64,000 nt of DNA from Podarcis vaucheri (lineage: Eukaryota), in assembly GCA_965113315.1 (NCBI GenBank), contig OZ220363.1, one strand, 5' to 3'. Positions 1 to 64,000 of the stretch are shown here, piece after piece. The notes beneath the pieces were generated by a model. It had not been told where the DNA came from. It did no database searches and saw only the letters and a program-made list of their open reading frames with translations. The position numbers were made by a program, and so were the translations under genes. Within the stretch, counting starts at the first letter, position 1. The number at the start of each line of letters is the position of its first letter.

Positions 1-460
1 GGCGGAGGAAACTTTGTTACAACATGGAGTTCCCTCTTCACGATTTTCTGATACAAACATGGAGCCCAGGCGCGGTTTCAAGCTACCCCTTAAAAGGGCA
101 ATGGCTGCGGGCCGCCCGGGATAGCCGGCGGCGGCGGCCTCCGGAGCGACCCCTCTTGGCCACCATCCATGGGGAGGGGAGGGATTTTGTCCCCCTCCGG
201 TCCTGGGGAGGTGGGAGGGATCCGTTTGATCCGAGTTTGAGATCGACCCGGATCGGACCACAAAGCCGCTTTCATCCTGGTGTTTCGTCTGTTTCCGTTT
301 TGCAAGGCGACGCTCGCGGGCCCCGCCACCGGGATTAGTCGTCGTAGTAAAAACCGCTGATTTCTCCAAGGATCTTTCCCTGCCCTCGTCGCTGTGACGC
401 CGCCACCTCTGCGCCTCTGTAAAGAGACCCGCCGCCTTCCTCCTGAGAGGGGGTCGTTTT
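1..460 (-). promoter_or_regulatory. CpG island; probable promoter/5'UTR start of CTDSP1 (CDS outside the window)
   Basis: CpG-dense. By synteny CTDSP1 follows SLC11A1 on the same strand. The minus-strand CTCCATGTTGTAACAAAGTTTCCTCCG resembles the mammalian CTDSP1 leader as recalled (unverified). Confidence 0.6.
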
Positions 461-966
461 AATAAGAGAGACACTGGATGGATACCATCGATCCAGTTGC
501 AAGCACAAACACCTTGCCCCGTATAGAGCAGGGTTACTCTGGACCAGATGCACCAGAGAGAGATGCAATTGTGAAGTGATGCAGCCATTTCCTCTTTGCT
601 CACTCCTGCTCAGATAATATGAGACCCATGCAGGACCCTGCGTATCTAGGGCGGCGTGGGGGGGGGGGAGAGGCATAAAGCTGGGCTCCAGAAGAATAGT
701 CATGTCAGTCTGTGGGAGCCCTGATATTTGGGTGTGACCCTCTACCAGGCAATGCTTTCAGATTATCAAATTGGAATTCCTGGAACCAGAGACAAAGCCT
801 CAAAATCCTCCCTGAGGAGGGAAGCTTGAAACCAATCACCAGGAACCTGAAGTGTACAGTCCAGGACAAACTTTACTTGAGTCTGACCCTTAAAAGCTCA
901 AAGAGGTTTGTCAAAGCAGGAGCTTTCATAACAGATGCTTACATCACGTGATACCTGAAATAAGTA

Positions 967-1135
967 CCGTATTTTTTGCACCATAACACTCACTTTTTTC
1001 CTCCTAAAAAGTAAGGGGAAATGTCTGTGCGTGTTATGGAGGGAATGCCTATGGGTGGCATGCCTACAGATTTTCCTGCTCTAAAAACTACAGGCGTGTT
1101 ATGGTCCGGTGCGTGTTATAGAGCGAAAAATACGG
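967..1135. mobile_element. Short pogo/Tigger-like MITE
   Basis: TIRs CCGTATTTTT / AAAAATACGG, TA TSD. Confidence 0.85.
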
Positions 1136-1146
1136 TATCTAGATAT

Positions 1147-1804
1147 TGTTACTGGTCACCCCAATGTCGGAGCAGTGTGAGATCCCAGGGTCTGGGCACT
1201 CACCTAGGGGCCGTGTTTCCTTGGGAAATCAGGTGCAGATAGAGACCACGATGTTTTTATGACATGTGCTTTATTTATACATACAGTATATACAACCTGA
1301 GCCTACGATGGAGGGGCTCAAAGCATTGACACCCCAAGAGGTTCTTGCTTCTCCCTATAGCCACAGCAGCCTTGGATTCAAATAGAAATCAAGCATGCTC
1401 CAGAACATGGCTCTGACCCTCTCTCCAGCTTGCTGACTTTAACAGAGTGACACTTTTTCTCACATTGCAGCAAAAACTCTTAAAATTCTACTGCATAGGC
1501 TTTTGTCTTTCTAACTATTTTTGGGTTGAGGGAGGGGTCCCTCTGTTGCCCTCTGGGGCACAGAGCCACTCCCTTTGTCCCCTAAAGAGCCATTTTAGCA
1601 GGCTATGACCAGGCTGACCTGGCAATCCAACATTTGAATCTGTGCTGGATCCAGGAATTAGAAGAGGAACAAGGCATTCAGCCTAACCCCTTCCTCTGAA
1701 CATGATTTCCTGAACATGGGAAGCCAGCCTGGCTTCTTTTTTAGCATGCAAAATCCAGTACCTGGCACCCAGGAATTAGAAAGAGAGTGTCCAGGCACCC
1801 CACA
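1147..1804 (-). mobile_element. Solo LTR-like element (ERV-like)
   Basis: TG...CA ends, ATAT/ATAC flanks, minus-strand AATAAA; second partial copy at 35292. Confidence 0.6.
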
Positions 1805-2819
1805 ATACACATAATAGAGGGTAGATAGAATTGTGTATTGCACAGTGTATAAAACCCAGGAGATCCTTCTGTGTCCTCATATGTGTGCTTGTTTCTGGGG
1901 TTGAGAGAACTGTTCTGCTGCTGTGGTGAAGTGTAGGTGGTTTCAGAGTGGTCTTGCAACCAGCCTTCCCTCCAGGCTGTGTAGGCTGGACTGTTTCAGA
2001 ATTCCATCCTTGGCAGCAAAATTAAAAGCATAGGAATTACGCTGTAAAACCTTGTTTTGAGCAAGTCCAGCTATGAAGTAAGCTGGCGTCCCCCTTCTTC
2101 CTTCACTTAACAGAGAACCAGGCAACAACTTGTAAATTTGAAAACAAGATTTACTTACTTTGTTCTCATGCACTGGTTCACAGCAATGGCACCAATAAAA
2201 ACGATGGAGGCAAAATACTTATATTTACAGTATAACCAGCTTCAGGCATGTGCCTAAAGCTGGAGGAAGTGAAGGCATGTCTGCATCCCACAGTGGTCAA
2301 AGTAAGAGAGAGAAGAACAAGAAATGCTATACGCTCCTTCCTCTCCAGGAAAGCAGCAGAAGTGACACCACACAGAGCCCCCTTCTATGGTCTGAGTATC
2401 TGCCCATTAGCAATACAGCTCTGTGGACTTGGCCCCTTCTCATGCTGACTAGCAAGAATATGTATTTGTTAGGTTTGGCTGCTGATCTCCCACACATACA
2501 GTACAGTGGTACCTCGGGTTACATACGCTTCAGGTTACATATGCTTCAGGTTACAGACTCCGCTAACCCAGAAAAAGTACCAGTCTATTAAATTGCCTCG
2601 CTTTATCTTAAGACTAAGACCAAGGCAAGCTTCAACATCAAGCCAGATTCCCCTCCCGCAAAAAGAATTCCGTTTCGTTTGCCATCTTGTAGCCTGATGA
2701 AGGGCTCTGTAGGACTCTGAAGCTTGCTCACTATTTTGTGACATTGTGTTTGTCTGAATAAAGGTATGGCCCTACTATGGATTTGGGTTTTTCTTCTTTT
2801 TCTTATCTCCTTTTTGCAC

Positions 2820-4500
2820 TGGCGCCCACGCGAGGACACACCAGAAACGCTTTTGCCGAGTTCGACCTCGCTGCCGACCGGCCCCTAGCGCAACAGAGCC
2901 ATTGCCCTTTTAAGGAAGAAGAAATTCTTCGCATAAACAAGCTTTTGGGCCTGGAAGCTGGGTGCCCCGTCCTCGCAAGATTCCGGAGCGATGGGGAAGG
3001 CAGCGGTGCGGGGGTCGCTGGGTGCTGGGAGCGCGGGAAACTTTATCTTCCCCGAGAGAGCCGGCGGCGTAAGAGGAGCAAATCCGGGGCGCCTTTGGAA
3101 GTTGATCGGGAAGGGGAGGGAACCGGAGGGGGGGCGCAGGGGAAGACTTGAAACGGGCAAGGGAGCGTCGGGCAAGAGCGAACCCCGGTCATGGGCGAAG
3201 CGGCTCTTTTGGGTGGGGAGGAGCAACGGCCCAGGCCGGGAAAGTGGGACGCCCCTGGGCGCAAGAGTGCGTTTCTCAGCCAGACGGTCCCTACGAAACC
3301 CGAAAGGCCTTTCCTCCGCGCCCAGCTGGCGCCAGTCCCGCGCGCCTCCGCTCCATTTTCTCTTGGGAAGGCGCCAGGCGCGGGTCTCGCTCAAGTTTCC
3401 CCGCTCGAAAGAAAGAAGAAGGCAGGTTTTCCCCCGACGTGATCGAGGGTGGAAAAGCAAGAATCCCTTTGCGCCCTTTGGAAGCCTTGATGTCCCGGAG
3501 TTAGCAAAAAGCAGGAACAGGAGGGAAGGGTTTTACAACCACAGGAATGACGTCTTTTGAAAAAAGGGAAAGTGGGTGGGGGGAGGAGGGAGAGCGAGAG
3601 ACCTCGCAATCTTATCAAAGTTCCCTATTATGCCTTAATGGCGCCCTCTACCGGCGAGTCCAGGTACAGCAAGGTCCCTTGCGGGGCCCGCGCTTCTTTT
3701 TGCCTGGAGTTTACTTGGTCGTATCCCATCCTGCTTGTCTCCACGTAGAGGCTTTTGTTGTTTTTTTTCCACCGTAAGGGACCGGTTAAAAGTTCCTTTC
3801 CTGATTCTGGAGCGCAGAAGTGCTAGCTTCCCGGGTTAGCTGTCGCTGCCCCGCTAGAGGGTGATACGTTTTTAATTTTTCCTTTTCGAGATCCCCTTTT
3901 CCCCGAATCTCAGAGGCACTTGGAAGGAATCCATGCGTGGGCGAGCGGGGACTAGCCTGTGTTTACAACCCATCCGACCCGACGCGATCCAATAAGCTTC
4001 TGTGGCTGTGCGCAGCGCTAGCCCGGAAAGTCTGGGTTCCTCACTTCGGCTATGATCAAAGAAGGCCTCCAGCAGCCGGTCCCTGAATATCAGGATAAAA
4101 AAAATTCCTTCCAGTAGCACCTTAAAGACCAACTAAGTTATCAGGGTTACGCTGCACATGGCCGCTCCTGCTCCGGTTGTGACCCAAGGCAGAGGAACAC
4201 GCCCCTGGGTGGGGCATAATTGGGCTGTTGCGGATGTCCCCAAGGGCTTTGCCGCTTTAATTGCGCCCACGCTTAATTCTAGCGCTGCTCTTCCCAAACC
4301 GCTTGCATGATTGCCTCTTATAGCGAGCACATCCCACGCGCGTCTTAAGGAGCAGTTTTCTTCTAAACGGTTCAGCGGGCTATTGTAGGAACGCTGCTTT
4401 ATACTGAGTCAGCCCATCATCCATGAAGCTGATATTGCCTGCACTGACTGGCAGTGGCTCTCCGGGGTCCGGAAACCCACCCAGACGGGCGGGGTATTGA
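2820..4500. promoter_or_regulatory. Second CpG island (upstream or divergent promoter)
   Basis: High CpG density, GC box GGGCGGGG near 4487, no coding homology in the overlapping ORFs. Confidence 0.65.
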
Positions 4501-6032
4501 TAATAATGATAATTCTCAGACAGGAAACTTTCCCACCCCGACCTGGAGATGCTGGGAGTCGCATTTTACATGCAAAGCAGATGGTCTAGCTACAGCAGAA
4601 ATTGGCAGGATAAATGGGAACCAAGCTGGTATTTAAAGAAAAATCGGTGCCCCCTCCCCCCCCTTCAGAAAGCATTCTTATTTGTTGTTGTTATTCTGTA
4701 TCATCTAAAATCTAAAAGGGGGGAAATCAGGCTCCAAACTGCTCCACTCAGGTTGCAGACTATTTGGTGGCTTGGGGTGGGTGGATCAATGGTCAGTTTC
4801 TACTCCTTCCCTTTCCATGTCCACTACTTCCTTCGTGCTTTCATTTCTTTCCTGGCTGTGCTTGTAACTTTTCAGTGCACTCCTGAAGGATTTACTGCCC
4901 GTTCTTTTGATTCCTCAGATTTGCACAAAACCAGAAAACCGCACAAGCTAGTTTACAATTGCCTGACTGTGTGCTTTTGCACACTTCTTGTATGAGATTT
5001 AAACAAAAATAACAACATGTGCATGCAGCTACCTGCATGTATCCCATGCTAGTTCTTGATTGGCATAATGGAATAAACAAATTAGGAGGCAGAGACAAAC
5101 ACCAAAGGGGACTCCTACTGGTATGAATAGGAAATATCAAGTTGCTCTTCATATACGAATTCAAATATGGACAGCTGTGGACTACTTAGGTCTAATTGGA
5201 ATATGGAGGGGGAGTGGATTAATGCTCAAATGTGGACAAGCGTTAAGTGTAATTAACTTAGTCTGGATACAACACACCCTCTTTTATGTTTCAGTTATTG
5301 AAGGGCATTGATTTAACACAGTATAATAAAACACAGTTTTAAGAATTCTCTGTCACATTTAACTGTAGCTGCTGAACACTGGTTCTACTGTACTCCGGCT
5401 ACAATCTGCTACCCAGTACTATTCATGAAGACACCTTTTGATTGAAGACAATTGCTGGCTATCTTTCCCTCTTTGGAGCTCCAGCAGACAGCAAAACTGT
5501 GGTTTACAGGACCTCAGGACGCAGCCTGCAAGTGATACTTTGTGCGATTAGATTCCATTTTGTTTCTATCACTCCCGTTGTTTGTGAGGTCAGCTGGGTT
5601 GTCCTGCACAACTTCCTGATTCTTCCCAATGCTAACAATGCCTCTCTGCTTCTCACAATCAGCCGATTTTATCCACCCCCTTATTTCACTGCTACTAATG
5701 AAAACGTTGAATAGATTGCTCATGAGCTCTTAGCATATTCTAGACTTTTTTTGCTTGCCTTATCCAGCTTTTGCTGCTTCTTAGTTCTTACAATACCTAT
5801 ATTGACACCTGTCTCTGTTCTGTTTAAGTTGTCGTAATTTTACTGTGTTGGGTCTGAATACTTTTGAAACGGTGCAAACACATGAAACAATCTGCACATT
5901 TTTCCTACGCCTGGAAAAATCATTTTATACATTCAATAGAACCAAGTGGTAAAGCTTTTCCTGAACTTTAGCATCATTTTAGGCTATAAGTGTGTCATAT
6001 ATTTAAATGATTTTCCATGTGAAACCACTCCC

Positions 6033-6074
<42 letters not shown>
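6033..6074. repeat. (AAT)n microsatellite
   Basis: Direct read. Confidence 0.95.
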
Positions 6075-6075
<1 letters not shown>

Positions 6076-7665
6076 GCCAAACTTATCCTTTAAAAAGATA
6101 TTTCCTGGCAGGTAGTTATGTCACTTTCCCAGCTTCAGCTTAATTTCCCTGATGACCATCTGCAATGTGGGGCTGGTGATACTTGACTTTACAAGGCTGC
6201 TGTAAGGGTTTGCTGAGACAATGTACAAAAATGATTTCAAATATTTGAAATGCTGGTGCCAAACATATTGCTCTGCTCTACTTTGGACCACATCAGTGAG
6301 ACCGAGAGCAGGGTCTTGTCGTCTGGACAGCCCAGGACCTCCACACACACCGCCCAGGCTTGCGCCCTAGAGAGGTCACTTTGGCACACTCCATTATCTC
6401 CCCAGACAGACAGATACCAACAACACTATAAGTGCTGCTGCTGCTATTAGTAGTAGTGGTAGTCATAGTATTAGGAAAACTGGTTGACACAACTGCACAC
6501 AGCCTTTCCATGCTCTTTGGACTGCTTTAGGTGTTCAGTCTCTGACTCTCTCTATGTCCTGGGATTGACTTTTGGGTTTCCTTTTGGTTCAGAGAGGATT
6601 GGGATATATCCCTTAACTGTGTTTCTTTACATGGCTACATTTACCACTGGGAGTGAGGAGTAGCAACTGTAATTTGGTGCCCGTTCAGCTAAGGAGGGTA
6701 GACAGCAGGTTTAGTACTCAGAGTGGAAAGCTTAGCCCTTAGAGACATTCTGAGACACAAACTAATTGGGACGGGATCATCTCTGGAGGCGGCTAATTCA
6801 CTTAGACCTGTGCTGGAGTAGCTATGGTGAGGGCCAAGAGGGATTCACAAGTTGCTTACCTGGAGGACACTTAAGAATGAGCATTGTTCTTGCCAGAAAA
6901 GGCTAGGAAAGTGTCCAGAGAGGGGGGGTGTATGTGGTCTCAGGGCCAATAGACAGGAAGGGAATACTGTGAAAGCAATTAGCAGGCACATTCCCCCCCC
7001 TACTGTAAATAGGAGTAGGCTGAGCACCTCTGGGAGCAGAGCTTCACTTTCCCTCCAAAGATGCTAGTTGGCGATTCTCTGGAAATGCAACGTATAGGTA
7101 TTGGTGGGTAGAGCAATCCAAATTTGGGAGCGAATGACGTGATGGACAGCTTGACACTTCAGAGGTGGCTCACATTGGCATGGGCATGAAGTGTGTGTGT
7201 GTATGGGGGGCGTTGGTTCTCATTCCCAACTTGTTTCCAGTGTGGGGGATAATTTACACTGCTAGCTTTCAGGTACAGTTGATGGGCCCAATCCTGGGGC
7301 CTAGCTGGGGAGCTTTGGAGACAGTGGATCCTAAGCCAACTCCGTCCCACCCAGCCCATTTCAGACCCTACAGCTGGTGAAAAGAAGTATAGGTGGTAAA
7401 TTCATTCCTGCAAAGCTGTTTATGGGCGTATTACTGGTGGAGCCTGTTTCCTCCAGCTGAGGGGCCACTTCTGCCCTACCCTAACTTCCTGCAGGCAGTG
7501 GCTATGGGGATTAGGACTGCTCTGTAAAGTGCCGATCATATTATTGTTGATTGACAATGCAAGCCTTGTAAGCCGGATGCTGAATTTGGGCATGGCAAGC
7601 CTTATCAGGTTCAACTCTCTACTCAGTTAATTACGTTTTGATTTCCTTAAGGTAGGCTCCCTGTA

Positions 7666-8197
7666 CAGTGGTACCTTGGTTCTCAAACGCCTTGGTACTG
7701 AAACAACTTGGAACCCAAACACTGCAAACTTGGAAGTAAGTGTTCTGGTTTGTGAACTTTTTTCAGAAGCCAAACCTGCTCCGTTTTGAGTGTTACGCTT
7801 CTGATTTGAGTGCCACTCTTCCGTTTTGAATGCCACACTTCTGTTTTGAGTGATACGCCGAGGTCTGTCTTTTTTTGCTATTTATTCTGTGGTGTTGTTG
7901 TTTTTTTGCGGCTTTTTCGTTTTGTTTTTGTGACTGTGTGGAACCCAGTTCAGCTACTGATTGATTGATTGTGTGACTGCAGTACATTGTTTATTGCTTT
8001 TATTTTATGGATCAGTGGTGTTGTTAGATAGTAAAATTCATGTAAAATTGCTGTTTTAGGGGTTGCTTTTAAAAGTCTGGAACAGATTAATCCATTTTGC
8101 ATTATTTTCTATGGGAAAGCACACCTTGGTTTTGGAACGCTTTGGTTTTGGACCGGACTTCCGGAACAGATTAAATTTGAGAACCAAGGTACCGCTG
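7666..8197. mobile_element. Tc1/mariner non-autonomous element
   Basis: TIRs CAGTGGTACCTTGGTTCTCAAA / TTTGAGAACCAAGGTACCGCTG, TA TSD. Confidence 0.9.
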
Positions 8198-8210
8198 TAC
8201 TTACTTAACC

Positions 8211-8519
8211 TAGAATCATAGAATCATAGAGTTGGAAGAGACCACAAGGGCCATCAAGTCCAACCCCCTGCCAAGCAGGAAACACCATCAGAGCACTCCT
8301 GACATATGGTTGTCAAGCCTTTGCTTAAAGACCTCCAAGGAAGGAGACTCCACCACACTCCTTGGCAGCAAATTCCACTGTCGAACAGCTCTTACTGTCA
8401 GGAAGTTCTTCCTAATGTTTAGGTGGAATCTTCTTTCTTGTAGTTTGGATCCATTGCTCCGTGTCCGCTTCTCTGGAGCAGCAGAAAACAACCTTTCTCC
8501 CTCCTCTATGTGACATCCT
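8211..8519 (-). mobile_element. CR1 LINE 3' fragment
   Basis: RTRSNGSKLQERRFHLNIRKNFLTVRAV...FKQRLD; (ATTCTATG)n tail. Confidence 0.92.
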
Positions 8520-10058
8520 TTTGTAAAGGATGTTGTAAAGATGAAGGGAAGTAAATACAAGGCACTTAGTATACTGGAACTTTCTGTAGAATTTATAACC
8601 AATCTTTAATTTGACTTTAATTAAAGGGTGCTCCCTCTGAATGTTTCATTTATGCAATTGTTTTCAGCAGACCCATTAGCACAGAATACACAATCCAATC
8701 TCTTTTGGTATGAGCAAAGCATTTTATTGTCTTTTCCTCCAAACAGCCAACTATTTATTTATCTTCTTCACTTTAAGAAGAAACTCACCCCCCGCCCTAA
8801 GTAGCTATAAAATCCTTCTTACACTGAAATGGTCATATTTATTTCCATTACTTCACCCATCAGTTAAAGAGTGAGGCAGTTAACAGAACTGAAGACAAGA
8901 TGTAATCAGTTCACCAGCCCAGAGATAAAACCAGAAGTGCAGGGAAACATGAATATGCTTAGGCCCTTTAAATCAGCCTTCCCCCAACCTTCTGGTGAAT
9001 GGCAGTTGTCTTCAGCAGGTATCAAAGGGACAGCTATCCACCTAGACCCCTCCCCCAAATTTAATTGGCTCTTATGCTTCTGTCAGTCAAAATCAGCAGG
9101 TGAAAGTTATTTGCAGTAGGAGATAAAATCTACCACCTACTAATATCGGCACATAAAGCTGCTGTTAGAGGCACAAGAGCAGAGTCAAGTATAAAAGCAG
9201 GCAATCCTAAATGGTGACAACTTTAGGTGCTGGCATTCTGCTCTCTCACAAATGTGCAAAGGGACCTTGAACAGCCGTACAGATAATTTCAACAAGTGTA
9301 GTTTTTCGTATCCTAGGACGATGACAACTTGTACTTTGCCAGATTTTCCTCTTCCGTGCAATTATTAAAGGCACACGAGCTCCACCAGCCTTTCAACCTA
9401 GTAATTCTGCTTTTCAGGCCATGAAACGTTCAGCTTTTGCCCCAAATGACAACTTTTTGTCTCTAATTCCCCATTTCCTCTCTTCTGTAATACTACGGGC
9501 AACCTACCTGTGTCCTGCTGCCATTGCATGATGCAAAAATAATGCAGAGTCTTGTGGCGCCTTTAACAAACACCATTTGTTAGAGGTGCCACAAAGACGT
9601 GCTTTTGCTTGCTATGGCAGACTTAACGCGGCAGCCCACGAAGGGCAAGAGACCTCAAAAAACTCTGCAAGGAGGGTTGCAGCTGCATCAGCTGCTCCTT
9701 CAAATAAAGTTGAAGAGGCCACTGTGCAGGAGCAGCCGGCAAGTAGGGGCAGTGCCCAACTTCCTGGCAGTCTCCTTGCTGGGACACTTTCAGAGGAGGA
9801 ACACTACTGAACGGCAGTTGCCAGAAACTGCAGGGGGGGGGGAGAATGCTGTTGCACTCAGGTGTGGGCTTTCCCTGGGTATCTGGCTGGCCACAGAGAG
9901 AGCAGGATGCTGGATCAGATGGGCTACTGGCCGGATCCCGCTGGGCTCTTCTCATGTTCTTATGGCAATGCAGGAGTGGGGCAGTGAGGTTGGGGCAGGG
10001 TGCGCACACCAACCGGGCACGATGCCACCACCACCTTGCAGCTGGTGCTTACTGTCTC

Positions 10059-10061
<3 letters not shown>

Positions 10062-10091
<30 letters not shown>

Positions 10092-10348
10092 AAGAAGAAG
10101 AAGAAGAAGAAGAGTTTGGATTTGATATCCCGCCTTTCACTCCCTTTCAGGAGTCTCCAAGCGGCTAACAACCTCCTTTCCCTTCCTCCCCCACAACAAA
10201 CACTCTGTGAGGTGAGTGGGGCTGAGAGACTTCAAAGAAGTGTGACTAGCCCAAGGTCACCCAGCAGCTGCATGTGGAGGAGCGGAGACGCGAACCCGGT
10301 TCCCCAGATTACGTGACTACCGCTCTTAACCACTACACCACACTGGCT
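10062..10348 (-). mobile_element. tRNA-derived SINE with MIR-like core and (CTT)n tail (Squam2-like)
   Basis: Minus strand AGCCAGTGTGGTGTAGTGGTTAAG (A box), GGTTCGCGTCTCC (B box), GGGTGACCTTGGGCTAGTCAC core. Confidence 0.85.
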
Positions 10349-10463
10349 CTAAGCAGTAAGCAGCAGTGATGCCCCTGTTGGAGGTCAGTGCCACAGCACC
10401 TCCCTGCTCCCATCACTATATGTAGCTTGGAGTAGGGGGTAGCGTAGGGAGCCAACAGAAGAG

Positions 10464-10499
10464 TTTATTTGTTGGACTGTCTTCCCAAGAGAGTTTATT
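10464..10499 (-). terminator. Two AATAAA poly(A) signals, probable SLC11A1 3' end
   Basis: Plus-strand tttatt at 10494-10499 and 10464-10469, ~350 nt after the stop. Confidence 0.55.
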
Positions 10500-10857
10500 C
10501 CAGCTAAAATACAAACAGCCATCTTGTCCTGAATCTGGGCATTGGCCTGTCAAGTCCAGGCCCACCTACATGGGGGCGCTGACCACAGCTCTTTCGCAGA
10601 GTCTGAAGATTCCTTGCAGGATACCGGAGATGAACCCCGGAACCTTCTGCACGCAAAGCAGTTGCTCCACCGTGGATTGCTAGCTACCAGTGCTTAAGTT
10701 CATCTCTTGTTGGTGGACACCAGTGTCCTGGAGCCTCTGCCTTTCAGCAGATCCAGAGGGGCAGCTGCTTCCAGTCCAGGAAGGAGGAGGATGATGATTT
10801 AGCAGCCTCTGGCGTGTGTGAGAGAGGGATGGCTTATCACTGCAGCCCATAACCGAA

Positions 10858-33524
<22,667 letters not shown>

Positions 33525-33530
33525 TGAGAA

Positions 33531-33532
33531 TT

Positions 33533-33586
<54 letters not shown>
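33531..33586. repeat. (TTTC)14 microsatellite
   Basis: Direct read; ends 6 nt from the putative SLC11A1 ATG. Confidence 0.95.
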
Positions 33587-33589
<3 letters not shown>

Positions 33590-33760
33590 AGAACTGATGC
33601 AAAATTGGGTATCTACAGATCATGAGCACCAAATTAAAGCAGTCCACATGTCTAAAGAACACAGAGTGATCAGAGGAGGGCAATTCTTGAGAGTGAGCTC
33701 GGTTTAGTCAGTACGGGATTTTCATAAGGAAGCAAAAGAAGGAAGTCCTCCCCTGACCGT
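33590..33760 (-). promoter_or_regulatory. Putative SLC11A1 myeloid promoter
   Basis: ETS/PU.1-like AAAAGAAGGAAGT (33734-33746), AP-1-like TTAGTCA (33704-33710) and C/EBP-like GGGCAAT and TGATGCAAA just upstream of exon 1. No clear TATA box. Confidence 0.45.
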
Positions 33761-34228
33761 AAAAAGTAATAATGGCAATACAAATCTCTGCCCCTTTCTC
33801 CTATCTACCCATGTACAACCCTGGGTATCTTTGCCTATCCAAGGAAGAAGGTATGTTAGATACACTGCTGGTTTTAGTACCACAAAGAAACCTTTCTGAA
33901 AAATGTAGTGGACGTGGGAAGGGAAGGTTGGCACACAATGTCAGAGTCTAGGACTTATCCACACTTACTTTTTGCTCCACTCTTTCCAGGCAGAGTTCCA
34001 CATTTTAACACTTTGTATCAGCAAAAGCGTGGTTTCTTACATGTTTGTGTATCGGGCTGCTTTTAAAAGGACCAGCTGAAAATGTGGTCATCCTAAAGCA
34101 AGTGCATCCTATAATCGTGGATAATCTGATAAATTTGAGAAACTAAGTAACCTGAAGATGTTTCATTAATTTTTAGAGCCAGTTTGTACTACCCTTGATT
34201 AAATCTGAAAGTATGCAAACACCCACAC

Positions 34229-34302
34229 TCCTCTTTCTCTTTCTCTTTCTCTTTCTTTTTCTTTCTCTCTCTCTCTCTTTCTGCCACACACACACACACA
34301 CC
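34229..34302. repeat. CT-rich tract followed by (CA)n
   Basis: Direct read. Confidence 0.9.
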
Positions 34303-34457
34303 ACTTTTGCAACTGGGATTCTAATAGCTGCATGACATCATCAAGAGCTCCATCAAGTGCAGCTTTCATAGTTATCCAGCTAAATATACTATTAGATCAC
34401 AGCATTTATCCTCAGTTTATGCTGGCTCTCTTGTTTCCCATCGAAGTTTTAACAACC

Positions 34458-34900
34458 TTCTGCCATTGGAACAAGGGAGGGAGGCAGGGGGATACAGAGA
34501 GCCTCCCTGAGGAACAGCTCCTTGTCCAGCAGTGGGGAAAGCCACACCTCCAGTCGAGCAGAGGGGGAAGGGGACAGCCAAGCGAGGGGAGGGCTTGAAG
34601 ATGCTACGGAGAGCCCAAGCGCCTCACCTAGCCCGGCTGGCCAGGAGGCAGACACGCCGTTTCTGTCACCCAGCTTGCGCAGAGGGGTGAAACGTAAGGA
34701 GGGGAGGCGGAAATTTGGGGTGTCTAAGTTCTTATGTTGGGGGAGAAACCAGAAGGGGCCACTCCCGGAATCTGCAAGTGGCTAAGACGGACATGAATTT
34801 TATGGTTCTGCACTGTAAATAGTTTGCACCAATAAAACCTGTTAAAGAGTGTCAGAGTGCTGCCTGGTTACTCACGAGCAACCACCACCAGCACCTGACA
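34458..34900 (+). mobile_element. Solo LTR related to the 47 kb copy, ~0.9 kb upstream of SLC11A1 exon 1
   Basis: Ends in TGACA, has an internal AATAAA and a putative TSD CAACC (34453-57 / 34901-05). The 5' terminus is damaged. Aligns codon-wise with 47279-47389. Confidence 0.75.
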
Positions 34901-35291
34901 CAACCCTATTTGAATTGCTCCTCCATACACCCCACAGTCCAATACAAACAAGAGCTGTGAGCTTTATAACCTGACCTGGTTGTGGTATATGGAATAGCTT
35001 CAAGGACACCTTGCCATAAATATTTAGCAACTTGCAGAGTCCCCCTGGAAACCTGCATTTCCTGCTAACACAAAGCAGCCCACCCAGCCCACCTCCTGAG
35101 CTGTGCTAGCATGTCTGAAACCACTCAGTCACACAACACAGAACCAAGCATCACCTTCTGTTGCCTGCTCTACACTCCAATGGCAAGAAACTGAGGCCAG
35201 CATTGTAAAACCAAAGATGTGCCAATGATCCTGTTTTTTAGTTAGTGTATTTGGAAGATTATACATTTGGTAGTTTGTCACACATACATAT

Positions 35292-35585
35292 TGTTGCAGG
35301 CCACCCCAACCTCTGAGTGCTGCCAGATTCCAGGGTCTGGTTTTCTTGAAATGAGGGACAGTGGAGACTGTGGTATCTTTATGATATATGGTTTATTTAC
35401 ACAGATATAAAATCTGAGCCCACGATGGGGGGCTCACAGCATTAACACCCCTAGAGGGTCTTGCTTCTCTCATAGCCATAGCCTTGGATTCTATCAGAAA
35501 TCAAGCAAGACTCTCTGGCTTCTGTCTGCTTCTAGCCCAGCTCACGCACTTTCAACTCTGGCTATTGTTGTTTGCACTACCAGCC
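35292..35585 (-). mobile_element. Partial copy of the 1147-1804 LTR-like family
   Basis: Shares ccagggtctgg, ctgagccYacgatgg, cttgcttctcc and gccttggattc...agaaatcaagca in the same order. Confidence 0.65.
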
Positions 35586-35604
35586 AAAGGAGCAGAGGTG
35601 GATT

Positions 35605-35716
35605 TAGGGCAGCATGACCTAGCTCATTTGGTTAGAACATGGTGCTCCTAATGCCAAGGTTTCAGGTTTGATCCCTATATGGGACAGCAGCCTATTTCTG
35701 TGTTGCAGGGGGTTGA
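35605..35716 (+). mobile_element. Degenerate tRNA-Ile-derived SINE
   Basis: TAGCTCAtTTGGTTAGAaCaTGGTGCT..TAAtGCCAAGGT..caGGTTtGATCCC with CpG decay, followed by a CR1-like ttgcagggggttg. Confidence 0.65.
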
Positions 35717-36158
35717 GAAATGTCAAAAAACAGAGAATGTCTAAGATGGGGATAACGACCCTGTGGCCTTCCAGAGGTCACTGAACGTCAGCTACCACCA
35801 CCCCTGCCCTTTAGTCACACTGGCTGGGGGCTGATGGGAATTGTAGTTCTACAACATCAGCAAGGTCACAGTGCTTTCCCACACTAGCGTAGGAAGTGAG
35901 ATCTCCTGCCCACCCCCTGTGGCCTATGCTCCAGTGTTGAAACAGTGAACAGCTTCTGCATTCTGAAACAAAATTCTTATTCAGGTTCTTGTCATCCTTA
36001 TTTAGCTACTTTACTTCCCACTGTGCAATGAATAAACTCCAAGATTCTGCACAATCTTTTGAGGAAGTGGGGGGAGGGGAGACTCTTGGTTTCATTCATC
36101 CCTTTGTGCTACTTGCTTTACCATCATTTTTCTCTAGGTTTGAACTATGCCTTGTAAC

Positions 36159-36720
36159 TGTCATCAACTGGCCGAATGCACAGGAATAGTGGAAGGCACT
36201 AACTGAGGAACCCCCAAGGGAAGAAGGCTCAGAGCGGTGGTGGGACGACGATGAAGGAGAAGAGGGAGAAGACTGGGAGGAGAAGGCGTTGGAAGCTGAA
36301 GAGGCAACAGGATTTAGTGAGAAGGGTGAGTCTGGGGCAGAGAGAAATACAAAGTCAGAAATGGAAGCAGGAGAGGAGGAAGGCCAAGAGGCAGAGATGA
36401 GTCAGGCTGGTTAAGAAGCCAGGGTGTCTCTCCCTCCTGCTGCAAAAAGCTCCCCATCCCCCAAGCCTCCCAAAACCAGGAGAGGCATAAAGTGGGAGGA
36501 ACAAAGGCAGGCATGCTGGTGTAGTCTCAGATTGCTCTGATTGGGAAAATCCCTGGAAAGGAGGGGATTTAGGCAGATGTGGGAAGGCTGTGGGAGATTT
36601 TTGTCTCTGCCACTGCCTTATAGGGGCAAGATCTACAGAAAAAGTGTTGTGTGCTCATCTATCATTAGTCCTAGCATTCCTGTGCAAAATCTGTTTTTAT
36701 AATAAAGATTTAACTTCACC
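36159..36720 (+). mobile_element. LTR-like element, 3'-truncated
   Basis: Starts TGTCA, purine-rich decayed reading frame, AATAAA at ~36701. Confidence 0.6.
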
Positions 36721-37254
36721 TGCTCCATTGAGCTGTCCTGAACCTTCCAACTTTCAGCTTCATGTCCATGAGTTATAGCTTTATGAGACAGGGAGAAAAA
36801 AAATCTTTATCCTCTTTCCCAGTGACTCACAAATTGTGTTAACTTTTATCATGTCACCTCTTACTTGTCTATTCTCTAAATTAAAAAGCCCCAAATGCTG
36901 CAACTTCTCCTCGCATGGGAGTTGTGCCATCTGCTGGAAAATTTTGGCTGCCTGCGTTTGCCTTTCACATTTTTGCAAACCAGTCTTGCAGAGGGGGCCC
37001 CTCTTGTTGTGGTCCTCTTTCCCAAAGAGGCGTGACGGTAACACAATGACACAAATGGAAATGCACATGAAAATGGAACATAAATGTTCAGTAATGTAAC
37101 CGGCCTTAGTGAATGAAGTTATCCTATTCTTTTGATCTTTGTATGATCATTGCTTGCATTTTGCATTCTATGAGTTTTGTAAACCACTCGGAAAGTTTGG
37201 TTGGAAGGTAAATCTGACAACATAGAATAGTGCTTTGTTTGCAAAAGAGGAATT

Positions 37255-37790
37255 ATTTTGTTACATGGAAGATGGAGCAAGCTTTTCTTCTGCTCCAGAG
37301 GCTACAACCCAAACCAATGGCTTCAAGTTACAAGAAAGGAGATTCCAACTGAACAAGAGGAAGAACTTTCTGACAGTAAGAGCTGTTCAACAGAGTGGAA
37401 TGCAGTCTCTCAGAAGGCAGTGGACTTTTCTTTCTTGAAAGTTTCTAAGCAGAGGCTGGATGGCCATCTGTCATGTGCAATTAGTTGAGATTACAGTGGT
37501 ACCTCGGGTTAAGTACTTAATTCGTTCCGGAGGTCCGTACTTAACCTGAAACTGTTCTTAACCTGAAGCACCAATTTAGCTAATGGGGCCTCCCGCTTGC
37601 GTGCAATTTCTGTTCTCATCCTGAAGCAAAGTTCTTAACCCAAGGTAATATTTCTGGGTTAGCAGAGTCTGTAACCTGAAGCGTATATAACCTGAAGCAT
37701 ATGTAACCCGAGGTACCACTGTACTGGATTGCAGGGGATTGGACTAGATGACCCTCAGGTTCCCTACCAATTCTACAATTCTACGATTCC
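37255..37790 (+). mobile_element. CR1 3' fragment interrupted by a Tc1/mariner MITE
   Basis: TNGFKLQERRFQLNKRKNFLTVRAV. The attcta-type tail resumes after the MITE. Confidence 0.85.
37494..37721. mobile_element. Tigger-like MITE, same family, nested in CR1
   Basis: Perfect TIRs, TA TSD. Confidence 0.92.
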
Positions 37791-38649
37791 AGGCTCCTGC
37801 TCCTGTAACTTTCCAAGCAGTTTGATTTGTGGACATTTGGAGCTGTTGGCATTTACCTCTGCACAATGAAAAGTTTTACCTGATTTATTTTTGCCCATAA
37901 AGCTGTTCACAGAAAAGACAGAGAGTTCACCAAGGAGGTGCTTTCCTCCCTGGCCAGCTGATAACGTTTGTAGGTAGAATAAGTCATGTGATTTCCAAGC
38001 TGAAGAACTGAGGGATTTTATGGTGTTTGTGTGGTGGAGGAATTATCCAGATTTCGCCACACTTTGAGACACACAACTCCATTAGTCATCCATGAACAAA
38101 CCTCATATTCCTGGCACTCAACGTGTGCTCACTTCAATAGGAACAGTCGCTTCTTTGTTTGAAAGCAAACTTTCCCTGCCATGCCGCTACTCTCCATTAA
38201 GGCACCAGGCCAAATTGAAAGCAAGCAGCCCCCATAATTAAATCATTATCTCTGTACTTGTGTTTTTCCTGTTTGTGGAGAGAGAGAGAGATCCCTGTAT
38301 GCAGATATAAGTGGGGGAACATTTACCTATTGAATTTCTGCTTGTCTCACAGGTGTTAAAAGGCCCAGGCACTACCTTAAAATGCTAGGAATGATTGAGA
38401 GGATGGTTAAAGAAGGGAGGATGAAATAGACATTGGGCTAGGAAAATGGTGGGTTGAGGAGCTGGAGGAAAAGAGGTTGAGTGGAGAATGTGAGATGTGC
38501 CCCAAAGGTTGCATAGTTCCCAGTGACAGTGGGACTGAAAGGCTGTGTGCAATAGGCTGGGAAGAAGTGGATTAGCAAGGGATCTTTTGAAGTCTGTGGA
38601 CTATGGGCAGAAAGCCAAAAGAAATTATTACCAACTGTAGGTCCTAAAA

Positions 38650-39110
38650 TAGGGTTGCCATATTTCAAGCAGTGAAAATCCAGACAGAAAAGTTGTTGAG
38701 CTTTAAAATTGCAATAAAAATTGCAGTTTTTGAGCTATAGTCACTTGTACATTGGAAGTCGAACAGTATCCGTTCCAGAAGTTTGTTTGACTTCCAAAAC
38801 ATTTGAAAACTCCGGCATGGCTTCTGATTGGCTGCAGGAAGCTCCTGCAGCCAATCAGAAGCCGCGGAAGCCCCGACGGACATTTGGCTCCCAAAAATCA
38901 TTCGAAAACCGGAACACTCACTTCACGATCCAAGGTATGACTGTATTTTTATGGGAAATTGACAAAAATGGCACTGCCAACATGAGCTGCCATACTGCCA
39001 TATGTCCGGATTTTCCCAGATATTTTGCTGATTTCCGCCTAGACACTGCTGCCGACTGCAGTATTCCAGATATGTCCAGGAAATTCCGGACGTATGACAA
39101 AAGGGAGTCC
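38650..39110. mobile_element. TAGGGTTGCCA-type MITE with a nested mariner-like insert (~38738-38943)
   Basis: Colinear with the uninterrupted copy at 50293-50547. The insert is bounded by TA and ends CCAAGGTATGACTG. Confidence 0.75.
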
Positions 39111-41716
39111 TAAACTTTTAGGCATAGGAGACTTCTGCCGATGGTGAAAAAGCTCAAAAAGGTTCAGAAAAGGCTGATTAAGAAACTGATTAAGAAGCAG
39201 GAGTAACTCTGGGGAGGCTATAAAGTTTTGGGATTCTTAGTTCCGAAAAAGTTGAGCAAGGGGCAGACACCTTAGAGGTTTATAAAAATGATGCATAGTA
39301 TGGTGAGAAGGTGGATGAAGAGTAGTTTTTCTCCTTCGCTCATAAAGCTAGAATGAAAAGTTATCCAATAAAGTTGAATGATGGGAGATTAAGACCAGAC
39401 AAAACTGAGCATTTCTTCATACAGTGCACTTCTACTCAGTGTGACAATGGCTATAAATTTATATGGCTTCAAAAGGAGATCAGGCTAACCATGACTATTA
39501 GTAATTATGGCTGTATACTACCTCTAGTATCAGAGGCAGCATGCCTCAAAATACCAGTCGCTGAGGAACACCACTGGACTGGGAGAGGGACCCGCCCCCT
39601 CATGTCCTCTCTGTGAGCTTCTGAGAGGCATCTGGTTGGCTCTCTGGGAAGCAGGATGCTGTACAAGATCCAAGAAGGCTCTTCTGAAGACAATGAATTC
39701 CTTACAGAGGGGCAGTGAGGACCATGACATAAAGTGAATGTCAAGTTCCTTGGGGAAGAGACCAGCCTTTTTTTGGTTCTCTGTAAAGCACCATGTACAT
39801 TGATGGGTGTGATGATAGTGGGTTTTGGTAACAGCTGCTTGCTGTTCATATAATGACTTCAGTGCTGCATTTTTATTGTGCAAAAGATTGTCTTGTGTTA
39901 CTGATTGCTTCAATTTTTGCAAGCTACTTTGGATGCATGCTACAGAAAAGTGGGGATAAATAATAAATATAATTTTTAAAGTATTCTTATGATTTTTTTA
40001 AATTCACTGTTTGGACAGTTCTTTGGCTGCAGGCAGGCTACCAACTATGTACAGCTACACTAAGCTTCAGCATATGGCTGTATGTAAATGCACATATACT
40101 TTTAAAGCTCATATAAACGCAAACATTGATAGGGTTTGACAGGCCCTAGGCAGTCACTGACCCCTTTTCTTTGTTCTCATATTACACAAGGCCTTCACTG
40201 ATGCAAACCTAAAGATCACATGGCAATAACCTCTATTGAAATGAATTCCTTTTTGTTGAGTAACTATAATTGAAGTTTGGGGGTGTTAATTTTCTTAAAC
40301 CACAGGTATCCATTCCATCTGTACAAGAGTGTTATCTTTGATTCCAGAGAGCCCTGTTTCCTCCTTTGAAGAAACATAAATGGTTGCAAATTGTCTTTAT
40401 CACATTGAGCTTATTTGTGAAGGACGTTGAACACTGGCCTCACATGATGCTGAGTCATCATCTCAGTCACATCCCCAGTTCTCAGAACCTGTCCGCCTCC
40501 TGTTTAAGGGGACAAGCTACACTCCAAGCTCACTGTGGAAAACAGATGGCAAGCATGCCATCCTTGTACCCGCCATCTTACTATTGACTGGTTTTGATGA
40601 AGGCGGGCAGCTAAGTACTCCTCAGCAGGTTGGATTTGGCCCCTGGACCATTCCTGGCCTAGGAGTACAAATATAGGTGAGCAAAAGAGCTATGTTTCGT
40701 TTTGCTGTGAACATTGGTTCTTCTCATATCTCCCAACTGATTTCCTTTATTCTTCAAAGGGATCTTTCTTGGTTTATTATTGCTCCCTTCACAGCAGGTG
40801 TGGGGAACCTGTGGCCCTCCAGACGTCACTGAACGACAGCTCCCATCAGCCCCAGCAAGCAGGGCCAATTGCCAGGGACAATGGGAGTTGTGGTCCAGCA
40901 ACATCTGGAGGACCAATGGTTCCCCATGCCCACTAAAAGAGGTTACTACAATGGTGTGGGAGGTATGTTTCCATACTTTCATCCCACAACATTGGTGTAA
41001 TGTTTAAAGGCCCAGCACAACAAGGGCATGTGCAGTTCTTTCCCACAGAATTGTTGCCCATCTGGGACCAGAGTGGCCACTGAGTTGAATCATTCAAAAC
41101 GCTGAATGATTATCAAGCTTGAGGGACTGACTGTATGAAGGCCGTTATTCTTACTAATATGCTGCTTTCTTTCGCAGCTGGAAAGGTTCTGGTTTCTCAA
41201 TAGGCAAGAGAGAGGGAGGAAGGAGGCTAGTAAGTTCAAAAGCAGCTGGTTTGCCCCCTGGAGTACAGATGTCAAGGCCTGGGGGGAAAGGGGGGAAAGG
41301 GGGGAAAGGCAAAAAAACCACCCCTGCCTCATAACTCTCATCCAGGGTGACTCAGTCAGAGCCCTGACACTGGAGCAAGATGAAATGGGTATCTGCCCTG
41401 TAATTTTGAGGAGCAGAGAGGAGTTGCCCAACACAAAGGGGATCAGAGGGACTCATAGCAATGTTTTCAGGAAAGCTTTTCATTTTCCTGTTTTGTTTTT
41501 TAAACAGCATGGTGGCCAGTGCTGAAATGGCACCCCTGCTTCAAAAATGCAAAACCAAAGGAAAATGTGAGAAATGAGTTACAACACACTGTAAGAATCC
41601 CTGTTAGCTATGGGTTACTGCACTTATGGAATTGAATATCCCCATTAGTAGTATCATCATTTATCTATGGATGGCTGAGGGCTATCCCTGTACACTGCTT
41701 TTCCTATGCAGACATA

Positions 41717-42352
41717 CCGTATTTTTCGTCCTATAAGGCGCACCGGCCCATAGGACGCACCTCATTTTTTGGGGGGGAAAAATGAATTTTAAAAAATTAT
41801 TTCCCCCCCCCCAGCCCTGGCTGCCGCCCCAAGCCTTGCGCTCACCTGCCCGAAGCAGGGGAAGCCCTCCGGAGGGCTTCCCCTGCTTCGGGCGAGCGTC
41901 AGCAAGCCTCGCACGCCCGGCAGGAGGTCCCACCGGGTGCGCGAGGCTTGGGGCGGCAGCCTGTCGCCCGAAGCAGGGGGAGCCAAGCCTCGCGCACCCG
42001 GTGGGACCTCCTGCCGGGAGCGCAAGGCTTGCTGACACTCGCCCGAAGCAGGGGAAGGCCTCCGGAGGGCTCCCCGTGCTTCGGGCGACAGGCTGCCGCC
42101 CCAAGCCTCGCGCACCCGGTGGGACCTCCTGCCGGGAGCACGAGGCTTGCTGACACTCGCCCGAAGCAGGGGAAGGCCTCCGGAGGGCTCCCCGTGCTTC
42201 GGGCGACAGGCTGCCGCCCCAAGCCTCGCGCACCCGGTGGGACCTCCTGCCGGGCGCGCGAGGCTTGCAGGCATTCGCCCCATAAGACGCACCCCGATTT
42301 CCCCTTCATTTTTGGAGGTGGAAAAGTGCGTCTTATGGGGCGAAAAATACGG
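41717..42352. mobile_element. pogo/Tigger-like MITE carrying an internal GC-rich 118-bp palindromic array
   Basis: TIRs CCGTATTTTTCG / CGAAAAATACGG, TA TSD; unit starts at 41985, 42103 and 42221. Confidence 0.9.
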
Positions 42353-43763
42353 TAATATTTTTGTACAGAAAACATTTTCAGTCAGTGAGCAAACAAACAA
42401 ACAAACAAACAAACAAACAAATATCCCTTTATGGAACAATTACCAAGGGGGATGAGATACTGTGCTAAAAGAACTGTGTTAAGAATATGCTGTACTTTCA
42501 TAGTTTGATAATAGGCACAATATTTCTTTTTTAAAAACCCCACATTTCCTGTGTTCTCTTTCCCAAGAAAAAATGGCCCATGTAAACATCGCCCGTCTCC
42601 TAAGTAAGTACAAAAAAAAATTTGCCAGATCTATCTACATGAAGAGAACATAACTGGTGCTCTGTAAAATGTTGAACTTTCAGGAGGGGTATTGCGAGAG
42701 AATAGCTGAGGACAATTTCAATTTTAAATGTTTTAAGGTTTTGGTGCATGTTTAAATGTTGTAACTTCTAATATTGATTTAGACAAAACAACAAAATTGT
42801 GTTTGATGGGGATCTTGCTATTTACATGTTTCAAATGTAAAGGCTGGGTCCCTACAGATGTAACTGGAAAAAAGGACCTGCCTGAGTGAGAATGACTGGC
42901 TCTTAATGTTGGCAGATATACTAGAAACAGAGCTGACGCCACCTTTTCCATCTCCTTCCATTATTCGGAAAGGATGTCTACTTCTTGAATTTTTTTTAGA
43001 ACACTTGCAGATTTATCTGAATTAACGTTTGTTTGATACCTTATTCAAGGTTTGATTCAAATATAACAATGCGCAGGCATGAGCCATCGGTTTGTACAGT
43101 CACACCTACCTTTCTCACCTCCTCCCCCTCCTGAGGGAGGAGAGGAGATGCTAAGTTTCTAGCTGCAATAAACAGTAGCTTCCCACTTTTGACCATAGTT
43201 TTCAGTTACATCTGAATCAAGCCAGTGCATCTTCTTCCACAGCCATTAGCTGTTCCTCCACACAGAAGTCTACATATTTGGACGCACCTTTTAAACTCAT
43301 TGTTTTCAATAATAGGGGGAAAAACTTTATTTGGTCTCATTTTTTGTAAATTTACTATCAATTGATTCAATTATTTATTGGCTGAGCTTTCGTCTCTAAA
43401 ACCAAAAATTTAAATTCAGAGAAGTCTGTTATAAAGTTTAACTCCTGCCTTCTTCTTTTTTCTTTTTTAAGGATACATTTGATCCAAAATGTCACATTCT
43501 GGAGGTTTTCCACCACTTCCCACTTTGCAGAGTCGCCAGCTCTGTGCTGGGTGTGGAAATGCTAGCGGTTTCAGTTCCTACTCCCTGCAGCACTCCTAAC
43601 ACCCTTTGGGAAGCAGTGTACCTCAGGACTGAGCCTCTGCCCTGGACACAGCAGTAGTCATCATGCACCCCTCTGGGCAGGGCACGCCCCCAGCAACTTC
43701 CAAAAACAGTTTCCGCAAACCCCAGCGTCATTCTCTGGGTCTTTATTCTTCTGCTGGAATAGT

Positions 43764-43976
43764 TTAGACGTGGTTGCGAAAGGGGCTTGGCTTGTCGGAT
43801 GACCGAAACGACCTGCAGGGCGGGCGCTCCGCTGAAAAGGGGGCAAAGAACTCCGCAGCAAAGGTGACCACGTCATCAGGCTTGCGAAGGAGCAGCAGCT
43901 GTAAGAAATCTGCCAACAGTGCACGGAGCTCTGGGTGGCGACGCACATAGGTGGCATGGCTTGCTTGCAGCTCCTC
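43764..43976 (-). CDS. CATIP: CATIP last coding exon ([16 protein letters not shown]...PFRNHV*)
   Basis: 213 nt ending in TAA. RIIa-like dimerisation helix; AATAAA signals downstream. Confidence 0.95.
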
Positions 43977-46900
43977 CTGAAGGGAGGAAACCAAACCCCC
44001 GTTAGAGGAGGGTCTCTCAGGTTGTTGCTCTATCCAGTTTGGTGCCAAGTACTTCAGGTAGAACTATATATATTTGGAGGCCCACTAATTGACCCTTGGC
44101 AAGAGCTGGCACATTTTAAGGGCGTAGGCAAGACTCTAGCTGCCACACAACTCACCTTTCTGTCTAAGAACTGGGAATACAGCTGCACATCCTCTTCCCA
44201 ATCCAGCGGGATTTTCTCGAAGACTGGACGAGGGTCTGGTTCATCTGGGAAGAGGTGGAAATTGAAGCAGAGTTAGAAACATGGGAATTAGAGATTGATG
44301 TCCATCACATACTAGAAATCCATGGCTCTTAAAAATAAATAGTGCAATTAAATTTCAATCCATGCCCAAATGAAAGAGAATGCATTTCTGCATTTTGCCC
44401 AAGTTAGTTGATTCACTCCCAGATGCTGTCCCCAGTAGAGGCCAGCACAGATTCTGGGCCTCTCCAGACTGGTGTTTTGTTGTGGGTGTATCCTGCAACA
44501 CGTTCTTGACACAATAATAGTGTGTTAATGGTGGATTTAGTCTACTTTAGTTTGCTTTGAGATACTTCCCCAATTAAGGGACGCGAGTGGCGCTGTGGGT
44601 TCAACCACAGAGCCTAGGACTTGTTGATCAGGAGGTTGGCGGTTCGAATCCCCGCAACGGGGTGAGCTCCCATTGTTCGGTCCTAGCTCCTGCCAGCCTA
44701 GCAGTTCGAAAGCACGTCAAAGTGCAAGTAAATAAATAGGTACCACTCTAGCGGGAAGGTAAACAGCGTTTCTGTGTGCTGCTCTGGTTCACCAGAAGCA
44801 GCTTAGTCATGCTGGCCACATGACCCAGAAGCTGTCTGCGGACAAACACTGGCTCCCTCGTCCTATAGAGCGAGATGAGCGTGCAACCCCAGAGTCGGTC
44901 ACAACTGGACCTAATGGTCAGGGGTCCCTTTATCTTTACTTACTTCCCCAATTGCAATCATATTTTTGCTTTCCAAAGGGGCAATAGCACAACAGAACTG
45001 AAACAAAAATTAACTAGAACATTTGTAGTATAAAAAAGGTTAGAAACTTCAGCAGGAGGTTATGGGAGATACACTGCATGGAAATGAAGCAGCGTGACCA
45101 CCCCAAAAACTTTTGCAGGCACTAACAGTATGGAAAGCTGATGTGACCACCTCAATTGCAAATGATCACAAATGTCCAATGAAGAAAGGATGTCTGGAGG
45201 GGGTTCAACTACCAAATGCCCCAATTGCCTCTGGTGACCATTCCCAACCGCTGACGGGGTGGAGGGAGGGAAATTTCACAGACTCCTGCCTTTTACCTGT
45301 GTCGATCAGAATGGGCATCTGAAGGATCACCATGGTGGCCGGGGATCCAACCTGGACACGGCGAGATAAATGCCTGGGTGGAGGAGGCAAGAAGGAAAAC
45401 TAGCCAGCTGGACCCTCCCATATTTTCCTGGGAACTGTAAGAGATAGGCAGGAGCCCTGCAGGACTGTAGCTGCATGCGACTCTGGTGCCTTCATGATGT
45501 GTTGTGAATGGATCATCATGAGGCATGCCAGGCCTAGGAATGGGAAGTTCTCCTGCCATTACCAATGTGTTTCTTTTAGTTAATCAACTGACAAATGTAT
45601 CTTGGTGGATACCGAAGATGCAAACATCTTCTGTATCCTCTTCTCCTCCCCACATTTTGCACGTCATTTTGCATACGGAATGCAACTGATTTGTTTCATT
45701 TATGGTTCTTAGGGTGGAATAAGGGAGGGAGAGATGGGGAATTTAGTACACACAACCTGTGTGTTGTACTCAATGTATTTGTAATAATAATAATAATAGG
45801 GTTTTTTAAAGCACTGGCATTCAAAGGAAACCAGGCTGCGCTAGGAAACCTACAGTAAGAATGCTGTCAATAAGACTGTCAGAAGCTATTCTAGGTCAGA
45901 GGGAGGGAGCCATGTTGCCTGCAAGGAAGGGCTGGGCACAAGCGATTGCACTGGAGCCTGCTTACCCATCCGACAGGAAGTAGAACTGCCAGCACAGGGG
46001 GACCTCGTCCATGGAGTGCACAACTCTCTCAATGACAAACACCTCCACCTCCTCTTTGCCCACTTTCTGCTTCTGGATGCCCAGGGAACTCTGGGAAGCG
46101 AAGTGAAGAACGAGAAAGGTGAGTTAAAACGGTGCTGCTGGTGAGGCAGCAAAGCCTTGTTCTCTCCTGCCAGCATATAGTTAACTTTAGACAGTCAGCT
46201 GGCCTACATGTTTTGGTCAAATCTTCACGTGGAAATCTTTGCCAATCTACCAAGGGCTGGGCCTACGTAGCTGGATAGGTCAGCACAATATATGCTGTAA
46301 CACTGGTCTACGGCCCTTCCTGACACAAACTTCCTCATGCATTGCCAACACCTGCAGGGGGCCCCACTAAGACACACTCACATAGGTGCAGGGGCAGATG
46401 TGCTGGTCAATGCCAAATGCGAGGAAAATGGCATCCTGTGGTACGGCTTGCCTCCTGGCCATCACCCGCATCACCAGGAAGTTGGCAGACTCTGAGACTA
46501 GACCATGAAGCTGTGCACGTTTGTAAGAAAATGTGTCAACGTGGATCTCTTCCTGTGAGAGAGAATAGAGGAAAGACATTTTCACCAAATCCAAGACAAC
46601 AACAGGTCATTCTGGGGAAATCATTTTGGGACTTATAGATGCCACTCCTTAGTGCTTCAAGACAGGCTTAGCCATTCGTGGGACAAGAATGGGAAACCGT
46701 GATCTTGCTGCCCTTTGTCATCTGACTGTTATGAGGGCTTGTGCAGCATAGTGGTGAAGACTATGAGTTGGGAAGTCCTCAGTTCAAATCAGATCCCAGC
46801 TGCAAATTCACTAGGTGGCATTTGGTACTAAGCATGACTCCTTTGGCCTCAGACCAGCTCATATCTGCAACATGAGGACAATGCTGTTCTTCTTAGTGGG

Positions 46901-49900
46901 CTGGTGTAAGTACTGTGAGAATGAAGGTGGAGGGTTTGGAAATGTGCAATAGAAATGTTCCGGGACATGATCTGAAGGCACATGCTCAGGAGATCTGGGT
47001 CTGTTTGGTGTCTGGAGATCACCTGCCTTGAATTCCATCATGGAAGAAAGAAGGGGTATGTCAGGGAACTGACATCGGAGCAGAGGGGAGAGGCGGTGCT
47101 TCCCGATTCTGCAGAAGAAGGAACGAGTAAGGGTAGAGAGAGAACGTCATCTGGGGAAGAATGTCCAGGTGACACCAGGAAGAAGGGAGAGGGAGAAAGC
47201 ATTTCGGAGGATAGGCTCCGAGACTCTGGCACTGAAGGCAGTGAAGAGAGTGGAGGGGCACCACTGGGCACGTCCACTCTGCGCAGAAGGGTTACGCGCA
47301 GAGAGCTGAGGCGAAGGTTGTCCGTCAAGGAGCTTTTATGCTGGAGGAAATTTAGGAGACGCCCACTCACGGATTCGTCAAGCGACTGAGCAGCAGCAGC
47401 ACCCAGGCTGCTCAGTCAGGGAAAGACACAACCAACCCCTAAGCAGTTTGGAACAGCTAGAGGTTTACACACAAGCAACCCCAATTCCCGTGACAGGGTA
47501 TAAAGGTAATACATAAATATAGTATGCCATATTGCTGTTTGTCTATTTAGAATACTTAACAGGGTGCAAATTGCTTTACAAGCCTTGCAACAAGGCTGGA
47601 CTCCAAGGTAGTTAGACTACAAAATAGTGGAAAGTAACAGTCTCATAGTCTGTTAATCCCTGATGACAACCAGTGAAACAAGTTATTATAGATAACATTC
47701 AAGGACAGTAGCTAGGAATGCTTGAGGGATACAGTATTTGTGAAACTAAGTATGAACTAACCAGAGTCAGACCTTCCAGTGCTGTGAATAATCCGCACCA
47801 CAGGGACATTGTGTTATTTCTGTTCCTGAACCAAGATTTGAATGTAATCTTTATTTCAGGATCTTTTGTAAACTGCTTATAAAGTGGGAAATAAATATTC
47901 TAAATGAATAAGTAATGTGTGAGTCAGAACTCACTTCTTGATTGTTCCCATGTAGTTCTCATTCAACAACAGCCACAATCAAAATGCATTTTAAAACACG
48001 TTATTTCAAGAGAAAATGCAGTTAGAAACTTGTATTTTGAGGGAGGGGGGATGTTTAAAAATAAGTATTACGTAAAATAAAATTTTGGTTGTGTGGATTT
48101 AATAGGGATATCACACTGGAATGAACTTACAGGTGAACAGACATGAAAGTTACATGGATTTGAATTACTAGTGTGATTATTTCCCTTAACCTAGAGAGGG
48201 AGGGAGTTGGGCTTGACTTTCCAAATCCTTTAAGAAGGATCAGAATTTACTCACATCTCTTTCCACCACAGTTTTGGTCACAAAAAGCTGGTCTTGGCGT
48301 CTCACCACATGGGTCCTGGTTTCCACTGGGTGCTCTCTGAACTGTAGAAAAGAGTTAAGTACCACAAGATGATACATCCATGCCAGACAGATGAACTTAA
48401 AATTTTTTTTTTTTACTCAGGAGTACTTATGTCTAAGCCCTTTGTCCCTCTAGTGCAGAGGTGGGGAATCTCTGGCCCAAGGCCTAATTATGGGTCCCAG
48501 TTTGGCCTGCAAGACCAGTTCCCAAAAGCAAATCAGGATGAAGGCTTATTCTGATTTAAAGTGTTGCTTTAAATCCCAGTCCCCACAGGGGGAAGGTGGA
48601 CTGACAACTGCATTTCCAACAGCCTGTTTTTGAATGGGCTGGATATTCCACTGATTTCAAAGCGACCTAAAGGTAAGGTTACCAGATTTTTTTCAATGAA
48701 GCCGGGGACACTTTTCAACTTTCTACTAAATAGACGGATTTTGTCAGGGAACAGATTTGTAAATCCGGGGTCTGTCCCTGGGAAATGGGGACGTCGGGTA
48801 ACCTTAACCTAAGGCCAACTATCCTAGTAAGTTTACCCAGGAGAGCAGAAAATGGAGATCATGAAGGAAACCTGCAAAAGGGGGGCGGGACTGAAAAGAT
48901 TTCCCCTACCCCCATGCTTCAATGTGAAGAGGAGAAATCTTGTCAGGAATACAGATGTTTAGAACAAACTTAGTTGGTCTCTAAGGTGCTACTGGAGAAT
49001 TTCCTTATTTATTCATTTCAGGTGTTTAGATGTTATCTTGCATCCAGGTAGCCATGGTGAAGGGGACACAAACAAGATATTTACCCTCACACTTTCCTTT
49101 GTGTGCTGCTCCACAGTTTCCAATTTCTTTGTTACATATCCTGATAAAGAAATAGATAAAGGTTTAAAAAATAAACGTTAAAGGTTATGCCACCTAAACA
49201 CTCCCTGTAAGCCCAGGTCGCCTCTTTATTACCCTTGGAAATACTCCAGTTTTTACCAAGAGTTCCTGAAGCTGCCTACCTACTCTCGGAATTTTCCTGA
49301 AGTTGTGTCTGATAGCTGCTAGAAACCACTGTGACGGCTGCCAAACTTACTGTGACTGGGTTGATTCCACACTAGCTGTTTTCTCTGGAATGGATATCAT
49401 TCGTTCACTCTGTTTTTATGCAGGATCCAGATGATTTCTCTTCCAAAATGTTGCATTCCGGTGTTTTCTGTGCTGTCAGCCCAACCTAATTTGTGTCATT
49501 TCTTTGTTTGCTTAAGATGCAATTGTAACACTACTCTGTCCAATGCCATGAAATGGCAAAGCACTACTGACCCATCTCGGGGAAGAGTGGTCTGTTTTTG
49601 GCTTTTCTTCATTCTCTGCCTAGTTGCTTTTCCAGCGAGACAAGCAGCTCAACTGAGGTGTTTGAAGGAGAGCAGAAGGTTCTAAGCATCAGCCTTGTAC
49701 TAACTCTCAGATCCAGGCAAAACATATTTACACAAGAAAAGCAGAATGACTAGTATTGTGCATGAACTACTTAAATCTCATTCGTTTCACTGGGTTTTAG
49801 GCAGCCTACCAAAACACATGATTGCTTGGGGGAGTGGGTGTGAATGCACAAATAATACTCCATGGCTTTTAGTCAACATATACCAGCTGCATTAAGAAGA

Positions 49901-52538
49901 TAAAATAAAAATTAAACGCATATTGTTAGCGACAAGGGAATAGCTGGGAGAAGGAACAGCAGTGTGGTGTAGTGGTTAGAGTGCCTGGGAAACTGGGGTT
50001 CTGATCCCCATTTAGCTGTGAAGCATGCAGAGTGACCTCGGGCCAGCCACTGTCTCTGAGCCTAACGTACCTCACACGGTTGCTGTGATGATAAAATGGG
50101 AAGAGGGAAGACCATGTATGCCACCTTGAGCTCCTTCAAGGGAAGGTGGGAAAGAAATGTACTAAATAAGTACATCACAAAATTAGGAGGTCTTTGCTGA
50201 TTGAAGGCTGCAATTCTGAACAAGTTTCATAGCCCATGAATCCCATTAAATGAAGTGGGAATAATTTTAAACATAGTAGAGTCTTGCTTATAGTACGGTT
50301 GCCATATTTCAAAAAGTGAAAATCCGGACAGAAAAGTTGTTTAGCTTTTCGGCAAAATCTCAAAAGAATAAATAAAAATGAAGTTTTGGAGCTGTTTTTA
50401 AGGAAAATCACACAAAACGACACTGCTGACATGGGTTGCCATATGCCCAGATTTTCCTGGACGCTTCAGCAGATTCCGCCATGACACTGCTTCCGACAGC
50501 CAATCGCCGGTTATGTCCGGGAAATTCCGGACGTATGACAACCTTAGCTTATAGGAACAGGAATTGTAGGGCCTTATTGGGGATACAGCAGAATATTAAG
50601 TGCTATGTCCACACTGTGTGGCTGGAACCTTGCTCAACTTTTTCTTTCCTTGGGTCTAAAACAGTTATCAGACTAAGGAAGTGTAGCACTAGGAACCAAA
50701 AAATGCCTATATTCACTTGCTACAAATACTCTATGGTTAAATCTCTTCTTCTCATGCTATAGCTCCATCTCTGCATCCATAGTTTCAAGGTCCCATATCA
50801 CCAGTTGTATAATCTGAGGCCTGAAGGCTGTTATTTGGACACAGGAGTAGTCCGACTCTCTCCCTTCTCCATAACACCACCCTCCTCCTGCCAAATTATC
50901 ACAGTGAAGTTACCTGTAATGGATGTTGTGCAAGGGATGCCATCAATGGTCCCCTTGCTGCTGGCACGGACCAGGTACAGGTCTTCTTCGTCCCAGTCGT
51001 CTGGTGAATAGCTGGTCTCCTCCACTGAGATGGTGAATGTCCCTGTAGTCTCTCCGCTCTCTGAGATGGCAACCAGTGATTCCCCAAAAATGCAGTACTT
51101 TATCTCTTTCAGTTCTGTAAGATGAGAGAGTAGAACATTATCATTTGGGGGAAACAGAGAGAGAAAAGCCTGTTTCCACACAGAATGGGAAAATATTCCC
51201 CAAGAACAGAAACCAGTTGTTGGTGGTGGATGCAGAGTATTTTGGCGACAAGGGTAGATCCAACCCTAAAACCCATGAGCAGAGACCTAATATCAAACCA
51301 TGTTCTATATGGAAGTGTTTAACTGAAAAGCTGAAGGAATGAGTCCACTAAGTTTGGAGTCATCTGGGTCACATTGACCTCCTTTCTCCCTGGCTTCTTC
51401 CCAAGGCCTGCCAGTTGCTTGCCTGTGATTTGCCTGGTGTTTTGTCCATGATTCATTACAGCATTTAAAAGGATGGTCAGTCAGGGAAAGGCGTGGGGAA
51501 AATGGGCTGCATTCCAGTTTAATAAACAATAGATCCTCTCCTGCCACCCTGAACATTCCCATATTGTCTGAGGCTGAGGACACATTCCAGTGAGGGAAAA
51601 GCTCTCAAAGAGGGTGCAGTCCAGGGCTGGTGAGACATGTGGCCTGGAGAGGGGGGAAAGGGCTCTGGGAAAAGTCCTGAGGGTCAGACAGAGAAGCCTG
51701 CATTTGGCCCTGAAGTTTCCCCATCCCAGCCCTGGGACATACCATCTTGCAAATCAATCTGGCAAAGCCTTGTACCAGGTATAAAAGGTGGCTCACAAAA
51801 TTGGCTGTTGAAGATAGGAAACTTGGTTTTGCGTTAGGAATTAGCATCAAACCTGTTGATACAATCATGCCCATGCTGACCAATAGTGTTCCTTAATGGT
51901 TTGGAACTGAGGAAACTAGACATGACATTACACTGAGAATATTCCTATTCCATTTCATTTTTTAATAATAGCAGGTGCAGGGGGACCCTCCCATTTTCAT
52001 TGAGACTGCAGCATGCAGGCAAGGGATCTTTTACTCCCCCCTATTGAAATCCCAATGAAAATGCCCCCAGTGTGGAGTGGGGAAATTCATTAGAAAGCAG
52101 CTGGGTGGCAGGATGAGGTGGCAGGTTTAAACTTCCTCTATGTCTGCTGCAATACCAATACCCCCGCCCCTCAGTGCCTGCTATGAAGAAAAAGAAAAAA
52201 GGTTTTCCCAGTGGTGCTTTTAGTGTCAGACTACTTTGGCCCTAAGACTCCTATATCTTCAAAGGTTGATAGTGAAAAAGCTCCTGGCTGTCAGCACCCC
52301 TCCCTTACATGGGGGAGAACAGGGTAGAAGAGCCTCCTCCCTCCTCAAAAGGGGCACCCACCAATGAGCGAGAGGAATTCCACTGCCCCTTTGTTGGCAG
52401 CTGGGACTTTCGGTATTGGCACCTCCTTCGCCACCTCGTCTGAGGTCTTCTTTTGCATTGTGGAGAAATGAGGACTTAAAGCCTTGGAACAGGTGGGTGT
52501 AGAAGAGGACACTTCCCAGAGATCCGCTGTGAGGAAAT
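43764..52538 (-). CDS. CATIP: Ciliogenesis-associated TTC17-interacting protein (C2orf62), gene span; 5'-most exon not located
   Basis: Nine phase-consistent exons translate to motifs such as [39 protein letters not shown] and [35 protein letters not shown], matching recalled CATIP. Directly upstream of SLC11A1 as in mammals. Confidence 0.95.
44156..44244 (-). CDS. CATIP: CATIP exon ([30 protein letters not shown])
   Basis: 89 nt, AG/GT. Confidence 0.94.
44578..44940 (+). mobile_element. Sauria SINE (Squam1), full length
   Basis: tRNA-like head with A/B boxes, (TTTACC)-type tail, 13-bp TSD TACTTCCCCAATT (44563-75 / 44941-53). Confidence 0.93.
45297..45373 (-). CDS. CATIP: CATIP exon ([25 protein letters not shown])
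   Basis: 77 nt, AG/GT. Confidence 0.93.
45966..46090 (-). CDS. CATIP: CATIP exon ([25 protein letters not shown]...FYFLSDG)
   Basis: 125 nt, AG/GT. Confidence 0.93.
46382..46552 (-). CDS. CATIP: CATIP exon ([10 protein letters not shown]...HICPCTY)
   Basis: 171 nt, AG/GT. Confidence 0.93.
47059..47495 (+). mobile_element. Solo LTR (Gypsy-like), in a CATIP intron
   Basis: TGTCAGGGAA...TTCCCGTGACA termini, perfect 5-bp TSD GGGTA (47054-58 / 47496-500), 437 bp. Confidence 0.85.
48255..48341 (-). CDS. CATIP: CATIP exon ([29 protein letters not shown])
   Basis: 87 nt, AG/GT, phase 0/0. Confidence 0.9.
48674..48807. mobile_element. Small MITE
   Basis: TAAGGTTACC...GGTAACCTTA inverted termini. 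Confidence 0.65.
49085..49140 (-). CDS. CATIP: CATIP exon ([18 protein letters not shown])
   Basis: 56 nt, AG/GT; resembles human YLSEKLELMEQH. Confidence 0.9.
49959..50170 (+). mobile_element. MIR-like SINE
   Basis: GCAGTGTGGTGTAGTGGTTAGAGTG head and gtgacctcgggccagccac core; reverse copy at ~13760-13955. Confidence 0.7.
50293..50547. mobile_element. TAGGGTTGCCA-type MITE
   Basis: TAcGGTTGCCATA...TATGACAACCTTA inverted ends. Confidence 0.75.
50914..51114 (-). CDS. CATIP: CATIP exon ([14 protein letters not shown]...[10 protein letters not shown])
   Basis: 201 nt, phase 1/1, AG/GT. Confidence 0.92.
52362..52538 (-). CDS. CATIP: CATIP exon (DFLTAD...[32 protein letters not shown]); internal ATG at 52458
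   Basis: Strong polypyrimidine acceptor and |gtgggt donor. [11 protein letters not shown] resembles human PEANAEAIDFL. Confidence 0.8.
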
Positions 52539-55284
52539 CTGGAAGAAGAAGGGGGGGGGAGGATATGGATGATGAAAGCAGACTGGATGCAAACCCTGCC
52601 TGCAATACATTAGCTGGAGTGGACATAGCTCTAGCCACATACGGTGTGAGATAAGGGGAATAGTCCCAGCCTGCCATACTGTTTGAATTTATTTTGACAA
52701 TATATACAAGGGGGAGTCACAGTGAAGAATTCAGCATGAAACCAACACCAGAAAGAACTGAGCTAACGTGTCCAAGACATGGGGATCTGCCATTTGCCCA
52801 TTCAGGTGCTGTGAGCCCACCACCCCACAGGACATCGCTGACCAAAAGACCACTCGTGACGACACTGTATGGTTTGAATTTAGGCCACAATGTTATTGAT
52901 TACAGCTGTAAGGAGTTTGGTGAAGGCACTGGGTTGTAACCGACCTCAACCAACCTGTCTGCTGGATTATCAACCAAGGGGTCGAACCAATGTTGAGGAG
53001 ACCCTATGGCTTGCATCAAATCGGTGCTACTCCACAAGGAGTACTATGGCCCTAGCCCCTTGCATGGGCATCCAGACCAAAGCACCTCCCCATGGACCGC
53101 CTTAACAGGATTGCCATATTCCCTCGGAGGCAATGCACATTTCCCATTATTCCCACCAACCTCCCAGGCTATAAACACTACAAACTTTTTGAAAATGAAA
53201 ACTAGGAATCAGGACCAGCTAATGGGCCCTGCATGTCTAAAAGTCAGATATCCAGGCAAAGCGATGGCTCTTGTTGTGCTGTGCTTCGTGCCATCTCCTT
53301 GGTGGGTGCTAAGATGGATCTCTATGGTCAAGCTTTTTGCAGGCTCTTCCCAGAGAATAGTAGGAAGGATGAGGGCCGCCTTCCCTCTTCCCATGGAACT
53401 CTGAGAAAGGTAGTCCTTCAAAGGGTCTGTAACAGAGAATTCTCACCAAGCTACAATTTTCAGGATTCTTTAGGGGAAGCCTGTTCTGCACAAGTAAGGA
53501 ATCAGTCTTGCAATGGGGCAGTCCCTATGCTGCAACTCCCTGCACACTGGTATTTGGCAGACACCTTTGCTGTATTGTTTGTAGCGCCTTCTAAAATGTT
53601 TTTGCTTAGGCAAGCCTAAGCCAGATAGGTAGGGTCAGCATTTTAATTGGTAATTCCCTTTTATATTTCATAACATATATTTTTAACCGGTGATTTTATA
53701 AATACTTTTTAATGGATCAACTCATTTTTAACTTCTGAGGATTTTAATGTCTATCTTATGTTTTATGCAAACCATCTACAGTACAGGTTTTGATGATTAA
53801 GTGGTAGACAAAATTTAAAATTTAAAAATAAATAAATGGCACTTAAATTGAGATAAGGTATGTGCTTTCTCTGTCTTTTTCTCATTAAAACTGCCTCCTT
53901 TTATTTTATTGGATGGCTCCCAGCCCGGCAATCAATTAATCAATAAAGCATTTGAATAAATTTGGGAGAATATTGGCTGCAAAGACCCCCTATTTCCTTC
54001 CACTCACTTGTCCTCCGTCCTTCTGTACAGCATCCTGATGTAGCAACAAAGCCCCTCCACCCTCATCAATGAATGCCTCAAATGCTAACCCCAGTTGCAT
54101 CCATCCCAGTTATTTCCTCCCCACCCATGCAGCTTCCCAGGATGGGGATAAATTTAGAGAAATGAGTGGAAGTCAGCTTCATGTTAGACCTGAAGCCTCC
54201 CACTGTAGACTCACTGCGTTTTTTTCCTGTCCTTCCACAGTGAGGTTGCAATGTATTCACTGGTTTCCGCAGCAACAGCCTTCCTCCCCGCCTCTTAAAG
54301 TGACAGAATGAGTTGGTAGCATTGAGAGAAGCTTTTCACAGGATTCTAGCATGCACGGAATTGTAACAGGGAAGAACACAAAGGGAGAGGAGGGCATGAG
54401 CTGGGAATTAGGAACAGGTGATCAGAATATAAAAGGTATAGTCGTGGAGTTCTGTTTTCAATGGTCTGCGCAACCAAACAAGGCACATCCTTTGCACAAT
54501 ATTCTCATACTTCCTGATCCAATGACAGTATAATGACTGCATGTAATGACTGAGGTGGAATAATAGCTTGGCAACAGGAAAGACCTTGCTGAAAATTGAT
54601 TCCAAATGTTGCTTCAGAAAAGCAAAATTAAATTAGTTTTACACACCCACACCCACACACCCACACCCCAGACTGTGGGTTACGGATAGCCTTGCTGCTG
54701 TTCTCCATTTATTGCTGGCTAAGTACCTCTGCATTGGGGTCACACAATTAGTGAATTCAAAGCCACCAAAGGAATACCTTAACAAGGAAGCTCACAAAAT
54801 ACCGTGGGCCTGTTCTGTTACTGTAGTAGAAAAATGGTGCAATGGTGCAAATGGTACCCCTGGCATGCATGTAGTCACATTCCATAAAGCCATCACAGTA
54901 GCAAAGGACTCAACATCTGATGGCGTTTGTGTCTTAGTTGAATCAAACAAAATCTTATGGCTACAAAATCTTATGGGGGAAATATCACATTTTCCTAAGT
55001 GCAAAACATGGCACTTTTGAGGACTTAGGACATTCAGAGTCCCAGCCACAGATGTTACACAAGAATATATCATACAGAGAAGTTCTAAGTAGAAGAGTAA
55101 CTCATCACTGTGACTAATGAAAGAGTTCTATGAATAAACTGGCTCTTCTTTGGGAGTAGGACACTTCAGTGATGAACTTTTAACAGCATCATGTCCGTCT
55201 CTCTGTCATCTTAAACATTTTTTTTCAATGGTTAACAAATCTGGCTTTTCTTGCAACATTATTCAATGCTAACCCAGTATTTTA

Positions 55285-55650
55285 GGGGAGCGGGTGGCCC
55301 TGTGATCTAAATCACTGGGCCCCTTGGGCTTGCTGATGCGAAGGTGGTTCAAATCCATACAACGGGGTGAGCTCCTGTTGCTCTGTTCCAGCTTCTGCAA
55401 ACCTAGCAGTTCGAAAGCATGCTAGTGCAAGTAGATAAATAGATACAGCTACGGTGGGAAGGTAAATGGCGTTTCTCTGCACTCTGGCACTCGTCATGGT
55501 GTCTTGTTGATTTAGTCATGCTGGCCACATGACCTGGAAAGCTGTCTGTGGACAAATGCCAGCTCCCTTGGCCTGAGAAATGAGCGCCGCAACCCCATAG
55601 TCGCATTTTACTGGACAACAGTCCAGAGGTCCTTTACCTTTACCGTTTAC
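55285..55650 (+). mobile_element. Sauria SINE, older copy
   Basis: Colinear with the 44.6 kb copy; TSD CTAAYCCAGTATT (55269-81 / 55651-63). Confidence 0.9.
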
Positions 55651-57035
55651 CTAATCCAGTATTGTAAACTTTTTCAGAATTTCAGTTCATCCTTATGAAT
55701 GGAAAGTTATTAGGGCCAATGCAAGAGAACTAGTATCCTATTTTAAAAAATGGTACAGCTGGAGGATACTTCTAGCATTACACAGATAGTTAATATATAT
55801 AAACAGCTGGTTGTTATACATACTGTTTGTTAAGTTAGTTTAGATGCAGTTGGTGGGAGAAAGTTGTCCTGAAACATCAGACGCTGCATCCCCACATGGA
55901 CATTTCTACATCCATCTTTATATATTCAGTCTCCTTTTTTCCATACCTGTACTTTCCTTTCCTTTCTGTCTCTCCATCTTTTATTCTTTATGTTGTGTCC
56001 ACTATGTCCCAAAGCAAAAATCTACCGGTAACTACAGTCAGTTCAACCATGTCCTCTCTGCCTTCAGGCAAGATTGGATTATTACCAACACTGCAAGTTA
56101 AGCACATGCCTGGAGGCACCTTGGTTAAATGAGGGAGGAAGAAGCCCTAAGCTTTCAGTAAAATGATAGCTCTTTTGTTGATTTAGGGTATTCAGCTACA
56201 TTTTATTCAGAGCAGACCCACTGAAATGAATGGACCTATTTATTAAGTGCCTATTTATTAACTGTCAACGTTTCCCTTTTTTAAAGGGAAATTCCCTTAT
56301 TCCAAATAGGATTTCCCTTTAAAAAAGGGGAAAGTTGACAGCTATGAATGGGTCTACTCTGCTCAACACCACTCAGTAAGGGCAATCCTAGATACATCTA
56401 CCCAGAAGTAACTTGCAAGAGACAGGGCAAAAGACTGCATTCCTCAACCCCTCCCCCAGCTTCAAACAGATGCACATGACAGATTCCCATACTGAAGTTG
56501 CATGCAGGCCCTACATTTCAAGCACAAAGAATTTTGCAAACTGTAGTTTACCCCGGACAGAACTACATCTTTAGCAAACTACTGCTCCCAGGGCTCTTTG
56601 GGGGGAACTTGTGTGCTTTAAATGTATGGCGTGTCATTAATTCACTCCATCCTCCTGAAAACAGAAATATGAGATTGCCGGGGCTCAGCTGGCACTGTCA
56701 AGATTATGAGCAGCTGTCAGGATGAATGTGGGTCATTGCAGAGATGGAGTTGGCCTGGAGTATGCGTATGCAATGGTGAGGGGAGAGAAGGAACTGAGTG
56801 ATGAAACGTTTAAGGAAGCAAATGTTAAATCTATCTGTTTTGTCCCTCACTCATTTACAGAGATGCAGAAAGGCACCACGCTAGTTAAGGCACTGCACTG
56901 CTCTAAATATATTGTGCACAGCTTTAAAGGCAGTGTTCTAGGTGTCAGCAATGCCAAACCCTACTAGAGATCCTTAATTGTCTGATGTCTTGTGCGGCTG
57001 TCACTAAACTCTAAAACCATCTTCATGATATTGGT

Positions 57036-57049
57036 GTTGCCATAGAAAC
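57036..57049. promoter_or_regulatory. RFX X-box, candidate CATIP promoter element
   Basis: GTTGCCATAGAAAC fits GTTNCCATRGNAAC. It lies upstream of a ciliary gene. Confidence 0.5.
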
Positions 57050-60000
57050 AGACAGGCTTCCCAAGGGGGGAGGGGAGCACAGAGTAGATTATAAGGGCGA
57101 CAACAAAATAGAACGAAAGCAAATGAAGCTGAAAAATGGGATGTGAGCCGCAGATGAAGGTGATCTTGATGAAGCATCTTTTGAGAATAAGCATAAAAGC
57201 TTGCAAGTATTTATTGGGCAAACCATTCATTAAGCCTGACTACTCCCTCCTGCTCTGTGCATATTTATTTCGACCTTGTGCATCTTCCCTGAGATATCAG
57301 CGAACACCAGCATACGGGCGAGTCCCGCCTTTGCAGAGAGCTCTGAGCAAATGATGTCAGGATACATCATTCGTAGAAGCAAATTCTGCTCACAGTTGGC
57401 ACTGGAGATTCTGCATCACAAAAAACAAATCCAACAGCATAAGTTGCATTAAAAATGAATAAAAATGGTGTGTACGCAGTTTGTTCATTCGTGGAGACAG
57501 AAACAAACTTTATTGCCACTGTACTGCTGCACCATCTGGTGGCTCAGGCTAGTACAACAGTCAAGGAATGAGATGGATATTTCTTAATATGCCTGGAAGA
57601 ATTTCTGTAATTCTGGTTCTTTTGATTTGCCATTTTCCTCAATAAGCAAACAAAGAAGTGCTTTTAGATGTGCCTGAGAGTCAATCCTACAATCAGGCAA
57701 GGTGAGATGTCCCCGTTCTGTGCTTATATTGTCTCCTTCCTCTGCCCAGCCTACTTTGTAAGAATCTGAAAGGATCTGTCTTCTATGAAAGCCTTTCCAA
57801 ACCTGGCCCTCTCCACCTGATTAGGACTACACTCATCAGCTCCAGCCAGCATGACCTATTGACTGTGCAGAGTGGGGCTGATGAGAATTGCAGAAGAAAC
57901 AGGTGGAGGGCACCCAGTTAGGAAGGCTGGGGTCAGTCTCTAAGCCAGTGAGCTGTGAGCCAGCAGCATGGAGATTGAGATAAATGCAAAACAGGTGAGA
58001 GATCAGCAAAGGAAGGGGGAGGGGGAGGTAGAAACAACTGGGTATCATTAGCATAGATATTATTGGTAGTACTGAAAGACTAAGTAAGAGGAACTAATGG
58101 ATAAAGATAAATAATGAAAAGGAAAAAAGATAATCCAGTGATCTCCAGGATGATGAAATAATATGAAAAATAGTATTGGATAGATAAGCATGTCACAATC
58201 ATATGAATATCAAGTTCAAGATAATTGTAGCAAACCATTCAATTCTTGGCATGCTCATGGCATTTAGTGATCCTTTATATATATATATAAATAAGCTTGA
58301 ATTTATACACAAACAATTCTTTAGAGGCTGAGTTCGCCTCTATGGTTATACCCAAGTGAATGAATGCGCATACAGCACCTTAAAAATAAAATAAAAAGAT
58401 ACCGGTAAAAAACCACAATCACCCAAGGTTACTCTTCTCTCCAGAGCAATGCTCTGCCATTTGGTGAGTTTGTTTTTGTTTTGTTTTTTTTTAAAGTCTA
58501 CTAACTGAGCTGTCCCTGTCCATAAATTGATTAATTATTGCTATGCATCAAGTACATTAAGGGCTTCCATCAGAAAGTAAATATATGCTTCAACACTTGG
58601 ATAGGCGGAAGTAAGTATGGCTTCCCTTGGTTATGGAAGTTGTCCTCATGGGTGTAGCCAGGATTTATGTTGGGGGGCAGGGCAGGACACCCACCTGTCA
58701 TCATCCTCTGTCTGGCTCTGTCTAGCAGATTAAGGATTACCGGTAGATGTCTCAACAACAGTTATTTTAAATTAATTTCTTTTGACTCCAAATGCTCTGA
58801 AAAATATGTCAAAATTTTTCTACAATTTCTATTTTAGTTAAGTATTTTTTATTTACTTGATTTAGGGGGGCAGCTGCCCCCCCCGGCTATGTCCATGGTC
58901 ATCCTTACAGTAGACATGTGGCTGTAGACTGCATACATTGTTTTAAATGTGCATTTTATATTTGGCTTCCTTTAGTAATGTTGTCATTTGAAATGCTTAC
59001 AATAACTTTGTTGTTGTTGACTTTGCTGCTTTAAGTGTGCATTCTGTGGTTGACCTCCTTTGCAATTCTTTATTTTAAAATCTTTAAGATAATATTTTTG
59101 TTTCCTGTTAATTATGTTGCTTTGAATGTATACTTTATATTTGACTTTCTTCTGTAATGTTTTCCTCAGGATTGTTTTGTTTGATGCTTTAGCGTAGGTT
59201 GAAAACCACTTTGAGATTTTTTTCTTAAAAATATAAAGCTGTATGGAAATGAAAATAATAATAATAATAACAATAATGTATGCAACAGTCTTGGGAAGTA
59301 AAGGACTTCAAAAACCTAGCTATTTTACTTTAGCGTAAATACCGTTCAGAGGGCATTACTGTTCTGCAAACGTGCACCGTGGCTCAGAATTAGTGCAATG
59401 TTTAAACTCACAGGTGTTTGCAAAAACAGCAACAAACCTCTTTTTAAAAATGAAGTGGTGCAGCAGAAAGCAGTGTCCTAACAAGTGCAATCCTGTTTAC
59501 TCAGAAGTAAGGTTTGTTCTATTCAATGGGCTTAACTCTCAGGTAAGTATGCATAGACTTGCAGCCTAAGTTATCAATGCATCATATTTACTGGGTAAAC
59601 TCTGTTTTACATGCTCAAAAATGAGAAGGAAATTTGATGCTATTGACTCTAATCAGTAGGTGCCACAGTGCACACACTGCCTTTCGAAACTAAAACAAAC
59701 ACACTTGTGTGGAGTCAGGGAACTGTAGGAAAATATTACATTGCTCTTTGTGCACCAGGGAAATGCGACTGACTTCTTTACAGGGGAGGAAAGCCCCAAC
59801 ATTAAAGAGGCTGGGGCAGTCGGTTCAACTTGTCTTTTCAAATATAATCAGCTGTTTTTATAAGCCTTGTCTGATTTGGCTGCACTTTTCATTGTTTTAT
59901 GATACAGCTGTTCTGTGTTCTTAATTGCGGGTATATTGCAGTTATCTTGGGGAAGAAGGGATTCTCCAACCTGACGTCCTCCAGTTATTGTTTGACCACA

Positions 60001-60569
60001 GCTTCCATCTTTCTTGGCCATTAAGCCACGCTGGCAGTGATTGGTGGGAGCAGTGGCCCAATACATCTGGAGAAAACAACAGGTTGAAAGCAGGTCAAGG
60101 CTGCACATTTATGATGTAATAGGGCAGGATTATAAAGAGACACAGGGAGAGAAAAAAGTTTACTTAATCCAGTTTCGCTGTTGTGGAAATGAACCAGATT
60201 TGTCATCATATTTTTGCGTTTTTATACTGTGATTCTTGAAGGTTGGTATATAAATTTAATAAAATTATTGTTAATACTAATACCAATGCTTTTTTCGGGG
60301 GGAAATGCAGGGGTACACATACTCCTAAACATACTGTGAATCTCTGTACTTTTGTCCATTTTCTGTCTTTATTCTTCTTGATTTGAACTAAAAAATGGTG
60401 ATTTTCTAATACTATTATCTCAACACATTTACAAAGACACACACGCACACGCACACACACACACACACACCATAATGCAATTAATGGTTCTTGTTTTTGT
60501 ATCTGTTTAGAAACCAATGAAAAAATGTTTTGTTTTGAAATCCCGATGCCTTGGGCCTCTTTATTTACC

Positions 60570-61630
60570 AGTGCCCTACGCGTCCCGCTAGGGTACCACC
60601 GCTGGCATTTACGGACAGATTCCTCAGGGGGCACTGCATCCAAAGCCGCGCAGGAAGCGGCTCCGGCTCCGGGCCAGACGGCGCTCCGAGGGGGCGGGCC
60701 CGGCTGCGTGCTTGGCGCTGGAGGTGGGAGGGCTGTTTTAAAGGCAGGGGCGGGGGGCGGGTCCGATGCTTGCCGCGCTCCCTCCGCAGAGCATGGCTTG
60801 GCTGGGCTGGCTGCTGCGGATCCGAGCGCTGCTTGCAACCTTCGCCGCTTCTTCTTGCAGGGCCCTGAGCGGCGCTTTCCATCGGTGCGTGGCCAGGCAG
60901 CGCTTTCCCCGAATGCCCATGGCTCTGGCGGGTCCCCTCCTGTTCCGTATCGGGTGAGTTTGGAGACCCGGAGAGGACTCTGCGGCTGGATCCTTCTGAT
61001 CCGAGGACGAGGAGATCATTTCTCTGATCCGACGGGTGCTGCAAATGGGGAAGTCTTGCCGAGGTTACTAGGGGGAGGCCTGGTGTTTTTTTAAGGGGTC
61101 CTAACGGTTGTATTGTAGCAGAAGGAGATGTCTAGACCAAAGGTTGCATGCGGGGGGGGCATCGGGTTGGGGGGATCTGTTTGTCTGCTTAGATCTTGCT
61201 TTATAATGGAGTGGGAAGAGGATCTGTTAAGATGGGGCGGGGGGAAAGAGCGGGTATGTGCGCGCGCGCGCCGCGCGCTCCTAGATATAACGATGAATTT
61301 TGCAAGTGGAATGTCAATGTGATTTGGTGGCGATGTTAACGGGCAGCGAGAGTTATGCGGTTTTTAAGATAAGGCAGGTTGCTTTTGGTACGAAGGGAAG
61401 CCGGGCTGTACGGATCCGGAGCGGCGTCTGTCGGTTTGGGGGACTAGATAGAACAGTCGTGGACCAAAGTGCCATTAGCCCAGGTATAAGAGTGTAGTGT
61501 GTCAAGGAATTTCCTGCGCGATTCTGCGGGAGGTTAATGAAGAGAAGCTTTGAAGCACTAGAGTTAAAAGTCCCGTCGAGAGGCGGCGCGTATTTGCATT
61601 GGCTGTAGGAGAAGCGTGGATCGGTGCCTG
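60570..61630 (+). promoter_or_regulatory. CpG-island promoter with a first exon ending at 60953; gene unidentified (TMBIM1 expected by synteny)
   Basis: TTTAAA (~60736), tandem GC boxes (~60746-60760), strong donor CGG|GTGAGT at 60953/60954. Confidence 0.6.
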
Positions 61631-62283
61631 CCTCTCTGGAACCCGGTAAATTAATTGGTTTTGGAAGAGAGAGATTTCAGTTGCATGCATTTCATCAGAG
61701 GAATATCTACGGAGCCTTAATATGCATGCATGCACGTGTGCACTAAGAAATCGCCCTGCAGAAATATATACTGTATTGAAATTGGCGAGAGTGTGCGGAA
61801 GGTAGATTTGAGATCTACTGGTAGATCTCTGTGATTTGCAGTAGATTGACTATAGCAGCAACAACAAAAATGTTTTTCCCACCCAAATTGGACTGCTGAA
61901 GTGAAGAAAGCTAGCCAGGGGTGGACTTTGTGTGTGAAAGGACTGTGAACAGAGTTCACTTCTGGAACAGAAAACAAATGCTTTGGCTGAGAATGTTCTC
62001 TGAGGGGCCTTTTTAATTCTAATGGGGCAGATCCAAATGTGCACATGCAATGCACATTTAAATAGCATGACTTCCCTCAAGGAATTCTGGGAACTTTAGT
62101 TGATGGGGCAACTATAGTTTCCAATATTCTTTGGGGGAAATAATGTGCTGCAAATGTGCACTGTATGTACTTTAAACATGTACTGTAGATCTCCCTAAGG
62201 TATATCTTTTGCACCTGGGTTTAGCAGGTAAATCTTGGAGCACTATTTAAAAAGCAGAGCCTTACTTAGTGACGCCAGGGGTT

Positions 62284-62438
62284 GAACTTTGCTTCAGGAT
62301 GAGAACAGAAATCGTGCTCCGGCGGCGCGGCAGCAGCAGGAGGCCCCATTAGCTAAAGTGGTGCTTCAGGTTAAGAACAGTTTCAGGTTAAGAACGGACC
62401 TCCGGAACAAATTAAGTACTTAACTTGAGGTACCACTG
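62284..62438. mobile_element. Truncated Tigger-like MITE (another fragment at 2504-2574)
   Basis: One TIR plus body, inverted relative to the 19601 copy. Confidence 0.85.
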
Positions 62439-62454
62439 TAAACAATGATCTGAC

Positions 62455-62582
62455 TTTTAGAAGACATCTGAAGTCAGCTCTGTTTAGGGATGTTTTTAAT
62501 GGTTGATGTTTTATCACTTTGTTATTATTATGAATAATATTCTGTTGGGAGCTGCCCAGAGTGACTGGGGTATAAATAATAA

Positions 62583-62624
<42 letters not shown>

Positions 62625-62640
62625 TTATTATTATTATTAT
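62455..62640 (+). mobile_element. L2 3' end with (ATT)n tail
   Basis: agaagacatctgaag...ctgtttaggga...gctgcccagagtg is the reverse complement of the 11.9 kb L2 end. Confidence 0.75.
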
Positions 62641-62807
62641 GGATTCTTGCTAATATGAGCTGACATCCCCTCCTTTCTGCTACATTGGCAATAAACTTTT
62701 TTTTTAATGGAACAATAAGTAGTTTGGATAACTGGTTTTCAGGGATTACATCTAAGATTACTTTGGGGGTGGACAGAAGCAGTTGCATCTATGCATGTTG
62801 GGGATTG

Positions 62808-63000
62808 GGGAATAGCCGTAGCTCAGTGGTAGAGCATCTGCTTTTCATTCAGAAGCTCTTAGGTTCAATCCCTGGTAGCTCCAGGTAGGTCTGGGGTTGT
62901 CCCCCCATCTAAAACCCAGGAGAGCTGCTGGCAGTCGTCGTAAACAAAATTGAGCTAGATGGGTCAGTGGTCCAACTTGGAATGGCACCTTCCTCGATTC
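62808..63000 (+). mobile_element. tRNA-Ala-derived SINE (Squam3-like)
   Basis: GTAGCTCAGTGGTAGAGCATCTGCTT...GGTTCAATCCCTGG head followed by a non-tRNA body. Related minus-strand copies at ~10520-10680, 19320-19445, 23030-23310 and 28465-28640. Confidence 0.85.
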
Positions 63001-63340
63001 CCAAAGAATGTCTGAGTTCTGCGAAGTTCTGATCACTTACCTTTAGCTTGCTACAGAGCACTTAATGGACCGTGAAGTTTTTCTTTTGTTCTGCATCCTA
63101 GTAGATAAAAATGAACAGAGCCTTCCACTGCCACAGCTGCATTTTGCCTGCTTTTCTTGGGAATGGTCAGCTGTTTGCAACATCTGACATGTGTGTGATA
63201 TCCAGAAAGCTCCCTGCTGTTCACAAGAGAATGACAGTGGCTGTAGCTTTCTGGGCCCATACAATGCTTGACATGAATGCATATCCCACACCTTCTGGAG
63301 ATTCCCATTCATTCGCTATTGGAAATGCTCTGCCTGTGTT

Positions 63341-63371
<31 letters not shown>

Positions 63372-64000
63372 TCATTCTTTACAAATCTTTCCATGCTGCC
63401 AAATATGGAGTTATAGAATGGGCCAGAAACTGCAGTCTGTAGGAAGAGAAAGGGTGAGGAAGAGAAAGTACCCTTTCTCTTTCTCCTTAACCAGAAAGGT
63501 AGGAAGAGAGAGCCCATAGGCAGAAGGAAAGACTCTTTAGGTTGCTTGAGGAAAAGAACCATGTGCTTTTAGAAACAGAAAGAAGAAAAGGCTTGCAACA
63601 TCCACCATGTGGGAGATGACTGTAACACAGGAAAAAGAGGCTTTCCCTTTTCCTATATCTAATAGGAGGTCTTCCAAGTCCTACACTGCTTAGATATGCT
63701 GGTTGAGTCCCCATCTCTTCACAATTTTTAAATGTACACCAGGGGTGGAGAACCTGGTTCCTTCTGATTGTTGTTGGACTCCCAGCTCCCAGCATGGTGA
63801 TGGTCAAGGGATGACAGATGTTGTTGTCCAGCAATATGTGGAGGCCACAGGTTCTTCAGCCCTGATGTACTCGGTGCTAAAAGGTTCTTGCACTGTGAGC
63901 AGTGGCGTAGCAAGGTCAGGTGGTACCCAGTGCAGAAAATTTCTTGTCACCCCCCCCCCTTGAAATTATTAAAAGAAGGAAAAATAAGATACTTGAGGAT

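Follow-up and report, generated by a model that had tools for sequence, protein, structure and literature searches.

A lizard chromovirus encodes a conserved integrase tail that extends into its 3' LTR and carries motifs predicted to bind LEDGF or HRP2

The pol gene of a Ty3/Gypsy chromovirus of the lizard Podarcis vaucheri runs through the polypurine tract (PPT) and ends inside the U3 region of the element's 3' long terminal repeat (LTR), and both the frame in U3 and two motifs encoded just before it are conserved at the protein level. On balance it is probable, as a joint claim, that the 109-codon frame of a solo LTR in the window (the whole 64,000-nucleotide stretch that was analysed, from contig OZ220363.1 of assembly GCA_965113315.1) is an integrase relic that was under purifying selection, and that the tail to which it belongs is a targeting module predicted to bind LEDGF or HRP2. 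Since the motifs of the tail resemble those of host proteins that partner with LEDGF, it is likely that insertions of the element are steered through the host protein that is used by HIV.

The solo LTR (47059-47495, plus strand, 437 bp) is a member of a chromovirus family designated A, has the ends TGTCA and TGACA, and is flanked by two copies of the target-site duplication (TSD) GGGTA (47054-47058 and 47496-47500, plus strand), as a sequence-only reading of the window had reported. The same reading had described a frame open for 110 codons from the second base of the LTR with no ATG; the frame that begins at 47060 was found to have 109 sense codons, none of them for Met, followed by TGA at 47387-47389, and the ORF in this solo LTR is a relic without a start codon. 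By alignment, the first 67 codons (47060-47260) encode an acidic linker rich in Ser, Gly and Glu, and the next 42 codons with the stop codon of pol (47261-47389) encode a basic C-terminal block that includes LLCW. The LTR is 95-98% identical to the LTR pairs of 5.5-kb elements, and family A has many genomic copies at 94-98% identity (40 scored of 1715 candidates). It lies antisense within an intron of CATIP, the exons of which (CATIP_N and RIIa) extend over 43767-51265 on the minus strand, with CATIP_N exons on either side of the LTR in frames 48243-48416 and 46370-46606. Elsewhere in the window, exons of an Nramp/SLC11 gene are found on the minus strand at 16450-21136, and a GC-rich repeat at 41700-42360 contains directly repeated units of 118 nt as well as long arms in inverted orientation; a sequence related to it occurs near 958-1138.

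Judged by its domains and its predicted priming, the element belongs to the Ty3/Gypsy chromoviruses of the Tf1/sushi type and is 5.5 kb long. Three LTR pairs enclose elements of 5.5-5.6 kb with 5-bp TSDs that code for a zinc-knuckle gag, protease (PR), reverse transcriptase (RT), RNase H (RH), integrase (IN), a Tf2-type SH3 domain and, C-terminal to integrase, a chromodomain (E 2.8e-7 for Pfam Chromo, with further matches to CBX and HP1); no env was found in the two-LTR elements, and the named proteins that match most closely are those of Podarcis. The order PR-RT-RH-IN between two LTRs with a TSD is that of Ty3/Gypsy chromoviruses, and pol continues through SH3 and the chromodomain into approximately 100 codons that contain the two motifs, and then into the acidic linker and the basic block within the 3' LTR. 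In 15 of 16 two-LTR elements, 8-13 nt behind the 5' LTR can pair with a stretch that starts 22-28 nt before the end of the LTR (47468-47479 on the plus strand in the window copy, where the transcript is predicted to begin with R), and both sides of this pairing change together between subfamilies; on inspection rather than by comparison with tRNAs, the sequence that follows the 5' LTR has no obvious tRNA site. Self-priming has been described for the Tf1/sushi group (PMC6317226), and the predicted pairing is of this kind. With R-U5 placed by this pairing in the final ~30 nt of the LTR, the ORF would lie wholly in U3. The genomic RNA of LTR elements carries U3 at its 3' end. The element shares with the Tf1/sushi (V-clade) chromoviruses of vertebrates a zinc-knuckle gag, PR-RT-RH-IN, a Tf2-type SH3 domain, a chromodomain, the lack of env, a 5-bp TSD, TGT..ACA ends and a self-priming site in place of a tRNA primer-binding site (PMC6317226, PMC3601003), but differs from them in having ~200 residues behind the chromodomain, half of them encoded by U3, and in having FxGF motifs together with a degenerate chromodomain cage. 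Most full-length copies of these families are on one contig of 41 Mb (C41), a concentration that would be expected if the contig were a non-recombining sex chromosome.

Pol of the two-LTR copies crosses the PPT in the same frame and stops at approximately nt 331 of the LTR, which is the TGA of the window copy, so that integrase and chromodomain are read into the 3' LTR; this is what had been proposed from the window alone (an ORF crossing the PPT and extending ~330 nt into U3, to be abandoned if full elements had a stop before the LTR). One copy (L031), which is broken in gag and pol, has a 613-aa frame from the integrase zinc finger through the core, SH3, chromodomain and PPT (frame T-GTC) to the stop codon of the window copy; of the three elements examined first, the remaining two have broken tails. 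The tail used as a query gave 151 matches, of 57-100% identity, and the majority of these have no stops. The homologous stop ends 39 of 40 fetched elements that had been selected by the tail (for 24 of them a second LTR lies within the fetched sequence), a count that is circular because the elements were chosen for open frames. When 40 elements were chosen by the integrase core alone, 18 read through, and the other 22 are frameshifted between chromodomain and LTR (8), broken inside the LTR (6), stopped earlier (5) or lacking a junction (3), failure rates that are not comparable because an intact integrase core was the criterion of selection. The stop of read-through copies is at nt 298-454 of the LTR, with differences of whole codons and the same terminal block, and it is likewise by whole codons that the U3 linker varies in length between subfamilies; in one subfamily (L198, L193, L195) it has been enlarged by an in-frame tandem duplication of ~25 codons. 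Among LTRs selected by DNA, the frame is kept in 27 of 30 from family A and in 11-12 of 30 from an older family, B. Three copies that are 95-97% alike (L186, L208, L210) have in common one frameshift, located in a run of G immediately ahead of the PPT; distinct flanks were seen for two of them, and the LTR frame is still open in two. Either this sub-lineage spread without the U3 part of the tail or the run was mis-assembled, and the frameshift is the main result against necessity of the U3 part, which is also called into question by the count of just 18 read-through elements among the 40 chosen by integrase core. Because the frame is continuous with integrase through the PPT, it is the C-terminal tail of integrase; of the two products that had been suggested from the window alone, the integrase tail is retained and the accessory protein is left unsupported, as no start codon is conserved.

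Selection was estimated by the GY codon model from 40 real copies, which remained after removal of a near-duplicate and of a long branch (L143) from the 42 of 85 chromodomain-hit elements that are open from 290 codons upstream to the stop codon behind LCW. Omega was 0.10 in the integrase core and SH3 domain, 0.165 in the chromodomain and 0.24 in the two helix-acidic-FxGF motifs; the linkers had 0.49-0.55, with 0.51 in the rest of the tail before the LTR and 0.55 in the U3 linker (LRT 36 against omega=1), and the basic block in the last 42 codons had 0.22 (LRT 142), values that understate the constraint because neutral terminal branches were included in the fit. The shifted sense frames gave omega of 1.2-2.0 (1.3-2.0 at the basic block), and the LTR behind the stop gave 0.76-1.34 across its six frames and has many 1-nt indels. 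The comparison of dN/dS with the other frames, for which a value of ~1 had been named in advance as speaking against a selected protein, thus came out on the side of the sequence-only reading. The one shared indel in the coding part of family A is of 9 nt and both of its shared indels after the stop are of 1 nt; for family B, the coding part contains two shared indels, each of a single nucleotide. Tests of shared versus singleton changes reached significance within neither of these families (p 0.31-0.69).

The second LTR of the window from which the frame can be compared is a solo LTR of family B (34458-34900, plus strand, TSD CAACC), which is shortened by ~8 nt at the 5' end; in other copies this LTR is 458 bp long. 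Its basic block and stop (34675-34785, plus strand) align without gaps to 47279-47389, upstream of which it is out of frame; a recount agrees with the earlier one in finding 16 of 36 residues identical, 8 of these with synonymous changes, and aligned but different stops (TAA in family B, TGA in family A). For this pair pN is 0.31, pS is 0.64 and omega is 0.28, a value equalled by 30 of 5000 column shuffles for a block that was picked post hoc. The antisense frame that has its third codon positions in common with the sense frame has 17 identical residues, 8 of them with synonymous changes, and an omega of 0.36. Because this mirror frame scores equally, two copies alone are unable to fix the strand; the purifying-selection signature that had been claimed for the pair therefore stands as a low omega, but not as evidence for one strand, since the mirror frame had been overlooked. 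A decayed full element of family B has a chromodomain, both motifs in decayed form and a PPT joined to a family B LTR, and among 17 candidates looked at there was no intact full-length element of this family, only decayed ones. By eye count, none of the 150 matches listed for the family B LTR is on contigs C34, C37, C40 or C42 (~174 Mb together), which may be an artefact of candidate selection.

The two motifs are encoded by the same ORF immediately upstream of the LTR, and each consists of a helix with Phe, 8-9 acidic and Ser/Thr residues, and FxGF (RFWREQFGTTDEEEEFAGF and KWRGLFESSDGKESSFRGF in copy L031; WHLQEIFEETDSEEEEFIGF in copy L227). Solved ligands of LEDGF have the same form: EVADIFNAPSDDEEFVGF of JPO2, in which it occurs twice, LHQLFEGESETESFYGF of POGZ, and LRRFRAVF...EQFLGF of MLL1. 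The TND-interacting motif (TIM) has been defined as a helix, an acidic linker of 8-16 residues and an optional FxGF, the last of which is essential in every known ligand of LEDGF/HRP2; phosphorylation by CK2 raises the affinity of TIMs, several proteins bear two or three of them, and lentiviral integrases are the only viral mimics named in the available text of this source (PMC9987994). All three defining parts (PMC9987994) are present in the tail: the Phe of the helix, one of the permitted anchors F, V, L and I, is nearly invariant in both motifs; the acidic linkers with Ser/Thr have 8 and 9 residues in L031; and FxGF is kept in motif 2 of 40 of 41 copies, and in motif 1 of about half of the 41 (LEGF in 12 and FEGW in 5). 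A motif pattern that was written post hoc and recovers three of four known motifs has two matches in 18 of 41 copies and a single match in the other 23; none of 100000 shuffles gave two. The motifs of JPO2/CDCA7L, POGZ, MLL1 and IWS1 are alike in their Phe helix, acidic Ser/Thr linker of 8-9 residues and FxGF (PMC9987994), and JPO2 resembles the lizard element further in having two motifs in series; unlike in these host proteins, the motifs of the lizard are in the integrase of a mobile element, and its binding to LEDGF is a prediction.

An AlphaFold2 model of the chromodomain and tail in the unbound state (mean pLDDT 55) has a folded chromodomain, a helix on the helix part of motif 1, none on motif 2, and pLDDT mostly <50 beyond residue 70, in keeping with the disordered regions in which TIMs occur; the U3 linker is likewise of low pLDDT, with no secondary structure. 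Four distant relatives (P0130, P0131, P0132 and L227) have one or two motifs and the same junction frame, and P0130, which is 56% identical over the SH3 domain and chromodomain, also has LLCW. The TND exons of both LEDGF and HRP2 are encoded by the genome. A sequence search of the PDB with motif 1 alone gave no matches at E 10; a profile of the motif region gave three matches among 1.84 billion proteins, which include few retrotransposon tails, and the two that are named are from Podarcis. The available text of two papers on pogo/Passer transposases (PMC7386202, PMC9976928) has no relevant mention of a helix-acidic-FxGF motif.

Positions one and three of the chromodomain cage are not F, Y or W in any of the 41 copies, so that the three aromatic residues of type I are not present and the chromodomain is type II-like by a published definition (PMC3059260). 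In a tree of 17 rows, from which three proteins were left out, the 13 rows that bear FxGF group together as a single clade (99/99) from which cage aromatics one and three are missing. All four outgroup rows retain the cage, and no FxGF was seen in them; one of these rows is a gene model that is cut after the chromodomain. Since the gain of the motifs and the loss of the cage fall on one branch, they are one event, not a correlation. That a lacertid Gypsy clade thereby swapped the mark-reading of its chromodomain for mimicry of LEDGF/HRP2 ligands by tandem FxGF motifs, and that U3 is coding space for interchangeable chromatin anchors, with a basic block that has LLCW in one clade and an HMGN-like RRSARL in another, is put forward tentatively, as having almost but not quite an even chance.

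The classical bipartite nuclear localization signal has two basic residues, a spacer of 10-12 residues and three basic residues of five. This pattern is present in the basic block of 39 of 41 copies, a count that has no chance control and is easily reached in an Arg-rich block, and it does not explain the conserved LLCW. The block has no family match, as Pfam searches with the U3 peptides gave nothing meaningful; the best score of these peptides in the ESM Atlas, 0.78, is at most a lead, and AlphaFold2 places a short low-confidence helix over LLCW. The role in nuclear localization or chromatin targeting that the sequence-only reading had suggested for the Arg-rich helix is still conjectural, and the two FxGF motifs, which lie outside the coordinates of that reading, are the better candidate for targeting. 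Acidic-patch motifs of HMGN and Dsup have been described as RRSARLSA and PPRRSSRLT (PMC12487698), and a core of the RRSARL type was not found in the basic block of family A or B. A second Gypsy family, C, identified from an insertion in L182, has a pol that continues into the 3' LTR for 115 codons; its chromodomain cage is complete, FxGF is absent, and its tail ends in PRRSARL, which closely resembles the HMGN/Dsup motif (PMC12487698). Because family C also reads into U3, integrase tails encoded by U3 are not unique to the FxGF clade. The basic block of family A may act as an arginine anchor. Family C (L182:662-1009, minus strand; L222-L224) is young and abundant, with an LTR that begins TGTGATGG and 150 matches at 97-99%.

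Other explanations of the tail differ in what is selected and in what it would bind. A selected tail could tether integrase by other means, through another TND protein (IWS1, TFIIS, ELOA, PNUTS or MED26), through the basic block on the acidic patch, or through both; TNDs besides those of LEDGF and HRP2 do read helix-acidic motifs (PMC9987994), the tail of family C ends close to an acidic-patch motif, and the basic block is constrained as strongly as the two motifs. Yet the FxGF that is kept in motif 2 of nearly all copies is the mark of LEDGF/HRP2 ligands (PMC9987994), and the basic block of family A has neither an RRSARL-type motif nor a Pfam or Atlas match, so that tethering by these other means is considered rather unlikely. 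It is less probable still that the U3 part is largely dispensable, being translated because pol has no earlier stop, and that conservation of the last 40 codons is partly due to promoter or RNA signals in U3. The frameshift shared by three related copies, the within-family tests without significance and the linker omega of just 0.55 would agree with this, but constraint at the DNA level would not yield 0.22 in one frame and ~2 in both shifted frames, synonymous change is plentiful in the window pair, changes in length are of whole codons before the stop and of single bases after it, and LLCW is kept in a lineage as distant as that of P0130.

The two remaining explanations concern which protein the frame encodes. 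A separate accessory protein of U3, comparable to nef or sag and translated from a start of its own or from a spliced RNA, could begin at an in-frame Met at codon 29 in some copies of family A and at codon 2 in family C; this Met is missing from the window copy and most subfamilies, and with no stop between integrase and the U3 frame, such a protein is very improbable. Hardly any credence is given to the idea that the selected frame is the antisense one with common third codon positions, which is open in both LTRs of the window and scores equally on the pair: across the 40 copies its omega is 0.375 in the basic block and 0.90 in the linker compared to 0.22 and 0.55 for the sense frame, it has stops in 12 of 40 linkers (in copies chosen for an open sense frame), and it joins no known domain.

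If the tail is the LEDGF/HRP2-binding module favoured here, it would stay on mature integrase as a disordered arm. Its two motifs, probably phosphorylated by CK2, would dock on the TND (the integrase-binding domain) of LEDGF or HRP2, as do those of JPO2, POGZ and MLL1, and docking would tether integration to H3K36-methylated gene bodies or transcribed chromatin, replacing the degenerate cage of the chromodomain. The basic block encoded by U3 would likely be a bipartite nuclear-import signal and may also grip DNA or nucleosomes. The insertion of the window copy into an intron of CATIP is an isolated case rather than an enrichment in gene bodies. Raw RNA reads of a related species (17-37 partial reads per run, a depth that is uninformative) left the tail uncovered.

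HIV nef and MMTV sag are coding sequences within U3 that are separate genes with their own starts, whereas the U3 frame of the lizard element is the end of pol. Lentiviral integrase binds LEDGF via its folded core dimer, not via an FxGF motif. Coding into the 3' LTR is already known from group A of the plant CRM elements (PMC3059260), with which the lizard element has this feature in common; in that group, a CR motif that targets centromeres takes the place of the chromodomain, whereas the lizard element retains a true chromodomain with the tail behind it and is not a member, and Pfam gave no match for the U3 peptides. The integrase of gammaretroviruses is tethered to BET proteins by a short motif in its flexible C-terminal tail, and both this tether and the LEDGF tether of lentiviruses resemble the present proposal in that integrase picks sites through a host chromatin reader (PMC5053271); the gammaretroviral motif binds the ET domain, whereas the lizard element would reach LEDGF/HRP2 through motif mimicry. 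Reviews, in their available text, present LEDGF tethering as a lentiviral trait (PMC5053271, PMC9987994), and searches of the open full-text literature turned up no report of an FxGF/TIM motif in a retrotransposon integrase or of a U3-encoded integrase tail in vertebrate chromoviruses. If the proposal is true, a retrotransposon that copied a host FxGF ligand would represent a convergent route to LEDGF, and an integrase outside the lentiviruses would reach the cofactor of HIV by an independent route of short motifs. The proposal predicts that insertion is biased to gene bodies in comparison with the cage-bearing family of the same genome, and bears on the targeting of vertebrate chromoviruses. 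Hundreds of solo LTRs in the lizard carry coding relics of integrase, which matters for the annotation of repeats and of gene models that absorb them. Among public squamate gene models, those annotated as a vomeronasal receptor (P0133), TM9SF2 (P0136) and a LINE reverse transcriptase (P0126) have absorbed pieces of integrase.
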